DNA from: Escherichia coli
Lineage (GTDB): Bacteria > Pseudomonadota > Gammaproteobacteria > Enterobacterales > Enterobacteriaceae
Length of the DNA: 64,000 nucleotides
Assembly (NCBI RefSeq): GCF_050320075.1
Contig: NZ_CP190018.1
Strand: one strand, 5' to 3'
In this document: positions 1-64,000 of the stretch, in pieces
Position numbering within the stretch: position 1 is the first letter of the stretch
How the letters are laid out: each line of letters begins with the position of its first letter
Program-made: the position numbers and the translations under genes
Notes under the pieces: model-generated
Database searches by the model: none
Told to the model about the DNA's origin: nothing
Seen by the model: the letters and a program-made list of their open reading frames with translations, nothing else

Positions 1-442
1 CGAAGTGAAAAAAGAAGATATGTCGATGCAGGCGATTCGTCACTGGGGCGAAACACACAGTGAAGCCGAGGTTCGCGAGCTGTTGGAACAGAACCCGTCT
101 TTCGTCTTCTTTAAACCGCAATCTTTTGCACCGGTGAAAGGGGCAAGTGCGGTGCCGCTGGTTGGCCGTGCTTCTGTTGCCTCCGATCGTTCAATTATTC
201 CGCCAGGTACTACCTTGCTGGCAGAAGTGCCGCTGCTGGATAATAACGGCAAATTTAACGGTCAGTACGAATTGCGTCTGATGGTGGCGCTGGATGTCGG
301 TGGCGCAATCAAAGGCCAACACTTCGATATCTATCAAGGGATCGGGCCGGAAGCCGGGCACCGCGCAGGTTGGTACAACCACTATGGACGTGTCTGGGTG
401 CTGAAAACGGCTCCGGGCGCAGGTAACGTCTTTAGCGGCTGA
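1..442 (+). CDS. mltA: membrane-bound lytic murein transglycosylase A, C-terminal part (5' end outside window)
   Basis: Frame open from window start to stop at 440-442; translation recognised as MltA C-terminus; followed by tcdA as in E. coli. Confidence 0.8.
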   Translation, partial: EVKKEDMSMQAIRHWGETHSEAEVRELLEQNPSFVFFKPQSFAPVKGASAVPLVGRASVASDRSIIPPGTTLLAEVPLLDNNGKFNGQYELRLMVALDVGGAIKGQHFDIYQGIGPEAGHRAGWYNHYGRVWVLKTAPGAGNVFSG

Positions 443-517
443 TGTGATATTCTGTATGCCGTTTTTACGGATACGACAGGGTGAGGGATAACCTCGCCCT
501 TTTTATTCTGAGGTGCT

Positions 518-1324
518 ATGTCTGTGGTAATTAGTGATGCATGGCGTCAGCGTTTTGGTGGCACAGCGCGTCTGTATGGTGAAAAAGCGTTGCAACTGTT
601 TGCTGACGCGCATATTTGTGTGGTCGGTATTGGCGGTGTCGGTTCCTGGGCGGCGGAAGCGCTGGCGCGCACAGGGATTGGCGCAATCACGCTTATCGAT
701 ATGGATGATGTGTGCGTCACCAATACCAATCGGCAAATTCATGCCCTGCGCGATAACGTTGGGCTGGCAAAAGCGGAAGTTATGGCGGAGCGTATTCGCC
801 AGATTAACCCGGAGTGCCGTGTAACGGTGGTGGATGATTTCGTGACGCCGGATAACGTAGCGCAGTATATGAGCGTGGGTTATTCATACGTGATTGATGC
901 CATTGATAGTGTACGGCCCAAAGCGGCGCTGATTGCTTATTGTCGGCGCAATAAAATCCCGCTGGTCACGACTGGTGGCGCGGGTGGGCAGATTGACCCG
1001 ACGCAGATTCAGGTTACCGATCTGGCGAAAACGATTCAGGACCCGCTGGCGGCGAAGTTGCGCGAGCGCCTGAAAAGCGATTTTGGCGTAGTGAAAAACA
1101 GCAAAGGTAAGCTCGGCGTGGATTGCGTGTTCTCTACCGAAGCGCTGGTGTACCCGCAGTCAGATGGCACGGTCTGTGCAATGAAAGCTACGGCGGAAGG
1201 GCCAAAGCGGATGGATTGTGCATCTGGATTTGGTGCCGCGACGATGGTGACCGCCACCTTTGGTTTTGTTGCGGTTTCTCATGCGCTGAAGAAGATGATG
1301 GCGAAAGCGGCCCGTCAGGGGTAA
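518..1324 (+). CDS. tcdA: tRNA threonylcarbamoyladenosine dehydratase (ThiF/MoeB-like E1 fold)
   Basis: 268-aa ORF with Rossmann GxGxxG motif (VVGIGGVGSW); recognised as TcdA/CsdL. Confidence 0.9.
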   Translation: MSVVISDAWRQRFGGTARLYGEKALQLFADAHICVVGIGGVGSWAAEALARTGIGAITLIDMDDVCVTNTNRQIHALRDNVGLAKAEVMAERIRQINPECRVTVVDDFVTPDNVAQYMSVGYSYVIDAIDSVRPKAALIAYCRRNKIPLVTTGGAGGQIDPTQIQVTDLAKTIQDPLAAKLRERLKSDFGVVKNSKGKLGVDCVFSTEALVYPQSDGTVCAMKATAEGPKRMDCASGFGAATMVTATFGFVAVSHALKKMMAKAARQG

Positions 1325-1374
1325 ACAATCAGGTCGAATGCGACGCGAACGTCTTATCCGACCTGGTTCTGTGC

Positions 1375-1818
1375 TTAAACCTGCTTCGCCACAGCGATAA
1401 TCGCCTCGCTTAACGCATTCAACCCCTGGCTTCGTGAGGCGCTAAGCTGCGCACGCAATCCCAGCTCATCAAACAATGCCAGCGGCGACTGTGCCTGCAA
1501 TTCGGCGGCGGTTTTCCCCTCAACGGCAGTCAACAACACCGCCAGCAGGCCGCGCACAATGCGCCCTTCGCTGTCGCCAAAGAAATGCATCTTGCCGTTT
1601 TCAGCCATGGTATATCCCAGCCAGACGCGGTTTTCGCATCCGGCAATCTCTTTAGCCTGCGCTTTTAACTCGTCTGGCAAAGCAGGAAGCTGTTTCCCCA
1701 GCATGATCAACTGGCGATATTTATCTTCCCATTGCGTCAACGGTGCGAAGGTATTGCGTAACGTTTCTGCGGTTACGGTTGTGCCGAACGGATGTCCGGC
1801 GAATTGCGGGTTCGTCAT
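1375..1818 (-). CDS. csdE: sulfur acceptor protein CsdE (SufE-like)
   Basis: 147-aa ORF recognised as CsdE; start overlaps csdA stop by 1 nt. Confidence 0.9.
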
Positions 1819-3023
1819 TAATCCACCAATAATTCCAGCGCGCGGTCAACGGCATTCACCAGCGCATCCACATCACTCTTTGTATTATATGGCGCAAAAG
1901 AGGCGCGCAGTGTGCCGGTTACGCCTAATTCTGCCAGTAGCGGCTGAGCGCAATGCTGCCCGGCCCGCAGGGCAATACCGTACTCCGCCAGCAGCGTCAC
2001 CATATCGCTGTGATGAACGCCAGCAAAATCAAAGGCCAGCAGGCTGGAATCCTGGCAGCGAAATGAGCGGAAGCCAGGACGTTTTGCCAGCGCATCTTCC
2101 GCTAGCGTTGCTAAGCTACGGCTCCAGCTTTCGGCCTGGTTGATATCGTAATCTGCCAGCCATTCCAGCGCCGCGCTTAATCCTATGACACCAGCGACAT
2201 TTGGCGTTCCGGCTTCCAGTTTCCACGGCGCAGATTGAGTCGTGAAGCCGTCAAAACTCACTTCGTGAATCATTTTGCCGCCACCCAGCCAGGGTGACAT
2301 CGCTTCCAGCAGTTCTGATTTGCCATACAGCACGCCGATACCCGTCGGGCCATACAGTTTGTGACCAGAGAAAGCATAGAAATCAATATCCAGTTGCTGA
2401 ACATCCGCAGGGAAATGCACCGCCCCCTGAGCACCATCAACCATCACCACCATCCCGGCTGAATGAGCAAAGGTAATCGCTCGCGCCAGATCCGGGCAAC
2501 CGCCAGTCACGTTCGACATCTGACCCAACGCCAGAATCCGACTACGGGGAGTAATCAGTTCTGGCAACAAATCGACATCCGGCAGTCGCTGCGCATTAAG
2601 CGGCAATTTCACCACTTTGGCTCCCGTTTGTTGGGCGACCATCAGCCAGGGGACGAGGTTGGCGTGGTGTTCTGCCACGCTGACAATAATCTCATCGCCC
2701 GGTTGCAGACGTGGACGCGCATAGCATTGTGCCACCATGTTGATGGATTCAGTGGTGCCGCGCGTCCAGACGATAGTTTTGTCATCTGGTGCATTCAGTA
2801 ATTGCGCCACTTTCTCTCGTGCAGCTTCATAACGCGCGGTCAGGCGTTGGGCTTCGGCAAACTGGCTGCGATGGACGTTTCCGGCGCTCAGGCTGTAAAA
2901 CTGTCGGGTGGCTTCAACCACGGCTTCAGGTTTAAGCGCGGTCGCGGCGCTGTCGAGATAGACGCCCGCATCCTGAAGTGCGGGAAACTGGGCGCGAAAC
3001 TGCGCGGGATTAAAAACGTTCAT
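1818..3023 (-). CDS. csdA: cysteine desulfurase CsdA (PLP-dependent)
   Basis: ORF 1818..3059; start placed at ATG 3021-3023 (MNVFNPAQF...) giving 401 aa; upstream extension likely an alternative-start artefact. Confidence 0.9.
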
Positions 3024-3211
3024 GGTACTCCTCGGCTTGATGAACCGATCGTGACGCAAAATTCACTTTGATACAAGGAGAGTGCTAACCATCAGAATTA
3101 TCTGGATATCCTGGCGAAGCCGCGTAAGTAACATATGCTGAATAGTGTTAGGCGTTAATTTTAGCCTGTTAATCAATACTATTAAGATTTATTAATCGCT
3201 TTAAGGAGAAG

Positions 3212-3442
3212 ATGATGAAAAAGACTGCCGCAATTATTTCTGCCTGTATGCTGACTTTTGCCCTGAGCGCCTGTTCCGGTTCGAACTATGTGATGCACAC
3301 CAATGACGGACGTACCATCGTCTCTGACGGCAAACCACAGACTGATAACGATACCGGTATGATTTCGTATAAAGACGCTAATGGCAACAAACAGCAGATC
3401 AACCGTACTGACGTGAAAGAGATGGTCGAACTGGATCAGTAA
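3212..3442 (+). CDS. ygdI: small lipoprotein (DUF903 family) with lipobox LSAC
   Basis: 76-aa ORF with signal peptide and lipobox cysteine (FALSACSGS); position between csdA and gcvB. Confidence 0.75.
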
Positions 3443-3458
3443 TTCGCGATCGCAAGGT

Positions 3459-3664
3459 AAAAAAAAGCACCGCAATTAGGCGGTGCTACATTAATCACTA
3501 TGGACAGACAGGGTAAATGTACAGGAAGTGAAAAAAGGTAGCTTTGCTACCATGGTCTGAATCGCAGACCAATTGCAAACACAACAACACAACATCACAA
3601 CCGTAAGCCAAAAGTTCACCAGAACACGCATTCCGATAAAACTTTTCGTTCCGGCTCAGGAAGT
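3459..3664 (-). ncRNA. gcvB: GcvB small regulatory RNA (Hfq-dependent, represses amino-acid and peptide transporters)
   Basis: Reverse complement begins ACTTCCTGAGCCGGAACGAAAAG and ends in hairpin GCACCGCCTAATTGCGGTGC plus T8; GU-rich stretch GTTGTGATGTTGTGTTGTTGTGTTTGC present; divergent from gcvA. Confidence 0.9.
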
Positions 3665-3792
3665 GCCGCCACTATAGGTATTTGCTGGTAGAAGCTCAAC
3701 GGACAATTTATAATGGCTCAGATTAAAAAAACTAATAGGTTACACAGTGTGATCTAATTGTTAAATTCATTTAACATCAAAGTTTAAAAGCC
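3665..3792. promoter_or_regulatory. divergent gcvB / gcvA promoter region
   Basis: 128-bp AT-rich interval between the gcvB 5' end and the gcvA start; location only, sites not mapped. Confidence 0.5.
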
Positions 3793-4710
3793 ATGTCTAA
3801 ACGATTACCACCGCTAAATGCCTTACGAGTTTTTGATGCCGCAGCACGCCATTTAAGTTTCACTCGCGCAGCAGAAGAGCTTTTTGTGACCCAGGCCGCA
3901 GTAAGTCATCAAATCAAGTCTCTTGAGGATTTTCTGGGGCTAAAACTGTTCCGCCGCCGTAATCGTTCACTCCTGCTGACCGAGGAAGGGCAAAGCTATT
4001 TCCTCGATATCAAAGAGATATTTTCGCAATTAACCGAAGCGACGCGTAAACTCCAGGCCCGTAGCGCCAAGGGGGCGTTGACGGTCAGTTTACTCCCCAG
4101 TTTCGCCATTCATTGGTTGGTTCCGCGACTTTCCAGCTTTAATTCAGCTTATCCGGGAATTGACGTTCGAATCCAGGCGGTTGATCGTCAGGAAGATAAG
4201 CTGGCGGATGATGTTGATGTGGCGATATTTTATGGTCGGGGCAACTGGCCGGGGCTACGGGTGGAAAAACTGTACGCCGAATATTTATTGCCGGTGTGTT
4301 CGCCGCTACTGCTGACTGGCGAAAAACCCTTGAAGACCCCGGAAGATCTGGCTAAACATACGTTATTACATGATGCGTCGCGCCGTGACTGGCAGACATA
4401 TACCCGACAGTTGGGGTTAAATCATATCAACGTTCAGCAAGGGCCAATTTTTAGCCATAGCGCCATGGTGCTGCAAGCGGCTATCCACGGGCAGGGAGTG
4501 GCGCTGGCAAATAACGTGATGGCGCAATCTGAAATTGAGGCTGGACGTCTTGTTTGCCCGTTTAATGATGTACTGGTCAGTAAAAACGCTTTTTATCTGG
4601 TTTGTCATGACAGCCAGGCAGAACTGGGTAAAATAGCCGCCTTTCGCCAATGGATCCTGGCGAAAGCCGCTGCTGAACAAGAAAAATTCCGCTTTCGTTA
4701 TGAACAATAA
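3793..4710 (+). CDS. gcvA: LysR-family transcriptional regulator of the glycine cleavage system
   Basis: 305-aa ORF with N-terminal LysR HTH (LNALRVFDAAARHLSFTRAAEELFVTQAAVSHQIKSLE); recognised as GcvA. Confidence 0.92.
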   Translation: MSKRLPPLNALRVFDAAARHLSFTRAAEELFVTQAAVSHQIKSLEDFLGLKLFRRRNRSLLLTEEGQSYFLDIKEIFSQLTEATRKLQARSAKGALTVSLLPSFAIHWLVPRLSSFNSAYPGIDVRIQAVDRQEDKLADDVDVAIFYGRGNWPGLRVEKLYAEYLLPVCSPLLLTGEKPLKTPEDLAKHTLLHDASRRDWQTYTRQLGLNHINVQQGPIFSHSAMVLQAAIHGQGVALANNVMAQSEIEAGRLVCPFNDVLVSKNAFYLVCHDSQAELGKIAAFRQWILAKAAAEQEKFRFRYEQ

Positions 4711-4728
4711 TTTACGTAGGGTACGACC

Positions 4729-5124
4729 ATGACCAGCCGTTTTATGCTGATTTTCGCCGCCATTAGCGGCTTCATTTTTGTGGCTCTGGGCGCTTTTGGC
4801 GCGCATGTGTTAAGTAAAACCATGGGGGCCGTTGAGATGGGCTGGATCCAGACCGGTCTCGAATATCAGGCGTTCCATACGCTGGCGATCTTAGGTCTGG
4901 CGGTGGCAATGCAGCGTCGCATCAGTATCTGGTTTTACTGGAGTAGCGTTTTCCTCGCGTTAGGCACGGTGCTGTTCAGCGGCAGCCTTTATTGCCTGGC
5001 GCTGTCCCATCTGCGTTTGTGGGCATTTGTCACACCGGTTGGCGGCGTGAGCTTCCTCGCGGGCTGGGCGTTAATGTTAGTTGGTGCTATCCGTTTAAAG
5101 CGCAAGGGCGTAAGTCATGAATAA
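4729..5124 (+). CDS. ygdD: DUF423 inner membrane protein
   Basis: 131-aa hydrophobic ORF with about four predicted TM segments; K-12-like position. Confidence 0.8.
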
Positions 5125-6217
5125 GGTTGTATTGCTGTGCCGTCCGGGCTTTGAAAAAGAGTGCGCCGCAGAAATTACCGATAAAGCCGGCCAGCGGGAA
5201 ATTTTCGGTTTTGCCCGCGTGAAAGAGAATGCGGGTTATGTCATTTATGAATGTTATCAACCTGATGATGGCGATAAGTTAATCCGTGAGCTGCCGTTCA
5301 GTTCATTAATTTTTGCCCGCCAGTGGTTTGTGGTGGGGGAACTCCTGCAGCATTTGCCGCCAGAAGATCGTATTACTCCCATTGTCGGCATGTTACAGGG
5401 CGTAGTAGAGAAGGGCGGTGAACTGCGTGTTGAAGTTGCCGATACCAACGAAAGCAAAGAGTTGCTGAAATTCTGCCGTAAATTCACCGTGCCGCTACGC
5501 GCTGCCTTGCGCGATGCGGGTGTGCTGGCGAACTATGAAACGCCGAAGCGTCCGGTTGTGCATGTATTCTTTATTGCACCAGGCTGCTGCTATACCGGTT
5601 ACTCATACAGCAACAATAATTCGCCGTTCTATATGGGCATTCCGCGCCTGAAATTTCCGGCAGATGCGCCGAGTCGTTCCACGCTCAAACTGGAAGAGGC
5701 ATTTCATGTGTTTATTCCTGCGGATGAGTGGGATGAACGCCTGGCGAACGGGATGTGGGCGGTGGATTTGGGCGCTTGCCCTGGTGGCTGGACCTACCAA
5801 CTGGTGAAGCGCAACATGTGGGTTTATTCCGTCGACAACGGCCCGATGGCGCAAAGTCTGATGGATACCGGGCAGGTGACGTGGCTGCGGGAAGATGGTT
5901 TCAAATTCCGTCCGACACGCAGCAATATTTCCTGGATGGTATGCGATATGGTTGAAAAACCGGCGAAAGTTGCGGCATTGATGGCGCAGTGGCTGGTTAA
6001 TGGCTGGTGCCGTGAAACCATTTTCAACCTCAAACTGCCGATGAAAAAACGCTACGAAGAAGTGTCACACAATCTGGCGTATATTCAGGCACAGCTTGAT
6101 GAACATGGCATAAATGCTCAGATTCAGGCGCGGCAGTTGTATCACGATCGCGAAGAAGTGACGGTGCACGTCCGCCGTATCTGGGCTGCGGTGGGTGGTC
6201 GTCGCGACGAGCGATAA
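5117..6217 (+). CDS. rlmM: 23S rRNA 2'-O-ribose C2498 methyltransferase
   Basis: 366-aa ORF recognised as RlmM (YgdE); 8-nt overlap with ygdD. Confidence 0.88.
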
Positions 6218-6225
6218 CAGGCAAG

Positions 6226-6250
6226 GCCGGGGCGTCGTCTCCGGCCTGCT
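6226..6250. terminator. intergenic hairpin between convergent rlmM and fucR (possible bidirectional terminator)
   Basis: AGGCCGG-10 nt loop-CCGGCCT stem-loop at 6224-6247; no strong U-tract on either strand. Confidence 0.3.
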
Positions 6251-6260
6251 ACCCTTTCCG

Positions 6261-6992
6261 TCAGGCTGTTACCAAAGAAGTTGCAACCTGGCGCTCATCA
6301 GAAATAATGTGCGTTACCTCATCCAGATGCCCGATGCGGGCTTCCCCTGAACGATTAAATTTACTTTTATCAATCAATAACAACGATTGCGCGGCGCGTT
6401 TTAATAGCATTGATTTGTAATCAGCGTTGATGGCATTGGAGTCCCACAGTGCGCCGCTGCTATCGATCCCTTCACAAGAAAAAATAAACAGATCGATTTC
6501 CAGCGATTTAAGTTGGGAAATCAGCGAGGGATTGACGTAACAGCCATATTTGCGCTCAAGTGTGCCGCCGGAACTGATTAGTTGAATGCGTTCGCGTTTA
6601 CCGAGTTCATGGCAAATCGGATGGCTATTGGTGAAGACCTGGATGTTGATGTCAGGCAACTGGCGTGCCAGATACCAGCAGGTTGAACTGGCGTCTAAGG
6701 CTATTACCATCCCTTCTTCAATCCACGCGAGCGCCTCGCGCGCGATATCTGCTTTATGCGCATAATGGCTTTTCAGCCGGATGTGAAAGGGATCGCCACT
6801 GTCTTGATTTTGACGGTGGATATATTTAGCGCGCCCATGATTGCGCAGAATTTTACCCTGCGTCTGTAATTCATTGAGATCGCGACGAATGGTTTCTTTA
6901 CTGACCTTTAGCTGTTCAGAGAGAGCTTCCGTGGTCAGGCTGGTATGGTTCAGCAGCAGGTCGACTATCGCTTGCTGGCGTGCCGCTTTCAT
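6261..6992 (-). CDS. fucR: DeoR-family L-fucose operon activator
   Basis: ORF 6261..7001; start placed at second ATG (MKAARQQAIVDLL) giving 243 aa; DeoR-type HTH near N-terminus. Confidence 0.9.
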   Translation of the reverse strand: MKAARQQAIVDLLLNHTSLTTEALSEQLKVSKETIRRDLNELQTQGKILRNHGRAKYIHRQNQDSGDPFHIRLKSHYAHKADIAREALAWIEEGMVIALDASSTCWYLARQLPDINIQVFTNSHPICHELGKRERIQLISSGGTLERKYGCYVNPSLISQLKSLEIDLFIFSCEGIDSSGALWDSNAINADYKSMLLKRAAQSLLLIDKSKFNRSGEARIGHLDEVTHIISDERQVATSLVTA

Positions 6993-7049
6993 ATTTTTCA
7001 CCCCATCATTCGATAACCGCCCGCGTCATGCGGGCGTACCGGTATGAGA

Positions 7050-7472
7050 TTACGGTGTTACCCCTTTTTTTAAAAGAATATTCCCGTACTTCGCTCGTTC
7101 GCCTGTGATAACGATCGCAAAGGCTTTTTGTGCCCGTTCATAAAACGCAAAACGATTGATGCGGATGATGTCAGGACACGGGGCTTGTAGTGAAAGCGCA
7201 TTACGATAACGTCGTTCTACTTCAGGATCGAGAGTGTCACCTTCTACCGCCGCCATCATCACCAGCGGCGGTGCATAACTGTCCAGTTCAAATAACGGGA
7301 TTATCGCCTGGAGCAAGTCGCTCACCAACAGGCCATCAGCGCGGATCACCTGCGGTCCCATCGAATGGGCGGGAAAGTGAGCATCGGAAAAAATAATTTC
7401 ATCTCCATGTCCCATCTCTGCCAGCACTTTCAATAGTTCGGGAGAAATTAACGGCGAAATTGTTTTCAGCAT
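7050..7472 (-). CDS. fucU: L-fucose mutarotase
   Basis: 140-aa ORF recognised as FucU (RbsD/FucU family). Confidence 0.9.
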
Positions 7473-7473
7473 T

Positions 7474-8892
7474 TCACACTTCCTCTATAAATTCAGGTTC
7501 AGTTTGCGGGTAGAAATAACGGTACTGATAATGAATCTGCGCGCGAGCTTCTTCCGGGCTGTTAAATTCCCCTACGCCATACCAACCGAACAGCGCAGCT
7601 CCTGCGACGGTCGTTTCGGCGTCGTCGAGAACTTTTACCGGAATATCAAGCATATTGGCTTTAATCTGATTCCACAATGTGTTGCGACTTCCTCCACCTA
7701 CTAACAATAATTCAGAGGCTTTAAAGTGCCCGATTTTTTCCAGCATCTGTAGATTGCGCTGTAATTGCGCGGTTAACCCTTCCAGCGCCGCGCGATAGAA
7801 ATGCCCCCGCGTGGTATTAAGCGTCACTCCTTGCCAGCCAGCGTTCTGACACGACAATAAATCACACTGCATTTTCACGCCATCCGCGCCAGGCGCGATC
7901 AGACGAGCCTCTTCAATCAACATTTGCCAGGGAGTTTCAGCCGTCCAGAACAGCTTTCTCACCCATTCCAGCACGCCGGATGCCAGCCATTGCATACCTG
8001 GGTTATACAACCCTGCCTGACTATCCAGTTCGCAGGTCGAACCGGCGTACTGACTTAACAGCGAAGTATCAACCTGGGCGCTACGGACCATTAAAATTTC
8101 CCATGTACCGGAAGAGAGCACGGGTTCATTTTGTTCGGCACCAGCGCCAAAAAGGGCGAACTGGGTATCGTGACCTGCGGAAATCACCGGTATGCCAACG
8201 GGTAAGCCGAGCATTGCTGCGGCGCTGTTCTGTAACGTACCAATCTGTTCACCCGCTTCCACCAGACGAGGGAAGAGTCGGCGTGGAATACCGGTGGCTT
8301 GTAAAATTTGCGGACTGAAATCGCGTTGCTGGATATCCAGCATCTGGCTGGTTCCGGCCATCGTGATATCAGTAGTGAATTCGCCGGTTAAACGGTGGTT
8401 AATCAGCGACGAAATAAACAGCCAGGCGTGCGCGCGTTCCAGCAGTTGTGGATGATTTTCTTTCAACCACACCAACTTATATAACGTATTGAAACTAAAG
8501 GCTCCGACGCCAGAAATAGCCTGCAACTGCTGTGCGGAGATCAACCGTTCAATATTGTCCATTACCGCTGCTGTTCGCGGACATTTCCAGCTAATGATCG
8601 GATAGAGCAGATTGCCTTGCTTATCTACCAGAGCGCCATCCACACCAAAGGTGGTGACGGCGATACCGCGGATGTGGCATTCAGTCAGTTTACTATTGAT
8701 TTGCCGACAGCAATCAGCAAAGCGTTGCAAAATGGCGTCTAAAGACCACTGGTGCCAGGTGTTGTTTTCCATCGCGATATCGCTGGCATTAGGCGTTGAG
8801 GCGCGGGCAACAATTTTTCCCTGCCGATTAACCGCGATGGTCCTGACATTGGTCGCGCCACAGTCGAGTACCAGGATAACTTCTTGTTTCAT
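7474..8892 (-). CDS. fucK: L-fuculokinase (FGGY kinase)
   Basis: ORF 7474..8922; start placed at [15 protein letters not shown] giving 472 aa. Confidence 0.9.
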
Positions 8893-8910
8893 AATCGCTC
8901 CTGCAATATA

Positions 8911-8978
8911 GCCGGATAACATTGCTTATCCGGCTAACCACTCTTGCTTGTTCAGGCCCGGTAGCCGGAGCGACCGGG
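8911..8978. repeat. REP-like palindromic hairpins in the fucI-fucK intergenic region
   Basis: GCCGGATAA-cattgc-TTATCCGGC (8911-8934) and CCCGGT-10 nt-ACCGGG (8957-8978). Confidence 0.45.
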
Positions 8979-9000
8979 CATCACATCAGGGAGTAATGTA

Positions 9001-10776
9001 TTAACGCTTGTACAACGGGCCGTAGTTCTGGCAAGCGCGATAATCCTGGCCTTCAATATCCATGCCGTGCGCGGCCCAGGCAGAAGGACGATACACTTTG
9101 GTCTCTTCAACGTTGTGCATACATACCGGGATACGCAGCATGGAGGCAAGAGTGATAAAGTCTGCGCCAACGTGGCCGATGGTTAGAACCCCGTGGTTAG
9201 CGCCCCAGTTCGCCATTACCGAGTACACATCCGTAAACGGCCCTTTACCGGTGAGGCGCGGTGCAAACCAGGTGGTTGGCCAGGTTGAGTTGGTGCGTTT
9301 GTTGAGGATGTCATGCACATCCTTCGGCAATTCCACGCTCCAGCCTTCCGCGATTTGCAGTACCGGTCCCAGGCCTTTGATGATGTTGACACGAGTCATG
9401 GTGAACGGGACGCCGCCTTCGGTAAGGAAGCGGGAAGAGTAACCGCCGCCACGGAAGTATTCGTGGATCGCCGGGCACCATTCGGTAGCGGCGAGGCAAG
9501 CGTCAGCCTCTTGCTGAGAGATTTCCCAGTGCGGCTTCATCGTCGGGTTACCTTCGCTGTCGCGTTGTTTACAGGAACCGTCCAGCGCAGCAGAACCGGA
9601 GTTGATCAAATGGATGATGCCGTGTTCTGCCAGTCCGTCCAGTTTATGCCCCGTTACACGCTCAATTGCTTCTGGTGACCAGTAGGTACGCACATCAGCA
9701 AATACCTGAGCGGTGCCGGTGAGCTGGTGACCCATTAGCATTGCCACGCCGTTAAGACTGTCGTTTTCGGTCGCCACGACAAAGGGTTCGCGCACGCCAT
9801 TCCAGTCAAATGAACTGTTAAGGATCGCTTCGGCGGTGTCGCCATTGGGATATTGATCGGTCCAGTGACGTTGTCCCTGGAAGCCCGCAGCGATGGCGTT
9901 GTAGCCAAGTGATTCTTCCACGCGACCAATATCGGCCAGTTTGCTGTTGCCTTGCATCATGTCGCGGATACACATTGCCATCAGTAAACTTTCGCGCAGA
10001 ACTGCGCGGCTTTGCTCGGCATTGCGTTGATACTGTTTGTTATTTTCATCTTCGCCATAGCGGAAGTTTTTATCAGCCCAGGCCAGCGCCATTTCCAGTT
10101 CGGCTTCGTCGTAAATCTTCTGATCGATACGGCGACGCAGTTCGGTCATATCCACCGCCTGGACTTTCATTCCCAGCCAGGATTCAAAGAAGTTGTGATC
10201 AACAATAGAACCGGCGATACCCATCGAAACGCCGCCCAGCGACAGATAGCTTTTACCTTTCATGCTGGCGACGGCCAAACCGGCGCGGGCAAAGCGCAGC
10301 AGTTTTTCTTCAACATCAGCAGGAATCGATGTGTCATCGGCATCCTGAACGTCATGACTGTAAATGGAGAATGCCGGGATACCTTTCTGGCTGTGAGCTG
10401 CCAGAGCCGCTGCCAGGTAAACAGCGCCGGGACGTTCAGTGCCGTTAAAGCCCCAAATGGCTTTCGGGCGGGTTGGATCCATGTCGATGGTTTCACTGCC
10501 ATAGCACCAGCAAGGCGTTACCGTAATGGTGAGGCCTACATTCTGGCTGCTGAATTTTTCTTCGCAAGCAGCGGCTTCAGCCATACCCGCGATACAGGTA
10601 TCGGAAATGACACACTCGACGGCAGCTCCGCAGGCATGGCGCAGTTTCTCGGTCAGCAGTGCGGCCGTAGCTTTCGCCATATTCATTGTTTGTTCTTCAA
10701 GCGACTCACGAACACCCATGCGACGACCGTCAATAACCGGGCGGATACCAATTTTCGGTAAGCTGATTTTTTTCAT
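9001..10776 (-). CDS. fucI: L-fucose isomerase
   Basis: 591-aa ORF recognised as FucI. Confidence 0.93.
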
Positions 10777-10808
10777 TACAGATTCCTCACTTTATTCGGA
10801 AAATATGT

Positions 10809-12125
10809 TCAGTTAGTTGCCGTTTGAGAACGGAAACGGGCAAAGATAAAGATGACTGCGAAGCAGAGTGCCGGGATCAGTTCGGCAGTGGGGATGTTGC
10901 CCGCTGCATCACTGACAAACCCCATGACCGGAGTGACAATACCGCCGCCAATAATGGTCATAACGATGAAGGACGAACCGTATTTGGTGTCCTGGCCGAG
11001 ATTTTTAATGCCCAGCGAGAAGATTGTTGGGTACTGAATCGACATAAAGGCACTGCATAAAGTCAGGGCTATTAAGCCCACATGACCGCCAGCGAAGGCT
11101 GAGATCAGGCACAGTGCCATAGCGATTAATGCGTAGGCTGCCAGGACTTTGTGTGGTGCGAAGCGACTGATGAGCCAGGTACCGGTGAAACGACCAATAA
11201 AGAAGCACACCATGGTTCCGGTTAAATAGTTAGCGGCAAAGCCTGCGGTCATACCTGGAATTTCTTCTACAGCGTAGCGAATCAAATAGCTCCAGCAGGC
11301 CGTTTGCGCGCCGACATAGCAGAATTGCGCTAATACCGCCCAGCGCCAGTGACGAATACGCGCCAGACGAGAAAGCGATGCGGAGAACGATCCTTGTTTG
11401 GCGTCACTGTGATTATCACTCTGCAATGCCGGGAATTTCGTCAGCATGATCAGCAGGGCGACCAGTAACACGATAGCCACGATGATCATATAAGGTGTCT
11501 GTACCGATAATACCAGGCTGTGTTTATACGCACTCAATTGCTCTGGAGACATTTTATCGAGAACGTCTTGCGATTGATGTGGCACGTTAGACAAAATAAG
11601 ACTTTGTCCAAAGACAACCGCGATAATTGCGCCAAACGAGTTAAATGTTTGCGCAAGATTTAAGCGGAAGTGACCACTGCTTTCCGGCCCTAATACCGTA
11701 ACAAAAGGGTTTGCGGCAGTTTCCAGACAACCTAATCCGGCTGCAATAATAAATAGGCCAACTAAAAATAAGGTGTAGTTCATTATTTCTGCAGCAGGCC
11801 AGAATAATGCAGCGCCCAAGGCATATAAAAATAATCCGGTAATAATCCCTGCTTTATAACTGAGTTTTTTCATCAATATCCCAGCAGGGATTGGGATAAT
11901 GAAATAACCAAAGTAAAAGGCCGATTGGATCAGGCCAGCCTGGAAATTTGTCAGCGTAAAAGCCTGCTGGAATTGAGGTAATAAAATGTCGTTAAGGTTA
12001 TTGGCTACCGCCCAAAGAAAAAACAGTGAGCACAGCAGCGCGAATGGAATAATGTAACTTCTGCTTTGCCCTGCATCTTTATCTACCGCACGGTAACTCT
12101 GCGTTTGTATTGATGTGTTTCCCAT
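10809..12125 (-). CDS. fucP: L-fucose:H+ symporter (MFS)
   Basis: 438-aa polytopic membrane ORF recognised as FucP. Confidence 0.92.
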   Translation of the reverse strand: MGNTSIQTQSYRAVDKDAGQSRSYIIPFALLCSLFFLWAVANNLNDILLPQFQQAFTLTNFQAGLIQSAFYFGYFIIPIPAGILMKKLSYKAGIITGLFLYALGAALFWPAAEIMNYTLFLVGLFIIAAGLGCLETAANPFVTVLGPESSGHFRLNLAQTFNSFGAIIAVVFGQSLILSNVPHQSQDVLDKMSPEQLSAYKHSLVLSVQTPYMIIVAIVLLVALLIMLTKFPALQSDNHSDAKQGSFSASLSRLARIRHWRWAVLAQFCYVGAQTACWSYLIRYAVEEIPGMTAGFAANYLTGTMVCFFIGRFTGTWLISRFAPHKVLAAYALIAMALCLISAFAGGHVGLIALTLCSAFMSIQYPTIFSLGIKNLGQDTKYGSSFIVMTIIGGGIVTPVMGFVSDAAGNIPTAELIPALCFAVIFIFARFRSQTATN

Positions 12126-12671
12126 AGCATCCTCTTAGGTTCAGAAGCTTAAGCACGTAATCGGTTATGTTTTCAAAAGTGCAAAACCAGCGAGTTCGGG
12201 CTTCATATCAGTGAATATTTGCCTGTCAGAAATGAACTCATGGATTCATTTTCAAATAAAAAACGCTCTGTAATATGACGGCGGTCACACTTATTAGCTG
12301 GGAGGTGACTTTATGTGACTACCATCACTTTAATAATCGAAATTTCATGCCCGTTTCAGAAAATAAATCATAAAAAACACAAACCCGATGACCGTATTAA
12401 TTGTTTGTGCCGAAAACGGGCATTTCTGGCGAGGGGGAATGGAAAAATGACCGTTTTGATAAATATTTTTAAGAGCGGTCATTTTTAATAGGGTTATAAA
12501 AAGAGAACTTGCGGTTATTTACTATGATTAGTTGAACCAGGTCACAAAATATAAGCTTGTGAATTTCTTTCTGGTTAATCAGGAAGAAGATGGTGGGTAA
12601 TTAAACGGCTAATTCAATAGTGTGAAAGGAACAACATTATTGCCCTGTTTTGAATCAGAGAGAGGTAGCTA
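12126..12671. promoter_or_regulatory. divergent fucPIKUR / fucAO control region
   Basis: 546-bp AT-rich interval between divergently oriented fucP and fucA; individual FucR/CRP sites not mapped here. Confidence 0.6.
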
Positions 12672-13319
12672 ATGGAACGAAATAAACTTGCTCGTCAGAT
12701 TATTGACACTTGCCTGGAAATGACCCGCCTGGGACTGAACCAGGGGACAGCGGGTAACGTCAGTGTACGTTATCAGGATGGGATGCTGATTACGCCTACA
12801 GGTATTCCATATGAAAAACTGACGGAGTCGCATATTGTCTTTATTGATGGCAACGGTAAACATGAGGAAGGAAAGCTCCCCTCAAGCGAATGGCGTTTCC
12901 ATATGGCGGCCTATCAAAGCAGACCGGATGCCAACGCGGTTGTTCACAATCATGCCGTTCATTGCACGGCAGTTTCCATTCTTAACCGACCAATCCCCGC
13001 TATTCACTACATGATTGCGGCGGCTGGCGGTAATTCTATTCCTTGCGCGCCTTATGCGACCTTTGGAACACGTGAACTTTCTGAACATGTTGCGCTGGCT
13101 CTCAAAAATCGTAAGGCAACTTTGTTACAACATCATGGGCTTATCGCTTGTGAGGTGAATCTGGAAAAAGCGTTATGGCTGGCGCATGAAGTTGAAGTGC
13201 TGGCGCAACTTTACCTGACGACCCTGGCGATTACGGACCCGGTGCCAGTGCTGAGCGATGAAGAGATTGCCGTAGTGCTGGAGAAATTCAAAACCTATGG
13301 GTTACGGATTGAAGAGTAA
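12672..13319 (+). CDS. fucA: L-fuculose-phosphate aldolase (class II)
   Basis: 215-aa ORF recognised as FucA. Confidence 0.93.
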   Translation: MERNKLARQIIDTCLEMTRLGLNQGTAGNVSVRYQDGMLITPTGIPYEKLTESHIVFIDGNGKHEEGKLPSSEWRFHMAAYQSRPDANAVVHNHAVHCTAVSILNRPIPAIHYMIAAAGGNSIPCAPYATFGTRELSEHVALALKNRKATLLQHHGLIACEVNLEKALWLAHEVEVLAQLYLTTLAITDPVPVLSDEEIAVVLEKFKTYGLRIEE

Positions 13320-13343
13320 TTTCGTAAAGCAACAAGGAGAAGG

Positions 13344-14495
13344 ATGATGGCTAACAGAATGATTCTGAACGAAACGGCATGGTTTGGTCGGGGTGCTGTT
13401 GGGGCTTTAACCGATGAGGTGAAACGCCGTGGTTATCAGAAGGCGCTGATCGTCACCGATAAAACGCTGGTGCAATGCGGCGTGGTGGCAAAAGTGACCG
13501 ATAAGATGGATGCTGCAGGGCTGGCATGGGCGATTTACGACGGCGTAGTGCCCAACCCAACAATTACTGTCGTCAAAGAAGGGCTCGGTGTATTCCAGAA
13601 TAGCGGCGCGGATTACCTGATCGCTATTGGTGGTGGTTCTCCACAGGATACTTGTAAAGCGATTGGCATTATCAGCAACAACCCGGAGTTTGCCGATGTG
13701 CGTAGCCTGGAAGGACTTTCCCCGACCAATAAACCCAGTGTACCGATTCTGGCAATCCCCACCACAGCAGGCACTGCGGCAGAAGTGACCATTAACTACG
13801 TGATCACTGACGAAGAAAAACGGCGCAAGTTTGTTTGCGTTGATCCGCATGATATCCCGCAGGTGGCGTTTATTGACGCTGACATGATGGATGGTATGCC
13901 TCCAGCGCTGAAAGCTGCGACGGGTGTCGATGCGCTCACTCATGCTATTGAGGGGTATATTACCCGTGGCGCGTGGGCGCTAACCGATGCACTGCACATT
14001 AAAGCGATTGAAATCATTGCTGGGGCGCTGCGAGGATCGGTTGCTGGTGATAAGGATGCCGGAGAAGAAATGGCGCTCGGGCAGTATGTTGCGGGTATGG
14101 GCTTCTCGAATGTTGGGTTAGGGTTGGTGCATGGTATGGCGCATCCACTGGGCGCGTTTTATAACACTCCACACGGTGTCGCGAACGCCATCCTGTTACC
14201 GCATGTCATGCGCTATAACGCTGACTTTACCGGTGAGAAGTACCGCGATATCGCGCGCGTTATGGGCGTGAAAGTGGAAGGTATGAGCCTGGAAGAGGCG
14301 CGTAATGCCGCTGTTGAAGCTGTGTTTGCTCTCAACCGTGATGTCGGTATTCCGCCACATTTGCGTGATGTTGGGGTACGCAAGGAAGACATTCCGGCAC
14401 TGGCGCAGGCGGCACTGGATGATGTTTGTACCGGTGGCAACCCGCGTGAAGCAACGCTTGAGGATATTGTAGAGCTTTACCATACCGCCTGGTAA
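13344..14495 (+). CDS. fucO: L-1,2-propanediol oxidoreductase / lactaldehyde reductase (iron-dependent ADH)
   Basis: 383-aa ORF (MMANRMILNE...) recognised as FucO; true start may be the second ATG at 13347. Confidence 0.92.
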   Translation: MMANRMILNETAWFGRGAVGALTDEVKRRGYQKALIVTDKTLVQCGVVAKVTDKMDAAGLAWAIYDGVVPNPTITVVKEGLGVFQNSGADYLIAIGGGSPQDTCKAIGIISNNPEFADVRSLEGLSPTNKPSVPILAIPTTAGTAAEVTINYVITDEEKRRKFVCVDPHDIPQVAFIDADMMDGMPPALKAATGVDALTHAIEGYITRGAWALTDALHIKAIEIIAGALRGSVAGDKDAGEEMALGQYVAGMGFSNVGLGLVHGMAHPLGAFYNTPHGVANAILLPHVMRYNADFTGEKYRDIARVMGVKVEGMSLEEARNAAVEAVFALNRDVGIPPHLRDVGVRKEDIPALAQAALDDVCTGGNPREATLEDIVELYHTAW

Positions 14496-14513
14496 ATGCG
14501 CTGATGTGATAAT

Positions 14514-14543
14514 GCCGGATGCGACGTTTGCGCCGTATCCGGC
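14514..14543. repeat. REP / palindromic unit between convergent fucO and xni
   Basis: GCCGGATGCGACGTTTGCGCCGTATCCGGC imperfect palindrome. Confidence 0.6.
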
Positions 14544-14549
14544 ACGCCG

Positions 14550-16783
<2,234 letters not shown>

Positions 16784-16840
16784 AGGAAATACATCGCGTT
16801 AAAACGGAGGAAGCGCCGCCCGAAAGCGGCGCGAAAGGAC

Positions 16841-18130
16841 TTAGTTGAACAGAGAGTAGAAGATTGCGGAGATTGCAATCAGACCCATCACGACAACGAA
16901 TACGTTGCTGATGTGACCGCTGTACTTACGCATTGCCGGTACTTTCTGAATTGCGTACATCGGCATCAGGAACAGGATCATCGCGATGATTGGGCCGCCC
17001 AGGGTTTCAATCATACCCAGGATGCTCGGGTTCAGGGTGGCAACAATCCAGGTCGTTACCAGCATGAACAGCGCAGTGATACGGTTCAGCTTGTTGATTT
17101 CGATAGACTTACCTTTACCACGCAGAGATTTAATCACCATACCGTTGAAGCCTTCACGTGCGCCCAGGTAGTGGCCGAGGAAGGATTTGGTGATAGCGAT
17201 AATCGCGATAATCGGAGCCATCCACGCGATAACCGGTGCGTTAAAGTGGTTAGCCAGGTAAGACAGAATCGAGATGTTCTGCTCTTTAGCCGCAGCCAGG
17301 TCTGCCGGAGTCAGGCTCAGTACGCAGCTGAAGACGAAGAACATTACGGTCAGCACCATCATGATGTGTGCGAATGCCAGGATCTTCGAACATTTCTGTT
17401 CTGCCATATCGCCGTACTCTTCACGCTTCGCAACGGCGAAAGAAGAGATGATCGGAGAGTGGTTGAACGAGAACACCATTACCGGAATTGCCAGCCACAG
17501 GGTCATCCACAGACCGTTTCCGGTTGCCGATGCAGTGTCCAGAGACAGCGTTTCCAGTGCTGCGCCGTTCCACTGCGGGATCAGGTACAGAGCCAGCAGC
17601 ATCAGTACGCCAACAAACGGGAATACCAGAATACTCATCGCTTTAACGATCATCTGCTCACCGAAGCGAACGATGGTCATCATACCCACGATCAGGATCA
17701 GCGACAGAATCGCACGCGGCGGTGGTGTCATACCCAGCTGGTGAGACATGAAGCTTTCAACTGTATTGGTGATTGCCACGCTATAAACCAGCAGGATCGG
17801 GTAGATAGCGAAGAAGTAGAGCAGGGTAATCAGTTTACCTGCGCCAATACCAAAGTGTTCTTCTACAACCTCGGTGATGTCTTCGCCTGGGTTTTTACCA
17901 GACAGTACGAAGCGAGTCAGGCCGCGGTGAGCAAAAAATGTCATCGGGAACGCAAGGATAGCCATGATGATCAGCGGGATCATACCGCCAACACCGGCGT
18001 TGATTGGCAGGAACAGCACGCCCGCGCCGATTGCCGTGCCGTAAAGGCCCAGCATCCACATGGTGTCTGTCTTGCGCCAGGCACTACGAGAGTCTTTCGA
18101 CGCAATCGTGCTGGTTTGAGTCGTTTCCAT
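16841..18130 (-). CDS. sdaC: serine:H+ symporter
   Basis: 429-aa polytopic membrane ORF recognised as SdaC; upstream of sdaB on the same strand. Confidence 0.92.
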
Positions 18131-18685
18131 CTATTTCTCCTGGAGGAATGCAAATAATTCAGCTTTTAGCCAGTTCAGCCCGGGAAGGTGCCTGACCGTA
18201 AAAATGAAATCTGTCTATCGGCGATGGCTTAATCATTTACCGCCGTAATAATTTGAGGGCGGAAAGATACACACAAGTTATGTATCTATCAGTGATCTTG
18301 ATCCCAAATACAATAATCTACTTGGAAGATAGATTATCCCAACGCTTTACTCTGTAAATCAAAAGTAAAAGAGAATTTAAGGGCAATATTTGCCCATTAA
18401 ACGACATCTGACTTCTTCCGGGGCGCGCAATATATGTAGGTTGAACTGAAAAAATCAATACTTTTAGTTAATCATGGCGATAATTTCTTTTTCGTAGCGA
18501 TAAAATGTGGTTTATGAAAATAGGGAAACGTTTGCGTTACGACATAAATTGTATGACATATTAACTGTAATGATATTTATCGCGTGAGGGTGGTAAGAAA
18601 CATTCATATAACAAATGAAATAAATTGATGGGTATGTGACCAAAAACGAGAAAACCCGGCAACAAACGTCACCGGGGGAGGGAGA
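18131..18685 (-). promoter_or_regulatory. long AT-rich sdaCB upstream / leader region
   Basis: 555-bp non-coding AT-rich interval upstream of sdaC with no ORF of 60 aa or more. Confidence 0.4.
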
Positions 18686-20050
18686 TTACGTGCAGATTTC
18701 GTAGCAAGGGATGTAGGCTGAGCCTGGCAACTTCATACGATGCTGGGCAACAAAACCCTGTAGCAGGTCATCCATACGACGCATAATCTCTTTATCGCCG
18801 TTGATTTTATAAGGACCAAACTCTTCAATGGCGCGAATACCGACTTCTTTTACGTTACCCGCCACAATACCGGAGAACGCACGGCGCAGGTCGGCAGCCA
18901 GCACTTCAACGGGTTGATCCGGGTAAAGCTTCAGATTAGCCATATTCTCGTGAGAGGGCTCAAACGGCATTTGCAAATCTGGCGCAATGCGCATTGACCA
19001 GTTAAAGCTGTAGGCATCGCCTGTGTCGCGGCGATTTTCTTTCACCAGCGGCATCGATTTTTTCATCTGACGAGCGACTTCAGCGGCGTCATCAATGATG
19101 ATGCGGTAATGGCGGCGCGCGTTTTCACCCAACGTATGCACGACAAACTCGTCCAGTACGCGGAAGTAGTCGGCGCTCTCTTTCGGGCCGGTGAGGATCA
19201 ATGGTAAAACCTGATCTTTGTTGGCCGGGTTCATTAAAATTCCCAGCAAATACAGCAACTCTTCTGCCGTACCCACACCGCCAGGGAAGATAATGATACC
19301 GTGAGCGATACGGACAAACGCTTCCAGACGTTTTTCGATATCCGGCATGATGATCAATTCGTTGACCAGCGGGTTAGGCGGTTCAGCGGCGATAATCGAC
19401 GGCTCTGTCATACCAATAAAACGACTGTCTTTGTAACGCTGCTGTGCGTGTCCGACCGCAGCACCTTTCATTGGCGCTTCCATCGCTCCCGGACCACAGC
19501 CGGTGCAGATATTCAGCTCACGCAGGCCCAGCTGATTCCCGACGCGACGGGCATACAAATATTCGTTTTCGTTAATTGAGTGCCCGCCCCAGCAGACCAC
19601 CATATTTGGCGCTTCACCGACATGCAGCGCACGAGCGTTACGCAAGATGGAAAAGACCAGGTTAGTGATGTGGACGGAGTTGTCGAGATTCAGGTTGGGA
19701 AAACGAACGGTGTTATGGATTTGCCCGTAAACGAAGAGAATGTCACGCAGAACCGCGAACAAGTTGGCCTGCAAAGCGCGAATAATTCGCCCATCGACAA
19801 AAGCCTCTTCCGGGGGATTAATCAGTTCCAGCTTTACGCCGCGTTCACGGCGCAGGACGTTAATATCGAAATTTTCAAAACGAGACAGCAATTCTTTGCT
19901 GTTATCGGTCAAGCTACCGGAGTTCAGTACGGCAAGTGAACAGTTGCGAAACAGTTGATAGAGGTCGCTGCTGGCGGTGCGTTTAAGCATATCCACTTCC
20001 AGCTGCGACAACATATCCATGGAGCCAAGCGGGCTAATATGTGTAATCAA
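18686..20050 (-). CDS. ppnN: pyrimidine/purine nucleotide 5'-monophosphate nucleosidase (LOG family)
   Basis: 454-aa ORF recognised as PpnN (YgdH); LOG-type PGGxGTxEE motif ([10 protein letters not shown]). Confidence 0.88.
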
Positions 20051-20161
20051 GAAAAACTCCTTATGGGACGAATATCGTCATTCCCTTTGATTACAATAGC
20101 CCTGCCTGATGACCTTTCACAACCTTCTGCGTGAATCCAGCACGCAAAATTGAGAAAAAAT

Positions 20162-21010
20162 TTATTGCCGAACCAGTCTTGTGGTCGATGGGACAAAATC
20201 GCTATTACTGCGCCACGGGTTAATGTCCAGACCGCCACGACGGGTATAACGTGCGTAAACGCTCAATTTCTCTGGCTGGCAGAAGCGTAACAGGTCATTA
20301 AAGATGCGTTCCACGCACTGTTCGTGGAACTCGTTGTGATGGCGGAAAGAAACCAGGTAACGCAGCAGTTTTTCTCTGTCAATTTGGCGTCCACGATACT
20401 GAATTTGGATCGAACCCCAATCTGGTTGATGGGTGATCAGGCAGTTTGATTTCAGCAGGTGGCTGACAAGCGTCTCTTCCACTACTTTTTCACCACTGGT
20501 GGCATTCTCCAGATAGTCAGTAGTGAATTCATAGTTATCGATAGTGATATCCTGGTCATCAATGCAAGTGCCATTGAAATGACCTATCGGTTGGCCTTCC
20601 AGTTCATCAAGACGATATAACGCCACGCTAACCTTACCCTGAGCGCAGGTGCTTAAGTCGCGCTCCAGCGTCTGGCGCACCTCATCCCAGTTATTAAAAC
20701 GCGTCTGGTTAAAACTGTTGAGATAGAGCTTAAAACTCTTCGACTCAATCAGATTTGCGCTGGTGTAATCAAGTTCAACATGACCGACGGCGACCTGCGG
20801 CAAACCTTTCGCATTCAGCCAGGAAAGTTCATATAGCGTCCAGATATCCGTACCGTGAAAAGGCAGGTTATCCGCTTTCAGACCCAGCGGATCGCGATTC
20901 AGACTACGCGGAACGCCTTGCAGTAGGCTGGCGTCATAGGTATCCCGGTAATCGGTTGATTTTCCAAGAGTCAGGCCCGCAAGTGCCTGATGGTTTGCAT
21001 AAGAAGACAT
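20162..21010 (-). CDS. queF: NADPH-dependent 7-cyano-7-deazaguanine reductase (queuosine biosynthesis)
   Basis: 282-aa ORF recognised as QueF (YqcD). Confidence 0.9.
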
Positions 21011-21077
21011 GTTTCACCGTCATAAACCAGATAAACTAAACGACAAGTGTATCTGGTTTAAGTGAAGAGAGAAATTA

Positions 21078-21623
21078 GTGGACGATTTGACCGCACAAGC
21101 CCTGAAAGATTTTACTGCACGCTACTGCGATGCGTGGCATGAAGAGCATAAAAGCTGGCCGTTGAGTGAGGAACTGTACGGCGTTCCTTCACCGTGCATT
21201 ATTTCAACCACCGAAGACGCCGTATACTGGCAACCCCAGCCGTTTACCGGGGAACAAAATGTAAACGCGGTTGAACGCGCTTTTGATATTGTGATACAAC
21301 CCACAATTCATACCTTTTATACGACTCAGTTTGCCGGGGATATGCACGCGCAGTTTGGCGATATTAAACTGACATTGCTGCAAACCTGGAGTGAAGACGA
21401 CTTCCGTCGGGTGCAGGAAAATCTGATTGGTCATCTGGTGACTCAGAAAAGGCTAAAATTGCCGCCCACGCTATTTATCGCGACGCTGGAAGAAGAGTTA
21501 GAGGTGATCTCGGTGTGTAATCTCTCCGGTGAAGTGTGTAAAGAGACGCTGGGAACACGTAAACGGGCGCATTTAGCCTCAAATCTTGCGGAATTCCTTA
21601 ATCAACTTAAGCCTCTTCTGTAA
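21078..21623 (+). CDS. syd: SecY-interacting protein Syd
   Basis: 181-aa ORF recognised as Syd. Confidence 0.9.
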
Positions 21624-21833
21624 TCCAAATACCCCATCTGGTTGTGAGAGATCTCTTACAGACTCTGTAGGAGATCGCCAGGAAATAAGCGATTACTTAA
21701 AAAGATAAGAATCGTTATTTTCATTTAAAATCAATATATTGCTTGTAAATCCTTAACTTTCATATGAAATTTTCCTTAAGGCATTGTCTGTAAGCGCCTT
21801 GTAAGACTTCGCGAAAAAGACGATTCTATCTTC

Positions 21834-22200
21834 GTCGACAGGGAGTCAGACAACGAAGTGAACATCAGGATGATGACACTTCTGAAGGACACACCAGGAT
21901 GGTGTTTCAGGGAAAGGCTTCTGGATGAAGCGAAGAGGATGACGCAGGACGCGTTAAAGGACACCTCCAGGATGGAGAATGAGAACCGGTCAGGATGATT
22001 CGGTGGGTCAGGAAGGCCAGGGACACTTCAGGATGAAGTATCACATCGGGGTGGTGTGAGCAGGAAGCAATAGTTCAGGATGAACGATTGGCCGCAAGGC
22101 CAGAGGAAAAGTTGTCAAGGATGAGCAGGGAGCAACAAAAGTAGCTGGAATGCTGCGAAACGAACCGGGAGCACTGTGAATACAGTGCTCCCTTTTTTTA
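21834..22200 (+). ncRNA. csrB: CsrB sRNA (CsrA-sequestering)
   Basis: About 365 nt with reiterated CAGGATG/AGGATG/AGGA motifs (at least 8 exact AGGATG plus many GGA variants); ends in intrinsic terminator GGGAGCACTGTGAATACAGTGCTCCC plus T7 (22163-22199); 5' end approximate. Confidence 0.9.
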
Positions 22201-22244
22201 TTCCTGCTATCCTTCGCGGCAGTTTTTCTTATTGAGGTTGCTTT

Positions 22245-22574
22245 ATGACCACTCATGACCGCGTTCGTCTCCAGCTGCAGGCGCTTGAAGCATTACTGCG
22301 TGAACATCAGCACTGGCAAAACGATGAACCCCAGCCGCATCAATTTAACAGTACCCAACCGTTCTTTATGGACACCATGGAACCACTGGAGTGGTTGCAG
22401 TGGGTGCTGATCCCGCGAATGCACGATTTGTTAGAAAACAACCAGCCGTTACCGGGCGCTTTTGCCGTTGCTCCCTATTATGAAATGGCGCTGGCGACGG
22501 ACCACCCGCAACGCGCGCTTATTCTGGCTGAGCTGGAAAAACTGGATGCTCTTTTTGCGGATGATGCGAGCTAA
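22245..22574 (+). CDS. yqcC: DUF446 family protein
   Basis: 109-aa ORF recognised as YqcC; stop overlaps truC start. Confidence 0.85.
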   Translation: MTTHDRVRLQLQALEALLREHQHWQNDEPQPHQFNSTQPFFMDTMEPLEWLQWVLIPRMHDLLENNQPLPGAFAVAPYYEMALATDHPQRALILAELEKLDALFADDAS

Positions 22575-23356
22575 TGCTGGAAATACTCTATCAGGATGAA
22601 TGGCTGGTTGCGGTAAATAAACCCTCCGGCTGGCTGGTTCACCGTAGCTGGCTGGATCGCGACGAGAAAGTAGTGGTCATGCAAACCGTGCGTGACCAGA
22701 TAGGCCAGCATGTGTTTACTGCTCATCGTCTGGACCGACCCACTTCTGGTGTGTTGTTGATGGGATTATCCAGCGAGGCCGGACGGCTGCTGGCACAACA
22801 GTTTGAACAGCACCAAATCCAGAAACGTTACCATGCGATTGTGCGCGGCTGGTTGATGGAAGAAGCAGTTCTGGATTATCCACTGGTGGAAGAACTGGAC
22901 AAAATCGCTGATAAATTTGCCCGCGAAGATAAAGGCCCACAGCCAGCAGTGACGCATTATCGCGGTCTGGCGACCGTAGAAATGCCGGTAGCGACCGGAC
23001 GTTACCCGACCACGCGCTACGGCCTGGTGGAACTGGAGCCGAAAACCGGACGTAAGCACCAGCTCCGTCGCCATCTTGCCCATTTGCGCCACCCGATTAT
23101 TGGCGACAGCAAACATGGTGATTTACGCCAGAATCGCAGCGGTGCTGAACATTTTGGCCTTCAGCGGTTAATGCTGCATGCCAGTCAGTTGTCATTGACG
23201 CATCCTTTTACTGGCGAGCCGTTGACTATTCACGCGGGCCTGGACGACACCTGGATGCAGGCGTTATCACAATTTGGCTGGCGGGGTCTGCTTCCTGAAA
23301 ATGAAAGGGTTGAGTTCAGTGCGCCATCGGGTCAGGATGGAGAGATAAGTTCCTAA
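22574..23356 (+). CDS. truC: tRNA pseudouridine(65) synthase
   Basis: 260-aa ORF with RluA-family catalytic motif ([13 protein letters not shown]). Confidence 0.9.
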
Positions 23357-23373
23357 TCCAGGGAGAAAACGGT

Positions 23374-23823
23374 ATGGCGGAAATTGGTATTTTTGTCGGC
23401 ACTATGTACGGAAATTCGCTGTTAGTGGCGGAAGAAGCGGAAGCAATTCTGACCGCGCAGGGCCACAAAGCAACGGTATTTGAAGATCCTGAATTAAGCG
23501 ACTGGCTGCCCTATCAGGATAAGTATGTTCTGGTGGTTACGTCCACGACCGGGCAGGGCGACCTTCCTGATAGCATTGTGCCGCTCTTTCAGGGAATCAA
23601 AGATACCCTGGGCTTCCAGCCGAATCTGCGTTATGGCGTGATTGCGCTCGGCGACAGTAGTTATGTGAATTTCTGCAATGGTGGCAAACAGTTCGATGCC
23701 TTGTTGCAGGAACAGAGCGCTCAGCGGGTTGGCGAAATGCTGTTGATTGACGCCAGTGAGAACCCGGAACCGGAAACGGAATCAAATCCGTGGGTCGAAC
23801 ATTGGGGCACGCTGCTGTCCTGA
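23374..23823 (+). CDS. yqcA: flavodoxin-like FMN-binding protein
   Basis: 149-aa ORF recognised as YqcA; flavodoxin fold motifs. Confidence 0.88.
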
Positions 23824-24257
23824 TACGTTCAGCGAGCGGTAAATGCCGTTTTAGCGGTGCTGAATCGAATCTTTTCAGGCAAATGCCAGTAAAAACTGCT
23901 TCATAGCGCGGATTTTTACTGGCGTTTGCCTGGAGTCAAGCGATCCATTTCATACTCTTCTTTATTTCTTCGTTTTAACCCTTCCTTTCTTGTTCTTGTT
24001 TTCATTTCCGTGAAGTGGATTCCACCGTCCAGGGCTAATGCCAAAATCGGGCCTCATTGAACGCATTAATGTTGTGTTGTTGCACGGTGAGCCGCTATGG
24101 CGCGCTTTTTATACTGCTATTGCCAGATATAAACACGCGCCGTATTCGGCGAACGACCTATAAAAACGGCAAAAAACACCCTACGTCACCTCTGATTTCC
24201 TGGCGATGTCGCAGTCCAGAGTGAGCGTGGCTAACGCGAATTTTCAGGAGTGCAACA

Positions 24258-25610
24258 ATGAGTTCTTTAAGTCAGGCTGCGAGCAGTGTGGAAAAACGCA
24301 CAAATGCTCGTTACTGGATAGTGGTGATGTTGTTTATCGTCACATCCTTCAACTACGGCGACCGCGCTACGCTCTCTATCGCCGGTTCGGAAATGGCCAA
24401 AGATATCGGCCTTGATCCTGTGGGAATGGGCTATGTGTTCTCTGCTTTCTCATGGGCTTATGTTATCGGGCAGATCCCAGGTGGTTGGTTGCTGGATCGT
24501 TTTGGTTCAAAACGCGTCTACTTCTGGTCGATCTTTATCTGGTCGATGTTTACCTTGCTGCAAGGCTTCGTCGATATCTTTAGTGGATTCGGCATTATCG
24601 TTGCCCTGTTTACGCTGCGCTTCCTGGTCGGGCTTGCTGAAGCGCCATCTTTCCCCGGCAACAGTCGCATTGTTGCGGCCTGGTTTCCGGCGCAGGAAAG
24701 GGGAACGGCGGTGTCTATTTTTAACTCCGCTCAATACTTCGCAACGGTGATCTTCGCGCCGATTATGGGCTGGCTGACTCATGAAGTGGGCTGGTCACAC
24801 GTCTTCTTCTTTATGGGCGGTCTGGGCATTGTCATCAGCTTTTTCTGGCTGAAAGTCATCCACGAGCCAAATCAACATCCGGGTGTAAATCAGAAAGAGC
24901 TGGAGTACATCGCCGCGGGTGGCGCGCTGATCAATATGGATCAGCAAAACACCAAAGTTAAAGTACCGTTCAGCGTGAAGTGGGGGCAGATCAAACAGCT
25001 GCTAGGGTCACGGATGATGATCGGCGTTTATATCGGTCAGTACTGTATCAACGCCCTGACTTACTTCTTTATTACCTGGTTCCCGGTTTATCTGGTGCAG
25101 GCACGCGGGATGTCGATTCTGAAAGCGGGCTTTGTGGCTTCCGTTCCGGCGGTTTGCGGTTTTATCGGCGGTGTGCTGGGTGGGATTATTTCCGACTGGC
25201 TGATGCGCCGCACGGGATCGCTGAACATTGCGCGTAAAACACCGATCGTAATGGGCATGTTGCTGTCGATGGTGATGGTGTTCTGCAACTACGTCAACGT
25301 TGAGTGGATGATCATCGGCTTTATGGCGCTGGCCTTCTTCGGTAAGGGCATCGGGGCGCTGGGTTGGGCAGTAATGGCAGATACCGCGCCAAAAGAGATC
25401 AGCGGTCTTTCCGGTGGCCTGTTCAACATGTTCGGTAACATTTCTGGCATCGTCACGCCAATCGCAATTGGTTATATCGTTGGCACGACTGGCTCGTTTA
25501 ATGGGGCGCTGATTTATGTTGGTGTTCATGCCTTAATCGCGGTACTGAGCTACCTGGTGCTGGTGGGCGATATCAAGCGTATCGAGCTGAAACCTGTCGC
25601 GGGGCAATAA
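24258..25610 (+). CDS. gudP: D-glucarate/galactarate MFS transporter
   Basis: 450-aa polytopic ORF recognised as GudP. Confidence 0.9.
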
Positions 25611-25611
25611 G

Positions 25612-26952
25612 ATGACGACACAATCCAGTCCTGTTATTACTGATATGAAAGTCATTCCGGTCGCCGGGCACGATAGCATGTTGCTTAATATTGGTGGGGC
25701 GCATAACGCATATTTCACTCGCAATATTGTGGTACTCACCGATAACGCCGGGCATACCGGCATTGGTGAAGCGCCAGGCGGAGAGGTGATTTATCAGACG
25801 CTTGTCGATGCTATTCCGATGGTGTTGGGCCAGGAAGTTGCGCGCCTGAATAAAGTGGTTCAGCAGGTGCATAAAGGTAATCAGGCAGCCGATTTTGATA
25901 CCTTCGGCAAAGGTGCCTGGACTTTTGAATTGCGCGTTAATGCCGTGGCGGCGCTGGAAGCCGCCTTGCTTGACCTGCTAGGTAAGGCGCTGAATGTTCC
26001 GGTCTGCGAACTGTTGGGGCCAGGCAAGCAACGCGAGGCTATTACCGTCCTCGGTTATCTGTTTTATATCGGTGATCGGACCAAAACCGATCTTCCTTAT
26101 CTGGAAAATACGCCGGGCAACCATGAGTGGTATCAGTTGCGCCATCAGAAAGCGATGAACAGCGAAGCCGTTGTGCGTCTGGCGGAAGCTTCACAGGATC
26201 GTTATGGCTTTAAAGATTTCAAACTTAAGGGCGGAGTGTTACCTGGCGAGCAAGAAATCGACACTGTTCGTGCATTGAAGAAACGCTTCCCGGATGCGCG
26301 GATTACCGTTGATCCCAACGGTGCATGGCTGCTTGATGAAGCCATTTCTTTGTGCAAAGGGCTGAATGATGTTCTTACCTATGCCGAAGATCCATGCGGC
26401 GCAGAACAGGGTTTCTCCGGTCGTGAAGTGATGGCGGAGTTTCGGCGGGCGACCGGCTTGCCCGTCGCGACTAACATGATCGCCACCAACTGGCGTGAAA
26501 TGGGTCATGCGGTAATGCTCAATGCAGTAGATATTCCACTTGCCGATCCGCACTTCTGGACGCTTTCCGGTGCAGTCCGCGTGGCGCAGCTTTGCGACGA
26601 CTGGGGGCTGACCTGGGGCTGTCATTCCAACAACCACTTTGATATCTCTCTGGCGATGTTTACCCATGTGGGTGCGGCGGCACCGGGTAATCCTACCGCT
26701 ATCGATACCCACTGGATTTGGCAGGAGGGAGATTGTCGCCTGACCCAAAATCCGCTGGAGATTAAAAACGGAAAAATTGCAGTTCCTGATGCGCCCGGTC
26801 TGGGCGTGGAACTGGACTGGGAACAGGTACAAAAGGCACATGAGGCCTATAAACGTCTGCCTGGCGGTGCGCGTAACGACGCAGGTCCGATGCAGTACCT
26901 GATCCCCGGCTGGACCTTTGACCGTAAACGTCCCGTTTTCGGCCGTCATTGA
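25612..26952 (+). CDS. gudX: glucarate dehydratase-related protein (enolase superfamily)
   Basis: 446-aa ORF, paralogous to the following gudD. Confidence 0.9.
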
Positions 26953-26972
26953 TTCTGAAAAAGGACATAAAT

Positions 26973-28313
26973 ATGAGTTCTCAATTTACGACGCCTGTTG
27001 TTACTGAAATGCAGGTCATCCCGGTGGCGGGTCATGACAGTATGCTGATGAATCTGAGTGGTGCACATGCACCGTTCTTCACGCGTAATATTGTGATTAT
27101 CAAAGATAATTCCGGTCACACTGGCGTAGGGGAAATTCCCGGCGGCGAGAAAATCCGTAAAACGCTGGAAGATGCGATTCCGCTGGTGGTGGGTAAAACG
27201 CTGGGTGAATACAAAAACGTTCTGACGCTGGTACGTAATACATTTGCCGATCGTGATGCCGGCGGGCGCGGTTTGCAGACATTTGACCTGCGGACCACTA
27301 TTCATGTGGTTACCGGGATAGAAGCGGCAATGCTGGATCTGCTGGGGCAGCATCTGGGGGTTAACGTGGCATCCCTGCTGGGCGATGGTCAACAGCGTAG
27401 CGAAGTCGAAATGCTCGGTTATCTGTTCTTCGTCGGTAATCGCAAAGCCACACCGCTGCCGTATCAAAGCCAGCCGGATGATAAATGTGACTGGTATCGC
27501 CTGCGTCACGAAGAAGCGATGACGCCGGATGCGGTGGTGCGCCTGGCGGAAGCGGCGTATGAAAAATATGGCTTCAACGATTTCAAACTGAAAGGCGGTG
27601 TACTGGCCGGGGAAGAAGAAGCCGAGTCTATTGTGGCACTGGCGAAACGTTTCCCGCAGGCGCGTATTACGCTCGATCCTAACGGTGCCTGGTCGCTGAA
27701 CGAAGCGATTAAAATTGGTAAATACCTGAAAGGGTCGCTGGCTTATGCAGAAGATCCGTGTGGTGCGGAGCAAGGTTTCTCCGGGCGTGAAGTGATGGCG
27801 GAGTTCCGTCGCGCGACTGGCCTGCCGACCGCAACCAATATGATCGCCACCGACTGGCGGCAGATGGGCCATACGCTCTCGTTACAATCCGTTGATATCC
27901 CGCTGGCGGATCCGCATTTCTGGACGATGCAAGGTTCGGTACGTGTGGCGCAAATGTGCCATGAATTTGGGCTGACCTGGGGTTCACACTCTAACAACCA
28001 CTTCGATATTTCCCTGGCGATGTTTACCCATGTAGCCGCTGCTGCACCGGGTAAAATTACTGCTATTGATACGCACTGGATCTGGCAGGAAGGCAATCAG
28101 CGTCTGACCAAAGAACCGTTTGAGATCAAAGGCGGGCTGGTACAGGTGCCGCAAAAACCAGGATTGGGCGTAGAAATCGATATGGATCAGGTGATGAAAG
28201 CCCACGAGCTGTATCAGAAACATGGGCTTGGTGCGCGTGACGATGCGATGGGAATGCAGTACCTGATTCCTGGCTGGACGTTTGATAACAAGCGCCCGTG
28301 CATGGTGCGTTAA
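26973..28313 (+). CDS. gudD: D-glucarate dehydratase
   Basis: ORF 26949..28313; start placed at [13 protein letters not shown] giving 446 aa. Confidence 0.92.
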
Positions 28314-28385
28314 GACAGAAAACCAAAACCGGCTTCATAAGAAGTCGGTTTGAGATTACTGACGAAGTGGTTTACGGGGCCGGTT

Positions 28386-28490
28386 TTCCCCCTCGCCCTT
28401 TCAGGGAGAGGGGCGGGGTGAGGGTAATCATTCGCACTTGCGTTGGCCTGTTCCCCTCACCCTAACCCTCTCCCCGGAGGGGCGAGGGGA
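28386..28490. repeat. GC-rich composite palindromic element between convergent gudD and barA
   Basis: Two inverted units of about 40 bp (28386-28427 and 28451-28490), each rich in CCCTC/GAGGG runs and mutually complementary; family not assigned. Confidence 0.5.
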
Positions 28491-28553
28491 CTGTCTGTGC
28501 TGCTCCCAGCATTGGCATTGGACGGAACCTATTTTGACTCGACAAGACGTCCA

Positions 28554-31310
28554 TTACCCGAGAATTTTGCTGGCTTCGCGCGCGACATTATCCATCTCGT
28601 CCAACAGTTCCAGCAGCTCCGGCTCCAAATCTTCTTCTTTAGTACCGCTACGTAGCTGTTGTTCGATCAGCTGGCAGAGATTCTTCATACGCGGCACACC
28701 GCTATAGCCGCAACTGCCATGCAGTTTATGAATCAAATCAACCAGGCCTTCCGGGTTTTCTCCAACCAGCTGTTCCTCAACTTTGTTGCGAACTTCAGGC
28801 AGGAAATCGAGTAACATTTGCAGCATATCGCGCGCTAAATCGGTTTTTCCTGCTGCCTGGCGTAGTGCCAGTTGCCAGTCGAGGGTCGCATTCGGGTTCA
28901 CCACAATTTCGTTGACTTCGGGCGTCACGACGCGAGACGAAATACCGCTGCCAGGCTTGTAGCGCAACAACAAATTATGCAATCGCTCTTCTTCAATCGG
29001 TTTCGCCAGATAATCGCTCATCCCTGCGCCAAGCAGCTTCTCTTTTTGCCCGGCCATTGCATGCGCCGTTACCGCGATAACTGGCGTTTGTTGCTGATGG
29101 GGGAGCTGGTGGATGAGTTCGCAGGCCCGAATGCCGTCCATGTCCGGCATTTGAATATCCATTAAGATCAAATCGAACGGCATCTGTTTCGCCCGTTCAA
29201 CCGCCTGATGCCCGCTATCGCAAAGTTCCACATGTTGCACCATATCTTCCAGCAATGCGCCGATAAGTTTCAGGTTAGCGGGGTTGTCATCAACCGCCAT
29301 GACTGTCATTGCCAGCTTACTTTCATCGGTTACAGGCAAAAGCGTGTTTTGTTTGTGATGACAAAATTCCGTCAGGGCAGGTAACAGGCGCGTAGGTGTT
29401 AATGGTTTCAGCAGACACGCGCCGATACCATCTTGCTTAAGTTTTTCAGCATTGACTTGTGCATGGCAAGGAAGTGCCAGCATCAGAAAATCGGTCATCG
29501 ATACCGCTTTCGCTAATCGCTCATGTTGCATTGTTAGCGGCTCGCGGAAGGTCACCGCAATGCCTAATAACATCATGTCGTAATGCGCGGGAGGCAGCGC
29601 GGAGAACGTTGGGCTATAAACCACTTCCAGCGGCGTTTCACTTAAAATATCCAGCGTGCATTGCGCTGCTGCGGAGTTTGGTTCGACATAGGCCAGGCGC
29701 TTGCCGGCTAGGCACTGGGTGGATGGCCCTTCGATAATAATGTTCGGGTTCAGATCGAGATTAATGTGGAACCAGAAAGTTGAACCGCGATTCGGCTGGC
29801 TATGGAACGAAATATCGCCGCCCATTTCATTAACCAGTTTTTGTGTAATCACCAGCCCCAGCCCGGTGCCACCATGACGGCGGGAAATACTGGCATCAGC
29901 CTGTCGGAAGGCCTGGAATAAGCGCGATTGATCGCGTTCAGGAATACCAATGCCGGTATCCCGAATCTGCACTTCAATCTGCACTTTGGTATTACTCAGC
30001 GCACGTTTTTCTACCAGAATATCAATGTTGCCATTCTCGGTGAATTTAATTGCATTCCCTACCAGGTTAGTGATGATTTGCTGTAATCGCAGTGGGTCGC
30101 CAATTACGTTATCGGGCACGTCGCTCTTAATATTGAGCGTCAGTTCCAGCCCTTTATCGTGAGAAGAATGTGCCAGCAGGGTAACGACTTCATCCAGCGT
30201 GCTGCGTAGTGGGAATGGAATACTTTCCAGAATCAGCTTACCTGCTTCCAGTTTCGAGAAGTCGAGAACATCATTAATAATTGCCAGCAAATTATTTGCC
30301 GAACGTTCAATCGTATTCAGGTGATCGCGCTGCGTTGGTGTTAATTCTGTTTTCAGCGTCAGGCGAGTAAAGCCAATAACACCATTCAGTGGTGTACGCA
30401 GCTCGTGTGACATATTTGCCAGAAACTCGGATTTAATACGCGCCGCTTCCTGGGCACGCTTTTTCGCCAGATCCAACTCAACGTTCTGAATTTCCATCTG
30501 CTCCAGCGTTTCACGCAGATCGGACGTCGCCTGGTCGATATTGTGCTGCATCTCTTCGTGATAAGCAGCCAGCGACATTGCCATCGAGTTGATACCGTTT
30601 TTCAGCATATCCAGCTCGCCGAGCATAAATCCTTCCACCCGGCTGTCGAGTTGCCCGCGACGGATGCGGTCGACGGTATTCACCATGTTGCGAATCGGAC
30701 CGGTTACATCGCGCATTAAGCGCCAGCCAAAAATAAGCGCAATACCGATACAAAACAGCATCATCACGCTGGAAATAAAGATCTCTTTATATTGCTGCAA
30801 GCGAACCGATTTAAGATCCAGCTCAAGCGCAATATATCCCAACATATTTTGACTATTTTTGGCATCGCTACTGGGCGATTCGTCGGGGGAGTAACTCTCA
30901 GAAATAATCGGCGTGCGGAGGATCATAATATCGCCGTCACGAGTGACAGTGAGCTGGCGAGGAAACGGCACGTTGCTGCCGAGCTGCATTGATGAGGGAT
31001 CAAGATGAAAATTGGAGGTGACAAAGAGTCGGTTATTTTCATCATAAACCGAAATCGCGCGAACAATATCGGAATGGCGACGATGCAGTACGCTTATTAA
31101 CTGACCGATAGATTCGCGATTTTGCAGGCTCATGCCATATTCAGTAGAAACTGCAAGCGGCTCAATAATGCTGGCTCCGGCATCTTCCAGTTGACGCTGC
31201 AAGTCGTTATAGCGATGCACAACGAAAAAGATACTCAGCAATAAACCAATAAGGACGGTCGGTGCCAGGATCAGAATCATCATGCGTGCGCGCAGGCTGT
31301 AGTTGGTCAT
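28554..31310 (-). CDS. barA: hybrid sensor histidine kinase BarA (BarA/UvrY two-component system)
   Basis: 918-aa ORF with TM, HAMP, HisKA (H-box SHELRTPLN), HATPase, receiver and HPt regions; recognised as BarA. Confidence 0.93.
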
Positions 31311-31366
31311 GGAGTTCCGTTATGGGACAATTAAGGTCACACTGTTAAATTGAGAAAGTCTCGCCA

Positions 31367-32668
31367 ATGGCGCAATTCTACTCTGCAAAACGACGCACGA
31401 CGACGCGTCAGATCATAACTGTTTCAGTCAACGACCTCGACTCTTTTGGTCAGGGCGTGGCACGACATAACGGCAAAGCGTTATTTATTCCTGGATTATT
31501 GCCACAGGAAAACGCGGAAGTTACTGTTACTGAAGATAAAAAACAATACGCCCGCGCTAAAGTCGTACGCCGGTTAAGCGATAGCCCGGAACGCGAAACG
31601 CCACGCTGCCCTCATTTTGGCGTATGCGGCGGCTGTCAGCAACAACACGCCAGCGAGGATTTACAGCAGCGAAGCAAAAGTGCGGCACTCGCCCGATTAA
31701 TGAAACACGAGGTCTCTGAAGTGATCGCCGATGTTCCCTGGGGCTATCGCCGTCGCGCGCGTTTAAGTTTGAACTACTTACCGAAAACACAGCAACTTCA
31801 GATGGGCTTTCGCAAAGCGGGCTCCAGTGACATTGTCGACGTTAAACAATGCCCCATTTTAGTGCCCCAACTTGAAGCATTGCTGCCCAAAGTCAGGGCA
31901 TGCCTGGGCAGCTTACAAGCTATGCGCCATCTTGGTCATGTTGAACTGGTACAGGCAACCAGCGGCACGCTGATGATTTTGCGCCATACCGCACCGCTAA
32001 GTTCGGCAGATCGCGAAAAACTGGAACGCTTTTCGCATTCTGAAGGCCTGGATCTGTATCTCGCCCCCGATAGTGAGATACTCGAAACCGTCGCTGGTGA
32101 GATGCCCTGGTATGACTCAAACGGGTTGCGCTTAACTTTTAGCCCGCGCGATTTTATTCAGGTCAATGCGGGTGTGAACCAAAAAATGGTAGCGTGTGCG
32201 TTGGAATGGCTGGATGTGCAACCTGAAGATCGCGTACTGGATCTGTTCTGCGGTATGGGCAACTTTACACTGCCATTGGCGACACAAGCTGCCAGTGTGG
32301 TGGGTGTAGAAGGTGTTCCGGCGCTGGTGGAAAAAGGCCAGCAGAATGCGCGTCTTAATGACTTACACAATGTGACGTTTTATCACGAAAATCTTGAAGA
32401 AGATGTCACAAAGCAGCCGTGGGCGAAAAACGGCTTCGATAAAGTGTTGCTGGACCCCGCGCGAGCAGGTGCCGCAGGTGTTATGCAGCAAATTATAAAA
32501 CTGGAACCTATTCGTATAGTTTATGTATCCTGTAACCCTGCAACGCTGGCTCGGGATAGCGAAGTGTTATTAAAAGCAGGATATACCATTGCGCGACTGG
32601 CGATGCTGGATATGTTCCCACACACGGGACATCTGGAATCGATGGTACTTTTCTCGCGCGTTAAATAG
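31367..32668 (+). CDS. rlmD: 23S rRNA m5U1939 methyltransferase (RumA)
   Basis: 433-aa ORF with TRAM domain and four-Cys Fe-S cluster ([14 protein letters not shown]); recognised as RlmD. Confidence 0.92.
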
Positions 32669-32715
32669 TTACGATTTGCCGATTTCGGCAGGTCTGGTCC
32701 CTAAAGGAGAGGACG

Positions 32716-34950
32716 ATGGTTGCGGTAAGAAGTGCACATATCAATAAGGCTGGTGAATTTGATCCGGAAAAATGGATCGCAAGTCTGGGTATTACCAGCC
32801 AGAAGTCGTGTGAGTGCTTAGCCGAAACCTGGGCGTATTGTCTGCAACAGACGCAGGGGCATCCGGATGCCAGTCTGTTATTGTGGCGTGGTGTTGAGAT
32901 GGTGGAGATCCTCTCGACATTAAGTATGGACATTGACACGCTGCGGGCGGCGCTGTTGTTCCCTCTGGCCGATGCCAACGTAGTCAGCGAAGATGTGCTG
33001 CGTGAGAGCGTCGGTAAGTCGGTCGTTAACCTTATTCACGGCGTGCGTGATATGGCGGCGATCCGCCAGCTGAAAGCGACGCATACCGATTCTGTTTCCT
33101 CCGAACAGGTCGATAACGTTCGCCGGATGTTATTGGCGATGGTCGATGATTTTCGCTGCGTGGTCATCAAACTGGCAGAGCGTATTGCTCATCTGCGCGA
33201 AGTAAAAGATGCGCCGGAAGATGAACGTGTACTGGCGGCAAAAGAGTGCACCAATATCTACGCGCCGTTGGCGAACCGTCTTGGGATTGGACAACTGAAA
33301 TGGGAGCTGGAAGATTACTGCTTCCGTTATCTCCACCCGACCGAATACAAACGCATCGCAAAACTGCTGCATGAACGCCGTCTCGACCGCGAACACTATA
33401 TCGAAGAGTTTGTCGGCCATCTGCGCGCTGAGATGAAAGCTGAAGGCGTTAAAGCTGAAGTGTATGGTCGACCGAAACACATCTACAGCATCTGGCGCAA
33501 AATGCAGAAAAAGAACCTCGCCTTCGATGAGCTGTTTGATGTGCGTGCGGTACGTATTGTCGCCGAGCGTTTACAGGATTGCTATGCCGCACTGGGGATA
33601 GTGCACACTCACTATCGCCACCTGCCGGATGAGTTTGACGATTACGTCGCTAACCCGAAACCAAACGGTTATCAGTCTATTCATACCGTGGTTCTGGGAC
33701 CAGGTGGCAAAACCGTTGAGATCCAAATCCGCACTAAACAGATGCATGAAGATGCAGAGTTGGGTGTTGCTGCGCACTGGAAATATAAAGAGGGCGCGGC
33801 AGCTGGCGGCGCACGTTCGGGACATGAAGACCGGATTGCCTGGCTGCGTAAACTGATTGCGTGGCAGGAAGAGATGGCTGATTCCGGCGAAATGCTCGAC
33901 GAAGTACGCAGCCAGGTCTTTGACGACCGGGTGTACGTCTTTACGCCGAAAGGTGACGTCGTTGATTTGCCTGCGGGATCAACGCCGCTGGACTTCGCTT
34001 ACCACATCCACAGTGATGTCGGGCACCGCTGCATCGGGGCAAAAATTAGCGGGCGCATTGTGCCGTTCACCTACCAGCTGCAGATGGGCGACCAGATTGA
34101 AATTATCACCCAGAAACAGCCGAACCCCAGCCGTGACTGGTTAAACCCAAACCTCGGTTACGTCACAACCAGCCGTGGGCGTTCGAAAATTCACGCCTGG
34201 TTCCGTAAACAGGACCGTGACAAAAACATTCTGGCTGGGCGGCAAATCCTTGACGACGAGCTGGAACATCTGGGGATCAGCCTGAAAGAAGCAGAAAAAC
34301 ATCTGCTGCCGCGTTACAACTTCAATGATGTCGACGAGTTGCTGGCGGCAATTGGTGGCGGGGATATCCGTCTCAATCAGATGGTGAACTTCCTGCAATC
34401 GCAATTTAATAAGCCGAGTGCCGAAGAGCAGGATGCCGCCGCGCTGAAGCAACTTCAGCAAAAAAGCTATACGCCGCAAAACCGCAGTAAAGATAACGGT
34501 CGTGTGGTGGTTGAAGGTGTCGGTAACCTGATGCACCACATCGCGCGCTGCTGCCAGCCGATTCCTGGAGATGAGATTGTCGGCTTCATTACCCAGGGAC
34601 GCGGTATTTCAGTGCATCGTGCAGACTGTGAGCAACTGGCGGAACTGCGCTCCCATGCGCCAGAACGCATTGTTGACGCGGTATGGGGCGAGAGCTACTC
34701 CGCCGGATATTCGCTAGTGGTCCGCGTGGTGGCTAATGATCGTAGTGGGTTGTTACGTGATATCACGACCATTCTCGCCAACGAGAAGGTGAACGTGCTT
34801 GGCGTTGCCAGCCGTAGCGACACCAAACAGCAACTGGCGACCATCGACATGACCATTGAGATTTACAACCTGCAGGTGCTGGGTCGCGTGCTGGGTAAAC
34901 TCAACCAGGTGCCGGATGTTATCGACGCGCGTCGGTTGCACGGGAGTTAG
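32716..34950 (+). CDS. relA: GTP pyrophosphokinase ((p)ppGpp synthetase I)
   Basis: 744-aa ORF recognised as RelA. Confidence 0.95.
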   Translation: MVAVRSAHINKAGEFDPEKWIASLGITSQKSCECLAETWAYCLQQTQGHPDASLLLWRGVEMVEILSTLSMDIDTLRAALLFPLADANVVSEDVLRESVGKSVVNLIHGVRDMAAIRQLKATHTDSVSSEQVDNVRRMLLAMVDDFRCVVIKLAERIAHLREVKDAPEDERVLAAKECTNIYAPLANRLGIGQLKWELEDYCFRYLHPTEYKRIAKLLHERRLDREHYIEEFVGHLRAEMKAEGVKAEVYGRPKHIYSIWRKMQKKNLAFDELFDVRAVRIVAERLQDCYAALGIVHTHYRHLPDEFDDYVANPKPNGYQSIHTVVLGPGGKTVEIQIRTKQMHEDAELGVAAHWKYKEGAAAGGARSGHEDRIAWLRKLIAWQEEMADSGEMLDEVRSQVFDDRVYVFTPKGDVVDLPAGSTPLDFAYHIHSDVGHRCIGAKISGRIVPFTYQLQMGDQIEIITQKQPNPSRDWLNPNLGYVTTSRGRSKIHAWFRKQDRDKNILAGRQILDDELEHLGISLKEAEKHLLPRYNFNDVDELLAAIGGGDIRLNQMVNFLQSQFNKPSAEEQDAAALKQLQQKSYTPQNRSKDNGRVVVEGVGNLMHHIARCCQPIPGDEIVGFITQGRGISVHRADCEQLAELRSHAPERIVDAVWGESYSAGYSLVVRVVANDRSGLLRDITTILANEKVNVLGVASRSDTKQQLATIDMTIEIYNLQVLGRVLGKLNQVPDVIDARRLHGS

Positions 34951-34959
34951 GCCGAAATT

Positions 34960-35012
34960 AGCTCGTATCTACAATGTAGATTGATATATACTGTATCTAC
35001 ATATGATAGCGG
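34960..35012 (+). promoter_or_regulatory. mazEF promoter region with alternating palindrome
   Basis: ATCTACAATGTAGAT and TATCTACATAT palindromic elements 15-60 bp upstream of mazE. Confidence 0.6.
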
Positions 35013-35027
35013 TTTGAGGAAAGGGTT

Positions 35028-35276
35028 ATGATCCACAGTAGCGTAAAGCGTTGGGGAAATTCACCGGCGGTGCGGATCCCGGCTACGTTAATGCAGGCGC
35101 TCAATCTGAATATTGATGATGAAGTGAAGATTGACCTGGTGGATGGCAAATTAATTATTGAGCCAGTGCGTAAAGAGCCCGTATTTACGCTTGCTGAACT
35201 GGTCAACGACATCACGCCGGAAAACCTCCACGAGAATATCGACTGGGGAGAGCCGAAAGATAAGGAAGTCTGGTAA
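35028..35276 (+). CDS. mazE: type II antitoxin MazE
   Basis: 82-aa ORF recognised as MazE (AbrB/SpoVT fold); stop overlaps mazF start. Confidence 0.95.
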
Positions 35277-35611
35277 TGGTAAGCCGATACGTACCCGATA
35301 TGGGCGATCTGATTTGGGTTGATTTTGACCCGACAAAAGGTAGCGAGCAAGCCGGACATCGTCCGGCTGTTGTCCTGAGTCCGTTCATGTACAACAACAA
35401 AACAGGTATGTGTCTGTGTGTTCCTTGTACAACGCAATCAAAAGGATATCCGTTCGAAGTTGTTTTATCCGGTCAGGAACGTGATGGCGTAGCGTTAGCT
35501 GATCAGGTAAAAAGTATCGCCTGGCGGGCAAGAGGAGCAACGAAGAAAGGAACGGTTGCCCCAGAGGAATTACAGCTCATTAAAGCCAAAATTAACGTGC
35601 TGATTGGGTAG
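35276..35611 (+). CDS. mazF: type II toxin MazF (ACA-specific mRNA interferase)
   Basis: 111-aa ORF recognised as MazF (PemK/CcdB fold). Confidence 0.95.
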   Translation: MVSRYVPDMGDLIWVDFDPTKGSEQAGHRPAVVLSPFMYNNKTGMCLCVPCTTQSKGYPFEVVLSGQERDGVALADQVKSIAWRARGATKKGTVAPEELQLIKAKINVLIG

Positions 35612-35682
35612 GTGTTACTAACTCACTTCTATTCTGGTCACAGGTTTCCACCTGACGGACCCGCAATTTTCAGGACATTCTA

Positions 35683-36474
35683 ATGAATCAAATCGACCGT
35701 TTGCTCACCATCATGCAGCGCCTGCGCGATCCGGAAAACGGCTGCCCGTGGGATAAAGAGCAGACATTTGCCACCATTGCGCCTTACACCCTTGAAGAAA
35801 CCTACGAGGTGCTGGACGCCATCGCCCGTGAAGATTTTGACGATCTTCGCGGTGAACTGGGCGATCTGCTGTTCCAGGTGGTGTTTTACGCACAAATGGC
35901 TCAGGAAGAAGGGCGCTTTGACTTTAATGATATATGCGCCGCGATCAGCGATAAATTAGAACGTCGCCATCCGCATGTTTTTGCTGACAGTTCTGCCGAA
36001 AACAGTAGTGAAGTGCTTGCCCGTTGGGAGCAAATCAAAACCGAAGAGCGCGCGCAGAAAGCGCAGCATTCGGCGCTGGACGATATTCCTCGTAGTTTAC
36101 CGGCTTTAATGCGTGCGCAAAAAATCCAGAAACGTTGCGCCAACGTTGGTTTTGACTGGACGACGCTTGGTCCGGTAGTCGATAAAGTCTACGAAGAGAT
36201 CGACGAGGTGATGTACGAGGCACGGCAGGCTGTTATCGACCAGGCTAAACTGGAGGAGGAAATGGGCGACCTGCTGTTTGCCACGGTCAATCTGGCTCGT
36301 CATTTAGGGACAAAAGCGGAAATCGTATTGCAAAAAGCGAACGAAAAATTCGAGCGTCGTTTTCGCGAAGTGGAGCGTATTGTTGCCGCGCGTGGACTGG
36401 AAATGACAGGTGTTGACCTCGAAACAATGGAAGAAGTCTGGCAACAGGTAAAACGGCAGGAAATTGATCTCTAA
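35683..36474 (+). CDS. mazG: nucleoside triphosphate pyrophosphohydrolase
   Basis: 263-aa ORF recognised as MazG (tandem MazG domains). Confidence 0.92.
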   Translation: MNQIDRLLTIMQRLRDPENGCPWDKEQTFATIAPYTLEETYEVLDAIAREDFDDLRGELGDLLFQVVFYAQMAQEEGRFDFNDICAAISDKLERRHPHVFADSSAENSSEVLARWEQIKTEERAQKAQHSALDDIPRSLPALMRAQKIQKRCANVGFDWTTLGPVVDKVYEEIDEVMYEARQAVIDQAKLEEEMGDLLFATVNLARHLGTKAEIVLQKANEKFERRFREVERIVAARGLEMTGVDLETMEEVWQQVKRQEIDL

Positions 36475-36487
36475 GGGAATTACGTGG

Positions 36488-36533
36488 TCAAGCGCGATTT
36501 GTGTCATTTTTTAAATGACAAGCGCTTGATTTG
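36488..36533 (+). terminator. hairpin downstream of mazG (terminator or attenuator ahead of pyrG)
   Basis: Nested inverted repeat TCAAGCGC...GTCATT-tttta-AATGAC...GCGCTTGA followed by TTTGCG. Confidence 0.4.
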
Positions 36534-36686
36534 CGTCAAAAACATTTACCCCAAAGGGGCTATTTTCTCACTCCTGATTTCAATAGTGCGCTGGCGAAGA
36601 GGAGGGATAATGAAAGTTTGTGGCACTGGTCATGTTCGGGTATACTGCTTTCCCGTCCTGGTTATTCCATCGTCTTTTCAACCTAA

Positions 36687-38339
<1,653 letters not shown>

Positions 38340-38411
38340 GTAAAAAAGTTAGAACGGCAACGCGTACCCTGGGTACGCGTTGTTTGTCTGGAGTTTCAGT
38401 TTAACTAGTGA

Positions 38412-39725
<1,314 letters not shown>

Positions 39726-39750
39726 GTCTGACTTTATCTGATTTAAAAAT

Positions 39751-39776
39751 GCCAGCCTTCGGGCTGGCATTTTTTA
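39751..39776 (+). terminator. intrinsic terminator after eno
   Basis: GCCAGCC-ttcg-GGCTGGC stem-loop followed by ATTTTTTAT. Confidence 0.8.
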
Positions 39777-39784
39777 TGGTTGAG

Positions 39785-40657
39785 TTACCAGCGACCGGAC
39801 GCGCCGCCACCGCCAGAAGAACCGCCCCCGCCGCTAAATCCGCCGCCACTTGAGCCGCCACCGGAACCGCTGTTGTCTGAATGATAACTTCTACCAGATG
39901 CTTTTTTCTGAAGTACACATAAACAGGTAAAGACCATAATGGTGGTGAAAGTAAAAAAGAAGAAAAATACAGCACTGGAAAAAGTTTTATCGGAGAACAG
40001 GAATAAATCTAAAAGATAGATTGCTGAAATACAGACACTGCTTTTACATGCGCGACAAAAATTACTGCCTTGATGAAAAAACCAGAAAGGGAAGAACATC
40101 ACTGCAAATACCCAAAAAATAGCAAAGTAATAATGATCACTGGAAGACGCTGATTCAATTTCTGAAGGATTAGCCGGATATTGGTGTTGTGAAGTGAGTT
40201 GGTTATTCAAAGCGTTTATAGCTAGCTCTAATCCCTGAGCTAATTTTTGTTGTTTAAATGCGGGTATCATGTTGCTACGGATGATATCTCCAGCCAGAGC
40301 ATCGGTTACCTTTTCTTCCAGCCCATAACCTACCTGGATGCGGACAGTACGATCCGACCAGGCAACAATGATCAGTATCCCATCATTACGTTTGGCATCT
40401 CCTAAACGCCAATTGTCAAAAACCCGTGTAGCATATTTTTCAATTGTCTCGTCTTTGGTTGTGGGAACAATTAATACAGCAATTTGCACTTGGGTATTAT
40501 TGAAAATAGATTCTAACTTGTACGTCAGTTCTTTCTTTTCTTGTGAGTTTAAGCTACTCGTAAGATCCGTAACTTGTTGCTGTAATGATGGGACAATAGT
40601 TGGTTGGGCTGCAACAAAGGAACACACGAATGTGAATATTAGTATGAAATAGCGCAT
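39785..40657 (-). CDS. ygcG: TPM-domain membrane protein with Gly/Ser-rich C-terminal tail
   Basis: ORF 39785..40702; start placed at [10 protein letters not shown] giving 290 aa; signal/anchor, TPM-like region, TM segments, C-terminal [23 protein letters not shown]. Confidence 0.8.
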
Positions 40658-40950
40658 TATAAATGTCCCATTAAAGCTGGATAAATAAATTGACGGCGGC
40701 ATCGGTAATTTGAGATTCGTTATAATTAAAAACGAACACAGAAAAAATAAGTATAATTTTGGTGAATGTTTTTGACATGATTAAATCCCTTTACTTTATT
40801 TATTTCTGACATAATACGTTACTCCCTTTTATTATTAACGATCTGTTTCTCATTTTTCTTTAAACCTGCCTGTAACAGAATGTTAATAAGACATGATTGT
40901 TGTGGCAGGATCTGCAATAATTAACAATTATCCACTTCACAGAGAATGCT

Positions 40951-41622
40951 ATGCAGTACCCGATTAACGAGATGTTCCAGACCCTGCAAGGTGAGGGTTA
41001 CTTTACCGGCGTCCCCGCCATTTTTATTCGTTTACAGGGATGCCCGGTTGGCTGTGCCTGGTGCGACACCAAACACACCTGGGAAAAGCTTGAGGATCGG
41101 GAAGTCTCCCTTTTCAGCATTCTGGCGAAGACCAAAGAGAGTGATAAGTGGGGGGCGGCGAGCAGTGAAGACTTGCTGGCTGTCATTGGTCGCCAGGGAT
41201 ACACCGCGCGGCATGTGGTGATTACGGGTGGTGAGCCTTGCATTCATGATTTGCTGCCACTTACTGACCTGCTCGAAAAGAACGGTTTTAGCTGCCAGAT
41301 AGAAACCAGCGGTACTCATGAAGTGCGTTGTACGCCGAATACCTGGGTCACCGTGTCGCCAAAGCTAAATATGCGTGGTGGTTATGAAGTATTGTCGCAA
41401 GCCCTGGAGCGAGCTAACGAAATCAAACACCCAGTTGGACGCGTACGTGATATCGAAGCACTGGATGAATTGCTTGCGACGCTGACCGATGATAAACCGC
41501 GAGTCATTGCACTGCAGCCGATTAGCCAAAAGGATGATGCCACACGTTTGTGCATTGAAACCTGCATTGCGCGTAATTGGCGTTTGTCGATGCAAACACA
41601 TAAATATTTAAATATTGCCTGA
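40951..41622 (+). CDS. queE: 7-carboxy-7-deazaguanine synthase (radical SAM)
   Basis: 223-aa ORF with radical-SAM Cys motif (CPVGCAWCDTKHT); recognised as QueE (YgcF). Confidence 0.9.
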   Translation: MQYPINEMFQTLQGEGYFTGVPAIFIRLQGCPVGCAWCDTKHTWEKLEDREVSLFSILAKTKESDKWGAASSEDLLAVIGRQGYTARHVVITGGEPCIHDLLPLTDLLEKNGFSCQIETSGTHEVRCTPNTWVTVSPKLNMRGGYEVLSQALERANEIKHPVGRVRDIEALDELLATLTDDKPRVIALQPISQKDDATRLCIETCIARNWRLSMQTHKYLNIA

Positions 41623-41960
41623 TTACACATTTATAAGCGTTATAAATGGGTGGAACCTGTAAAGACTTCTACTCATTTATATTCTTTGTCGCCTCTAAAA
41701 AACCTCCATTTTGCCCATCCTGGACTAATCATTATCATTTTCTACAAATTCTGTGGCGTTAATTTTTCGTTGGAGTGAAAATTATTACGTCGGAGTTTGG
41801 TGGATTTTAGTCGGTATAGAATTACTTTAAATATTTGGCTTTTCAATCAATGAATTAAGTGCTCTTTAACATAATGGATGTGTTGTTTGTGTGTTTCTGT
41901 TAAGTTGGTAGATTGTGACTGACTTAAAAAATCAATAATTAATAATAGGTTATGTTTAGT
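41623..41960 (+). promoter_or_regulatory. CRISPR leader (AT-rich), inferred promoter side of the array
   Basis: 338-bp AT-rich non-coding region immediately 5' of the first consensus repeat; degenerate repeat lies at the opposite end of the array. Confidence 0.6.
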
Positions 41961-43209
41961 GAGTTCCCCGCGCCAGCGGGGATAAACCGTTTGCTGAGTG
42001 TGCATACACACTTGAACATCAGAGTTCCCCGCGCCAGCGGGGATAAACCGCTATCAGTAACAACCTGGTAAATATCGGTTTTGAGTTCCCCGCGCCAGCG
42101 GGGATAAACCGTTTTCGGGGCCATAAATGGCGCTCATTTATGTGAGTTCCCCGCGCCAGCGGGGATAAACCGGGAAAATAAACGCGTTATTCCTTGATGG
42201 GTGCGAGTTCCCCGCGCCAGCGGGGATAAACCGAGCAACAGGTATTTCATATGGCCTGCCGTGCTGAGTTCCCCGCGCCAGCGGGGATAAACCGGCCAGC
42301 GGCGCTGAGTACGACGACCTGATTAAGAGTTCCCCGCGCCAGCGGGGATAAACCGTCAATACAACAGCAATGCTGGAGCTGGAAAAAGAGTTCCCCGCGC
42401 CAGCGGGGATAAACCGTGGTGGGATAGCTGCTCTGCCAGCGTGTCGCGGAGTTCCCCGCGCCAGCGGGGATAAACCGTGGGCGCAGCTCATGTATTCCAA
42501 TAAGGATATGAGTTCCCCGCGCCAGCGGGGATAAACCGAGATTCGCGCAATGTACGGTAAAGACAGCACCGAGTTCCCCGCGCCAGCGGGGATAAACCGC
42601 CATTCTTGTTGTCGTTCATCAAGCGCAGGGGGAGTTTCCCGCGCCAGCGGGGATAAACCGTTTGTTTTGATGATTTATCAGTATATGAATTGGAGTTCCC
42701 CGCGCCAGCGGGGATAAACCGATTTTTGCGCGGCCTGCATGAAACCAGTGGCAAAGTTCCCCGCGCCAGCGGGGATAAACCGGTACCGTTGAGCAATGGT
42801 GGGTAAATGGTGCTGAGTTCCCCGCGCCAGCGGGGATAAACCGATTTAGATACGGCACACAGGAATGCGCTGGATGAGTTCCCCGCGCCAGCGGGGATAA
42901 ACCGCATGGGAGTCCAGATTACAAATTCCAGAATGGGAGTTCCCCGCGCCAGCGGGGATAAACCGCGCCAGTCTGAGGTTTTCCGGTCATACATCGTGAG
43001 TTCCCCGCGCCAGCGGGGATAAACCGACCGTTGCTACACATATGATCAGGCATGTGCCGAGTTCCCCGCGCCAGCGGGGATAAACCGGACGATGAGACGC
43101 CCTGGTGTGCCGCGTTCGTGAGTTCCCCGCGCCAGCGGGGATAAACCGCGTTTAGCTCCGCAATGTTGGATATCACTGATGAGTTCCCCGCACCAGCGGG
43201 AATAAACCA
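41961..43209 (+). CRISPR. type I-E CRISPR array, 21 repeats and 20 spacers
   Basis: 29-bp repeat GAGTTCCCCGCGCCAGCGGGGATAAACCG recurring with exact 61-bp periodicity (41961 + 61n); all spacers 32 bp and unique; last repeat (43181-43209) degenerate. Confidence 0.98.
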
Positions 43210-43680
43210 CCATATAACCCGTTATCTCTTTCTCAAGTTTTTATATTAGCAGTACTCGTATTAAGCAACATATCCACGTAACACCTCATGTTCAAAATAG
43301 CTCTCCATATATGAGAAGTTCACAATTATCGATACAAAAAATCAAATTTAATCAAAGTGTTATTTGTATAATCCTTAAACCGTTAAGAAATTTTAACATA
43401 TTATTTTTTTAATATTAATTAATGCCTGTTAATTTTTTCTTTAGAATAACAGTGTATTTTTTAAGCTTGTTATTCATTGATTAAGTAATAAATCTGGAAA
43501 TTTGTCTTTGTTTTGAGGCTAATGAGTGGTTTTACATAATCGCCTCTATACGCTGTTGATGAATAGTTCTTATGAATAAAGATATCCAGTTCATACTTTA
43601 AGTGAAAATTGATAAAGTGCGATTCGTATTGTCTTTTATTCTAAAGACATCGAGTGTAGTTAATATTCCTTGTAAAAACA

Positions 43681-43800
43681 GGGATAAACCGAACTAGTTA
43701 AAGTTTTTATTATGTTCCCTGCATCAGCGGGGATAAACCGGACTTGTTATCATTTTTTAAGTTGTCGAACTTATGTTCCCCGCGCCAGCGGGGATAACCA
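43681..43800 (+). CRISPR. remnant mini-array (partial repeat, two degenerate repeats, two spacers)
   Basis: GGGATAAACCG fragment (43681-43691), degenerate repeat ATGTTCCCTGCATCAGCGGGGATAAACCG (43712-43740), 32-bp spacer (43741-43772), degenerate repeat ATGTTCCCCGCGCCAGCGGGGATAACCA (43773-43800). Confidence 0.8.
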
Positions 43801-43846
43801 TTCAGGTATGTTCAGGCCGGGCAGTTTCCCGCCCGGTCTTCCTCAC

Positions 43847-45325
43847 TTACGCATTCGACCAGCTCTGGATCGAATCCGCATTCCCCAATTCCCCATGCAT
43901 CACTTCATACGATTTTTTCAGGATTACATCAGTATGTTTGGTTAACTCCTTGAAAATGCCTTTATTCATCGCGTTGTAGCGTTTGGCGTTGCTCTCAACA
44001 GGCATAAAGATATCTTTCACGCGAACCATTTTGTCGACAGCCGTTGCGTAATCCGGGTATAGCCCCAGACCTACCGCCGTATTAATCGCTGCCCCCAGGC
44101 TTGCACAACCATTAATGGCGTTACGGCGTGCCGGAAGGTTGAACACGTCGGCAAAAATCTGCATAAACAGATCGCTGTTCGAACCGCCGCCAGTAATGAT
44201 CACATGCTTTGCAAAGTGATTCATTTCATTACACATATTGTCGTAATTGTTCTTCAGCGTCAGCGCCACGCTTTCCAGTATCGAACGATATATCCATGCG
44301 TAATCCATGCTGGAATCAAAGCCAATCATAATCCCGCGTTTGTACGGTTCCCACGGATTGGTCAGCCAGTCCAGCACCGTCATCAGACCATTACAGCCTG
44401 GCGGCACACAAGACGCTTTTTTGTTGAGCAAATCTTCCGGTGAAAGATCCTGTGCTTTGGCATCCTGAATTAACGACTCGCCTAACATGTCGCGTAGCCA
44501 GCTCACCGTCCACATGCCTTTGCGAATACCGTAACCTTCATACAGCAAGGTTTGCGGAATAGAAGACATAATCGGCCAGTACGCTACCGGATCTTTCGGT
44601 AGTAATTTGCCGTTCATCATCAACGCGATGTAAGTGCCAAGAGAAATTACCGCAGTTTCATCATCCAGTAACCCGGCTCCCAGTGCTTCTACCGGTTTAT
44701 CACTGGTGGTACAAACAACCGGCAGCCCAGCCGGGAAATGTGTCGCCAGCGCGGCTTGAGGAGTGATATGCCCAAGAACAGTGCCCGGCATTTGCACATC
44801 AAACAGCATATGACGGGGGATATTAAACTTCTCCATGACTGCGGCATCTTCACTCCATGCCCAGGTCTTATAATCCACCGGCCACTGACCAAAATAGTTG
44901 GCGATATTGTCTTTAAACTCGCCGGTTAAGCGATGCGTCAGATAACCCGAAAAAGAGGTGACATATGCCACGTCAGGATTCGTATGTTCGTAAGGGCGTG
45001 TAACGCGTGCATCCTGCCAGCTAATCAACGGCGCAGCTGGCGTGCCATCGGCTTTCAATAACGCACGGCAGCAACGGATGGATCCCAGACCAATACCGAC
45101 AATATCTTCTTTATTTCCGGCAAACTGACTCATCAAATCGTGACCGGCAAAGCATAATGATGCCCATAAATCGTCGTCAGGATGTTCTGCGGTATCGGCA
45201 TCTGGCGTGTGCATCGGCTGCAATAAGCCTTTGCCTTCGCAAACCACATTACCTTCCAGATCGTACATCACCACTTTTGTGCTCTGACTTCCACCATCAA
45301 TCCCTATGATGTATTTTTTCGACAT
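43847..45325 (-). CDS. ygcE: FGGY-family carbohydrate kinase
   Basis: 492-aa ORF with FGGY kinase N- and C-terminal domain signatures. Confidence 0.85.
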   Translation of the reverse strand: MSKKYIIGIDGGSQSTKVVMYDLEGNVVCEGKGLLQPMHTPDADTAEHPDDDLWASLCFAGHDLMSQFAGNKEDIVGIGLGSIRCCRALLKADGTPAAPLISWQDARVTRPYEHTNPDVAYVTSFSGYLTHRLTGEFKDNIANYFGQWPVDYKTWAWSEDAAVMEKFNIPRHMLFDVQMPGTVLGHITPQAALATHFPAGLPVVCTTSDKPVEALGAGLLDDETAVISLGTYIALMMNGKLLPKDPVAYWPIMSSIPQTLLYEGYGIRKGMWTVSWLRDMLGESLIQDAKAQDLSPEDLLNKKASCVPPGCNGLMTVLDWLTNPWEPYKRGIMIGFDSSMDYAWIYRSILESVALTLKNNYDNMCNEMNHFAKHVIITGGGSNSDLFMQIFADVFNLPARRNAINGCASLGAAINTAVGLGLYPDYATAVDKMVRVKDIFMPVESNAKRYNAMNKGIFKELTKHTDVILKKSYEVMHGELGNADSIQSWSNA

Positions 45326-45351
45326 GATTTTTCTCCTGTAATTTTCTGGAC

Positions 45352-46629
45352 TTACTTGCTGCTAGCCATAGCAGGGGCGCTATCAGCAGTACGAATTTTT
45401 TGGAACAGCAAAAAGGTAAAGACGATCACCATGGCAAGCGCCGCCATGCCCATCAGCCACATATTGCGGTAGGCTTCTGCAGCGGGCAGGGTGTCTTGCC
45501 AGTAGCCGATAATCGGGTAAACGAAGACATCCGGCAGGAATCCAATCACCGAACAAATACCTACCGTGGTGCCCATAATGTAAGACGGTGTTCTCGCTTC
45601 GCCAGGGCAGGCCCAGTACAGCCCGCGTGAGGCGTAACAGGTGAATCCCAGCAGTAAAATCAGGCCAATCCCCATCGCGACCGATTGCGGGTTAGAGTTC
45701 GTGACGAGCAGGGCAGTTAACGCCAGCAAGCCGAGTACGGAAAGGATTTGGATCACGCGGGTAGGGGATTTCACTTTGCTGTAGGTGGTGATAATGCCGC
45801 CAAGTGGGCCGCACAGCGCGCGGAAGATTTTGTTGATCACAATCCCCATGTAGCTCGCCGCCACCAGCGACATGCCGTACATTTCGGTCAGATAGTTGGT
45901 GGAGTAACTCAGAATGGCGTAGATGGTGAAGACGCCAAAAATCACCATGCTGCAATACCAGGTGGTGCTGATGCGCAAAACGGCCAGGATGTCGCTAAGC
46001 TGGAATGACTGTTTTTCTTCGTTATTGGCACTGCGCAGATTGTTGTTATCGCTAACAAAAAACCAGCACAGAATCCCCAACAAGATGTAAACCACACTAT
46101 AGATGATGATGACCGTTTTCAGACTGGCGCTGTCATCCGGAGCGAAGCGAGAAAAGACCCACATGGTAAACACCGCCAGCGACATTACACCGACGCCGCG
46201 CAGCCCTTCCATCCAGCCCATAATTTTCCCTTGCTCGCTATGATCGCCCAGCAATGAGGCGGCTTTAATCGACACCGACCACAGCATTAAAATAGTGGTT
46301 ATCGCAAAGGCGACCTGAATACAGAGCATTACCCACAGCGGTGGATATGTTGCCATTAACAGACCCAGTAATCCGGTAATGATCATCGCGGAAGTAATCA
46401 TTTTGCGGTGTGAAAATTTATCGGCAATAACGCCGCTGGGGGCATAAAGAATAATGGCCGCAATACCAAATGTACTCATTATTAAACCTATCTCGGTATT
46501 GCTGAATCCCATAAATTTCGCTATGGGAATTTGATAAATATAACGTAAATAAGCCAGGTCGAAACTAACGCCGCCGCTAAAACTAATTATCGCGAGGGTT
46601 ATCCAACGGCGATATGAGTTGTGTTGCAT
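45352..46629 (-). CDS. yqcE: MFS transporter
   Basis: 425-aa polytopic membrane ORF, 26 bp upstream of ygcE on the same strand. Confidence 0.85.
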   Translation of the reverse strand: MQHNSYRRWITLAIISFSGGVSFDLAYLRYIYQIPIAKFMGFSNTEIGLIMSTFGIAAIILYAPSGVIADKFSHRKMITSAMIITGLLGLLMATYPPLWVMLCIQVAFAITTILMLWSVSIKAASLLGDHSEQGKIMGWMEGLRGVGVMSLAVFTMWVFSRFAPDDSASLKTVIIIYSVVYILLGILCWFFVSDNNNLRSANNEEKQSFQLSDILAVLRISTTWYCSMVIFGVFTIYAILSYSTNYLTEMYGMSLVAASYMGIVINKIFRALCGPLGGIITTYSKVKSPTRVIQILSVLGLLALTALLVTNSNPQSVAMGIGLILLLGFTCYASRGLYWACPGEARTPSYIMGTTVGICSVIGFLPDVFVYPIIGYWQDTLPAAEAYRNMWLMGMAALAMVIVFTFLLFQKIRTADSAPAMASSK

Positions 46630-46653
46630 ATCGTATTCCCATTTGTAATAGAC

Positions 46654-46701
46654 AAAAAAAAGAGAAAAGTAAGCCGCCCTTTCAGGTGGATTACTTTTCT
46701 C
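46654..46701 (-). terminator. intrinsic-terminator-like hairpin in the yqcE leader
   Basis: On the minus strand GAGAAAAGTAA-18 nt loop-TTACTTTTCTC followed by U8, ending 25 nt upstream of the yqcE ATG. Confidence 0.6.
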
Positions 46702-46876
46702 AGGTCTCTAGTAATTGCAATAAGAAATAACATGGAAAGCAGTGGTGTTGTGTGAGAGTAATCACGCTTCTGCTTTTTAAAATTATTTGACAATTCGAAT
46801 ATCACACTGTGATTACGATCACATTAGCGATTATGCCCTTATGATAAAAATTATCTCCAGTTACCAGAGATAATGA

Positions 46877-46923
46877 GAAAGGTAACTTCCCTCTCGCGGG
46901 GGAAGTTACCTTTCTTTTTTTTT
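46877..46923 (+). terminator. intrinsic-terminator-like hairpin in the ygcW leader
   Basis: Perfect 15-bp stem GAAAGGTAACTTCCC / GGGAAGTTACCTTTC with 8-nt loop, followed by T9; ends 25 nt upstream of the ygcW ATG. Confidence 0.65.
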
Positions 46924-46947
46924 GCCTTACGGAAATTGGAGCTAACT

Positions 46948-47733
46948 ATGTCAATCGAATCTCTCAATGCGTTCTCAATGGATTTTTTCTCCCTGAAAGG
47001 TAAAACCGCAATTGTTACCGGCGGGAATAGCGGTTTAGGCCAGGCATTTGCCATGGCGCTGGCCAAAGCAGGCGCAAATATCTTTATTCCAAGCTTCGTT
47101 AAAGATAACGGCGAAACAAAGGAAATGATTGAAAAACAGGGTGTTGAGGTGGACTTCATGCAGGTGGATATCACCGCAGAAGGCGCGCCGCAGAAGATAA
47201 TCGCCGCCTGTTGCGAACGTTTCGGTACCGTCGATATTCTGATTAACAATGCCGGTATTTGTAAGCTGAATAAGGTGCTGAACTTCGGTCGTGCCGACTG
47301 GGACCCGATGATTGATGTGAACCTGACCGCCGCATTCGAGTTAAGCTATGAAGCTGCAAAAATTATGATCCCGCAGAAAAGCGGTAAAATCATTAATATC
47401 TGTTCATTATTCTCTTACTTAGGTGGACAATGGTCACCTGCATATTCTGCCACTAAACATGCTCTTGCCGGATTCACCAAAGCTTACTGTGATGAACTAG
47501 GTCAATATAATATTCAGGTAAATGGTATTGCCCCTGGCTATTATGCAACAGATATTACGCTGGCGACACGCAGTAATCCAGAAACCAATCAGCGCGTTCT
47601 TGATCATATTCCGGCAAACCGTTGGGGCGATACTCAGGATTTAATGGGCGCAGCCGTATTCCTCGCAAGTCCGGCATCGAATTATGTCAACGGACATTTA
47701 TTAGTGGTTGATGGTGGTTATTTAGTGCGCTAA
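46948..47733 (+). CDS. ygcW: short-chain dehydrogenase/reductase (KduD / gluconate-5-dehydrogenase-like)
   Basis: ORF 46873..47733; start placed at MSIESLNAF giving 261 aa; SDR motifs TGGNSGLG and YxxxK. Confidence 0.85.
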   Translation: MSIESLNAFSMDFFSLKGKTAIVTGGNSGLGQAFAMALAKAGANIFIPSFVKDNGETKEMIEKQGVEVDFMQVDITAEGAPQKIIAACCERFGTVDILINNAGICKLNKVLNFGRADWDPMIDVNLTAAFELSYEAAKIMIPQKSGKIINICSLFSYLGGQWSPAYSATKHALAGFTKAYCDELGQYNIQVNGIAPGYYATDITLATRSNPETNQRVLDHIPANRWGDTQDLMGAAVFLASPASNYVNGHLLVVDGGYLVR

Positions 47734-47802
47734 TCCATAACGGTGGTTTCTGTTTTCTCTTATTAATGATTATTCCATTTTTATTATCAGGAAGGAATTA
47801 CT

Positions 47803-49257
47803 ATGTCTTTATCTCGCGCAGCGATTGTCGACCAGCTAAAGGAAATTGTTGGTGCAGATCGCGTAATTACCGATGAAACAGTATTAAAGAAGAACAGTAT
47901 TGACCGTTTTCGCAAATTTCCGGATATTCATGGCATTTATACTTTGCCGATTCCGGCAGCGGTCGTAAAACTCGGTTCCACAGAACAAGTATCCCGTGTG
48001 CTGAATTTTATGAATGCGCACAAAATTAACGGTGTGCCGCGTACCGGTGCTTCCGCTACCGAAGGTGGGCTGGAAACCGTTGTGGAAAACTCGGTGGTGC
48101 TCGACGGCTCTGCCATGAATCAAATCATTAATATTGATATTGAGAATATGCAGGCCACGGCGCAATGCGGAGTTCCGCTGGAAGTGCTGGAAAACGCGTT
48201 GCGTGAAAAAGGTTACACCACGGGGCATTCTCCGCAGTCAAAGCCGCTGGCGCAGATGGGCGGCCTGGTAGCAACCCGCAGTATCGGGCAGTTCTCCACA
48301 CTCTACGGCGCAATCGAAGATATGGTCGTTGGTCTGGAAGCAGTATTGGCTGATGGCACCGTAACACGCATTAAAAACGTACCACGCCGCGCGGCAGGCC
48401 CGGACATTCGTCACATCATCATCGGCAACGAAGGTGCATTGTGCTATATCACTGAAGTAACTGTGAAAATCTTTAAGTTCACCCCGGAAAACAACCTCTT
48501 CTACGGCTATATCCTGGAAGACATGAAAACCGGCTTCAACATCCTGCGTGAAATCATGGTGGAAGGGTATCGTCCGTCGATCGCTCGTTTGTATGACGCT
48601 GAAGATGGCACCCAACACTTCACCCATTTTGCTGACGGAAAATGCGTGCTGATCTTTATGGCTGAAGGTAACCCTCGCATTGCGAAGGCGACGGGCGAAG
48701 GGATTGCTGAAATCGTGGCACGTTACCCGCAATGCCAGCGAGTGGACAGCAAGCTGATCGAAACCTGGTTTAACAACCTGAACTGGGGACCGGATAAAGT
48801 AGCTGCCGAACGTGTGCAGATCCTCAAAACCGGCAACATGGGCTTTACCACCGAAGTGTCCGGCTGCTGGAGCTGCATTCACGAAATCTACGAAAGCGTT
48901 ATTAACCGTATTCGTACCGAGTTCCCGCACGCCGACGACATCACCATGCTGGGCGGTCACTCCTCTCACAGCTACCAGAACGGCACCAACATGTACTTCG
49001 TTTACGACTACAACGTTGTTGACTGTAAGCCGGAAGAGGAAATCGACAAGTACCACAATCCGCTCAACAAAATCATCTGCGAAGAAACCATTCGCCTCGG
49101 TGGTTCGATGGTGCACCACCACGGCATTGGTAAACATCGCGTTCACTGGAGCAAGCTGGAACACGGCAGCGCGTGGACGTTGCTGGAAGGTCTGAAAAAG
49201 CAGTTCGATCCTAACGGCATTATGAATACGGGTACTATCTATCCGATTGAAAAATAA
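47803..49257 (+). CDS. ygcU: FAD-linked oxidase (GlcD / alkyl-DHAP-synthase-like)
   Basis: 484-aa ORF with FAD-binding PCMH-type domain. Confidence 0.85.
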   Translation: MSLSRAAIVDQLKEIVGADRVITDETVLKKNSIDRFRKFPDIHGIYTLPIPAAVVKLGSTEQVSRVLNFMNAHKINGVPRTGASATEGGLETVVENSVVLDGSAMNQIINIDIENMQATAQCGVPLEVLENALREKGYTTGHSPQSKPLAQMGGLVATRSIGQFSTLYGAIEDMVVGLEAVLADGTVTRIKNVPRRAAGPDIRHIIIGNEGALCYITEVTVKIFKFTPENNLFYGYILEDMKTGFNILREIMVEGYRPSIARLYDAEDGTQHFTHFADGKCVLIFMAEGNPRIAKATGEGIAEIVARYPQCQRVDSKLIETWFNNLNWGPDKVAAERVQILKTGNMGFTTEVSGCWSCIHEIYESVINRIRTEFPHADDITMLGGHSSHSYQNGTNMYFVYDYNVVDCKPEEEIDKYHNPLNKIICEETIRLGGSMVHHHGIGKHRVHWSKLEHGSAWTLLEGLKKQFDPNGIMNTGTIYPIEK

Positions 49258-49298
49258 TGTGTCAGGCAGCGTTCCGCGATGACGGGGCGTTGCCTTTT

Positions 49299-49328
49299 CG
49301 GCTTCTCAGGCGAGAAGCCGTTCTTATT
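49299..49328 (+). terminator. hairpin between ygcU and ygcS (weak terminator or attenuator)
   Basis: CGGCTTCTC-aggc-GAGAAGCCG followed by TTCTTATT. Confidence 0.45.
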
Positions 49329-49350
49329 ACCGGACAATGAAGGGATAAAG

Positions 49351-50688
49351 ATGAACACTTCACCGGTGCGAATGGATGATTTACCACTTAACCGTTTTCA
49401 CTGCCGCATTGCTGCGCTCACTTTCGGCGCACACCTGACCGACGGTTATGTCCTCGGCGTCATTGGTTACGCCATTATTCAGCTTACGCCCGCCATGCAA
49501 CTGACGCCGTTTATGGCGGGAATGATTGGCGGCTCAGCACTCCTTGGTTTGTTTCTTGGCAGCCTGGTTCTGGGCTGGATCTCCGACCATATTGGGCGAC
49601 AAAAAATCTTCACCTTCAGCTTTTTGCTGATTACGCTTGCTTCGTTTTTACAATTTTTTGCCACCACGCCAGAGCATCTTATTGGACTGCGCATTTTGAT
49701 TGGCATTGGTCTGGGAGGCGATTACTCAGTCGGTCACACCTTGCTGGCTGAATTTTCCCCGCGCCGCCACCGCGGTATTTTGCTGGGCGCGTTCAGCGTG
49801 GTGTGGACTGTAGGCTATGTGCTGGCAAGTATTGCCGGACATCACTTTATTAGCGAAAGCCCGGAGGCCTGGCGCTGGCTGCTGGCATCGGCAGCTCTGC
49901 CCGCATTGTTGATTACGTTATTACGCTGGGGAACGCCAGAATCGCCACGCTGGCTACTGCGCCAGGGGCGTTTTGCAGAAGCTCACGCTATCGTGCATCG
50001 CTATTTTGGTCCCCATGTTTTACTGGGCGATGAAGTGGCAACGGCGACCCATAAACACATCAAAACCTTGTTCTCTTCGCGCTACTGGCGGCGCACAGCG
50101 TTTAACAGCGTCTTCTTTGTCTGCCTCGTAATCCCATGGTTTGTGATTTATACCTGGCTGCCAACTATCGCCCAGACTATTGGTCTGGAAGATGCGTTGA
50201 CCGCTAGCCTGATGCTTAATGCGTTGTTAATTGTGGGTGCGCTGCTGGGATTAGTTCTGACGCACCTGCTGGCACATCGCAAATTTTTGCTGGGAAGTTT
50301 TTTGCTGCTGGCGGCAACGCTGGTAGTGATGGCTTGTTTGCCTTCCGGCAGTTCATTAACGCTGCTGCTTTTTGTTCTCTTCAGCACCACCATTTCGGCA
50401 GTCAGTAATCTGGTGGGCATTTTGCCTGCGGAAAGTTTTCCTACTGACATTCGCTCGCTGGGCGTCGGTTTTGCCACCGCCATGAGTCGGTTGGGCGCGG
50501 CGGTAAGTACTGGCCTGCTGCCGTGGGTGCTGGCGCAGTGGGGAATGCAAGTCACCTTATTGCTCCTGGCGGCAGTGTTGTTGGTTGGTTTTGTCGTGAC
50601 CTGGCTATGGGCACCAGAAACCAAAGCACTCCCGCTGGTGGCGGCGGGAAATGTTGGAGGTGCGAATGAACATTCTGTTAGCGTTTAA
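49351..50688 (+). CDS. ygcS: MFS sugar-porter-type transporter
   Basis: ORF 49279..50688; start placed at MNTSPVRMDDL giving 445 aa; 12-TM profile. Confidence 0.85.
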   Translation: MNTSPVRMDDLPLNRFHCRIAALTFGAHLTDGYVLGVIGYAIIQLTPAMQLTPFMAGMIGGSALLGLFLGSLVLGWISDHIGRQKIFTFSFLLITLASFLQFFATTPEHLIGLRILIGIGLGGDYSVGHTLLAEFSPRRHRGILLGAFSVVWTVGYVLASIAGHHFISESPEAWRWLLASAALPALLITLLRWGTPESPRWLLRQGRFAEAHAIVHRYFGPHVLLGDEVATATHKHIKTLFSSRYWRRTAFNSVFFVCLVIPWFVIYTWLPTIAQTIGLEDALTASLMLNALLIVGALLGLVLTHLLAHRKFLLGSFLLLAATLVVMACLPSGSSLTLLLFVLFSTTISAVSNLVGILPAESFPTDIRSLGVGFATAMSRLGAAVSTGLLPWVLAQWGMQVTLLLLAAVLLVGFVVTWLWAPETKALPLVAAGNVGGANEHSVSV

Positions 50689-51445
50689 AGCCGAACCGGA
50701 TGCCGGAATGCTGGCGGAAAAAGAGTGGCAGGCGGCGGCTCAGGGTAATAGCGGACCGGATGTTTCGCTTCTGCGAAGTTTGCTCGGTGCTGATGAACAG
50801 GCTGCCGCCGCGCTGCTGTTGGCGCAGAGAAAAAACGGTACGTCGATGTCTTTAACCGCGTTGAGCATGGGGGATGAACGGGCGTTGCACTGGCTGCGCT
50901 ATCTTATGGCTCTTGGGTTTGAGGAAGCTGTATTGCTGGAGACGGCGGCAGATCTGCGCTTTGCGCCGGAATTTGTCGCTCGCCATATTGCCGAATGGCA
51001 GTACCAGAATCCGCTGGAGCTGATAATTACTGGCTGCCAAAGCAGCGAAGGGCAGAATGGGCAAACGCCATTTTTGCTGGCGGAAATGCTGGGCTGGCCC
51101 TGCTTCACCCAGGTGGAGCGTTTTACTCTCGACGCGCCGTTTATCACCCTTGAACAGCGTACTGAAAACGGGCTGCGCTGTTGCCGGGTTCGCTTGCCTG
51201 CGGTGATTGCCGTGCGTCAGTGCGGTGAAGTGGCCTTGCCAGTACCGGGAATGCGTCAGCGAATGGCGGTGGGGAAAGCAGCAATTATCCGTAAAACTGT
51301 TGCTGCCGAATCGCCAGCGATGCAGTGTCTGCAACTGGCAAGAGCAGAGCAACAACGCGGAGCGACGCTGATTGATGGGCAAACGGTAGCAGAAAAAGCG
51401 CAAAAGCTATGGCAGGACTATTTACGCCAAAGGATGCAGCCATGA
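50666..51445 (+). CDS. ygcR: electron-transfer flavoprotein beta-subunit-like (FixA-like)
   Basis: ORF 50651..51445; start placed at MNILLAFK giving 259 aa; overlaps ygcS 3' end. Confidence 0.8.
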   Translation: MNILLAFKAEPDAGMLAEKEWQAAAQGNSGPDVSLLRSLLGADEQAAAALLLAQRKNGTSMSLTALSMGDERALHWLRYLMALGFEEAVLLETAADLRFAPEFVARHIAEWQYQNPLELIITGCQSSEGQNGQTPFLLAEMLGWPCFTQVERFTLDAPFITLEQRTENGLRCCRVRLPAVIAVRQCGEVALPVPGMRQRMAVGKAAIIRKTVAAESPAMQCLQLARAEQQRGATLIDGQTVAEKAQKLWQDYLRQRMQP

Positions 51446-52302
51446 ATATCGCAATTGTGACAATAAATCAGGAGAATGCCGCAACAGCGAGCTGGCAGGC
51501 GGCGCAGGATTTCAGCGGTTGTACCCTGGCGCACTGGAAGATTGAACCTCAGCCCGCTGTGGCGGAACAGGTGCTGGATGCGCTGGTGGAACAGTGGCAG
51601 CGAACGCCAGCGGACGTTGTTCTCTTTCCGCCGGGAACGTTTGGCGATGAACTGTCGACCCGGCTGGCCTGGCGTTTACATGGTGCAAGCATCTGCCAGG
51701 TGACTTCGTTAGATATTCCAACCGTAAGCGTGCGCAAATCCCACTGGGGAAATGCGCTAACGGCGACGCTGCAAACAGAAAAACGCCCGCTATGCCTTTC
51801 GCTGGCACGTCAGGCGGGAGCAGATAAAAACGCCACGTTGCCCTCTGGTATGCAGCAACTGAACATTGTCCCAGGTGCGCTTCCCGACTGGCTGGTTAGC
51901 ATAGAAAACCTGAAAAATGTTACCCGCGACCCATTAGCTGAGGCCAGACGGGTGCTGGTGGTGGGGCAGGGCGGAGAGGCAGATAACCAGGAAATCGCTA
52001 TGCTGGCAGAAAAGCTGGGAGCCGAAGTGGGCTACAGTCGGGCACGAGTGATGAACGGTGGCGTTGATGCCGAAAAAGTGATTGGTATTTCTGGACATCT
52101 GCTGGCACCTGAGGTGTGTATTGTTGTTGGCGCTTCCGGCGCAGCAGCGTTAATGGCGGGCGTACGCAATAGCAAGTTTGTGGTGGCGATTAATCATGAC
52201 GCCAGCGCAGCGGTATTTTCACAGGCAGATGTTGGCGTGGTTGATGACTGGAAAGTGGTGCTGGAGGCACTGGTGACAAACATTCACGCAGAATGCCAAT
52301 AA
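51442..52302 (+). CDS. ygcQ: electron-transfer flavoprotein alpha-subunit-like (FixB-like)
   Basis: ORF 51409..52302; start placed at MNIAIVTINQ giving 286 aa; ATGA overlap with ygcR. Confidence 0.8.
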   Translation: MNIAIVTINQENAATASWQAAQDFSGCTLAHWKIEPQPAVAEQVLDALVEQWQRTPADVVLFPPGTFGDELSTRLAWRLHGASICQVTSLDIPTVSVRKSHWGNALTATLQTEKRPLCLSLARQAGADKNATLPSGMQQLNIVPGALPDWLVSIENLKNVTRDPLAEARRVLVVGQGGEADNQEIAMLAEKLGAEVGYSRARVMNGGVDAEKVIGISGHLLAPEVCIVVGASGAAALMAGVRNSKFVVAINHDASAAVFSQADVGVVDDWKVVLEALVTNIHAECQ

Positions 52303-52350
52303 CGTGCAGCCGGATGATCCTGCCTACGGTTTCGGGCTGGGGACTTGTAA

Positions 52351-53124
<774 letters not shown>

Positions 53125-53228
53125 ATCAGCATACTTGTCCTTAGCCTTCTGCAGTGACAGCTGGTAGTACAGCGTGCTTCTGGCCAGCCCTGCAGCCTTT
53201 AACAGGTCAGACTGGCAGTGTCCGCACC

Positions 53229-53750
53229 TCAGGCTCCGGATGACTTTCGTTTTTTCTCCAGCTCCTGGCGCTTTTTTTCCAGGAGATGCTCCTGCATGGC
53301 TTTCAGATATGCATTTTCTGCGCGAAGATAACGTAGCTCATTCTTCATCTCTTCCGGCGTCATGTTTGCCTCGTTTTCATGGGTATCATCAGAACGGGTC
53401 ATGCTTTTCTCCTTCCTGCGCCTGATAAAGGCCTCATTACCAGATTTGCGGTAGCCTTTTATCCAGTTTTTAACCGTGTTGTGGCTGGGAATGTTAAACC
53501 GGGCAGCTACCCGGGGTAGAGACTCAGAATGCCCGAGAGCATAAAGAACCACGCAAAGTTTATCTTCAGGAGAATAGCTACGCTTGTGTCTGCAATCCAG
53601 TGCCCGAGGACCGTGAAGAAGAAAAAGATTAATCCAGTGTGAGAGGCTGGTGTGAGAAAGTTGAAAGAGTTTTGCCGTAGAAATGATGCCTGCATGACCA
53701 GCCAGGTAATGATTTACAGCGGCAAGTTTTACTTCAAATGAATGTTTCAT
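53229..53750 (-). CDS. IS3-family transposase OrfA (HTH DNA-binding, leucine-zipper region)
   Basis: ORF 53229..53759; likely ATG start at 53748-53750 (MKHSFEVKLAAVNHY) giving 173 aa. Confidence 0.85.
   Translation of the reverse strand: MKHSFEVKLAAVNHYLAGHAGIISTAKLFQLSHTSLSHWINLFLLHGPRALDCRHKRSYSPEDKLCVVLYALGHSESLPRVAARFNIPSHNTVKNWIKGYRKSGNEAFIRRRKEKSMTRSDDTHENEANMTPEEMKNELRYLRAENAYLKAMQEHLLEKKRQELEKKRKSSGA
53271..53278 (-). other. candidate -1 programmed ribosomal frameshift site (A AAA AAG)
   Basis: Minus-strand A7G run about 45 nt upstream of the orfA stop, at the orfA/orfB overlap. Confidence 0.6.
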
Positions 53751-53801
53751 AAACTGCACCTTCAGATGTCAGATTATGTCCAACATTTGGGGTGCAGTTC
53801 A

Positions 53802-53819
53802 TCAAGCGTCGCATCAGGC
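53802..53819. repeat. right half of the REP split by the IS insertion (TCAA plus arm)
   Basis: TCAA + GCGTCGCATCAGGC, complementary to the left half at 52351-52365. Confidence 0.7.
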
Positions 53820-53884
53820 GCTGAATGTCGGATGTGGCGTGCAGCCTACAAATCACACAAATTCAACTCGTTACGAGTATCCCG

Positions 53885-54460
53885 TCAAAGCAATTTTTTC
53901 GCTAACGTCCAGACCCCGGTATTCGTGGTGGAAAGCGCCACAACACCCGCGTTAATCGCATTACGCGCATCTTCTTCATCGCACACCAGCCCGCCGGCAA
54001 TCAGCGGTTGGCGGATTTTCTCCGTCACCCAGCCCAGCACTTTAGGCATACAGCCTGGCAGGATCTCAATACAATCCGGATTCGATTGCGCAACTTGCTT
54101 ATCAATGTTGTGAAACGAAATCGAATCAACAATAAACAGGCGATGAATACAGAAAAAACCTTCCGCTCTTGCCGCTTTCAGCATCGATGCTTTCGTGCTG
54201 ATAATGCCGTCCGCCTCGGTCACCAGTTTCAGAAACTGAATCACCACTTCTTTGTTCGATGCGCCTTCCAGCAAATCAACATGAATAAAGGCATATTTTC
54301 CGGCGTTTTTAATCTTTTTAACGATATTACTGATGGTGCAGATATTGCCGTACAACACTGAAATAAACTGGCATTCAGAATCGATTGCCAGTTGCAGGCT
54401 GGCATTATCTTTAACGGCAGCAATCACCGGATTCTGGCGGAGCAGGTGTAAGAGGGGCAT
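53885..54460 (-). CDS. ygcP: GlpP-like glycerol-3-phosphate-responsive antiterminator family protein
   Basis: 191-aa ORF recognised as YgcP (G3P-antiterminator family). Confidence 0.8.
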   Translation of the reverse strand: MPLLHLLRQNPVIAAVKDNASLQLAIDSECQFISVLYGNICTISNIVKKIKNAGKYAFIHVDLLEGASNKEVVIQFLKLVTEADGIISTKASMLKAARAEGFFCIHRLFIVDSISFHNIDKQVAQSNPDCIEILPGCMPKVLGWVTEKIRQPLIAGGLVCDEEDARNAINAGVVALSTTNTGVWTLAKKLL

Positions 54461-54476
54461 AAATTATCCTTATTAT

Positions 54477-54737
54477 TTATCCAAAGCGGTAGGTGATGCC
54501 GAATCCGGAAGGCGGATAGCGCCACTGTTGTAGTGTTGATTCGTCGCACAGCAAACGGCAGGTGCCACACTCCAGGCAGCCGCGATAATCAACGCGTAAG
54601 TCACCTTCCGGTGTGAGCGAAAAAAGACCAGCCGGACAAGCGTTAATCAACCGTTGTACCGTCTGGCGCTCAACGGAGTCAGCCGGAACAATGTGCGGCG
54701 CATCGGCAACGCGCCAGAGATTACGGGCTACAGACAT
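54477..54737 (-). CDS. ygcO: FixX-like ferredoxin
   Basis: ORF 54477..54773; start placed at MSVARNLW giving 86 aa; Cys cluster CLECGTCRLLC. Confidence 0.8.
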   Translation of the reverse strand: MSVARNLWRVADAPHIVPADSVERQTVQRLINACPAGLFSLTPEGDLRVDYRGCLECGTCRLLCDESTLQQWRYPPSGFGITYRFG

Positions 54738-55999
54738 CGCAGACTCCTGATAACATCGCCCGCCAGATGCCACAGGCCGTGACGACGTAAATGACGCCAG
54801 AATAACTGGCGCAGCGGTGGAACAGGTTTATCACCCTGATCCCATAAATCGCGGGAAATATCCTGCATTAACGCAGGCCACGCACGGTACCAGCCAGGGC
54901 GTTGCAAAAGCGCCGGAACATGCTGATAACGTTGTAGAACATCCCATAGCAGGCTGCGCTCGACGTTGTGATGATAAAGCGGAAACAGATTTTGCGGCTC
55001 GCGGTGCTGGCAGGCGCTTATCAGCGTTTGTGCCGCCGCCTGCGCGCCAGTTAGCGCCATATCCATGCCGCGCACGGAAATTCCGGTATTGACGCAACTG
55101 CGCAACGCATCGCCCAGCAGCAGCCAGCCGTTACCGGCGTATTGCACCGGCATACTGTGCAAGCCACCTTCTGGCACCAGATGCGCACCATACTCCAGTG
55201 ATTCCGTGTTTTTGATAAGCGGGCGCACTGCCGGATGCGTTTTAAAGCGAGCCAGCAGCTCGCTTGCCGGAACACGACTTTGCGTAAGGGAAGAGAGCGG
55301 GCAAACAATCCCTAACGAGAGCGTTTGTTGATTAGTATAAAGAAATGCGCCGCCGGGTAAGTCATCACAGATCCCGCCGCTGAACAGCAACGCTGCGTCT
55401 TCGTTATTCTCCAGATGAAAACGTTCTTCAATAGCGGATGTTTCCAGCGACAGCACTTCTTTGATCCCCAACGCCATCGCTTCGCCAGCAGGACGAGTCA
55501 CTAACCCGTGACGTTCAGCCAGGACGCTGTTGGCACCTTCTGCCAGCACCACATAACGGGCGCGGAGAATATCGTCACCACAAATGACACCACACACCCT
55601 GCCGTTTTCTTCATACAGCGCATCCACCGTCGCACCGGGGATGCATTCGACACCTTCTTTTTCGGCTTCGGCAACCAGCCACGGATCGAACCGTGCACGT
55701 AATACACTCCAGGATTCACCGCCGGGCTGTAAGCTGGAAAACGTCGTTGCGCCATCCGGCGTTAGCAGAGAAAGGCTTTCGTGAGTGATGCGTCGTTCAA
55801 GAGGCGCGGTCAGATGAAATTGCGGGAGGAGTTCCGCGAGCGCATGGGTGTATAAACGCCCGCCGGAAAGATTTTTGCTGCCGGGGATTTCAGCGCGTTC
55901 CAGTAACAGAACGGACAAACCTGCCCGCGCGCAGCGTAAAGCACAAGCGGTACCTGCTATACCGGCACCAATAATAATAATGTCGCAGTTGTCTTCCAT
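54728..55999 (-). CDS. ygcN: FixC-like FAD-dependent oxidoreductase (ETF-quinone oxidoreductase family)
   Basis: ORF 54728..56029; start placed at MEDNCDIIIIGAGIAG giving 423 aa; FAD-binding GxGxxG. Confidence 0.82.
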   Translation of the reverse strand: MEDNCDIIIIGAGIAGTACALRCARAGLSVLLLERAEIPGSKNLSGGRLYTHALAELLPQFHLTAPLERRITHESLSLLTPDGATTFSSLQPGGESWSVLRARFDPWLVAEAEKEGVECIPGATVDALYEENGRVCGVICGDDILRARYVVLAEGANSVLAERHGLVTRPAGEAMALGIKEVLSLETSAIEERFHLENNEDAALLFSGGICDDLPGGAFLYTNQQTLSLGIVCPLSSLTQSRVPASELLARFKTHPAVRPLIKNTESLEYGAHLVPEGGLHSMPVQYAGNGWLLLGDALRSCVNTGISVRGMDMALTGAQAAAQTLISACQHREPQNLFPLYHHNVERSLLWDVLQRYQHVPALLQRPGWYRAWPALMQDISRDLWDQGDKPVPPLRQLFWRHLRRHGLWHLAGDVIRSLRCL

Positions 56000-56076
56000 G
56001 TCATGCCCCAGATATCCAGAACACAACACCCTAACATGGCGTTACTTAAGGGAAATTGACCGCCGACACACTCTTA

Positions 56077-56442
56077 TCATTCGCCGCGATAGATACAGCC
56101 TGCAGTACAGGTTTCTTTTACCATCACCGCACTTAACAGCGGCACAACGGGTTTAACCTGATCCCAAATCCATTTTGCTAAAACTTCGCTGGTTGGGTTT
56201 TCCAGACCTGGAATATCATTGAGATAATGGTGATCGAGGCGCTCGTAGGTTGGCTTAAACGCCGCTTTCAGTTCAGCGAAATCGATAATCCAGCCCGTAT
56301 GCGGATCGACTTCCCCGGTAATTTCCAGTCGCACCATAAAGGAATGCCCGTGCAGGCGACCACATTTATGCCCTTCCGGGACGTGTGGTAAGCGGTGAGC
56401 GGCTTCGAAGGTGAAATCTTTAAATAACGTGGTGGACATCAT
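56077..56442 (-). CDS. queD: 6-carboxy-5,6,7,8-tetrahydropterin synthase (queuosine biosynthesis)
   Basis: ORF 56077..56526; start placed at [10 protein letters not shown] giving 121 aa; PTPS His motifs (CGRLHGHSF). Confidence 0.88.
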
Positions 56443-56757
56443 AATTTCTCTACAGGACGATAAAACCGCCGTAGAGTACCGGAAAGGCTGTTTTTTCGCA
56501 TTATCTAAAACGACTTTGTTGCGCAAAATCGCTGATTTATCTTATTGATGGGCAATATTCATTTGTTTTTCATTGGGTTGGTTAATCTATTTTGTTGTTA
56601 AAGACTATTGCTAAAACAGGTTAGTCGATTTGGTTATTAGTTATCGCTATCCCGTCTTTAATCCACACCGTTCACCCCGTTAACCTTATCTTCTCTTCTG
56701 TTTTATGGGCGCTGACAGGGCGCAGAAACAGCTTTGCTTACTGGAACATAACGACGC
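56443..56757. promoter_or_regulatory. cysJIH promoter region (divergent from queD)
   Basis: 315-bp AT-rich interval upstream of cysJ; CysB sites expected from established knowledge but not mapped here. Confidence 0.5.
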
Positions 56758-58557
56758 ATGACGACACAGGTCCCACCTTCCGCGTTGCTTCCGTTGAACC
56801 CGGAGCAACTGGCACGCCTTCAGGCGGCCACGACCGATTTAACTCCCACCCAGCTTGCCTGGGTTTCTGGCTATTTCTGGGGCGTGCTCAACCAGCAGCC
56901 AGCTGCGCTTGCAGCGACGCCAGCGCCCGCCGCAGAAATGCCGGGTATAACTATTATCTCCGCTTCGCAAACCGGCAATGCGCGCCGGGTTGCTGAAGCA
57001 TTACGCGATGATTTATTGGCGGCAAAACTGAACGTTAAGCTGGTGAACGCGGGCGACTATAAATTCAAACAAATCGCCAGCGAAAAACTGCTTATCGTGG
57101 TGACGTCAACGCAAGGAGAAGGGGAACCGCCGGAAGAAGCCGTCGCGCTGCATAAGTTCCTGTTCTCCAAAAAAGCGCCGAAGCTGGAAAACACCGCATT
57201 TGCCGTGTTTAGCCTCGGCGATAGCTCTTATGAATTTTTCTGCCAGTCCGGGAAAGATTTTGACAGCAAGCTGGCGGAACTGGGCGGTGAACGCCTGCTC
57301 GACCGTGTCGATGCCGACGTTGAATACCAGGCTGCTGCCATCGAGTGGCGCGCCCGCGTGGTTGATGCGCTTAAATCGCGTGCGCCTGTCGCGGCACCTT
57401 CGCAATCCGTCGCTACTGGCGCGGTAAATGAAATCCACACCAGCCCGTACAGCAAAGACGCGCCGCTGGTGGCGAGCCTCTCTGTTAACCAGAAAATTAC
57501 CGGGCGTAACTCTGAAAAAGACGTTCGCCATATCGAAATTGACTTAGGTGACTCGGGCCTGCGTTACCAGCCGGGTGACGCGCTGGGCGTCTGGTATCAG
57601 AACGATCCGGCACTGGTGAAAGAACTTGTCGAACTGCTGTGGCTGAAAGGTGATGAACCTGTCAACGTTGAGGGCAAAACCCTGCCGCTGAACGAAGCGC
57701 TACAGTGGCACTTCGAACTGACCGTCAACACCGCCAACATTGTTGAGAACTATGCCACGCTTACCCGCAGCGAAACGCTGCTGCCGCTGGTGGGCGATAA
57801 AGCGAAGTTACAGCATTACGCCGCGACGACGCCGATTGTCGACATGGTGCGTTTCTCTCCGGCGCAACTGGATGCCGAAGCGCTGATTAACCTGCTGCGC
57901 CCGCTGACCCCGCGCCTGTATTCCATCGCCTCCTCGCAGGCGGAAGTCGAGAACGAAGTACACGTCACCGTTGGCGTGGTGCGTTACGACGTGGAAGGCC
58001 GCGCCCGTGCCGGTGGTGCCTCCAGCTTCCTCGCGGATCGCGTGGAAGAAGAGGGTGAAGTCCGCGTCTTTATCGAACATAACGATAACTTCCGCCTGCC
58101 CGCTAACCCGCAAACGCCGGTGATTATGATTGGCCCAGGCACCGGCATCGCGCCGTTCCGCGCCTTTATGCAGCAACGCGCCGCCGACGAAGCGCCGGGG
58201 AAAAACTGGCTGTTCTTTGGCAACCCGCACTTTACGGAAGATTTCCTCTACCAGGTGGAATGGCAGCGCTACGTCAAAGAGGGCGTGCTGACGCGTATCG
58301 ATCTTGCCTGGTCGCGCGATCAAAAAGAAAAAATTTACGTACAAGACAAACTGCGCGAACAGGGCGCAGAGCTGTGGCGCTGGATCAATGACGGTGCCCA
58401 CATTTATGTCTGCGGCGACGCTAATCGCATGGCGAAAGACGTTGAGCAGGCACTTCTGGAAGTGATTGCCGAATTTGGTGGCATGGACACCGAAGCGGCG
58501 GATGAATTTTTAAGTGAGCTGCGCGTAGAGCGCCGTTATCAGCGAGATGTCTACTAA
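56758..58557 (+). CDS. cysJ: sulfite reductase [NADPH] flavoprotein alpha component
   Basis: 599-aa ORF recognised as CysJ (flavodoxin and FNR-like domains). Confidence 0.95.
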
Positions 58558-60269
58558 TGAGCGAAAAACATCCAGGGCCTTTAGTGGTCGAAGGAAAACT
58601 GACAGACGCCGAGCGCATGAAGCTTGAAAGCAACTACCTGCGCGGCACCATTGCGGAAGATTTAAACGACGGTCTGACCGGCGGCTTTAAGGGCGATAAC
58701 TTCCTGCTGATCCGCTTCCACGGCATGTATCAGCAGGATGACCGCGACATCCGCGCCGAACGTGCTGAACAGAAGCTGGAGCCACGTCATGCAATGCTGT
58801 TGCGCTGCCGTCTGCCGGGTGGCGTGATTACCACCAAACAGTGGCAGGCGATCGATAAATTTGCCGGTGAAAACACCATCTATGGCAGCATTCGCCTGAC
58901 CAACCGCCAGACGTTTCAGTTCCACGGCATTCTGAAAAAGAACGTCAAACCGGTGCACCAGATGCTGCACTCGGTCGGTCTTGATGCGCTGGCGACTGCT
59001 AACGACATGAACCGTAACGTACTCTGCACCTCGAACCCTTACGAGTCGCAGCTACACGCGGAAGCGTATGAATGGGCGAAGAAAATCTCTGAACATCTGC
59101 TGCCGCGTACCCGCGCGTATGCGGAGATCTGGCTCGATCAGGAAAAAGTCGCCACCACCGATGAAGAACCGATCCTCGGTCAGACTTATTTGCCGCGTAA
59201 ATTCAAAACTACGGTAGTGATCCCGCCGCAGAACGATATCGATCTGCATGCCAACGACATGAACTTCGTGGCAATCGCCGAAAACGGCAAGCTGGTGGGC
59301 TTTAACCTGTTGGTGGGCGGTGGGCTTTCTATCGAACACGGCAACAAGAAAACCTACGCCCGCACGGCGAGTGAGTTTGGCTATCTGCCGCTGGAGCATA
59401 CGCTGGCGGTGGCAGAAGCCGTCGTGACGACTCAGCGCGACTGGGGTAACCGTACCGATCGTAAAAATGCCAAAACCAAATACACGCTGGAGCGCGTGGG
59501 GGTTGAGACGTTTAAAGCGGAAGTGGAGCGTCGCGCGGGGATCAAATTTGAACCGATCCGTCCATATGAGTTCACCGGACGCGGCGATCGTATTGGCTGG
59601 GTTAAAGGCATTGATGATAACTGGCACCTGACGCTGTTTATCGAAAATGGTCGCATCCTTGATTATCCTGGGCGTCCGCTGAAAACCGGCCTGCTGGAGA
59701 TCGCGAAGATCCACAAAGGCGATTTCCGCATTACGGCGAACCAGAATCTGATCATCGCCGGTGTGCCGGAAAGCGAGAAAGCGAAGATCGAGAAGATTGC
59801 CAAAGAGAGCGGGTTAATGAATGCCGTCACGCCGCAGCGTGAAAACTCAATGGCCTGCGTGTCATTCCCGACTTGCCCGCTGGCGATGGCCGAAGCCGAG
59901 CGTTTCCTGCCGTCTTTTATCGACAACATCGATAATTTAATGGCGAAACATGGTGTCAGCGATGAGCATATCGTGATGCGTGTAACAGGCTGCCCGAACG
60001 GTTGTGGTCGCGCGATGCTGGCGGAAGTGGGCCTGGTGGGTAAAGCGCCGGGTCGCTACAACCTGCATCTTGGCGGCAACCGCATTGGGACACGTATCCC
60101 ACGGATGTATAAAGAAAACATCACCGAACCGGAAATCCTGGCGTCGCTTGATGAACTGATAGGGCGCTGGGCGAAAGAGCGCGAAGCGGGTGAAGGCTTC
60201 GGCGACTTTACGGTGCGTGCGGGCATCATTCGCCCGGTGCTCGATCCGGCGCGCGATTTGTGGGATTAA
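58557..60269 (+). CDS. cysI: sulfite reductase [NADPH] hemoprotein beta component
   Basis: 570-aa ORF recognised as CysI; TAATG overlap with cysJ. Confidence 0.95.
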
Positions 60270-60288
60270 CCATCAGCCCGGTCTTGTA

Positions 60289-60321
60289 GGCCTGATAAGA
60301 CGCGTGAGCGTCGCATCAGGC
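60289..60321. repeat. REP / palindromic unit between cysI and cysH
   Basis: GGCCTGATAAGACGCGTGAGCGTCGCATCAGGC, same arms as the REP split by the IS. Confidence 0.7.
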
Positions 60322-60342
60322 AAGGCAAACAGTGAGGAATCT

Positions 60343-61077
60343 ATGTCCAAACTCGATCTAAACGCCCTGAACGAACTGCCGAAGGTAGATCGCATTCTGG
60401 CGCTGGCAGAAACTAACGCCGAACTGGAAAAACTGGACGCTGAAGGCCGCGTTGCCTGGGCGCTGGATAATCTGCCCGGTGAATATGTACTTTCTTCCAG
60501 TTTCGGCATTCAGGCGGCGGTGAGCCTGCATCTGGTGAATCAGATTCGCCCGGATATTCCAGTGATCCTCACCGATACGGGTTACTTGTTCCCGGAAACC
60601 TACCGCTTTATTGACGAGTTAACGGACAAACTCAAGCTCAACCTGAAAGTGTACCGCGCTACCGAAAGCGCCGCCTGGCAGGAAGCACGTTACGGAAAAC
60701 TGTGGGAGCAGGGTGTTGAAGGCATTGAAAAGTACAATGACATCAACAAAGTCGAACCGATGAACCGGGCGCTGAAAGAACTGAATGCGCAAACCTGGTT
60801 TGCTGGCCTGCGCCGTGAACAATCCGGCAGCCGCACCAATTTACCGGTGCTGGCAATTCAGCGTGGCGTATTTAAAGTGCTGCCGATTATCGACTGGGAT
60901 AACCGAACTATTTATCAGTACCTGCAAAAACATGGCCTGAAATATCACCCATTATGGGATGAAGGATATTTATCGGTCGGTGATACCCATACAACCCGTA
61001 AATGGGAACCCGGCATGGCGGAAGAAGAAACGCGTTTCTTTGGCTTAAAAAGAGAATGTGGGTTACACGAAGGGTAA
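60343..61077 (+). CDS. cysH: phosphoadenosine phosphosulfate (PAPS) reductase
   Basis: ORF 60190..61077; start placed at [12 protein letters not shown] giving 244 aa; upstream extension overlaps the REP and is rejected. Confidence 0.93.
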
Positions 61078-61094
61078 ATATTGCCGGATAAATT

Positions 61095-61128
61095 AAACGC
61101 CTCTGTCAGAAATGATGGGGGCGTTTTT
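61095..61128 (+). terminator. putative terminator after cysH
   Basis: AAACGCC...GGCGTTT stem with TTTTT run; loop is long, so only moderate support. Confidence 0.4.
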
Positions 61129-61341
61129 ATTTTGCGAGCAGCATTCCTGATTTTAAACGTGAACGCCGCTGGAAGAATTATCAGGTATAGAATGGCGTTG
61201 GGTGCTTGAGGCTGTCTGGCGTTAAGCATTCGCGAGGTTCCAGATGGACAAAAGCCCCAGGCGATATTTCTATCAACCTGAGGCCAGCGTTCGAACCTAA
61301 GCAATTCGAATGTTAGTCTCTTCTTTGCAGGGAGGCAAGAC

Positions 61342-61494
61342 ATGCTGACAAAATATGCCCTTGTGGCAATCATCGTACTGTGTTGTACAGTACTGGGATT
61401 CACGCTGATGGTAGGCGACTCGTTGTGTGAGTTGAGTATCAGAGAACGTGGTATGGAGTTTAAGGCAGTTCTCGCTTACGAATCGAAGAAGTAG
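61342..61494 (+). CDS. Hok-family type I toxin (50 aa, HokE/HokX-like)
   Basis: ATG 61342 preceded by GGGAGG; product [50 protein letters not shown] has one TM helix and the conserved Hok C-terminal region; below the ORF-track size cutoff. Confidence 0.8.
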
Positions 61495-61688
61495 CCACCA
61501 CGCGGGGGTAAAACCCCGCGTATTGAATTGTGATGGTTTGGTCTCCTGCACCCTTTTTTAATTTATATTGTTTATGTGAATATTATGCCTATGTTTATTA
61601 TTCATATATATTACGGATGAAAATTATTTGATTATTCATAATGTAAATATTTTATTGAACGATATATATCACAGATAATTTTTAATAT
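61495..61688 (+). promoter_or_regulatory. AT-rich cas3 upstream region
   Basis: About 190 bp of more than 75 percent A+T immediately upstream of cas3; expected H-NS-silenced promoter from established knowledge of I-E cas loci. Confidence 0.4.
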
Positions 61689-64000
61689 ATGCGTAAATAT
61701 CCTTTAAGTTTACTGAAGGATAAAAATATTGTGACTTTTTTTGATTTCTGGGGAAAAACCCGACGCGGCGAGAAAGACGGGGGCGACGACTATCACCTTC
61801 TTTGCTGGCATTCGCTGGATGTAGCCGCGATGGGCTATTTAATGGTTAAAAGCAATTGCTTCGGGCTGACTGACTATTTTCGTCAACTAGGTTTCGCTGA
61901 TACGGAGCAGGCAGCACAATTTTTCGCCTGGCTATTGTGCTGGCACGATACTGGAAAATTTGCCCGCTCTTTTCAGCAACTTTACCTGCACCCACAACTC
62001 AAGGTTCCGGAAGGCGCAAGAAAGAATTACGAAAAGATCTCTCATTCAACGCTGGGCTACTGGCTGTGGCATCATTATTTAAGTGAATACGAAGAATTGC
62101 TTCCTTCATCTTCACTCTCTCCGCGCAAACTTAAACGGGTGATGGAGATGTGGATGCCCATGACTACCGGGCATCATGGTCGGCCCCCTGACCGTATTGA
62201 TGAACTGGATAATTTTCTGCCTGAAGACAAAGCTGCCGCACGAGATTTTCTCCTTGAAATCAAGGTACTGTTTCCGCTCATCGAGATCCCCGCATTCTGG
62301 GATGATGACGAGGGCATTGAACTTTTAAAACAACTTTCCTGGTATATCTCTGCAACCGTCGTACTCGCAGACTGGACGGGATCGTCAACGCGGTTTTTTC
62401 CACGCGTTGCACAGGCAATGGATATTAAAGATTACTGGCAGAAGGCTTTAGTTCAGGCTCAAAACGCCTTAACCGTCTTTCCTCCAAAAGCACAAACCGC
62501 GCCTTTCACCGGAATTAATACGCTGTTTCCTTTTATTGAGCACCCGACACCGTTACAGCAAAAGGTGCTGGATCTGGATATCAGCCAGCCTGGGCCACAG
62601 TTATTTATTCTGGAGGATGTGACTGGCGCAGGTAAAACAGAAGCGGCGCTTATCCTGGCCCACAGGTTGATGGCTGCGGGGAAAGCACAGGGTTTGTTTT
62701 TTGGCCTGCCAACAATGGCAACGGCCAATGCCATGTACGATCGGCTGGTAAAAACCTGGCTTGCTTTCTATTCGCCAGAATCCCGCCCCAGCCTGGTGCT
62801 GGCACACAGTGCCCGCACATTAATGGACCGCTTTAATGAATCACTCTGGTCCGGTGATTTAGTCGGGTCAGAAGAACCGGATGAACAAGCGTTCAGTCAG
62901 GGATGTGCGGCCTGGTTTGCCGACAGTAACAAGAAGGCGTTGCTGGCTGAAATTGGCGTCGGCACGCTGGATCAGGCGATGATGGCGGTGATGCCGTTTA
63001 AACATAATAATCTGCGGCTTCTGGGACTGAGTAACAAAATCCTGCTGGCTGATGAGATCCATGCCTGTGACGCTTACATGTCGTGCATTCTTGAAGGATT
63101 GATTGAGCGGCAGGCGCGTGGAGGAAACAGCGTTATTTTGCTTTCTGCCACGTTATCTCAACAGCAGCGCGACAAACTCGTTGCTGCCTTTGCGCGTGGT
63201 GCAGAGGGCCAGCAAGAAGCTCCGTTCCTGGAAAAGGATGATTACCCCTGGCTGACGCACGTTACGAAATCGGATGTGCATTCACACCGGGTAGCAACGC
63301 GCAAAGACGTTGAGCGTAGCGTGAGCGTGGGTTGGCTTCATAGCGAACAAGAATGTATTGCGCGTATCGAATCGGCAGTAAGTCAGGGGAAATGCATCGC
63401 CTGGATCCGGAATTCTGTCGATGACGCTATTAAGGTTTATCGTCAGTTGCTTGCCCGCGGCGTCATTCCTGCTTCCAGCCTTTCTCTGTTTCATAGCCGC
63501 TTTGCTTTTAGCGATCGCCAGCGAATTGAAACGGAAACGCTGGCACGCTTCGGTAAAAGTTGTAGTTTACAGAGATCATCGCAAGTCATTGTTTGTACAC
63601 AAGTAATTGAACAAAGTGTGGATATTGACCTGGACGAAATGATATCCGACCTGGCCCCTGTTGATTTGCTGATCCAACGGGCGGGGCGATTACAGCGGCA
63701 TATCCGCGATATTAATGGTCAGTTAAAGCGTGACGGAAAAGACGAGCGTTCCCCTCCTGAATTGCTGATTCTGGCCCCCGTCTGGGACGACGCTCCAGGT
63801 GACGAATGGTTCGGCAGTGCCATGCGTAACAGTGCATATGTCTATCCCGATCATGGACGAATCTGGCTGACGCAGCGTGTACTGCGTGAGCAAGGCGCGA
63901 TTCAAATGCCACACGCAGCCCGCCTTCTTATTGAATCAGTCTACGGTGAGGACGTGGTAATGCCGGAAGGATTTGCCCGCAGCGAGCAGGAACAAGTGGG
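61689..64000 (+). CDS. cas3: type I-E Cas3 (HD nuclease plus DExH helicase), 3' end outside window
   Basis: Frame open from ATG 61689 (alternative GTG 61731 with AGGA upstream) to the window end; HD-domain motifs (HLLCWHSLDVAAMG, LLCWHDTGKF), Walker A GAGKTEAA, DExH-like LADEIHACD. Confidence 0.9.
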   Translation, partial: MRKYPLSLLKDKNIVTFFDFWGKTRRGEKDGGDDYHLLCWHSLDVAAMGYLMVKSNCFGLTDYFRQLGFADTEQAAQFFAWLLCWHDTGKFARSFQQLYLHPQLKVPEGARKNYEKISHSTLGYWLWHHYLSEYEELLPSSSLSPRKLKRVMEMWMPMTTGHHGRPPDRIDELDNFLPEDKAAARDFLLEIKVLFPLIEIPAFWDDDEGIELLKQLSWYISATVVLADWTGSSTRFFPRVAQAMDIKDYWQKALVQAQNALTVFPPKAQTAPFTGINTLFPFIEHPTPLQQKVLDLDISQPGPQLFILEDVTGAGKTEAALILAHRLMAAGKAQGLFFGLPTMATANAMYDRLVKTWLAFYSPESRPSLVLAHSARTLMDRFNESLWSGDLVGSEEPDEQAFSQGCAAWFADSNKKALLAEIGVGTLDQAMMAVMPFKHNNLRLLGLSNKILLADEIHACDAYMSCILEGLIERQARGGNSVILLSATLSQQQRDKLVAAFARGAEGQQEAPFLEKDDYPWLTHVTKSDVHSHRVATRKDVERSVSVGWLHSEQECIARIESAVSQGKCIAWIRNSVDDAIKVYRQLLARGVIPASSLSLFHSRFAFSDRQRIETETLARFGKSCSLQRSSQVIVCTQVIEQSVDIDLDEMISDLAPVDLLIQRAGRLQRHIRDINGQLKRDGKDERSPPELLILAPVWDDAPGDEWFGSAMRNSAYVYPDHGRIWLTQRVLREQGAIQMPHAARLLIESVYGEDVVMPEGFARSEQEQV

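Follow-up and report, generated by a model that had tools for sequence, protein, structure and literature searches.

We identify the 206-nt minus-strand element described here, with a confidence close to certainty, as the Escherichia coli gene gcvB, which encodes GcvB, a small RNA that acts in trans and depends on Hfq. The identification draws on sequence comparison and is made because a covariance-model match, conserved synteny and a sequence 100% identical to that of the curated K-12 gene come together at a single locus. It has every property of GcvB that can be tested on sequence, and it is already known biology, GcvB being one of the best-characterised bacterial small RNAs; for a copy identical to the reference, the discovery value is small. 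We further propose that the terminal hairpin of gcvB also bounds the mRNA of its convergent neighbor, ygdI, and we show that an open reading frame (ORF) running from this hairpin across ygdI is not a gene.

The window, which is the whole 64,000-nt stretch of E. coli DNA analysed here, was scanned against Rfam, and three families scored above their gathering scores, GcvB among them. The GcvB model (RF00022) matched at 3664..3459 (-) with 199.0 bits against a gathering score of 42 (E = 1.1e-46), and the match covers model positions 1-204 of 204 and is not truncated. The original prediction had placed a GcvB sequence on the minus strand at exactly these coordinates and had named an Rfam scan with the GcvB model as its check, with the lack of a match as the outcome that would count against it; the scan returned the opposite. 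Two accompanying statements were likewise confirmed, namely that a GcvB terminator is present on the minus strand (the stem at 3487..3466 is followed by eight T) and that GcvB is divergent from gcvA (3664 on the minus strand, ATG at 3793 on the plus strand). The coordinates of all features are listed in Table 1.

Table 1. Features of the gcvA-gcvB-ygdI region, in window coordinates
Feature	Coordinates	Strand	Details and basis
gcvB, 206-nt GcvB sRNA	3459..3664	-	Transcription start 3664, 3' end 3459; Rfam RF00022 and identity to b4443
gcvB sigma-70 promoter	3671..3699	-	-35 TTGAGC 3699..3694, 17-nt spacer, -10 TATAGT 3676..3671; promoter scan
Shared gcvA/gcvB control block	3700..3740	.	gcvA -10 TATAAT 3709..3714 (+) and CTAAT box 3732..3736
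gcvA, LysR-type regulator	3793..4710	+	ORF list, Pfam HTH_1 and LysR_substrate, annotation
5' stem-loop SL1, about GcvB nt 9-61	3604..3656	-	Single-sequence fold and consensus fold
R1, G/U-rich and single-stranded, nt 63-89, main seed	3576..3602	-	GGUUGUGAUGUUGUGUUGUUGUGUUUGC; sequence, alignment, consensus fold
Internal Rho-independent terminator t1	3531..3551	-	GGTAGCAAAGCTACC and T6; terminator scan
Invariant block, nt 131-172, with R2 and R3	3493..3534	-	Each column invariant in 11 species
Terminator t2	3459..3487	.	8-bp stem 3466-3473 / 3480-3487, 6-nt loop
ygdI, 75-aa DUF903 lipoprotein gene, convergent with gcvB	3215..3442	+	Pfam, RefSeq annotation, Term-seq
Spurious 97-aa ORF, TTG start	3182..3475	-	Codon-for-codon antisense to ygdI

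Relative to MG1655 gcvB (b4443, NC_000913.3 2942696..2942901), the window is identical at 206 of 206 positions. Near the locus, the window runs in the opposite orientation to K-12, such that a window coordinate equals 2946360 minus the K-12 coordinate. The neighbours, the promoter hexamers and the two terminators are all alike; there are zero differences inside the RNA and two single-base differences upstream. The window is nonetheless a segment of an E. coli chromosome other than K-12 itself, with SNPs in the flanking genes and none between 3043 and 3745. Across complete E. coli genomes, the 801 bases around the locus are present in 5425 of 5426, with at least 99% identity in 5390. Between csdA and gcvA, the window departs from K-12 only at the two upstream positions, 3745 and 3788. 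Both fall within the gcvA leader/control region and outside the conserved promoter block, the latter 5 nt ahead of the gcvA ATG.

The comparative set for GcvB was taken from genome contigs, one genome per species, scanned with the 14-mer CACTTCCTGTACAT, a pattern too short to be selective whose matches are mostly due to chance. Among the matches listed (at least 120 loci), ten carry a full-length GcvB of 154-198 bits; these come from E. albertii, Citrobacter werkmanii, Enterobacter cloacae, three other Enterobacter-labelled genomes, Superficieibacter, Yersinia artesiana and two Photorhabdus. Together with the window they form a small alignment of 11 sequences, in which the t2 stem, nt 131-172 throughout and the greater part of R1 do not vary, and the SL1 interior and the loops are variable. 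The consensus fold retains SL1, the t1 and t2 hairpins and a further hairpin in the R2/R3 region, features seven pairs with compensatory changes, and leaves R1 unpaired. Gene order is conserved as well: gcvA is divergent upstream of gcvB in all eight related loci that reach that far, ygdI is convergent downstream in all eight loci outside Photorhabdus, and the order gcvA, gcvB, ygdI is shared among relatives. The 14-mer also occurs on five contigs of a single genome, that of Candidatus Enterovibrio escacola (loci L060-L064), where the GcvB model finds no match; these are probably copies of a repeat that carries the 14-mer by chance.

Within the RNA, each module known from GcvB could be located. 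The 206 nt fold with -62.1 kcal/mol, lower than 200 of 200 shuffled sequences (z = -3.6). The inner stem of SL1 carries compensatory changes; pair 30/49, for example, is AU in three sequences, UA in three, UG in two and GU in one. The 3' two-thirds of R1 are invariant across the 11 species, R2 corresponds to CACUUCCUGUACAUUU (3530..3515), and R3 to nt 154-162 (3511..3503), so that both the unpaired R1 seed and the conserved R2/R3 block of a GcvB RNA are in place. Two Rho-independent terminators follow from the terminator scan. The t1 hairpin (3551..3537) with its T6 would give a short form of about 134 nt, and the t2 hairpin (AGCACCGC/GCGGUGCU, 3487..3466) is followed by eight U and closes the 206-nt form. 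Similarly, the gcvB genes of E. coli and Yersinia pestis have been reported to contain two terminators, with RNAs of about 130 and 206 nt (PMC1557403). A published Term-seq table gives K-12 2942894 as the GcvB 3' end (PMC7815308); in window coordinates this is 3466, where the U-tract begins. The annotated end, at 3459, lies 7 nt further on, and the 3' end given for the RNA in vivo is therefore approximate. The same published data contain internal GcvB 3' ends at window 3592 and 3597 on the minus strand (nt 73 and 68), both inside R1, which are present in LB at OD 2.0 and in M63 and absent in LB at OD 0.4; they may represent decay products or fragments protected by pairing.

The RNA also contains ORFs of 46 aa and 37 aa, the former at 3491..3631 (-) with its ATG at 3631, and their presence would be compatible with gcvB being a dual-function RNA that encodes a small protein besides acting by base pairing. 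The 46-aa ORF, however, matches no Pfam family, and it crosses a 7-nt indel in the R1 of Yersinia and Photorhabdus that would shift its frame. We consider a dual function highly improbable, and a small protein inside gcvB was rejected.

Upstream, gcvB and gcvA point away from each other, and the gcvB start is separated from the gcvA ATG by 128 bp. The -10 element of gcvB ends 7 nt ahead of the start (promoter scan), and most positions of both promoter hexamers are invariant across nine species, from Escherichia to Photorhabdus. In the alignment of this control region we find a near-invariant block, ACCTATTAGTTTTTTT.ATCTGAGCCATTATAA, that takes in the -35 and -10 of gcvB, the -10 of gcvA and the CTAAT box. 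The box sits at about -68 to -72 relative to the gcvB start and is presumably the GcvA site, Wilson et al. 1995 having reportedly linked the CTAAT motif to GcvA. The gcvA product itself features a LysR helix-turn-helix domain (E = 2.5e-23) and a LysR substrate-binding domain (E = 1.4e-40) in Pfam. A GcvA binding region has been mapped upstream of gcvB (PMC1557403), and the divergent gcvA/gcvB arrangement, together with the seed regions, has been described previously (PMC9299463, PMC4474525).

The function of the RNA is established in the literature. Expression of gcvB is controlled by GcvA and GcvR in response to glycine (PMC9299463, PMC4474525, PMC1557403), and GcvB, in a manner that depends on Hfq, represses a very large set of mRNAs for amino-acid transport and metabolism (PMC9299463, PMC4474525). 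The R1 seed acts on C/A-rich sites, R1-dependent repression has been published, and the R3 positions include G156, G160 and C162 (PMC9299463); the SroC sponge, in turn, directs GcvB to decay by RNase E (PMC4474525). Every sequence element used by published GcvB studies is present and unchanged here, and both the GcvA/GcvR regulation and the Hfq-dependent repression are expected to carry over from the identical K-12 locus to this strain. When glycine is plentiful, GcvA would activate the gcvB promoter, and otherwise GcvA plus GcvR would repress it. The resulting transcripts would end at t1 (about 130 nt) or at t2 (206 nt) and, with Hfq, R1 (and R2/R3) would pair with C/A-rich sites near ribosome-binding sites and block translation. 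Predicted targets are the many mRNAs for amino-acid and peptide transport and metabolism, and SroC would trigger the decay of GcvB by RNase E.

Downstream, gcvB runs toward ygdI. The ygdI product carries a DUF903 domain (PF06004, E = 7e-24, residues 24-72) and an N-terminal lipoprotein signal with a lipobox cysteine, in which the motif LSAC is conserved in most orthologues, as is characteristic of YgdI/YgdR lipoproteins. Between the end of the ygdI stop codon, at 3442, and the GcvB 3' end, at 3459, there are only 16 nt; the corresponding spacer measures 10-27 nt in eight Enterobacteriaceae and 149 nt in Yersinia. Folding finds no structure that fits the ygdI-gcvB spacer besides the single hairpin at 3466..3487, which has a predicted energy of -14.3 kcal/mol on the minus-strand RNA versus -15.4 kcal/mol on the plus-strand RNA. 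The adjoining run at 3459..3466 reads U8 on the minus-strand RNA and A8 on the plus strand. The terminator scan called t2 on the minus strand only and no terminator on the plus strand, where the tail after the hairpin is ACAUUAAU and contains no U-tract.

The original prediction held that the t2 hairpin probably also ends ygdI transcription. In published Term-seq data, the primary ygdI 3' end lies at K-12 2942870, 2942869 and 2942870 (-) in LB at OD 0.4, LB at OD 2.0 and M63, respectively (PMC7815308). Each 61-nt sequence listed there begins at the ygdI TAA and, by arithmetic, extends from 50 nt before the 3' end to 10 nt past it. The ygdI 3' end thereby falls at window 3490/3491, 3 nt beyond the stem, in all three conditions. 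Its published score in LB at OD 2.0 is very high, at 1,164,820. The prediction therefore stands in part: the ygdI transcript does end directly past the hairpin, but the U-tract and the terminator call that an intrinsic terminator would show on the plus strand are absent. A single hairpin lies between the convergent genes and both transcripts end at it and overlap, although the locus lacks the U-tract in both directions of a classical bidirectional intrinsic terminator, with U8 on the minus strand only. We infer that the t2 hairpin also delimits the convergent ygdI mRNA at its 3' end, with the two RNAs overlapping by 25-32 nt across it; that it acts as a terminator in the ygdI direction is suggested by the mapped 3' end.

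Three routes could lead to this 3' end: weak intrinsic termination, hairpin-induced pausing with head-on collision of RNA polymerases, or readthrough followed by exonuclease trimming back to the hairpin. We lean toward termination of some kind. Alternatively, t2 would be no terminator for ygdI at all; the polymerase would read through, and 3'-to-5' exonucleases would trim the RNA to the stable hairpin, leaving the end at 3490. This is a tenable explanation, if not the one we expect. It accommodates the lack of any terminator-like site called on the plus strand and the composition of the tail that follows the stem (ACAUUAAUCACU), with three U among its first 8 nt. Intrinsic termination usually occurs 7-9 nt after the stem, and an end just 3 nt after it sits more comfortably with trimming. 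The authors of the Term-seq study also point out that mapped 3' ends are in many cases products of processing. Trimming is harder to reconcile with a hairpin that is itself strong on the plus-strand RNA, and no downstream Rho termination region is listed on the ygdI strand between K-12 2942600 and 2943199 (PMC7815308). Furthermore, pausing and head-on collision have been proposed for bidirectional terminators that lack intrinsic-terminator features; a hairpin between convergent genes can halt the polymerases arriving from both sides even where no U-tract follows (bioRxiv 10.1101/2022.10.23.513370), and the gcvB partner is strongly transcribed. The short distance between the ygdI stop and the GcvB end in eight species, given above, likewise leaves no room for a second terminator.

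In the literature, the term "bidirectional terminator" together with gcvB returned only unrelated uses. Overlapping bidirectional terminators between convergent genes were reportedly described by Ju, Li and Liu in 2019. The arrangement at ygdI/gcvB resembles these in its convergent pair, its one hairpin, the 3' ends on either side and the overlapping RNAs, but it is distinct in that the gcvB direction is classically intrinsic, with U8, and the ygdI direction has no U-tract. The pair is a clear natural example of a terminator that is intrinsic on one side and bounds the convergent mRNA as well, and could serve as a template on which collision-driven and trimming models are tested against each other.

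It is conceivable that t2 is more than a passive end and that convergent transcription couples ygdI to the glycine-controlled gcvB, since the 3' end of the ygdI mRNA is a perfect complement of GcvB along 25-32 nt and glycine controls the transcription of gcvB. Polymerase collision at the hairpin might govern how the ygdI mRNA acquires its 3' end, or that 3' end, which is very abundant in stationary phase, might pair with the terminator/Hfq-binding module of GcvB and affect its stability. We consider such coupling unlikely.

On the gcvB strand, some transcription continues beyond t2. A region of termination by Rho is given by Adams et al. 2021 at K-12 2943134 (window ~3226), on the minus strand of the window and antisense to ygdI, with a Rho score of 10.3 and p = 2e-71 (PMC7815308). 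Reads in 800-nt intervals on its upstream and downstream sides number 1860 and 44 without bicyclomycin, and 1464 and 355 with bicyclomycin (PMC7815308). Bicyclomycin thus raises downstream coverage about 8-fold, which indicates that a fraction of gcvB-strand transcription escapes t2. This fraction would be ended by Rho, antisense to ygdI, and Rho termination implies that the escaping RNA is treated as untranslated.

This bears on the 97-aa ORF, which overlaps gcvB by 17 nt (3459..3475) and which the original prediction had dismissed as not a gene. If it were a real protein-coding gene overlapping ygdI, its 97-codon frame would be uninterrupted, as it is, and it would need to be transcribed, which the rise from 44 to 355 reads past t2 on the minus strand would permit. 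Its codons, however, occupy the same triplets as those of ygdI on the opposite strand, and the frame is open because the ygdI of the window contains no TTA, CTA or TCA codons, the antisense stops in that register. The TTG start lies within the t2 hairpin loop, and the 20 nt before it (ATTAATGTAGCACCGCCTAA) contain no Shine-Dalgarno sequence. The product matches no Pfam family, and the ORF is unannotated in curated K-12 and in one PGAP record. Termination by Rho, as noted, points to untranslated RNA on this strand.

Comparison with relatives settles the question. The frame is broken in five of seven other Enterobacteriaceae by one such codon each (E. albertii, the closest relative, Citrobacter, two Enterobacter and Enterobacter sp. 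Bisph1), and by three stops in Yersinia, while ygdI is intact, at 73-75 codons, in all relatives compared. Between 65% and 92% of the substitutions relative to the window fall at ygdI third positions, including 23 of 25 in Citrobacter and 33 of 40 in Enterobacter sp. BIGb0383, and identity among relatives is 75-96% for YgdI versus 48-69% for the antisense translation. Purifying selection has therefore not kept the 97-aa frame open, nor does it have a usable start. The stops in relatives, the third-position substitutions and the lack of a Pfam match bear out the dismissal, and we regard a real gene here as next to impossible. The frame-conservation and substitution tests led us to reject it as a codon-opposed shadow of ygdI. 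Like other shadow ORFs it is the ygdI triplets read backwards; unlike a plain one, it runs beyond the ygdI stop into the gcvB terminator loop, where a chance TTG provides its start.

The shadow frame matters for annotation. PGAP records with the same sequence show an empty gap between ygdI and gcvA, into which an ORF caller could mistakenly place the 97-aa frame. The PGAP RefSeq record NZ_CP025849.1 is 100% identical to the window over 3100..3900 and has nothing annotated between ygdI and gcvA (window 3443..3792). The csrB gene is likewise unannotated in this record; of the two records compared, ncRNA gcvB is found only in the curated MG1655 record. We used the NZ_CP025849.1 annotation only where the ORFs of the window agree with it (1375..7001), and a position-by-position comparison of the two sequences over 50 kb gave 26,615 mismatches, from base 1 on.

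Finally, several features were observed elsewhere in the window. A type I-E CRISPR array at 41963..43208 comprises 21 copies of GTTCCCCGCGCCAGCGGGGATAAACC at 61-nt spacing (chance expectation 0), with two degenerate repeat copies at 43714 and 43775, about 500 nt beyond the array; its position and length differ from those of the array annotated in NZ_CP025849.1. An Rfam sok match (RF01794, 111.7 bits) at 61200..61357 (+) overlaps the start of a 50-aa Hok-like ORF at 61342..61494 (+), just downstream of a cysH-like ORF (60190..61077), and the region 61200..61494 is probably a chromosomal hok/sok locus. A full-length CsrB sRNA is present at 21843..22202 (+) (Rfam RF00018, 382.9 bits, E = 2e-111) and lies between syd and yqcC by the annotation of a closely related strain.

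Follow-up and report, generated by a model that had tools for sequence, protein, structure and literature searches.

The ppnN-sdaC gap of Escherichia coli and the control of the sdaCB operon

The ppnN-sdaC gap and its conservation

The window analysed here, a 64,000-nt stretch of the E. coli contig NZ_CP190018.1, carries the genes queF, ppnN, sdaC and sdaB in this order on its minus strand. Between ppnN and sdaC lies a gap of 555 bp (18131-18685). sdaC and sdaB form the sdaCB operon of serine uptake and deamination. Gene names were taken from the RefSeq annotation of K-12, in which the counterpart of the gap is 556 bp long. The features of the locus are collected in Table 1.

An earlier, sequence-only reading had described the gap as an AT-rich, unusually long stretch without a plausible ORF, located wholly upstream of sdaC on its strand, and had proposed that it holds a complex regulatory leader or an unannotated small RNA. 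The description was largely accurate. The coordinates are exact, and the gap lies entirely 5′ of sdaC, on the strand shared by ppnN, sdaC and sdaB. Its G+C content is 37.7%; the window as a whole has 50.7%, and the crude inter-ORF gaps taken together have 45%. The longest ORFs within it encode 46, 43, 34 and 34 AA, none of them is conserved, and searches of Pfam and NCBIfam returned no match. The length is unusual only in part: the median gap in the window is 68 bp, yet 8 of 50 gaps reach at least 500 bp, in a census of crude ORF gaps that gives rough context and is distorted by a spurious 613-AA ORF antisense to sdaC. This plus-strand ORF (16316-18157) spans the whole of sdaC and is an artefact of a stop-poor antisense frame. 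Several other long, seemingly empty gaps of the window are explained by the CsrB, GcvB and sok-type antitoxin RNAs, which gave Rfam matches at the gathering score outside the ppnN-sdaC gap.

Table 1. Features of the ppnN-sdaC locus (positions refer to the window; distances with a sign refer to the sdaC transcription start)
Feature	Position	Strand	Remarks
ppnN	18686-20050	-	ORF end at 18686, stop codon counted
ppnN intrinsic terminator	18676-18646	-	hairpin CCCGGTGACGTTTGTTGCCGGG (18676-18655), then T-tract TTTTCTCGTTTTT; RNA 3′ end ~18650
YieP site 1, ATTTGTTATATGAAT	18616-18602	-	~−352; identical to "Site 1" of PMC8282354
YieP site 2, ATATGTCATACAATT	18561-18547	-	~−297; identical to "Site 2" of PMC8282354
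PurR operator, ACGCAAACGTTTCCCT	18537-18522	-	centre −272.5; two mismatches to the palindrome ACGNAAACGTTTGCNT
Distal sigma70-like promoter, TTGATT-18 bp-TATATT	18458-18429	-	9/12 match to the sigma70 consensus; G+C-rich discriminator
uORF, 29 codons, MSFNGQILPLNSLLLLIYRVKRWDNLSSK	18407-18318	-	7 of 29 codons Leu; GGAAGAAG stretch 4 nt before ATG
Lrp region (approximate)	18365-18340	-	~18350, near −97; EcoCyc site; around conserved ACAG 18355-18352
CRP site, TGGGATCAAGATCACT	18306-18291	-	centre 18298.5 = −41.5; near-invariant
−10 hexamer TATCTT	18269-18264	-	main promoter; 32 bp downstream of CRP centre
Discriminator TCCGCC	18263-18258	-	directly after TATCTT
Transcription start of sdaC and sdaCB(-ygdG)	18257	-	K-12 2928102, aligned to the window
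Shine-Dalgarno region, TTCCTCCAGGAGAAATA	18146-18132	-	GGAG at 18140-18137
sdaC	16841-18130	-	ATG at 18130-18128
CsrB, GcvB and sok-type matches	21843-22202 (+), 3459-3664 (-), 61200-61357 (+)		Rfam, gathering score

The interval is single-copy and occurs in 5425 of 5426 complete E. coli genomes. In K-12 and in the 20 E. coli genomes that were sampled, RefSeq has no feature within the matching interval. For comparison across genera we used 80 Enterobacteriaceae loci fetched with SdaC as the query. ppnN and sdaC are neighbours in 76 of the 80 species, separated by 436-648 bp (median 504 bp), and since both the synteny and the gap length are kept, the long gap is an old, conserved trait.

Identity at four-fold degenerate sites of sdaC (0.57) served as a proxy for neutral divergence. 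Identity along the gap is very uneven and, beyond the CRP site, the −10 hexamer, the discriminator, the Shine-Dalgarno region and the PurR palindrome, it mostly stays at or below the neutral value; over most of 18521-18325 it amounts to 0.40-0.52. The ~60 bp adjoining the ppnN terminator are highly variable within Escherichia and largely missing from other genera. At the same time, a ~335-bp block (~18545 to 18210, minus strand) is nearly free of indels over 76 loci despite identity at or below neutral. Such a scarcity of indels at neutral-level divergence suggests a constraint on spacing or phasing: as the block keeps its length while its sequence diverges, distances within it would be what matters.

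Some smaller observations were made along the alignment. Conserved (T)nCAG positions recur in a punctate manner, ~25-50 bp apart, in 18210-18545 and might represent an Lrp array. At positions aligned with 18380-18405, a block, TCGTTAATGGTAGCCTTCGCGCC, is conserved among most genera other than Escherichia (loci L005-L081); in about 20 loci it opens a 13-codon ORF, MSLMVAFAPVNSL, but Salmonella has no ATG there. Part of this block is replaced in Escherichia by a perfect palindrome, GGGCAAATATTGCCC (18394-18380). In the clinical isolate E. coli 23AR0151 (L083, NZ_CP195448.1), an IS903B element (locus positions 2838-3894) has taken the place of the downstream 40% of the gap, CRP promoter included, and of the 5′ end of sdaC; the gene is annotated there as a pseudogene that lacks its N-terminus.

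The mapped sdaC promoter and the leader

The CRP 16-mer has two mismatches to the consensus TGTGA-N6-TCACA, and as a motif alone it is not statistically unusual (32 matches in the window vs. 25.8 expected). Across 73 non-Escherichia loci the CRP 22-mer shows an identity of 0.88 vs. 0.57 for neutral sites, and its core, TGnGATCnnGATCACT, is invariant across the loci. A CRP ChIP-seq peak of ETEC was assigned by its authors to exactly this site, AGTGATCTTGATCTCA (PMC4287617). The −10 hexamer and the discriminator are conserved across genera with identities of 0.97 and 0.91, respectively. TATCTT is present in 68 of 76 loci and is replaced by TACATT in 5 and by TATCGT in 3, and the distance from the CRP site to the hexamer is identical in all 76.

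A transcription start at 18257 was predicted beforehand from the spacing of the CRP site and the −10 hexamer, and the capped start at K-12 2928102 then matched it. The SMRT-Cappable-seq operon table lists this position (forward) as the TSS of b2796 and of b2796/b2797/b2798 (Yan et al. 2018, PMC6131387). The K-12 base at 2928102 is a C; TATCTT lies 7 nt before it and the centre of the CRP site 41.5 bp away. Three characteristics of a class II promoter were found here, namely a consensus-like CRP site with a ChIP peak, its centring at −41.5 and a −10 element spanning −12 to −7. Dependence of sdaC on CRP has been reported (Hollands 2007, as cited in PMC10882989). From this geometry and the reported CRP dependence we infer that the 18257 start belongs to a class II, cAMP-CRP-activated sigma70 promoter. 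The CRP dependence also fits the occurrence of cya suppressors at another promoter further upstream, described below. A class I arrangement, with CRP at −61.5 and AATTAT or TATTAC as the −10 element, was considered and dropped, as the near-invariant TATCTT and the capped start favour class II.

As the capped start maps to 18257, only 127 of the 555 bp are transcribed as the sdaC 5′ UTR (18257-18131, minus strand), and the remaining 428 bp lie outside the main sdaC transcript. The leader proposed in the sequence-only reading thus shrinks to a short one, and the rest of the gap is mostly promoter-upstream DNA. Over 76 loci the leader is 105-132 nt long and weakly conserved (identity 0.46-0.56), except for one motif and the Shine-Dalgarno region. 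The motif, GAATTTCA..TTAC, is near-invariant and lies at +47 to +60 of the leader (~18211-18198, minus strand); no consensus structure explains it, and it could be a contact site for a protein or an sRNA.

RNAalifold detected no conserved structure in 75 leaders (−0.8 kcal/mol, 3 pairs, no covariation), and no stable fold was seen for the E. coli 130-nt leader relative to its shuffles (z = 0.08). Two candidate hairpins with some compensatory changes, CGGCG-N17-CGCCG (18245-18219) and GUCAGG..CCUGAC, were rejected, as they gave no RNAalifold consensus and their stems shift register from genus to genus. Neither a riboswitch nor an attenuator is indicated for the leader, where no conserved structure, no Term-seq 3′ end and no leader peptide were found.

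Identity in the Shine-Dalgarno region reaches 0.82, and CCTCCAGGAG is near-invariant. The sRNA ArcZ pairs here, at −13 to −2, and represses sdaC (PMC11331407, PMC7213987). Duplex prediction recovers the published site: the ArcZ 5′ seed UUUCCCUGG is able to form base pairs with CCAGGAGAAA (−13 to −4). The predicted duplex (−18.5 kcal/mol) was equalled by 326 of 1000 shuffles and is not distinguishable from them; sdaC is known as an ArcZ target from the published experiments.

Sites and transcripts upstream of the mapped start

Three further regulators have reported sites in the upstream part of the gap. The two YieP sites are documented by an IPOD-HR peak, ChIP-exo, pull-down with mass spectrometry, gel shift and lacZ assays (PMC8282354). 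In the same study Site 1 was mutated in an sdaCp-lacZ reporter, and scrambling of both sites altered the reporter output. Deletion of yieP lowered sdaCB mRNA in that work (PMC8282354), whereas another study saw no effect. YieP site 1 falls within the ~60-bp stretch next to the ppnN terminator, where the gap fraction in other genera is 0.7-0.86. For Lrp, the EcoCyc site lies ~200 bp downstream of the YieP peak (PMC8282354), and ChIP enrichment was reported at sdaC and ygdH (PMC2689187).

The PurR palindrome was spotted first by conservation and a pattern search, with an identity of 0.64 across genera. The same 16-mer is the sdaC-sdaB motif of a PurR ChIP-chip study, with a log ratio of 2.08 in the presence of adenine (Cho et al. 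2011, PMC3159470), where it belongs to the highest enrichment class with adenine. A PurR box with at most four mismatches was found in 49 of 77 loci vs. 1 of 77 shuffles. In the 49 box-bearing species the distance between the PurR box and the CRP centre is always 230.5-233.5 bp, or ~22 helical turns. The fixed distance in the aligned sequences suggests that the two sites may be part of a phased nucleoprotein architecture.

The distal sigma70-like promoter has a predicted start at ~18422 (~K-12 2927937). Two cya-suppressor insertions, +A (K-12 2927924) and +ATT (2927928), raise sdaC expression (PMC10882989, PMC8546631), and when mapped to the window they fall in or beside the distal −10 hexamer TATATT. 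Both papers name this element "the sdaC promoter" (PMC10882989, PMC8546631), and according to Frendorf et al. 2024 the annotated sdaC start is a computational prediction, with no promoter verified. The −10 box hit by the suppressors (18429-18435) lies ~165 bp upstream of the capped start at 18257, with the CRP site in between. No capped start was found near 2927937 in one SMRT-Cappable-seq data set, from which weak or condition-specific starts could escape. Within Escherichia, no other part of the gap varies less than this segment; outside the genus, the identity of the promoter is 0.37-0.52. An equally good match occurs at the aligned position in only 4 of 66 loci. The distal promoter is probably lineage-specific and weak or conditional in the wild type. 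On our reading, the suppressor insertions strengthen this separate promoter and bypass the CRP-dependent one when cAMP is absent. As the capped start lies 165 bp downstream of the "sdaC promoter", the cAMP-independent suppressors need to be reread: a separate promoter was strengthened and the CRP-dependent one was not remodelled. A third candidate promoter with the hexamer TACAAT (18553-18548), for which the PurR box would span +3 to +18, was rejected; it has no −35 element, is unconserved and has no reported start.

An extended form of this reading, which we hold possible but doubtful, gives sdaCB of Escherichia two working promoters. The family-wide class II CRP promoter (18257) would serve under carbon limitation, and the genus-specific distal one (~18422) would account for the high, CRP-independent expression in rich glucose medium. 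If this is true, the distal leader would be 292 nt long and read through the Lrp and CRP sites, and the YieP and PurR sites would lie −108 to −187 from the distal start, i.e., within reach of it. Furthermore, the "PsdaC*" insertions described in 2021-2024 would boost the second promoter and not the main one, and a phased nucleoprotein complex would lie behind the constant distance of 231.5 bp between the PurR and CRP sites.

A reading that we consider improbable goes further and takes the gap to be mainly a ~290-nt regulatory leader, transcribed from the distal promoter and controlling sdaC by attenuation or at the level of translation through the 29-codon peptide and hairpins. The distal element has a 9/12 sigma70 match with a G+C-rich discriminator, and −10 insertions there raise sdaC expression, but the capped start is 2928102, with none near 2927937, and a CRP site at ~+123, where it would then fall, would be unable to activate. 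Frendorf et al. 2024 treat the element as the sdaC promoter, yet by their own account the annotated start is a prediction. Its low variability within Escherichia is set against identities outside the genus of 0.37-0.52 for the promoter and 0.45 for the uORF, vs. 0.57 for neutral sites. Although a hypothetical 295-nt RNA folds better than its shuffles (z = −2.43), this signal may come partly from palindromic DNA sites such as that of CRP, and no premature Term-seq 3′ end was found in the leader. The uORF itself, with its Leu codons and the upstream, Shine-Dalgarno-like GGAAGAAG, was rejected as a functional leucine-rich leader peptide: it is full-length only in Escherichia and lies upstream of the mapped start. 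It has no protein family match, and in one E. coli strain (L004) it is cut to two codons, "MS*".

Still less probable is that the upstream 300 bp are mostly neutral AT-rich spacer, perhaps bound non-specifically by nucleoid proteins, and that the CRP promoter alone matters. The low identity of most of 18521-18325 (0.40-0.52 vs. 0.57) and the ppnN-proximal part, which varies strongly within Escherichia and is mostly missing elsewhere, would agree with it. A spacer does not, however, account for a PurR box that 49 of 77 species keep at a constant distance from CRP, for the near absence of indels between ~18545 and 18210 across genera, for the ChIP and occupancy data on PurR, YieP and Lrp, or for the shift in reporter output upon scrambling of both YieP sites.

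Transcripts at the ppnN end of the gap were followed in published data. The Term-seq "primary" 3′ end of ygdH/ppnN is K-12 2927709/10 (PMC7815308). SMRT-Cappable-seq lists a ppnN-sdaC read-through operon from the ppnN promoter (TSS 2926271; PMC6131387), and position 2927710 has a ratio of 2.2 in a Term-seq table that apparently compares cells with and without bicyclomycin, i.e., Rho inhibition (PMC7815308). The read-through operon and this ratio indicate that some transcription crosses the ppnN terminator, and Rho may terminate such transcripts within the gap. Another "primary", strong Term-seq 3′ end lies further downstream at K-12 2929551, 25 nt upstream of sdaB (~16808 of the window). A GC-rich hairpin and T-tract, CGCGCCGCTTTCGGGCGGCGCTTCCTCCGTTTT, precede it in the sdaC-sdaB spacer (16784-16840, minus strand), and this site looks like an internal terminator or attenuator of the operon.

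The search for hidden genes was negative throughout. Rfam gave no credible match in 17900-18900 at E values up to 10 or, within the gap, in a scan of the whole window at the gathering score. A terminator scan of the gap returned only the terminator of ppnN, and a sequence scan of its plus strand returned no promoter-like site. Term-seq has no 3′ end in K-12 2927711-2928228, i.e., in the gap beyond the ppnN terminator, and SMRT-Cappable-seq has 2928102 as the only capped 5′ end in the 2927900-2928199 part. That the gap conceals an unannotated trans-acting sRNA or small protein gene has next to no probability, as nothing but its length speaks for it (many E. coli sRNAs, with CsrB and GcvB in this window, lie in long intergenic regions) and these results, the lack of a conserved structure, the small ORFs without conservation or family and the blank RefSeq annotation in 20 sampled E. 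coli genomes and K-12 all speak against it. The sRNA of the sequence-only reading, with no Rfam match, terminator of its own, plus-strand promoter, 3′ end, conserved structure or additional capped end in 2927900-2928199, is accordingly not supported, nor is a separate RNA or protein gene inside the gap.

Control of the sdaCB operon and comparison with known systems

Taken together, the gap is very probably the region from which the sdaCB operon is controlled, at both the transcriptional and the post-transcriptional level, and the ppnN terminator precedes it. Transcripts of ppnN end at the hairpin and T-tract near 18650, and those of sdaC begin at 18257. TATCTT is the −10, and the strong CRP site at −41.5 stands in for a −35 element; as a class II promoter it would turn serine catabolism on once the preferred carbon source is exhausted. 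The ~300 bp of AT-rich DNA further 5′ carry the published Lrp (~−97), PurR (−272.5) and YieP (−297, −352) sites, which presumably adjust the promoter to amino-acid and purine supply. The distal promoter would gain strength by insertions at its −10 in the absence of cAMP. At the Shine-Dalgarno region, pairing of ArcZ represses translation, which is the main known function of the leader. A published result counts against this explanation: from minimal glucose to rich defined glucose medium, sdaC expression is reported to rise ~20-fold (PMC8282354), which a purely CRP-driven promoter does not explain. The conflicting effects of yieP deletion, the chance-level number of CRP motif matches in the window and an ArcZ duplex energy no better than that of shuffles also weigh against it.

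The idea of a complex regulatory region holds well: experiments support sites for no fewer than five regulators, namely YieP, PurR, Lrp, CRP and the sRNA ArcZ, in the gap or at its edge. The sequence-only reading had itself named a finding that would count against it, a single promoter immediately upstream of sdaC with no other transcripts and no conservation. A single promoter and no other transcripts were indeed what we found, but conservation is clearly present, with a core promoter that is near-invariant across the family.

What is added here is mainly integration, i.e., the class II geometry matched to the capped start, the family-wide constancy of the PurR-CRP distance, and the assignment of the "PsdaC*" mutations to a separate promoter that lies 165 bp upstream of the capped start. 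The locus also illustrates that a gap left blank in RefSeq can be full of published, unannotated regulatory sites. Beyond a tidier annotation the importance of this is small.

ArcZ-repressed mRNAs include sdaC, tpx and STM3216 (Papenfort 2009, as summarised in PMC11331407). The sdaC gene of the window is a known target itself; CCAGGAGAAA is present and the surrounding CCTCCAGGAG is conserved.

Class II CRP-dependent promoters are exemplified by galP1 and the synthetic CC(−41.5). The sdaC promoter resembles them in having CRP at −41.5 in place of a −35 element, a −10 at the standard distance and reported dependence on cAMP-CRP. It differs from galP1 and CC(−41.5) in that it sits below ~300 bp of additional regulator sites. 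Among the multi-regulator promoters of amino-acid catabolism in E. coli, tdcABC and dadAX combine CRP and Lrp with other regulators. As in these, the sdaCB region belongs to an amino-acid catabolic operon, and several hundred bp of AT-rich upstream DNA combine the inputs of CRP (carbon), Lrp (amino acids) and pathway-linked regulators. In contrast to tdcABC and dadAX, the sdaC set consists of CRP, Lrp, PurR and YieP together with ArcZ at the Shine-Dalgarno region, and the distance of its PurR and YieP sites from the start (−272 to −352) is unusually large. Overall, the ppnN-sdaC gap is an ordinary, documented multi-input promoter region with a short leader, almost all parts of which have already been published.

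Follow-up and report, generated by a model that had tools for sequence, protein, structure and literature searches.

Background

Regulatory RNAs that sequester a protein have their founding example in CsrB of Escherichia coli, which has been under study since 1997. The classical tally of its imperfect repeats is about 18. In the K-12 strain, multiple CsrA dimers are bound by this RNA and CsrA is antagonised in vivo (PMC7652899, PMC5027483). The described RNA is 369 nt long and carries GGA sites numbered 1-22, five of them within +263..369 and the last one inside the terminator hairpin (PMC5027483). The major cuts made by RNase E in its decay fall at A327 and A331, immediately ahead of the terminator, and CsrA sites at GGA 20 and 21 were reported to shield CsrB from RNase E (PMC5027483). 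According to the literature on the K-12 RNA, transcription is activated by BarA-UvrY together with IHF, and the protection by CsrA is overcome by CsrD, which is itself activated by unphosphorylated EIIA-Glc. As for transcription, a UvrY site, TGTGAGAGATCTCTTACA, is centred at -183/-182, with TGTAGGAGA located 5 bp downstream, and a putative IHF site lies between two zones of UvrY cross-linking, of which the promoter-proximal one (-56..+25) was without direct in vitro binding (PMC4682653).

Here, we analysed a stretch of E. coli DNA of 64,000 nucleotides (contig NZ_CP190018.1 of assembly GCF_050320075.1), referred to as the window. A sequence-only reading of the window had assigned positions 21834-22200 to CsrB on the grounds of a dense array of GGA motifs. 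Our results indicate that the plus-strand segment 21834..22202 is almost certainly E. coli csrB, encoding the 369-nt untranslated RNA CsrB that acts as a CsrA sponge, with the function carried over from K-12. The csrB gene at 21834..22202 is already known and presents no new biology.

Identity and genomic context of the csrB locus

In a covariance-model scan, the Rfam CsrB family (RF00018) matched 21843..22202 on the plus strand with 382.9 bits (E = 2.2e-111), the gathering score of the family being 71 bits. The match was full length (model positions 1-356 of 356) and not truncated. The annotated csrB of K-12 MG1655 (b4408, NC_000913.3 2924156..2924524) aligned end to end with 21834..22202, and 367 of the 369 nt were identical (99.5%). 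The gene is located in the intergenic segment 21624..22244, between syd upstream (21078..21623, +) and yqcC downstream (22245..22574, +), and the wider context (queF and syd on one side, yqcC, truC, yqcA and gudP on the other) is the same as in K-12. Together, the RF00018 match, the near identity to the K-12 gene and the syd/yqcC context bear out the earlier assignment, including the scan with the CsrB model which had been proposed as its check. The limits given in that reading were essentially exact: the RNA as annotated in K-12 corresponds to 21834..22202, so that the 3' end lies 2 nt further.

CsrC and the Rsm RNAs have the same GGA-array architecture and share with CsrB the Rfam clan CL00106, which would be compatible with the stretch being the paralogous sponge CsrC or some other member of the Csr/Rsm clan. 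However, cmscan keeps the best family of a clan where matches overlap, and the best-scoring clan family here was CsrB, along all 356 model positions. The 99.5% identity to K-12 csrB and the position between syd and yqcC also speak against a paralogue, as does the upstream inverted repeat, which is present in its csrB version TGTGAGAGATCTCTTACA and not in the csrC version TGTGAGACATTGCCGATA. On the basis of the scan, identity, locus and repeat version, an origin from CsrC or another clan member was rejected, its probability being practically negligible, and the segment is referred to as csrB from here on.

GGA motifs and predicted fold of the RNA

The full RNA (21834..22202) contains 22 GGA triplets. 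Within the Rfam-matched part (21843..22202), 21 GGA, 14 AGGA, 8 AGGATG, 6 CAGGATG and 9 CAGGA[A/T/C]G motifs were counted. The bias towards GGA is strand-specific, because TCC occurs only twice on the csrB strand of the same segment. Elsewhere in the window, the plus strand contains on average 5.0 +/- 2.5 GGA per 360 nt and never more than 13. Mononucleotide shuffles yielded 12.0 +/- 2.7 GGA, 3.7 +/- 1.9 AGGA and 0.23 +/- 0.46 AGGATG, as compared to 21, 14 and 8 observed. The sequence-only reading had mentioned about 18 motifs of the CsrA-binding type; this number equals the classical tally of imperfect repeats and is higher than the number of strict AGGA (14) but lower than that of all GGA (22).

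Five GGA are situated at or past 22096, and number 22, at 22168, is part of the terminator stem. In both number and layout, the GGA sites are therefore equal to those of the published CsrB (PMC5027483). Numbering along the 22 GGA positions places sites 19-21 at 22119, 22129 and 22147 (22119..22149, +). Neighbouring sites are mostly 10-32 nt apart; for the K-12 RNA, the literature states that one CsrA dimer can bridge two sites at a distance of 10-63 nt.

The minimum free energy of the RNA was -119.9 kcal/mol versus -97.6 +/- 5.2 for shuffled sequences (z = -4.3). The mean predicted unpaired probability reached 0.81 at GGA positions versus 0.44 for the whole RNA, and 19 of the 22 GGA were mostly unpaired in the predicted MFE fold. 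In this prediction, hairpin loops hold nine GGA and other single-stranded stretches ten; the remaining three, among them the GGA of the terminator stem, are mostly base-paired.

Upstream regulatory region

The binding site of UvrY (of the BarA-UvrY system), an 18-nt inverted repeat TGTGAGAGATCTCTTACA, was found at 21643..21660 as an exact match to the sequence reported previously (PMC4682653). With +1 at 21834, the centre of the repeat (21651/21652) falls at -183/-182, as published, and thus provides an independent confirmation of the 5' end of the RNA. The sequence TGTAGGAGA follows at 21666..21674. It forms part of a longer block, TGTAGGAGATCGCC (21666..21679, 5 bp downstream of the inverted repeat), which resembles an additional UvrY half-site and is kept as TGTRAGAGATCGCC in most of 14 aligned genera.

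Further downstream, the sequence AATCAATATATTG at 21729..21741 (-105..-93) matches WATCAANNNNTTR, which we take to be a fit to the IHF consensus, and its ATCA....TT is conserved across genera. Judging from this consensus and from the location between the two cross-linking zones, 21729..21741 probably represents the putative IHF site described for csrB.

A probable -35 element, TTGTAA, is located at 21799..21804 (+), and a probable -10 element, GATTCT, at 21822..21827 (+; -12..-7). Both assignments draw on conservation, as TTG of the former and A at -11 of the latter are invariant in 14 genera. The two hexamers are separated by a 17-nt spacer and the position of GATTCT fits +1 at 21834; its similarity to the -10 consensus is weak (3/6). 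A consensus sigma-70 promoter scan of 21500..22400 detected no promoter-like site. Since csrB transcription is activator-dependent, this miss was not counted as evidence against a promoter, and weak hexamers would suit a promoter of such kind. The probable -35 element falls inside the UvrY cross-linking zone at -56..+25. The same zone contains a direct repeat, TGTAAG-N5-TGTAAG (21789-21794 and 21800-21805), which overlaps the probable -35 element and resembles UvrY half-sites.

Terminator and RNase E segment

A scan for Rho-independent terminators identified one at 22167..22199 (+), consisting of an 11-bp stem, a 4-nt loop and a tail of seven T. The stem-loop, GGGAGCACTGT-GAAT-ACAGTGCTCCC, occupies 22167..22192, contains 11 pairs (7 of them G-C) and is followed by TTTTTTT. 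It agrees with the terminator helix of the Rfam consensus. The strong intrinsic terminator noticed in the sequence-only reading is a real feature of the locus. Compensatory changes across genera were observed in 6 of the 11 terminator pairs; at one of these, for example, A-U is replaced by G-C or C-G in five sequences.

Between the terminator and the hairpin presenting GGA 21 lies an unstructured segment, GAAACGAACC (22157..22166, +), which includes the predicted 'necessary cleavage site' of RNase E. The published cleavage residues A327 and A331 correspond to 22160 and 22164, where the window likewise has A. The surrounding AAACGAA (RNA positions 325-331) is invariant in an alignment of 16 CsrB sequences.

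Conservation in Enterobacterales

Homologues were sought by scanning genome contigs with an exact 18-mer taken from the most conserved csrB block. Approximately 50 loci in Enterobacterales were obtained. Some 25-30 further matches occurred in unrelated phyla (Cytophagaceae, Firmicutes, Actinobacteria and others); judging from the organism names, these were taken as chance matches and set aside. A sample of 15 of the approximately 50 Enterobacterales loci, representing 13 other genera, was examined. Full-length CsrB was found in all 15, with scores of 202-382 bits and with 19-27 GGA per homologue. The gene order syd-csrB-yqcC-truC was retained in 14 of 14 loci with enough flanking sequence. Similarly, every homologue with enough flank possessed a UvrY-type box approximately 200 nt upstream of the Rfam start, with 0-4 mismatches.

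In the 16-sequence alignment, the block GGAAAAGTT.TCAAGGATGAGCAGGGAGCA (the region of GGA 19-21) and the hairpin CACCTCCAGGA.GGAG are invariant. The consensus fold of these sequences comprises 50 pairs and places GGA in hairpin loops. Compensatory double changes were detected in 19 of the 50 consensus pairs, including those of the terminator and of several hairpins with GGA in the loop.

One of the genomes, Enterobacillus tribolii DSM 103736 (NZ_QRAP01000005.1), contained three full-length csrB copies in tandem, all on one strand between syd and yqcC. In the extracted locus (L081:7700-9299), the copies are located at 7700-8078, 8311-8690 and 8922-9299 and score 232-239 bits each. A direct-repeat finder gave a period of approximately 611 nt for this triplication. 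The RNA parts of the units are 98-99% identical and the spacer/promoter parts only 82%, and a separate UvrY-type inverted repeat precedes each copy by approximately 200 nt. Nothing relevant on tandem csrB or on Enterobacillus was found in a literature search.

The arrangement of the locus allows for yet another interpretation. csrB is on the same strand as both its neighbours and only 42 nt separate it from the start codon of yqcC, and the stretch could in principle belong to the yqcC-truC-yqcA operon as a long structured 5' leader, or to syd as a 3' UTR. Several observations argue against this. The RNA is ended before yqcC by the conserved, covarying strong terminator (11 bp, T7), while the region between syd and +1 contains a dedicated conserved UvrY box, an IHF-like site and -35/-10 elements. 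In E. tribolii, promoter, RNA and terminator are triplicated as a self-contained module, and the K-12 annotation treats csrB as a discrete ncRNA of 369 nt. The terminator and the presence of dedicated promoter elements led us to reject the leader or 3' UTR reading, which we consider extremely improbable. Some read-through of the terminator into yqcC is possible.

Coding potential

The open reading frame (ORF) track of the window lists two minus-strand entries at csrB, 21776..21964 (62 aa) and 22041..22256 (71 aa), and a plus-strand ORF of 46 aa is present at 21858..21998, starting with GTG at 21858 and ending with a stop at 21996-21998. Given these ORFs with GTG or ATG starts, the region might encode one or more small proteins, either as a coding locus or as a dual-function RNA. 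In favour of this, both the 46-aa and the 62-aa ORF remain open in E. whittamii, as does the former in E. albertii. Nevertheless, a Pfam search of four overlapping ORFs gave no match at E <= 1, and no CDS at csrB is annotated in K-12, in a strain 100% identical over the 661 nt around the locus or in any of 25 records drawn from the whole ranking of matches. Codon-wise mapping furthermore revealed a frameshift in ORF 22041..22256, followed by a stop at codon 17, in both E. albertii and E. whittamii. ORF 21776..21964 runs into a stop at codon 51 in E. albertii, whereas in five other genera (Citrobacter, Yokenella, Trabulsiella, Kosakonia and Enterobacter) the stop is at codon 15, and the start codon of the 46-aa ORF is gone in every non-Escherichia genus examined. 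That the ORFs stay open within Escherichia is explained by the nucleotide identity of 94-98%. What is conserved at csrB are GGA motifs and base-paired stems, not codons. We therefore regard a protein product of the 62-aa, 71-aa or 46-aa ORF as highly improbable.

The sequence-only reading had likewise found no credible ORF and had considered both minus-strand entries artefacts of the non-coding RNA, and this is what the missing Pfam matches, the missing CDS annotation and the interruptions in relatives indicate. The long open stretches on the minus strand arise because the plus strand is purine-rich and GGA-rich (G+A = 230/360).

A special case is a CsrB with dual function in Escherichia only. 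In E. coli, E. whittamii and E. albertii, the 46-codon ORF is open and retains the start codon, and it might give rise to a genus-specific micropeptide. Such a product would be very unlikely, since the start is lost elsewhere, no family match was obtained and sequence identity explains the persistence of the ORF. An untranslated CsrB remains our reading of the locus.

Variation among E. coli genomes and annotation of csrB

Of 5426 complete E. coli genomes, 5425 contained a homologous stretch, and 5176 had an RNA of at least 99% identity. Many E. coli strains match the 661 nt around the locus at 100%, which means that the allele of the window is a common one. When the 661-nt query including the promoter was considered, only 771 genomes were at least 99% identical, compared to 5176 for the RNA alone. 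Polymorphism at the csrB locus is thus located in the promoter spacer.

Two substitutions distinguish the csrB of the window from that of K-12. At 21885, C in K-12 corresponds to A here (GCAGGA to GAAGGA); the change is situated 2 nt before GGA site 3 and leaves this GGA intact. At 22173, G in K-12 corresponds to A here, by which a G.U pair in the terminator stem becomes A-U. Upstream of csrB, six further substitutions separate the two strains (21693, 21735, 21738, 21742, 21747 and 21751). Five of these six are found within 17 nt (21735-21751), either inside the degenerate NNNN of the IHF-like site or directly behind it.

Several exceptional arrangements were encountered. One of the 5426 complete E. 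coli genomes was without any csrB match, one match was located on a plasmid, and a few E. coli genomes had matches at two places. In the human isolate E. coli MARGA_3 (NZ_CM170101.1; L082:1815-3278), a transposase of the IS3 family is inserted inside csrB, approximately 91 nt from its beginning. In this strain, yqcC is contiguous with no more than RNA positions 92-369, which represents a natural disruption of csrB.

As for annotation, no feature of any kind was present at csrB in 25 of 25 sampled E. coli RefSeq records, nor in the strain with 100% identity over the 661 nt. K-12 MG1655 was the only inspected record in which csrB was annotated ('small regulatory RNA CsrB'). Because the inspected RefSeq records other than K-12 lack this feature, spurious ORFs of 45-71 aa appear in ORF tracks. 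If 21834..22202 is annotated as csrB, these false genes disappear and the conserved intergenic block upstream, with its UvrY and putative IHF sites, is explained at the same time. Two other small RNAs were detected in the same window, both at full length: the sRNA GcvB at 3459..3664 (-; RF00022, 199 bits, E = 1e-46) and the sok antitoxin RNA at 61200..61357 (+; RF01794, 111.7 bits, E = 1e-24). The latter indicates a chromosomal toxin-antitoxin locus of hok/sok type at this position.

Proposed mechanism

By analogy with the K-12 allele, from which the RNA of the window differs at 2 of 369 positions, CsrA sequestration, activation by UvrY and IHF, and RNase E/CsrD-dependent decay may all be transferred to this locus. 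According to this model, transcription would start at 21834 from a weak promoter of the sigma-70 type. Phosphorylated UvrY would activate it from the inverted repeat at 21643..21660, possibly aided by IHF, which would bend the intervening DNA. Transcription would stop before yqcC is reached, at the hairpin with its T-tract (22167..22199). In the resulting RNA, the approximately 22 GGA, mostly exposed in short hairpin loops or linkers, would bind many CsrA dimers with high affinity. Decay would be initiated by an RNase E cut in the unstructured GAAACGAACC (A327/A331, i.e. 22160/22164). CsrA bound at GGA 20 and 21 could shield this site, and CsrD might override the shielding when glucose is present.

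Comparison with known systems

Within E. coli, the closest described counterpart is CsrC, which is shorter than CsrB and has fewer GGA sites. The two RNAs are alike in possessing a CsrA-sponging GGA array, in their UvrY-activated transcription and in their CsrD/RNase E-dependent decay. They differ in locus and sequence, and in csrC the UvrY repeat is less symmetrical and no apparent IHF site is present (PMC4682653).

Outside E. coli, RsmB of Erwinia/Pectobacterium is a homologue belonging to the same Rfam family as CsrB, and the Erwiniaceae homologues in our data (Pantoea, Mixta and Izhakiella) matched RF00018 with 203-219 bits. RsmB, RsmY and RsmZ are functional analogues of CsrB, i.e. sponges with GGA loops which act on RsmA/RsmE under the control of GacA, the orthologue of UvrY. 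The Rsm RNAs of pseudomonads are, in contrast, much shorter than CsrB, and because their hosts are without CsrD, these RNAs are stabilised by proteins of the CsrA family (PMC5027483).

Follow-up and report, generated by a model that had tools for sequence, protein, structure and literature searches.

A long hairpin and pyrimidine-rich tract between yqcA and gudP of Escherichia coli as a putative regulon-box pair and its spacer

Does the DNA between yqcA and gudP of E. coli, where a long hairpin is followed by a pyrimidine-rich tract, encode an RNA or does it have another role? A first-pass annotation had proposed a gudP regulatory leader or a small RNA and had named conservation and covariation across Enterobacteriaceae as a check. 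The locus belongs to a pathway of some interest, as the use of glucarate and galactarate matters for growth of E. coli and Salmonella in the inflamed or antibiotic-treated gut. The reading we prefer, to which we give a probability of roughly 55%, is that the hairpin is an inverted pair of regulon boxes that comes from a divergent promoter and was possibly reused as the terminator hairpin of yqcA, that the tract is a spacer of fixed length, and that no new RNA is involved. Judged from its sequence, the region is an unannotated putative operator pair with a presumptive relic of a divergent promoter and a terminator-like stem, all of known kinds.

The yqcA-gudP spacer and its hairpin

The window analyzed here is a stretch of 64,000 nucleotides of E. 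coli DNA. Its plus strand carries csrB (21843-22202, identified by an Rfam match of 382.9 bits), yqcC, truC, yqcA (23374-23823), gudP (24258-25610) and gudX. The yqcA stop codon lies at 23823 and is followed by a spacer of 434 nt and then by gudP. In K-12, the same spacer, with 2 base differences, sits between b2789 and b2790. It was found in 5,425 of 5,426 complete E. coli genomes, with at least 99% identity in 5,343 of the 5,425. The spacer had been described as unannotated, and no annotation was found there in K-12 RefSeq or among the records listed from the 5,425 carrier genomes. No entry for the region was present in the TERMITe and SMRT-Cappable-seq supplements, and a literature search found no paper naming yqcA together with gudP or with a terminator. 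The features discussed below are as follows.

23848-23853, minus strand: putative divergent -10 hexamer TAAAAC, damaged; the final T is missing and the distance from the core is 25 nt, not 26
23859-23874, no strand assigned: block 1, GCTGAATCGAATCTTT (ACTGAATCGAGTTAGC in other genera), conserved; in the spacer of the putative divergent promoter
23873-23935, plus strand: whole extended hairpin, 26 pairs with an 8-nt loop
23877-23895, minus strand: candidate box 1 (5' arm), AGGCAAATGCCAGTAAAAA, core GCAAATGC at 23879-23886, 16.6 bits
23896-23912, no strand assigned: small inner stem-loop, CTGC-TTCATAGC-GCGG(A), bordered by the A5 run of one box and the T5 run of the other
23913-23931, plus strand: candidate box 2 (3' arm), TTTTTACTGGCGTTTGCCT, core GCGTTTGC at 23922-23929, 13.9 bits
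23934-23956, no strand assigned: block 2, GTCAAGCGATCCATTTCATACTC, conserved; weakly CRP-like in other genera
23945-24009, plus strand: pyrimidine-rich tract; its core is the 38-nt spacer 23957-23994, conserved in length and not in sequence
23999-24025, no strand assigned: block 3, TTTTCATTTCCGTGAAGTGGATTCCAC, with a 14-nt core TTTCATTTCCGTGA invariant in 27 aligned module-bearing loci
24032-24047, plus strand: candidate box 3, GGGCTAATGCCAAAAT, putative -84 box of the gudP promoter, core 24034-24041, 12.0 bits
24074-24085, plus strand: promoter-proximal element, GTGTTGTTGCAC, whose core (24076-24083) is 42 bp away from box 3 and separated from the -10 by 26 nt
24110-24115, plus strand: inferred gudP -10, TATACT, at least 95% identity over 58 loci

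The nested inverted repeat was recovered where the first-pass annotation had placed it, with the arms GGCAAATGCCAGTAAAAA (23878-23895) and TTTTTACTGGCGTTTGCC (23913-23930). Pairing extended outward to 23873-23935 (TTCAGG/CCTGGA) and inward to CTGC/GCGG, and no other strong structure was found from the end of yqcA (stop codon at 23823) up to the gudP promoter. Folded as plus-strand RNA, the segment 23855-23950 reached -45.5 kcal/mol (z -6.8), a value equalled by none of 200 shuffles, compared to -38.3 kcal/mol (z -6.3) for the minus strand; the 61-nt hairpin core reached -39.1 kcal/mol (z -10.4). The t and g that face each other in the arms form a U.G wobble on the plus strand and a C.A mismatch on the minus strand, and in all six Escherichia species the plus-strand fold was better by 3-11 kcal/mol, owing to G.U pairs. 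REP and ERIC elements are found in many copies per genome, but the hairpin occupied one locus per genome; no paralogous copies were found in E. coli, and its second place in the BLAST search was its own inverted match.

The stem had also been described as lacking a U-tract. This holds for the full stem, after which TGGAGTCAAGCG takes the place of a U-run, yet a T5 run sits within the 3' arm itself, directly after the inner stem (CTGC..GCGG-A-TTTTTAC). A canonical intrinsic terminator has a G+C-rich stem of at least 5 pairs with a loop of 3-8 nt, and a run of U directly behind it. The full stem, with 26 pairs and a loop of 8 nt, is strong but lacks the U-run, and before the T-run there are just 4 pairs (CTGC/GCGG). 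A consensus terminator scan gave no call, and by consensus criteria the structure does not count as a canonical intrinsic terminator in E. coli. The inner stem together with the A/T runs of the boxes nevertheless resembles a bidirectional terminator, and its Citrobacter equivalent was called terminator-like on both strands. Short stems of unrelated sequence were found at the same position in many other genera (CCTTTC/GAAAGG, CCGC/GCGG, CCCTTT/AAAGGG, CCCTGC/GCAGGG and CCCTC/GAGGG). Since the scan found no other plus-strand terminator-like site between yqcA and gudP in Escherichia, the hairpin probably serves as a 3'-end structure that marks or protects the end of the yqcC-truC-yqcA transcript. 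In most genera a separate yqcA terminator was present upstream of the conserved module described below. A further terminator that would end at TTTTCATTT and use the 38-39-nt gap of the tract as stem was considered and rejected, as this gap folded no better than shuffles in most lineages.

These results could also be read at the level of RNA only, with the hairpin as terminator or 3'-protecting stem of yqcC-truC-yqcA, the tract as a rut site and the likeness of the arms to regulon boxes incidental. The strong plus-strand fold, its advantage over the minus strand, the position of the hairpin as the sole structure downstream of yqcA, the bidirectional terminator call in Citrobacter and the covariation of arms and inner stem all speak for such a reading. 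We nevertheless hold it to be rather unlikely in view of the cross-species comparison.

A module conserved beside gudP and its candidate boxes

Across the Enterobacteriaceae, 80 yqcA loci were fetched, one per species, and in most of them gudP follows yqcA. The spacer occurred in three nested forms. The full form consists of CTGAATCG, 75-76 nt with the hairpin, GTCAAGCG, 74-75 nt with the tract, CGTGAA and a core region, while the shorter form begins at GTCAAGCG and the shortest at CGTGAA. Block 3 opens the part of the control region that is retained in nearly all gudP loci. In Escherichia, Citrobacter, Salmonella, Silvania, Kosakonia, Phytobacter, Superficieibacter and Atlantibacter the spacings of the blocks agreed within 1 nt and the sequence between them differed; the diverged blocks of the Raoultella group aligned at the same spacing. 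The module was found only where gudP follows yqcA and was absent from loci without an adjacent gudP. In E. albertii, for example, gudP is not adjacent, the module is absent and an ordinary terminator stands at the end of yqcA. The module is therefore tied to gudP and not to yqcA, which argues against a role in RNA only, as does the separate yqcA terminator of most genera.

Both the conservation and the covariation named at the outset were observed, the former as blocks shared by many genera and the latter in pairs of the arms and the inner stem. When the E. coli structure was applied to the alignment, 70% of the cells could pair against 67% in shuffles (0 of 500 reached 70%), although the covariation tool cautions that related sequences may do better than shuffles even where there is no structure; with the partners slid, 29-48% could pair. 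Eleven hairpin pairs varied on both sides, in particular 15:47 (CG 8, AU 7, UA 3) and the inner pairs 25:36 and 26:35. Such compensatory changes in the arms would be unexpected for two independent protein sites; they suggest that pairing is under some selection and count to that extent against the preferred reading. Only Escherichia (z -6 to -11) and some Citrobacter had the very stable long hairpin, and the blocks were kept with unexceptional folding in Silvania, Kosakonia, Phytobacter and the Raoultella group. The arm sequences were conserved even in Phytobacter, Kosakonia and Silvania, where they are unable to pair, and this again speaks against RNA as the only level of action.

In order to identify related sites, a position weight matrix (PWM) was trained solely on the 5'-arm box, of which the cross-species alignment supplied 19 distinct sequences. 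The box has a core GCAWWTGC and an A/T-rich flank, and scores of 12.0 bits mark the top 0.01% of the background. Upstream of K-12 cdaR the single best match was TTTAGGCATTTGCACAAT with 14.8 bits (background frequency 5e-5), and the two best matches in the K-12 garP-garD spacer were the gar boxes, with 10.8 and 9.8 bits (background at most 3e-4). Within the gud spacer the matrix found 16.6 bits at 23877, 13.9 bits at 23920 and 12.0 bits at 24032. Similar scores elsewhere in the window are attributed to chance, since these matches lie inside ORFs and have no -10 at 26 nt. When the whole module was compared to the K-12 gar and cdaR regions by nhmmer, nothing significant was found, and only the short box is common to them. 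Its link to the cdaR and gar promoters is a further point against the view that the box likeness of the arms is incidental.

Box 1 was conserved across genera. Box 2 is inverted relative to box 1 at a distance of 43 bp and reached at least 7 bits in 17 of 26 lineages. Inverted pairs with facing A/T flanks were found at gar (131/173, 42 bp), at gud (24034/24076, 42 bp) and in the hairpin arms (23879/23922, 43 bp). Work by Monterrubio et al. from 2000 is said to place gudP, garP and cdaR in the sugar-diacid (CdaR) regulon, and the product names agree. The presence of the box at these three genes suggests that its ligand is probably CdaR. To our knowledge, the DNA site recognized by the glucarate/galactarate regulator had not previously been defined. 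For gudP, garP and cdaR the comparison yields a testable box, a geometry of core, 26 nt and -10, and a rule of paired boxes 42-43 bp apart.

The best-conserved parts of the 58-locus alignment were TATACT, called as a promoter in Citrobacter by a promoter scan, and an upstream element, TGTTGTGTT..TGCACGGTGAG; local alignment found CGCGCTnnTTATACT to be common to the gudP and garP upstream regions. In E. coli, gudP, garP and cdaR all have an 8-nt core (GTTGTTGC or GCATTTGC), followed after 26 nt by TATACT or TATGCT. Because this geometry is common to the three genes, the gudP transcript should start near 24122. Box 3 had a median of 12.0 bits over the 58 loci and at least 7 bits in 56 of them, and the promoter-proximal element is a weak match of 2.8 bits, a point against the preferred reading. 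Relative to this predicted start, the hairpin spans about -250 to -186 and the tract -177 to -113, which would make both of them upstream regulatory DNA and not leader. Of the proposed gudP regulatory leader the link to gudP was retained, in that the module occurs only beside gudP and the boxes match, but an RNA leader does not agree with a promoter downstream of the hairpin.

The evidence also spoke against a small RNA in E. coli. Rfam gave no family match on the spacer, only chance-level matches with E above 4 (searched to E of at most 10), and only chance-level matches on the equivalent region in five other genera. No pair of plus-strand promoter and terminator was found, the tract is unstructured, and no ORF was conserved. 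A minus-strand ORF of 29 aa (MKTRTRKEGL...) was rejected as a small protein gene, its length being 3-25 aa in other lineages and 10 aa within Escherichia, and so was a plus-strand ORF of 44 aa, of which the frames carry stops in relatives. For a plus-strand small RNA or a long gudP leader one may point to the conserved -10-like hexamer of block 2 (CATACT/CACACT) and to TTTCAY in block 2, which could pair with GTGAA in block 3, a C-to-U change keeping a G.U pair. However, the hexamer has no -35 or box at a working distance (box 2 lies at 21 nt, not 26), and the spacer either has no structure or has no more of it than shuffles do. With the gudP promoter inferred downstream, we regard such an RNA as very improbable.

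Other known sites were also considered. Block 1 agreed with the Cra consensus gcTGAAtCGaTTCAgc at 12 of 16 positions in E. coli, where 15 such sites occur per 64 kb, and at 13 of 16 in other genera (2 such sites in 64 kb); its likeness to a Cra operator may be taken as a lead rather than a finding. A CRP PWM was built from Footprint-seq Table 1, whose training sites score at least 9.8 bits. Block 2 of E. coli scored 2.7 bits, too weak for a CRP site, and does not have the TGTGA-N6-TCACA form; in other genera it scored 5-7.6 bits. A by-eye check of the region for sigma-54 and several response-regulator motifs found none that fitted.

A putative divergent promoter and its changes in Escherichia

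On the minus strand, a -10-like hexamer was found 26 nt from the core of the 5' arm (27 nt in two cases, through an indel) in 16 of 20 non-Escherichia lineages. Nine hexamers were found (TACACT, TAGGAT, TAGAAT, TAAACT, CATAAT, TAAAAT, TATAAA, TATGAT and TAACAT). The mean -10 score over 26 sequences had its sole peak at that offset (+1.2), and all other offsets scored from -1.8 to -9.6. This geometry (core, 26 nt, -10) is that of gudP, garP and cdaR. Because the minus-strand hexamers sit at 26 nt from the 5'-arm core, the arms can be read as the putative -41 box (box 1) and -84 box (box 2) of a promoter of the gudP/garP class directed toward yqcA. Further downstream on the minus strand, other genera have a conserved GGTCGTT(A)TTTT block and then a GC-rich CCCTCC..GGGAGGG hairpin that doubles as the yqcA terminator. 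A consensus scan had also suggested a minus-strand sigma-70 promoter, TTGACT-16-AAAAAT, which was rejected since its -10 is not conserved in Phytobacter, Kosakonia and the Klebsiella group.

Escherichia differs from this arrangement. In this class of promoter a -10 hexamer with A in second and T in sixth place is expected 26 nt away from the core, and E. coli has TAAAAC at 25 nt instead. The same hexamer at the same distance was found in all six Escherichia species, all of which also lack a stretch of about 50 nt that contains the GGTCGTT block and the GC-rich hairpin. Five of the six species also have a 3' arm altered from GGCRTTTTCA to GGCGTTTGCC. With this change its box score went up to 13.9 bits, higher than in any other genus, and the arms became fully complementary.

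One may ask whether the divergent promoter is still active in E. coli, so that glucarate or galactarate would induce an antisense RNA over the 3' end of yqcA with the arms as working operators. Both boxes score very high and are kept in the six Escherichia species, the key A in second place is still present in TAAAAC, and other genera clearly conserve the promoter. The missing final T, the spacing of 25 nt in place of 26 and the deletion of the downstream GGTCGTT... block with the GC-rich hairpin nevertheless make an active promoter in Escherichia doubtful.

For the other genera we put forward, tentatively and with less confidence than the main reading, that an unannotated promoter with sugar-diacid boxes stands back-to-back with gudP and makes a short conserved minus-strand RNA (GGUCGUUAUUUU...) or a yqcA antisense, the E. 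coli hairpin being its operator pair, fossil or working. This reading covers Salmonella, Citrobacter, the Raoultella/Klebsiella group, Kosakonia, Phytobacter, Silvania and Superficieibacter. Its RNA may end at the yqcA terminator hairpin or run through it, and a Cra-like site is possible there. The conserved divergent promoter of these genera is covered by no annotation or Rfam family, and it is the part most worth experiment, E. coli itself less so.

The pyrimidine-rich tract and comparison with known systems

The tract at 23945-24009, put at about 80% C/T by the first-pass annotation, consists of T 37, C 18, A 7 and G 3, or 84.6% C/T. It is the most strand-skewed 65 nt, and the sole 65-nt stretch of at least 78% purine or pyrimidine, in the 64-kb window. 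With a C/G ratio of 2.3-2.9 it ranks within the top 1% of the window, and as RNA it has an MFE of 0.0 kcal/mol, i.e. zero predicted structure. A tandem duplication of TTCTTG lies within it at 23987-23998.

Between blocks 2 and 3 the gap was 38-39 nt in 32 of 35 lineages, 28 nt in two and 37 nt in one. Its plus-strand pyrimidine bias was kept (mean 72% C/T, C 12 vs G 5), with 84-87% C/T in Escherichia, 72-85% in Citrobacter/Salmonella, 89% in Leclercia and 54% in Phytobacter, and no conserved sequence was found across the measured lineages. In other genera the equivalent gap was not more structured than shuffles (z -2.6 to +1.6). The fixed length argues for spacing between protein sites. Intrinsic DNA curvature was rejected as a role for the tract; its T-runs are about 12.5-13 nt apart and not 10.5 nt, and thus out of helical phase.

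After the yqcA stop codon the tract has the composition of a Rho-dependent terminator, an unstructured stretch of about 70-80 nt with C above G. Since it is unstructured, C-rich and G-poor, it may load Rho on yqcA read-through transcripts. The absence of predicted structure, the 18 C against 3 G and the extreme C/G ratio are accordingly the part of the tract evidence that an RNA-only role can claim. However, a rut site needs no fixed spacer length, and the Adams et al. 2021 supplements, including the Rho-region table, contain no yqcA, no gudP and no number beginning with 29223 or 29224, the prefixes of the K-12 coordinate range that spans hairpin and tract, a negative result that also weighs against a small RNA and against the preferred reading. 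The roles of protein-site spacer and Rho loader could both hold.

Finally, the palindrome might be no more than a neutral remnant of a defunct promoter, and slippage might have produced the tract, neither with a present function. The damaged hexamer and deleted downstream unit of Escherichia and the tandem duplication inside the tract are what such a history would leave. We consider it improbable, as the spacer is nearly invariant among the E. coli genomes, both arms are kept, the 3' arm scores best in Escherichia, and Citrobacter, Salmonella and Leclercia show the pyrimidine bias again in other sequences.

According to the preferred reading of a box pair with a fixed spacer, the hairpin and tract would lie in the distal half of the gudPXD control region and act mainly as DNA. 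The two 19-nt arms would be inverted operator boxes of the sugar-diacid regulon, probably bound by CdaR, and would make up the upstream half of another promoter of this class, which faces away from gudP toward yqcA and appears to be conserved in most module-bearing Enterobacteriaceae. In Escherichia, the -10 of this presumed promoter would have been damaged and its short transcribed unit, with the GC-rich yqcA terminator, deleted. The small stem of variable sequence between the boxes would make, together with the A/T runs, a bidirectional terminator-like element. With the Escherichia arms fully complementary, a yqcA read-through transcript is predicted to fold into one long hairpin, which most likely forms or protects the 3' end of yqcC-truC-yqcA and would shield the gudP promoter from read-through. 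The tract would be the fixed spacer of 38-39 bp between two conserved blocks that are presumably bound by protein. In principle, two inverted protein sites can thus give rise to an RNA-like hairpin that is later co-opted to end a transcript. For genome scanning this suggests caution, as long spacer hairpins beside regulated operons may be operator pairs.

Several known systems resemble parts of the region. REP/BIME and ERIC elements are likewise imperfect palindromes in the 3' flank of genes, but the hairpin here is single-copy and of unrelated sequence. Bidirectional intrinsic terminators share the arrangement of A5, small stem and T5 downstream of a gene, with the Citrobacter version called on both strands. 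They differ in that no more than 4 pairs make up the inner stem in E. coli, the sequence of the outer arms is conserved, and pairing runs at least 13 bp past the A/T runs, resulting in a full stem without a U-tail.

Dar and Sorek are said to have described, in 2018, Rho-dependent terminators with a stem-loop that protects the 3' end and no U-tract. The yqcA-gudP spacer is similar in its stable stem without a U-tail, followed by an unstructured stretch of about 65-80 nt with C far above G, whereas its fixed spacer length across genera is not a property of rut sites. Distal operator pairs, such as ara O2/I1, gal OE/OI and deo, also have extra boxes 100-250 bp upstream at a fixed spacing to proximal sites, but the distal pair here appears to have a promoter anatomy of its own.

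The garP-garD control region of E. coli offers a further comparison. The leftward gar promoter drives garPLRK, whereas its counterpart here, damaged in E. coli, would face the yqcA end; the DNA between the gar boxes is AT-rich without a stem, and the gar arms are too little complementary for a long hairpin. In common, the two regions have the same box, with the GCAWWTGC core and A/T flank, arranged at gar as two inverted copies 42 bp apart with the proximal core 26 nt from a TATACT -10.

A predicted divergent promoter facing yqcA

Several of the Enterobacteriaceae yqcA loci compared (one per species, L-numbered) carry a predicted promoter of the gudP/garP class that points at yqcA, as shown here for Salmonella.

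L022 ~3447-3560, minus strand: predicted, conserved divergent promoter with the core, 26 nt and a -10-like hexamer

The same promoter was also found in L007, L023, L046, L050, L062, L065, L073 and L079. Downstream of it come a GGTCGTT(A)TTTT block, likewise conserved, and a GC-rich CCCTCC..GGGAGGG hairpin adjoining the stop codon of yqcA. This region of promoter, block and hairpin is covered by no Rfam family and could be an unannotated small or antisense RNA. Two conserved blocks were located in the yqcA-gudP spacer of the window.

23859-23874: Cra/FruR-like site GCTGAATCGAATCTTT, within the spacer of the divergent promoter
23934-23956: block 2, GTCAAGCGA..TTTCAYACTC, near-invariant between genera

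Of the 16 positions of the Cra/FruR consensus, 12-13 are matched by GCTGAATCGAATCTTT and its counterpart in other genera, ACTGAATCGAGTTAGC. In genera other than Escherichia, block 2 is CRP-like (AAGCGA-N6-TCACA, 5-7.6 bits); in E. coli the CRP match is weak (TCATA, 2.7 bits).

Neighbouring elements and individual loci

21843-22202: csrB small RNA gene (Rfam RF00018, 382.9 bits), two genes upstream

Each of the five further genera scanned has csrB in the equivalent position. The E. albertii locus (L016, 3448-3950) has neither gudP after yqcA nor the module of fixed-spacing blocks, and its yqcA ends in a plain GCCCTCTGAT..CAGAGGGC hairpin. In several genera REP-like palindromes (GCCGGGTnAGGCG..CCCGGC) were observed between yqcA and the gudP region, lying just after yqcA in L009, L010, L025 and other loci; in C. 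koseri such a palindrome replaces the -10 of the divergent promoter. L054, titled Chryseobacterium sp. 18061, carries a yqcA-gudP locus of Enterobacteriaceae type (identity 79% for YqcA and 91% for GudP), and the record is probably mislabelled or contaminated.

The predicted gudP promoter and the yqcA-gudP spacer

Compared with K-12, the yqcA-gudP spacer of the window differs only at 23846 and 23826. Since 23846 (T in K-12, C in the window) falls in GGTAAATGCCG, a fourth box-like site that scores weakly at 5.2 bits, this site is not fixed within E. coli. A tandem duplication of TTCTTG was observed at 23987-23998 within the pyrimidine tract, hinting that slippage had a part in shaping the tract. 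The predicted gudP promoter comprised the following elements.

24032-24115: predicted gudP promoter as a whole
24032-24047: box 3
24074-24085: proximal element GTGTTGTTGCAC
24110-24115: -10 TATACT

Its geometry is that of K-12 garP and cdaR, and this arrangement common to gudP, garP and cdaR suggests a working definition of the operator of the regulon.

Follow-up and report, generated by a model that had tools for sequence, protein, structure and literature searches.

A GC-rich palindrome in the gudD–barA spacer of Escherichia coli corresponds to an inverted pair of BoxC repeats

The spacer between the convergent genes gudD and barA contains, in the 64-kb window of Escherichia coli DNA analysed here (64,000 nucleotides), a GC-rich palindromic segment, and the question raised by this locus is what kind of element the palindrome represents and whether it serves the genes beside it. 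A preliminary description had proposed that a hairpin directly after gudD and two mutually inverted units of about 40 bp form one composite, that together they fold into a long, very stable structure, and that they belong to an intergenic repeat family rather than being a simple terminator. The upstream gene, gudD (glucarate dehydratase), occupies positions 26973–28313 on the + strand, its start being inferred from the 1341-nt K-12 gene and its ORF ending with the TAA stop at 28311–28313, and the downstream gene, barA (sensor histidine kinase), is a 918-aa ORF at 28554–31310 on the − strand. Several complete E. coli chromosomes are 100% identical over the flanks and the spacer, and both genes take their RefSeq names from there; the C-terminus of BarA is also 97% identical to that of BarA at a locus of a related Escherichia (L012, tblastn). 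The gudD stop and the end of barA at 28554 therefore delimit a spacer of 240 bp (28314–28553). Two small ORFs overlapping the element (28298–28465 and 28438–28707) were dismissed as mechanical ORFs in the repeat, and a promoter and terminator consensus scan of 28200–28700 returned zero calls.

The two inverted GC-rich units are present, and all described features lie within 1–4 nt of where they had been placed; a repeat search returned inverted arms of 39 nt at 28389–28427 and 28451–28489, which are 82% complementary and 23 nt apart. A literature search gave the family a name, or rather three, since BoxC (Bergler, 1992), PIT (Hoyne & Maher, 2000, 2002) and TMECO (Holder et al., 2015; PMC4666352) are one family. 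Its members are GC-rich, occur scattered through E. coli and other Proteobacteria and lie strictly between genes. A unit is built from a C-rich 9-mer and, behind it, two G-rich 9-mers; the consensus is 5'-CCCTCNCCC-N3-6-GGGNGAGGG-N3-GGGNGAGGG-[G/T/C/-], and 23 K-12 units are tabulated (Holder et al., 2015; PMC4666352). In the whole window, the strict consensus has only two exact matches, at 28390–28424 (+) and 28454–28488 (−), with 0.00 expected from shuffled sequences, and the pair lies entirely within the 240-bp spacer, that is, in a strictly intergenic location. These results show that the palindrome is an inverted, tail-to-tail pair of BoxC (PIT, TMECO) repeats. The proposal of an intergenic repeat family instead of a simple terminator was thus borne out, as BoxC is a dispersed, multi-copy family and both units match its published consensus exactly. 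The family has been known since 1992, and E. coli is its best-known host species.

In a permissive Rfam search of 27800–29000, no family reached its gathering threshold, the best being MIR1846 with 37.1 bits against a threshold of 77.5; the sub-threshold matches to plant and animal miRNA precursors and one weak match to STnc350 were rejected as generic long GC hairpins, and a reading of the element as an sRNA is without Rfam support. For annotation, the result assigns a GC-rich palindrome to a catalogued family and is a caution not to label it a terminator, sRNA or microRNA-like hairpin. In the accessible portion of the supplementary text of Holder et al. (2015; PMC4666352), we found neither barA nor gudD nor the sequence of unit 1, the main text of PMC12844172 does not mention boxC, and a literature search found no later functional work on BoxC beyond Holder et al. 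(2015; PMC4666352) and the catalogue of Petrillo (2008).

As defined for the family, the units span 36 nt each, at 28390–28425 (+) and 28453–28488 (−), with 27 nt between them. Unit 1 is type-B-like, CCCTCGCCC-TTTCA-GGGAGAGGG-GCG-GGGTGAGGG-T, and its sequence (CCCTCGCCCTTTCAGGGAGAGGGGCGGGGTGAGGGT) differs by 1 nt from K-12 TMECO no. 10 ('B mm'), having GCG for CCG in loop 2, which is neither of the published types (CCG, TTA) and counts somewhat against the assignment. Unit 2, on the − strand, is of type 'A mm', with one stem mismatch, CCCTCGCCC-CTCCG-GGGAGAGGG-TTA-GGGTGAGGG-G, and is identical to K-12 TMECO no. 23 (CCCTCGCCCCTCCGGGGAGAGGGTTAGGGTGAGGGG). All five inverted pairs of K-12 combine an A unit with a B unit (Holder et al.; PMC4666352), and the pair described here does so in a B-like form, loop 2 of unit 2 being TTA and that of unit 1 being one substitution from CCG. 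In the sister allele of genome HCP5S3_I2, loop 2 of unit 1 is CCG, and G-block 1 is degraded to GGAGAGGA, which places its unit 1 outside the strict pattern.

Alignment of the window element with four K-12 pairs (ygfF–gcvP, alx–sstT, fepB–entC and hrpB–mrcB) revealed homology beyond the 36-nt motifs, covering the left edge (CGGTTTTC), the spacer between the units and the tail behind the A unit (GACTGnCTGAGC…TTGTCAT; GACTGnCTG). What is repeated is therefore a composite about 120–150 bp long, consisting of edge, B-like unit, 27-nt spacer, A unit and tail, and is larger than the two units of about 40 bp to which it had been confined; the original BoxC was defined as 56 bp, a unit plus its tail. 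The conserved left edge (28381–28389, +), CGGTTTTCC, is common to the ygfF–gcvP, alx–sstT and hrpB–mrcB pairs. The 27-nt spacer at 28426–28452 (+), AATCATTCGCACTTGCGTTGGCCTGTT, is conserved among BoxC pairs, measuring 27 nt in ygfF–gcvP and alx–sstT and 26 nt in fepB–entC, with a similar sequence (TAAnnnTTCGCACCnGTGCTGGCCTGTTC) in all three. On the right, a diverged tail, ACTGTCTGTGC...TTGGCATTGGAC (28489–28530, +, the right limit being approximate), corresponds to the family tail GACTGnCTGAGC...TTGTCATC found behind A-type units. Thus, the element resembles the known family in its exact consensus, its C/G/G three-block build, its intergenic, multi-copy, chromosomal occurrence, its pairing of an A with a B-like unit and the homology of spacer and tail. 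The composite, with its B-like unit on the + strand and its A unit on the − strand, sits between the stop codon of barA and the gudD-side hairpin.

A copy count showed that the element is multi-copy rather than single-copy, the 116-bp BoxC element matching 5,418 of the 5,426 complete E. coli genomes. The median genome has 17 such places, and the genomes listed as matching the window at 100% have 12–20. Nearly all of these places (83,480/83,518) are chromosomal, a dispersed distribution independent of plasmids, phages and transposons. The three phage matches are all short, the one inspected being an UNVERIFIED 'Campylobacter phage' record that carries E. coli BoxC and REP DNA, and a second UNVERIFIED record of this type gave the same kind of match; an association with phages was rejected, the inspected match being contamination by E. 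coli DNA. An association with E. coli plasmids was likewise rejected, since the record inspected is a mislabelled chromosome fragment and several others are multi-megabase.

The gudD–barA locus is not among the 23 units of MG1655, and at this site the pair is absent from K-12. The allele-specific segment of the window (about 28357–28537) could not be aligned to the remaining E. coli sampled, K-12 and O157:H7 among them, which have REP/BIME sequences there, and 189 of the 5,426 E. coli genomes (3.5%) carry its right flank, each at one place. All six non-carriers sampled have a BIME in the spacer. In K-12, the spacer measures 231 bp, nearly the same length as the 240 bp of the BoxC allele, and its BIME is made of one canonical REP (GCCGGATGCGGCGTTAACGCCTTATCCGGCCTAC) and one degenerate REP; the K-12 counterpart segment occurs in at least 40 places in every genome, as expected for REP, and the window spacer lacks the REP core palindrome GCCGGATGCGGCG...CGCCTTATCCGGCCTAC that the K-12 allele contains. 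The gudD–barA site is therefore dimorphic, with a BIME in the sampled non-carriers and a BoxC pair in a minority of genomes.

REP/BIME and the BoxC pair thus share this spacer, depending on the strain, and both are GC-rich, palindromic and intergenic, have the stop of barA on one side and the far hairpin on the other and, as families, frequently occur at the 3' ends of convergent genes, but they have no sequence similarity, REP being defined by the core GCCGGATGCGGCG and present in hundreds of copies per genome. REP also has a mobilizing transposase, RAYT, and gyrase, IHF and Pol I as protein partners, while we know of neither a mobilizing transposase nor protein partners for BoxC.

The BoxC allele has sub-variants, among them that of HCP5S3_I2, which combines the degraded unit 1 with a K-12-like hairpin. 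In genome CFSAN018748, both units and their spacer are gone through a clean 110-bp deletion between 6-bp GGGGAC direct repeats, TTAC[GGGGAC…GCGA]GGGGACTGTCTG, and the 44-mer across the deletion junction is unique to this one genome. As CFSAN018748 retains the family tail, its allele arose by deletion and does not represent an empty site. The deletion is a signature of hairpin-stimulated slippage and fits the 'instability' and 'palindrome effect' of Holder et al. (PMC4666352); coming from a single genome, it could also be an assembly collapse across the hairpin. No convincing target-site duplication or empty site was found among the 5,426 E. coli genomes. Two candidates for a target-site duplication were rejected, TTTGA at both borders as probably due to chance and GGGGAC as internal to the BoxC family. 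The locus is mostly stable, since 161 of the 189 carriers are at least 99% identical to the 78-nt query from the right flank. As a separate observation, the gudD side of the locus is 5.5% divergent from K-12 and the barA side 1.2%; the excess of SNPs in gudD was also seen in comparison with other BIME strains and is therefore not tied to BoxC.

The hairpin after gudD is real and lies at 28326–28351, one base away from the 28325–28350 of the preliminary description. It is of the terminator type, AAACCGGCTTC-ATAA-GAAGTCGGTTT, with 11 pairs including one G·T; its RNA fold reaches −15.6 kcal/mol (z −5.2) on the + strand and −15.4 kcal/mol, with one A·C mismatch, on the − strand. It is present in all aligned spacers (K-12, O157:H7 and four other strains), with changes in the loop and at the stem ends. 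Of the single composite that had been proposed, the inverted units hold as a repeat and the hairpin does not, because it is retained, with its loop changed, in the REP/BIME allele that lacks BoxC and so is not part of BoxC. On the + strand, the hairpin is followed only by a weak U-tract (UUUGAGAUU), while the − strand has a better one (UUUUGGUUUUCU), so that the intrinsic terminator pattern of a stem-loop followed by a U-tract is partly present on the − strand; the consensus scan made no call. With its A-rich 5' side and T-rich 3' side, the hairpin resembles the intrinsic bidirectional terminators of convergent genes, and the BoxC pair itself, having no U-tracts, differs from intrinsic terminators. 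We consider the hairpin a probable bidirectional terminator, which, judging from its U-tracts, would act mainly for barA in the reverse orientation and be weak at best for gudD. The better U-tract on the barA strand would place the BoxC pair inside the barA 3' UTR. A similar geometry exists at the L012 locus, where a BIME lies between two identical 22-nt hairpins, the gudD-side one after A6 and the barA-side one before T8. If these acted as strand-specific terminators on the far sides, each of the convergent transcripts would cross the BIME before ending, a geometry that supports the location of the BoxC pair within the barA 3' UTR.

The long, very stable structure attributed to the element was recovered by folding. 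As RNA, positions 28381–28497 reach −78.8 kcal/mol (z −7.8) on the + strand and −70.7 kcal/mol (z −6.2) on the − strand, and as DNA −35 kcal/mol (z −5.8); the entire 240-bp spacer folds at −124.8 kcal/mol (z −7.8), and hairpins of single units at −10 to −26 kcal/mol, in a nearest-neighbour model with Watson–Crick and wobble pairs only. For K-12 sequences, CD, NMR and Tm values of 70–82 °C showed that the G-rich strand, when isolated, folds into a hairpin to which the third block binds, giving a very stable intrastrand triplex of the purine motif (PMC4666352). The triplex strand halts DNA polymerase in vitro, but duplex DNA gave no triplex signal and DMS in vivo revealed no protection (PMC4666352). 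According to Hoyne & Maher (2002), as cited in PMC4666352, PIT elements acted neither as promoters nor as terminators, and replication, transcription and conjugation were unaffected in vivo. Among 56 strains, TMECO loci vary more than control spacers, with partial deletions at palindromic pairs (PMC4666352).

On this basis, the BoxC pair would be a structure-prone, essentially non-regulatory and largely neutral repeat, gained and lost through recombination and slippage, probably without a dedicated transposase. It would have landed in a permissive spacer between convergent genes, replacing the REP/BIME found in the sampled E. coli without BoxC. The pair is most likely transcribed in the barA 3' UTR, where an imperfect stem of about 39 bp is predicted, and its main consequence at the DNA level would be local instability, with hairpin-stimulated deletion between short direct repeats. 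Taken jointly, the identity as a BoxC pair and the largely neutral, non-regulatory mechanism that we infer for it are very probably the best explanation of the element.

The chief rival to a neutral repeat is a functional RNA module, in which the stem-loop in the barA 3' UTR (and in gudD read-through transcripts) is under selection, blocking 3'-to-5' exonucleases or serving as an RNase III target, and can be exchanged for a BIME; we regard this as possible, though unlikely. It would account for the great stability of the stem on both strands (−78.8 and −70.7 kcal/mol), for the position of the pair between the barA stop and a hairpin with a U-tract on the barA strand, and for the nearly equal spacer lengths of the BoxC and BIME alleles (240 and 231 bp). 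REP elements are reportedly, since work by Newbury et al. in 1987, established stabilizers of mRNA 3' ends.

A GudD-based scan of other taxa, with one genome per species, bears on the same point. In this sample, most other genera of Enterobacteriaceae have a glycerate-kinase gene between gudD and barA, and E. coli was the only species with BoxC in a gudD–barA spacer. In the spacer on the side of the barA stop, REP-like palindromes were found in Citrobacter, Enterobacter asburiae, Pseudescherichia and others, a single BoxC unit, of differing orientation and type, in Leclercia, Enterobacter sp. ENT03, E. cloacae and Pseudocitrobacter, and possible degenerate remnants of BoxC in Pluralibacter and Enterobacter sp. 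BIGb0383. A barA-proximal BoxC was thus present in 4 of the 17 sampled Enterobacteriaceae loci that include the barA end, plus a fifth on a contig ending before barA, a rate that, by informal comparison, suggests an excess over the expectation from copy numbers per genome and so counts against a purely neutral repeat. Altogether, 12 of 17 inspected barA-proximal spacers across genera hold a REP-like element or BoxC, and two more hold possible BoxC remnants, which speaks for the RNA module. The same spacers also weaken it, as the orientation and type of the barA-proximal BoxC vary between genera. Further evidence against selection on the RNA is that one strain, CFSAN018748, has lost the whole pair, that the commonest unit type has a stem mismatch (PMC4666352) and that PIT had no effect on RNA polymerase, termination or promoter activity (Hoyne & Maher, 2002, as cited in PMC4666352). 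Covariation in the stem between the units lends it no help either, five or six homologous pairs being too few and the units being conserved anyway.

A related proposal, namely that the barA-proximal spacer is under selection as a 'slot' in which BIME and BoxC serve interchangeably as structured elements of the 3' UTR, seems doubtful to us. If it were true, BoxC would have an RNA-level function equivalent to that of REP, and the trio of BoxC, BIME and 110-bp-deletion alleles would be the first direct handle on its function after 30 years without one. Independently of the slot, two unrelated families, BIME and BoxC, alternate at one convergent spacer, both within a species and between genera, and this alternation, together with the natural deletion, provides an allelic series next to barA, a gene involved in control of the Csr system, for tests at the RNA or the DNA level.

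Improbable, too, is an element acting at the DNA level, for which Holder et al. speculated that an intrastrand triplex or a cruciform formed in vivo pauses replication and causes adaptive local mutagenesis or recombination. The triplex of the isolated strand, the polymerase stops in vitro and the raised variability of TMECO loci (PMC4666352) all agree with such an activity, as do the dimorphism of the site with its one deletion derivative and the unequal divergence from K-12 (5.5% on the gudD side versus 1.2% on the barA side). However, duplex DNA gave no triplex signal and there was no protection from DMS in vivo (PMC4666352), PIT had no in vivo effect on replication (as cited in PMC4666352), right flanks at 99% or more in 161 of 189 carriers indicate a mostly stable locus, and the SNP excess in gudD is also seen against BIME-bearing strains, so that it cannot be tied to BoxC.

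The composite could also be viewed as a MITE, with imperfect terminal inverted repeats of 39 nt and mobilized in trans by a transposase, a reading prompted by its build from inverted repeats, its copies scattered between genes, its presence in some genomes and absence from others, and its wide range, which includes Alphaproteobacteria. Like the MITE-like repeats ERIC/IRU, Correia/NEMIS and RUP, BoxC is small, non-coding, dispersed, built on inverted repeats and co-transcribed with its neighbours, but it differs from them in showing no convincing target-site duplication, no related IS transposase, more single units than pairs and no similarity to ERIC. Single units without an inverted partner occur at 13 of 18 K-12 loci, and a cognate transposase is not known (PMC4666352). 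In addition, the copies are not on plasmids or phages, and no clean empty site or target-site duplication was found in the 5,426 genomes, the sole 'empty' genome retaining the family tail. With neither of these found, no known transposase and single units predominating, this reading is very unlikely.

That the long hairpin of the BoxC pair is itself a bidirectional intrinsic terminator of gudD and barA, as its extremely stable stem between convergent genes might imply, is extremely improbable, since no T-run or U-tract follows the stem on either strand, the consensus scan of 28200–28700 was empty, PIT did not act as a terminator in reporter assays (cited in PMC4666352), and a separate hairpin with a U-tract exists and is conserved in alleles without BoxC.

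The reading as a largely neutral BoxC pair is challenged by data from outside the enterobacteria. In the plasmid collection, megaplasmids of Azospirillum, Sinorhizobium and Rhizobium carry genuine BoxC-like matches, in line with the broad taxonomic range described by Holder et al. (PMC4666352). The very strong conservation of the units across such distant taxa is hard to square with pure neutrality and may point to selection or to some unrecognized means of spread. An Azospirillum copy has the same B(+)/A(−) pair, with units that are about 90% identical and an unrelated spacer of 37 nt.

In the E. coli genomes sampled as non-carriers, namely K-12, O157:H7 and four further E. coli, the place of the BoxC pair of the gudD–barA spacer (units at 28390-28425 on the plus strand and 28453-28488 on the minus strand) was occupied by REP/BIME, an unrelated palindromic repeat family. 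The K-12 counterpart of window positions 28314-28553 lies at 1315-1545 of L001 (NC_000913.3 2916500-2919500), with the REP core GCCGGATGCGGCGTTAACGCCTTATCCGGCCTAC at 1389-1422, and the two spacers are nearly equal in length, 231 bp with REP/BIME in K-12 as compared with 240 bp with BoxC in the window. The BoxC allele was present at this site in only 189 of 5,426 E. coli genomes. When the flanking genes were compared with those of K-12, the 3' end of gudD presented 36 differences in 657 nt (5.5 %, window 27700-28356), while that of barA presented 7 in 563 nt (1.2 %, window 28538-29100). This asymmetry in sequence divergence suggests that a recombination boundary may lie near the gudD–barA spacer, or that gudD may be generally highly diverse.

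In most other genera the gene convergent with barA at this spacer encodes a glycerate kinase, and single BoxC units were observed between the two genes in Leclercia, two Enterobacter species and Pseudocitrobacter, and Pluralibacter retains a possible degenerate BoxC remnant. These barA-proximal units and remnants (L021 3646-3680, L022 3653-3685, L033 3626-3660, L048 ~3632-3730, L020 ~3637-3657 and L028 near 3590, in local coordinates of each locus) include units that differ in orientation and type among the genera. In Citrobacter, E. asburiae and Pseudescherichia, REP-like palindromes occupy the same spacer. Repeats appear to have landed more than once in the barA-proximal spacer.

In Escherichia strain SCPM-O-B-8794 (L012), two identical 22-nt hairpins, AACGGCTCCTTACAGAGCCGTT, are located one on each side of the gudD–barA BIME, at 2413-2434 (left) and 2588-2609 (right). 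A run of A6 precedes the left copy and T8 follows the right one, an arrangement implying that the hairpins are putative strand-specific terminators and that the repeat would be crossed by both convergent transcripts. In the window, the hairpin next to gudD has a left arm, AAAACCGGCTTCATAA (28325-28340), that shows 81 % complementarity with TTACGGGGCCGGTTTT (28372-28387), the left edge of the BoxC composite. The minimum free energy fold of the minus strand showed the two in an alternative pairing, which is probably coincidental because the CGGTTTTC edge is conserved across the BoxC family.

A natural deletion was found in E. coli CFSAN018748 (NZ_CP028192.1; site at L095 254-285), where a clean loss of 110 bp, corresponding to window 28376-28485, has removed the two BoxC units together with the spacer that separates them; the BoxC tail was retained. 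The deletion is bounded by 6-bp direct repeats (GGGGAC), and its junction was observed in this genome and no other among the 5,426, reflecting either hairpin-stimulated slippage or assembly collapse.

Database records attributed to phages and plasmids also contained BoxC. In MG065686.1 ('Campylobacter phage A18a', UNVERIFIED), an E. coli-type unit is followed by a canonical REP (L093 300-415). The match is almost certainly E. coli contamination of the assembly rather than phage-borne BoxC; the related record MG065691.1 gave the same kind of match. Several E. coli 'plasmids' from PLSDB, NZ_OL790696.1, NZ_CP141089.1 and NZ_CP134663.1 (4.8-4.9 Mb) and NZ_MG591698.1 (L094), were likewise rejected as plasmid-borne cases, being chromosomes or chromosome pieces misfiled as plasmids, as exemplified by the presence of alx–sstT on NZ_MG591698.1.

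Plasmid p2 of Azospirillum brasilense (NZ_CP032341.1) carries a BoxC pair between two ABC-transporter genes (L092 151-267), arranged B(+)/A(−) as in the window. Its units are ~90 % identical to those of the window, while the 37-nt spacer is unrelated, and 19-21 such places were found on the replicon. The conservation of BoxC across Alpha- and Gammaproteobacteria is striking.

Follow-up and report, generated by a model that had tools for sequence, protein, structure and literature searches.

We found that positions 34960-35611 of a 64,000-nucleotide stretch of Escherichia coli DNA, hereafter called the window, almost certainly hold the chromosomal mazEF type II toxin-antitoxin module of this species in its canonical, intact form, situated between relA and mazG. 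This span, which had been delimited in a preliminary description made from the letters alone, extends from 10 nt past the relA stop to the final base of the mazF stop codon, and judging from the sequence we met nothing that would argue against the canonical identity. The locus is already fully described in the literature, including its antisense RNA aMEF, its three-site operator and the polymorphism in which mazEF is absent, and in itself it matters little, as it only confirms that the window comes from an E. coli lineage with an intact accessory mazEF cassette of the standard form. For the annotation of the region, however, the analysis brings corrections, namely the three MazE sites lying on a three-arm repeat, an annotated antisense RNA that covers the whole regulatory region, and the presence/absence boundaries at 34951 and 35641. 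The features on which we rely are collected in the table.

Features of the mazEF locus, in coordinates of the window
Feature	Position	Strand	Size	Basis and remarks
relA, GTP pyrophosphokinase	32716-34950	+	744 aa	ORF; Pfam HD_4, RelA_SpoT, TGS and ACT domains
aMEF (ameF, b4844), antisense RNA	34917-35316	-	~400 nt	Transferred from the K-12 annotation (2911051-2911450)
mazEF cassette, relative to mazEF-less genomes	34951-35641		691 nt	BLAST breakpoints against L003 and L004
relA-mazE spacer	between 34950 and 35028		77 nt	ORF listing
mazEF operator region 'cab', three MazE-dimer sites overlapping the promoter region	34962-35012			Match to a published 51-mer
Operator site 'c', GTATCTACAATGTAGATTG	34965-34983			Site sequence from PMC4333400; contains ATCTACAATGTAGAT, a string of the preliminary description
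Operator site 'a', TTGATATATACTGT	34981-34994			Site sequence from PMC4333400; ATATAT palindrome at 34984-34989
Operator site 'b', ATATACTGTATCTACATAT	34986-35004			Site sequence from PMC4333400; its 3' end is TATCTACATAT, the other string of the preliminary description
mazE, labile antitoxin and DNA-binding autorepressor	35028-35276	+	82 aa	ORF, PF04014, K-12 identity
mazF, ACA-specific endoribonuclease toxin	35276-35611	+	111 aa	ORF, PF02452, K-12 identity
mazG, NTP pyrophosphohydrolase	35683-36474	+	263 aa	ORF; Pfam MazG

Identity and layout of the mazEF locus

As the reference we used the K-12 strain MG1655 (NC_000913.3, 2908000-2916500), a segment comprising rlmD, relA, mazE, mazF, mazG and pyrG, to which the window is 98.0% identical over 7.07 kb. 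The alignment to K-12 mazEF, which the preliminary description had proposed as a check on its statement that the module is intact, revealed no amino acid difference in either MazE or MazF, and both frames are full length, without frameshift or truncation; since not a single residue departs from K-12, a disrupted frame is excluded. The window shares with the K-12 mazEF locus (chpA; b2783/b2782) its location, its flanks (rlmD-relA on one side and mazG-pyrG-eno on the other), both proteins, the operator and the 1-nt overlap of the two genes. The gene order rlmD-relA-mazE-mazF-mazG-pyrG-eno is found likewise in K-12 and in strain 7/2. The gene mazE does directly follow relA, as had been described, the two being separated by the short spacer given in the table, and the reported single-nucleotide overlap was also borne out, since the mazE stop codon TAA (35274-35276) and the mazF ATG (35276-35278) have one base in common in the sequence TAATG, which couples the two genes in translation; both are on the same strand, with the antitoxin first. 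A GAGG Shine-Dalgarno motif precedes mazE at 35016-35019, and that of mazF, AAGGAAG at 35262-35268, lies within mazE. Downstream, mazF and mazG are separated by 71 nt. The terminator scan returned no plus-strand terminator-like site in 34800-35800, and none between relA and mazE. The gene mazG has been reported to belong to the same operon as the genes upstream of it (PMC1626106; PMC7167474), and in the window, too, the downstream mazG would be expected to be part of that operon.

Family assignments agree with the alignment. MazE matches PF04014, the N-terminal AbrB/SpoVT/MazE DNA-binding domain, over residues 6-51 with 52.9 bits (cut-off 24.7), and MazF matches PF02452 (PemK_toxin) with 84.8 bits (cut-off 23.1). 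The more specific NCBIfam equivalog models were matched as well, NF007312 by MazE with 196 bits (cut-off 113) and NF007386 by MazF with 227 bits (cut-off 120), and both proteins correspond over their full length to solved structures (1mvf_D and 1ub4_C for MazE; 3nfc, 5ck9 and 1ub4_A for MazF). Taken together, the identity to K-12, the Pfam domains, the equivalog matches, the structures and an operator that agrees with the published one at 50 of 51 bases uphold the designation of this pair as the canonical chromosomal mazEF. The E. coli paralogue chpBIK (chpS/chpB), which occupies a chromosomal locus different from that of mazEF, has in common with it the protein families and the order of antitoxin then toxin, but is distant in sequence: the ChpB model gave 55 bits for MazF (cut-off 129), and the ChpS model gave 35 bits for MazE (cut-off 101). 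Similarly, the plasmid systems pemIK and parD kis-kid share the PemK_toxin fold family (PF02452) and are type II modules with an autoregulating antitoxin, whereas the best true plasmid relatives among the PemK/MazF-family modules, those of Providencia, are at most about 70% identical, and most others fall below 60%. Another toxin-antitoxin locus of the window, this one of type I, lies at 61200-61494, where an Rfam sok antitoxin match at 61200-61357 (plus strand; 111.7 bits against a gathering score of 59) is overlapped by a 50-amino-acid Hok-like ORF at 61342-61494, with another ORF just upstream at 60190-61077.

mazEF as an accessory cassette, and its role

The distribution of the module was followed in 5426 complete E. 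coli genomes. Module DNA was matched in 4506 of them, 4415 with a coverage of at least 80%, and lay on the chromosome in every case, and the relA-mazE spacer was present as one chromosomal copy in each of 4418 complete genomes. When the query extended from relA to mazG, 5425 genomes matched, about 1010 of these by the flanks only. Approximately 81% of the 5426 genomes thus carry mazEF, and it is absent from about 19%. The mazEF-less allele, found for example in UTI89 and Ecol_732, has relA and mazG flanks that are 97-99% identical to the window, but 54 nt with a 12-bp hairpin (GCTGGATATGGC....GCCGTATCCAGC) replace the 691 nt of the window. The exact boundaries of the cassette rest on two mazEF-less genomes, L003 (699-751) and L004 (701-753), in both of which homology ends precisely with the relA stop codon (34949/34950) and restarts at 35642, leaving the 54-nt segment in between. 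A 101-nt stretch of this allele that includes the hairpin folds with -34 kcal/mol (z = -4.26). These comparisons indicate that mazEF is an accessory 691-nt cassette, either inserted in or lost from the relA-mazG operon, in keeping with the published statement that 'relA-mazG ... form undisturbed bicistronic operons' in strains such as UTI89 (PMC7167474). At the population level, mazEF would then be an accessory element inserted in a relA-mazG operon that is otherwise functional.

Among the 5426 complete genomes no E. coli mazEF allele was detected on a plasmid; it was chromosomal only. One record of the plasmid collection, NZ_OL790696.1, whose mazF match has 98% identity, was considered as a plasmid-borne mazEF and discarded, since it is a 4.8-Mb E. 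coli record, evidently a misfiled chromosome, and therefore gives no evidence for mazEF on a plasmid. A rearranged locus was seen in strain SW07163 (NZ_CM129852.1; L005 2288-3354), in which an IS1 element stands directly next to the final 18 nt of mazE, in place of the rest of that gene and of everything upstream back to xni, so that mazF remains intact without its antitoxin gene at that place. The MazF protein of this strain has the same accession as that of a strain 100% identical to the window at the DNA level. The orphan mazF is possibly tolerated through lack of expression or through cross-neutralisation by ChpS.

The proposed mode of action of the window's module follows that worked out for the characterised proteins. 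MazE is reported to be labile, being degraded by ClpAP and Lon (PMC1626106; PMC8749433), and the identical MazE of the window should be subject to the same proteolysis. Free MazF would cut RNA at ACA, the mazEF mRNA included, and would thereby inhibit translation and growth; we assign this activity to the window's protein because it is 100% identical in amino acid sequence to the characterised one (PMC5888573). What such a module does for the cell is disputed in the literature, where reversible stasis, programmed death, phage defence or exclusion, and selfish persistence have all been put forward (PMC1626106; PMC7167474). Our preference is for an accessory, addiction-like cassette that inhibits translation reversibly. 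Another reading grants that the mazEF sequence is intact but sees in the module a selfish passenger without function, which persists solely through its addictive behaviour and plays no part in the stress physiology of the host. The roughly one fifth of complete genomes in which a plain relA-mazG spacer stands in place of mazEF would fit such a passenger, as would the reports that relA-mazG works without mazEF and that deletion of five toxin-antitoxin systems caused no fitness defect under stress (PMC7167474), and the IS1 replacement of mazE and its upstream region in SW07163 shows that the locus tolerates disruption. On the other hand, the two proteins and the operator hardly vary among thousands of genomes, and phenotypes have been published, namely growth arrest induced by stress and reduced infection by phage P1 (PMC7167474; PMC1626106). 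We consider a pure passenger rather unlikely; moreover, this reading concerns only the biological role, and the molecular mechanism given above for reversible inhibition by mazEF is not contradicted by it.

Differences from the K-12 allele and the K-12-annotated antisense RNA aMEF

The differences between the window and K-12 mazEF are few and look neutral. There is no nucleotide difference in mazE; mazF differs at six nucleotides, all synonymous (codons 26, 30, 36, 93, 100 and 108); the relA-mazE spacer has its sole change at 34960, which is A in the window and T in K-12; and an extra G at 35612, directly after the mazF stop, lengthens the mazF-mazG spacer by one nucleotide relative to the 70 nt of K-12. 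At least 20 complete RefSeq genomes contain, with 100% identity, the 732-nt sequence (34951-35682) that includes all of these positions, and annotate mazE and mazF as such. In the neighbouring relA, 62 nucleotides differ from MG1655 and change a single amino acid, residue 445 (34048-34050), which is Ser in the window and Gly in MG1655; the RelA of a window-identical strain has the accession WP_000226798.1, and WP_000226815.1 was found in the other strains sampled.

In K-12, mazE contains two ACA sites and mazF nine, and MazF has been found to cleave its own mRNA in vivo (PMC5888573). In the window, mazE likewise has two ACA sites and mazF has eight, one having been lost relative to K-12 through the synonymous change ACA>ACG in codon 93 (35554).

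The regulatory region is also covered on the opposite strand by the antisense RNA aMEF annotated in K-12, which had been overlooked in the preliminary description. As mapped from K-12, aMEF would take in 41 nt at the 5' end of mazF, the whole of mazE, the operator and, at the 3' end of relA, 34 nt; its promoter would be situated in mazF, at about 35317-35391. Of the 400 nt of the RNA region, one (34960) is not as in K-12, and the 75 nt upstream of the RNA show three differences, at -37, -49 and -67. The aMEF promoter has been described as weak, non-canonical and located within mazF, and knock-down of aMEF by silent mutations halved the levels of the MazE and MazF proteins and shifted the transcripts from monocistronic mazE to dicistronic mazEF, an effect independent of RNase III (PMC8749433). 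By analogy, aMEF of the window, started inside mazF, may tune the ratio of mazE to mazEF transcripts as well as their form and yield. Rfam has no family for aMEF. Elsewhere the window carries two full-length small RNA genes, CsrB at 21843-22202 (plus strand, 382.9 bits) and GcvB at 3459-3664 (minus strand, 199 bits), and in the whole 64 kb no tRNA gene was found.

The loss of the mazF ACA at 35554, or the three synonymous changes upstream of the aMEF promoter core, could in principle shift post-transcriptional autoregulation measurably relative to K-12, although we regard this as very doubtful. If it were so, the shifted autoregulation would alter the fluctuation of MazF and the cell-to-cell heterogeneity in comparison with K-12, and the natural variation in the set-point of a toxin-antitoxin system would be encoded wholly by synonymous sites. 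Another reading holds that this strain has mazEF but that the module is silent or wrongly controlled because of strain-specific changes, these being the A at 34960, the lost mazF ACA and the changes upstream of the aMEF start. Differences from K-12 do exist at 34960, 35353, 35365, 35383 and 35554, but every coding change is synonymous, 34960 falls outside the operator, and the complete identity of the 732-nt sequence in at least 20 other complete genomes marks it as a common natural allele; silencing or miscontrol of the module appears highly improbable.

The operator as a three-arm repeat

Zorzini et al. (2015) described a 47-bp mazEF operator with three sites for MazE dimers, named c, a and b (PMC4333400). 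Comparison of the published 'cab' 51-mer with the window gave a match at 50 of 51 bases, the mismatch being the last base; because K-12 and the window are identical at that base, the deviation belongs to the printed oligonucleotide. Binding of MazE to exactly these operator sequences was measured by ITC, EMSA and NMR, with KD values of about 0.5-5 uM for operator fragments, single sites included, and MazF raised the affinity of MazE for the DNA near a 1:1 ratio and lowered it when in excess (PMC4333400). Transferred to the window, MazE dimers would use their N-terminal AbrB/SpoVT-type domain to contact sites c, a and b, MazF would raise this operator affinity at about 1:1 and lower it in excess, and binding of MazE or MazE-MazF at c-a-b would repress the mazEF promoters that overlap the operator. 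Two -10-like hexamers are found inside the sites, TACAAT (34970-34975) in site c and TATACT (34987-34992) in site a, so that bound MazE would be expected to occlude RNA polymerase. A sigma-70 consensus scan gave no site in the operator, only sites at chance level (2 against 1.0 +/- 1.0 expected).

The preliminary description had spoken of two palindromes in the promoter region, and only one of them is palindromic. The string ATCTACAATGTAGAT, which occurs once in the window (34967-34981), is indeed a perfect 7-1-7 inverted repeat with arms at 34967-34973 and 34975-34981. By contrast, TATCTACATAT (34994-35004), whose reverse complement is ATATGTAGATA, lacks self-complementarity and represents instead the third arm of a larger arrangement. 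The direct repeat GTATCTACA at 34965-34973 and 34993-35001 shows that the third arm repeats the first, and the middle arm ATGTAGAT (34974-34981) is complementary to the third arm ATCTACAT (34995-35002), with which it forms an 8-nt inverted repeat separated by 13 nt. The operator is thus a three-arm structure whose middle arm is able to pair with either neighbour. The central ATATAT, which is the core of site 'a', had escaped notice as well. This three-arm repeat corresponds to the 'alternating palindrome' of the mazEF P2/P3 promoter named in the title of Marianovsky et al. (2001).

To what extent such repeats stand out was evaluated against shuffles. Perfect inverted repeats of 7 nt with loops of up to 3 nt are unenriched in the window as a whole (27 against 20.5 +/- 4.9 in dinucleotide shuffles), and one 7-nt inverted repeat arose in 2.5% of the shuffles of the 77-nt spacer, whereas the three-arm arrangement was met in 1 of 20,000 spacer shuffles. 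The 7-1-7 palindrome alone is therefore unremarkable at the scale of the window, and is significant only by its position and by the three-arm arrangement. We also considered whether the inverted repeats might work as an RNA hairpin (a relA terminator or a structure of the mazE leader) and not as a protein-binding DNA operator, and rejected this as having practically no likelihood. The repeats do lie directly past the relA stop codon, and the 8-bp stem formed by 34974-34981 with 34995-35002 is present in centroid folds, but the leader from the relA end to mazE as RNA (z = +0.16) and the operator as single-stranded DNA (z = -0.64) fold no better than shuffles. A loop of 1 nt is too short for the 7-1-7 repeat to fold into a hairpin, the repeats are not followed by a T-run, and the scan returned no plus-strand terminator site. 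MazE binding to the same sequences is published (PMC4333400), and the mazEF-less allele, with its genuine hairpin downstream of relA, illustrates how a structure of this kind appears at the locus.

The operator was compared among six E. coli alleles chosen across the range of identity, namely the window, K-12, an O157:H7 strain and three others. The operator core (34963-35007) is invariant in all six, and every variable position lies outside it, in the flanking spacer; in this small sample, the invariance is consistent with constraint on the operator.

Follow-up and report, generated by a model that had tools for sequence, protein, structure and literature searches.

The window analysed here is a 64,000-nt stretch of Escherichia coli DNA (contig NZ_CP190018.1, assembly GCF_050320075.1). 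It carries ygcG on its minus strand, and the neighbours of this gene, eno, pyrG and queE, all lie on the plus strand. The features at and around ygcG are as follows:

39745-39774, both strands: hairpin of a bidirectional intrinsic terminator of eno (plus) and ygcG (minus), 10 nt beyond the ygcG stop codon, with a 13-bp stem flanked by A5 and T6
39785-40657, minus strand: ygcG coding sequence, 290 amino acids and a stop codon, from the open reading frame list, the translation and the RefSeq annotation of identical records
39788-39838, minus strand: terminal 17-codon motif (residues 274-290), conserved family-wide, in which E. coli ygcG alleles differ only synonymously
39839-39871, minus strand: proximal G/S segment (residues 263-273), the variable part, where the amino-acid substitutions among E. 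coli alleles are located
39902-39907, minus strand: A6 homopolymer (T6 on the plus strand) within codons for QKK, upstream of and 22 nt outside the interval 39785-39880 that an earlier sequence-based annotation (the original prediction) had singled out
40671-40812, minus strand: small open reading frame equivalent to yqcG (annotated 'cell envelope stress response protein'), from alignment with the BL21 yqcG and lemA 5' ends

YgcG consists of a signal-like N-terminus, a TPM domain (residues 29-152), three hydrophobic helices within residues 174-250 and a Gly/Ser tail. The original prediction had named the gene ygcG and its product a TPM-domain protein, and this assignment is upheld by a match to Pfam PF04536 (TPM_phosphatase; residues 29-152, E 9.5e-37, 126.2 bits against a gathering cut-off of 22.1), which covers profile positions 1-124 of 125, and by RefSeq, where E. 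coli genomes with 100% identity to the queried sequence have the gene named ygcG. The interval 39785-39880 corresponds, on the minus strand, to the TAA stop codon (39785-39787) and the final 31 codons of the 290-residue open reading frame. The Gly/Ser-rich C-terminus described there is real: 24 of the final 28 residues are G or S (16 G and 8 S), and with a G+S frequency of 0.12 in the rest of the protein the chance of 24 or more is P = 1.5e-18. The GC content also spikes at 0.69 in the tail, compared to 0.38 in the ygcG body and 0.51 in the flanking genes. The tail peptide and its GGN/AGC-rich coding had also been given correctly; Ser, however, is encoded by five kinds of codons, and Gly by four (GGC 9, GGT 5, GGA 1 and GGG 1). 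The feature is the ordinary annotated 3' end of ygcG and not a hypervariable repeat. Its Gly/Ser tail is already known as a feature and is uncharacterised as a motif.

The hairpin beyond the stop codon has a folding energy of -20.7 kcal/mol on one strand (z -4.8) and of -20.3 kcal/mol on the other (z -6.3). This hairpin was not listed by a simple consensus terminator scan, although folding reveals it, and no Rfam family was detected in 39000-41500. Copies of IS4 were observed within this terminator at window position about 39752 in three loci that include both types of gene cassette described below, and about 2 of 60 rows spread evenly over the genome survey had such an insertion. These insertions suggest that the eno/ygcG terminator is a preferred IS4 target. 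In one of the three loci, IS600 adds to the disruption and ygcG is missing.

Tracts of this composition had been predicted to vary in length between strains by slippage. Taken further, the whole tail could be a functionally indifferent G/S tract whose length drifts by replication slippage in GGN/AGC repeats, and its extreme G/S composition and weak 12-nt periodicity (TRF period 12 nt, 2.3 copies, 81% matches, score 35) are what such a tract could look like. At the DNA level, however, the longest perfect tandem repeat in the tail is 2 x 6 nt (12 nt), no exact direct repeat is longer than 10 nt, and the several perfect tandem units of a slippage-prone simple sequence repeat were looked for in the tail DNA and were absent. 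There is little substrate for slippage in the tail DNA, because synonymous codons are mixed.

Tail length was surveyed by searching 5,426 complete E. coli genomes with queries that included flanking sequence, and rows spaced evenly down the ranking were inspected (32 + 48 + 48 rows). A ygcG-type gene spanned the query in about 4,220-4,250 of these genomes. No in-frame change of tail length was found in the about 128 ygcG-type rows sampled from roughly 4,200 genomes, so the comparison of ygcG 3' ends across E. coli returned a constant tail length in the sample. A sample of this size, which leaves out two records in the 80-90% identity band, limits in-frame length variants to roughly <2-3% of ygcG-type genomes. 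The span of the record equalled the span of the query in the sampled rows with two exceptions, neither of them in-frame. The K-12/BL21 allele class showed a constant 1-nt offset in one query, which was compensated in the longer query and lies outside the tail. Four alleles were translated in full (window, F8, BL21 and ECSD228); all four encode 290 residues and align without gaps, and their tails differ by point substitutions alone. The amino-acid changes among them (G to A, S to D, G to S and G to D) are confined to the proximal 11 residues, and the distal 17 codons differ only synonymously.

The actual slippage site at the locus is the A6 run and not the G/S tract. In the A7 variant, YgcG is frameshifted to ...QKKSIW* and the entire tail is lost, as seen in the translations of two loci. 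The A7 allele is matched at 100% identity by 60 or more complete genomes (fewer than about 86, judged from rank spacing), which come from many laboratories; they include APEC O78:H4, APEC O2-211 and FDAARGOS strains, and many are avian-pathogenic. A sequencing error as the source of these 'frameshifted' ygcG genes was considered and ruled out: since at least 60 independent assemblies carry A7, it is a real allele and not an artefact. Loss of the tail or of the gene is tolerated by E. coli lineages that have the A7 frameshift, or IS insertions or deletions at the ygcG locus. Whatever the tail does is therefore not essential, at least in these lineages.

A different cassette lies between queE and eno in ~780 of the 5,426 E. 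coli genomes (about 15%, including O157:H7). These genomes match just bases 1-148 or 1-167 of a 301-base query, which represent the eno end, the terminator and the tail. In two loci with this cassette it comprises lemA and three TPM genes, namely TPM1 (224 aa, tailless), TPM2 (382 aa) and TPM3 (297-304 aa), over about 3.5 kb with a GC content of 0.42-0.48. The paralogues TPM2 and TPM3 have the same C-terminal ending as YgcG, and the protein identity between TPM3 and YgcG is only 42%. Two segments of the window describe the exchange:

39785-39866, minus strand: DNA block 100% identical in ygcG and TPM3 (BLAST and alignment against the two loci above), ending at the left junction of the cassette polymorphism
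39867-40745, minus strand: cassette specific to the K-12-type allele (ygcG body and 3' part of yqcG), 879 bases, GC about 0.38, delimited by BLAST flank ends

The last 26 codons, the stop codon and the terminator of TPM3 are 100% identical in DNA to the window, and directly upstream the identity collapses. The left junction is thus placed inside the G/S tail, at 39866/39867. The right junction lies at about 40745, 11 codons into lemA and within yqcG of the K-12-type locus. The eno-queE interval of E. coli is therefore observed in two states, with both junctions inside coding DNA. The conserved block of tail and terminator probably provides one homologous edge for an exchange between the yqcG-ygcG cassette and the cassette of lemA and three TPM genes. 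At the other edge, an internal ATG of yqcG (40778-40776) is the lemA start codon, and 11 lemA codons are common to the two. We considered yqcG as a decayed 5' end of lemA, but the similarity past these 11 codons is weak (12-18 of 500 shuffles were as good), and the relationship was kept as a junction only. Of note, yqcG of the window has one extra A relative to K-12/BL21 (A5 instead of A4, about 40769-40773) and is frameshifted; 'frameshifted' flags of PGAP were present on yqcG in three window-like alleles.

Length variation in a tail of this kind does exist in TPM3. Two common states, found in roughly 340 and 430 genomes as estimated from row spacing, differ by 12 nt (GGGS), inserted just before F at position -17, a place equivalent to the proximal segment 39839-39871 of YgcG. 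The terminal motif is intact in both. This indel speaks for a slipping, indifferent tract, as does the proximal length variation across the family. The extra GGGS unit, however, differs from the adjacent unit at 2 of 12 bases, so it represents an old duplication or deletion and not a fresh slip. The claim of slippage-driven length variation thus found no support in the ygcG tract itself, given the lack of a long repeat, the constancy in ~128 rows and four alleles and the fixed distal motif. Variation does occur nearby, in the 12-nt indel of TPM3 and at the A6/A7 site, by other mechanisms. Slippage is therefore unsupported for ygcG and supported in part for the locus as a whole.

The fixed distal motif emerged from the comparison of YgcG with its relatives. 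A HMMER scan of 1.84 billion cluster representatives returned 20,956 relatives at E <= 0.001. Among the best 150 of these 20,956 (mutually <50% identical), the final residue was W in 135, and most of the other 15 look like fragments or truncations. When 132 representatives were aligned from the C-terminus, they had a fixed-register motif, [FYW]-[SG]-G-G-G-G-[SGR]-[FS]-G-G-G-G-[AS]-S-G-x-W-COOH ([FYW] = 84 + 11 + 10), with 2.3-4.3 bits of information per position over the last 17 positions and no indels. YgcG residues 274-290 fit the consensus [FYW]-[SG]-G4-x-[FS]-G4-[AS]-S-G-x-W-COOH at every position. In an alignment of 113 sequences, W290, G278, G279, G284 and G285 are invariant. Upstream of the motif, the sequence is rich in G, S and R and its positions are unconserved; between the last hydrophobic span and the C-terminus, family representatives have 24 to 92 residues, with a median of 42. 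These alignments indicate that the terminal 17-mer is under strong purifying selection, and that the upstream linker is free to vary in sequence and length. An indifferent tract does not account for 17 distal residues that are fixed in register and sequence across phyla. For the distal motif this explanation is largely refuted, and for the tail as a whole we regard it as improbable.

The motif was also searched for on its own, as a DNA pattern of motif and stop codon with the rest of the protein left free, in one genome per species. The scan returned at least 120 loci, and the window sequence matches the pattern. At least 122 open reading frames ended with the motif; among the matches listed, 106 of 122 carried a TPM domain, and the end of the locus truncated 14 of the remaining 16. 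The last two were a split TPM match and a 127-aa open reading frame without TPM. The matches listed came from Alpha-, Beta-, Gamma- and Deltaproteobacteria, Bacteroidota, Ignavibacteriae, Verrucomicrobiota, Lentisphaerae, Elusimicrobia, Nitrospirae, Nitrospinota, Chlorobi, Cloacimonadota and Acidobacteria. Because nearly all motif-ending open reading frames listed encode TPM proteins, the motif is a signature of the TPM family rather than a general-purpose tag for sorting or docking. The tail had been expected to recur on further families linked to LemA, DUF2207 among them; for this exact motif the expectation was dropped, as the strict motif was essentially confined to TPM proteins among the matches listed. 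A protein search with the 45-aa tail gave a single meaningless match, and neither Pfam nor NCBIfam holds a model of the tail, both covering just the TPM domain.

The genomic surroundings of the motif were recurrent. In 61 of 68 evaluable loci of the motif scan, the upstream 3.5 kb contained a lemA homologue on the same strand. The window has no full lemA upstream of ygcG; only the first 11 lemA codons persist, inside yqcG. When LemA was looked for beside three family representatives, the neighbours on the short contigs retrieved were not LemA. In some non-enteric genomes, a second TPM-like gene without a signal peptide was observed directly upstream of the tailed TPM gene (locus L014, 4513-5882; locus L013, 1-1457). 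Its product would be a cytoplasmic TPM paralogue and a candidate partner of the tail in trans.

The location of the tail was deduced from the membrane spans. In 98 of 102 motif carriers the TPM domain comes after a signal-like hydrophobic segment, as it does in YgcG, and about three hydrophobic spans follow the domain in 104 of 113 representatives. In the genome sample, one span was scored after the TPM domain in 41 members, three in 47 and two in 17. The 17 'two-span' members have one span and a hydrophobic patch of 10-15 residues after RRRGG, which is too short to cross the membrane. In the unambiguous single-span members, RRR directly follows the span and is itself followed by the tail. Basic clusters occur after TM1 and after the last TM; in TPM3 the latter segment is NKKLRAKYKKLSKDRASRK, with nine basic residues. 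Because an odd number of spans follows an exported domain, the tail is expected to be in the cytoplasm, and span parity together with the positive-inside rule points to the same location for the tail of YgcG. Five single-span members, and others besides, were seen to carry the hydrophobic patch, e.g. LGALLPWIILSGSL, between RRRGG and the glycine-rich tail. This patch may be a second conserved cytoplasmic element.

The AlphaFold2 (AF2) model of YgcG (113 homologues) comprises a confident TPM domain, helices at residues 174-193, 199-220 and 226-250, and a linker (residues 251-271) that is disordered (pLDDT <50). In the motif the pLDDT rises to 77 and then to 91, and residues 281-289 (window 39791-39817) are modelled as a beta-strand. 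When the TPM domain was removed (residues 163-290, 63 homologues), the three helices were retained, the pLDDT of the motif was about 54 and the strand disappeared. Since the strand and its confidence vanish without the TPM domain, AF2 docks the motif on this domain as an added strand. As modelled, this docking conflicts with the topology deduced above, which sets the motif and the TPM domain on opposite sides of the membrane. The docking may be an artefact, given that the motif is invariant and offers AF2 no covariation support; it may mean that the motif truly prefers a TPM-like beta-edge, one encountered in trans; or the deduced topology may be in error.

In a rival reading, the motif would lie on the side of the TPM domain and fold back in cis as an extra beta-strand, forming a lid or an autoinhibitory plug as AF2 models it. 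The pLDDT of about 91 for the last 10 residues of the full-length model, its drop upon removal of the TPM domain and the near-invariant surface residues on this domain are consistent with such an arrangement. It requires, however, an even number of spans, and the family has one or three after the exported domain; single-span members with RRR right after the span, and TPM3 with its nine basic residues after the last span, are at odds with it as well. In addition to the lack of covariation, the contrast between the two models is weakened by the shallower alignment of the TPM-less one (63 instead of 113 rows). We consider docking in cis unlikely, though slightly less so than an indifferent tract.

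A cytoplasmic tail could also be a C-terminal degradation or quality-control tag for an AAA+ or membrane protease, which would set the turnover of the protein. Bacterial degrons generally sit at termini, and a disordered linker with a conserved extreme C-terminus, a free carboxylate and a cytoplasmic location expected from topology would suit this role. The motif nevertheless exceeds by far what known C-terminal degrons need, with 17 conserved positions and two G4 blocks at fixed spacing, and it bears no resemblance to the nonpolar ends of the ssrA type. A degradation tag is, in our opinion, the least probable of the explanations considered.

We favour, and hold to be fairly probable, a two-part tail on a membrane-anchored TPM protein of the COG1512 type, in which a variable linker carries a constrained terminal 17-mer that would act as a cytoplasmic docking motif. 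It is an observation that the motif exists, keeps a fixed register, is restricted to TPM proteins, spans many phyla and is constant within E. coli. According to the proposed mechanism, the TPM domain would be exported, and with one or three membrane spans after it the tail would stay in the cytoplasm. The disordered linker would then present the terminal peptide, with the free carboxylate after the invariant Trp, as a short docking motif. The 17-mer would bind a conserved partner or another subunit, probably by beta-strand addition, and docking would couple the periplasmic TPM module, which in most genomes would include LemA, to something on the cytoplasmic face. The most specific form of this proposal, in which the 17-mer is a cytoplasmic docking strand for exported TPM/LemA modules and is anchored by Trp and carboxylate, is a speculative one that we think has a small but real chance of being correct. 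If true, the docking strand would be an undescribed short linear motif common to thousands of bacterial species.

Independently of its mechanism, the motif is a strictly conserved C-terminal peptide, unmodelled in domain databases, of a bacterial membrane protein family that is very large and whose function is unknown. Treating the tail as a motif gives an experimental handle on the YgcG/LemA system. E. coli provides natural material for such work, namely a lineage made tailless by frameshift and two cassette types with a common tail.

In the literature searched on ygcG, on the terminal motif and on TPM with LemA, nothing functional on ygcG or its tail was found, the mentions of the tail being just 'glycine-rich' or 'low-complexity'. 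Proposed functions of TPM domains, which are unsettled, include phosphatase or ATPase activity, metal binding and assembly-factor roles (PMC11237479 among the sources). The locus resembles simple-sequence contingency loci in having repetitive coding DNA near the end of a gene and a nearby A6/A7 run that shifts the frame in one lineage. It differs from them in that the YgcG tract has neither a long perfect repeat nor length heterogeneity in the sampled alleles, and in that the A7 state is probably an inherited allele of a lineage, unlike phase-variable contingency tracts.

Among TPM proteins, a 'low-complexity segment' after the TPM domain has been described in YdjH of Bacillus subtilis (PMC11237479). 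TPM proteins of the YdjH type have PspA/band-7 as their genomic partner, whereas the tailed family described here has LemA (61 of 68 loci), of which the window keeps only an 11-codon remnant. The photosystem II repair and assembly factors Psb32 and TLP18.3, which have one C-terminal TM helix, are similar to YgcG in their TPM fold and in the order of exported domain, linker and membrane helix. In contrast to YgcG, Psb32 lacks the glycine-rich extension. [quoted passage not shown] YgcG is not an equivalog of Psb32, as it scores 39.2 bits against a cut-off of 160 (NCBIfam NF047379).

The fold of YgcG matched the structures 5ANP, 7TBR, 2KW7 and 3PTJ. Its TPM domain found its best match, in sequence (E 1.1e-22) as well as in fold, in BA41 of Bizionia argentinensis (PDB 5ANP), the nearest relative with a solved structure. 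BA41 is a membrane-anchored TPM protein from another phylum, Bacteroidota, which is cited as a reported ATPase/ADPase in a passage of PMC11237479. The TPM domain of BA41 superimposes on that of YgcG with a Foldseek E of 1.8e-11 and a TM-score of 0.90 on the target. Just this domain (about 145 residues) is resolved in BA41, and the tail is without structure. The deposited 277-aa sequence of BA41 ends with ...GGGFGGGGASGGW, the same terminal motif as that of YgcG.
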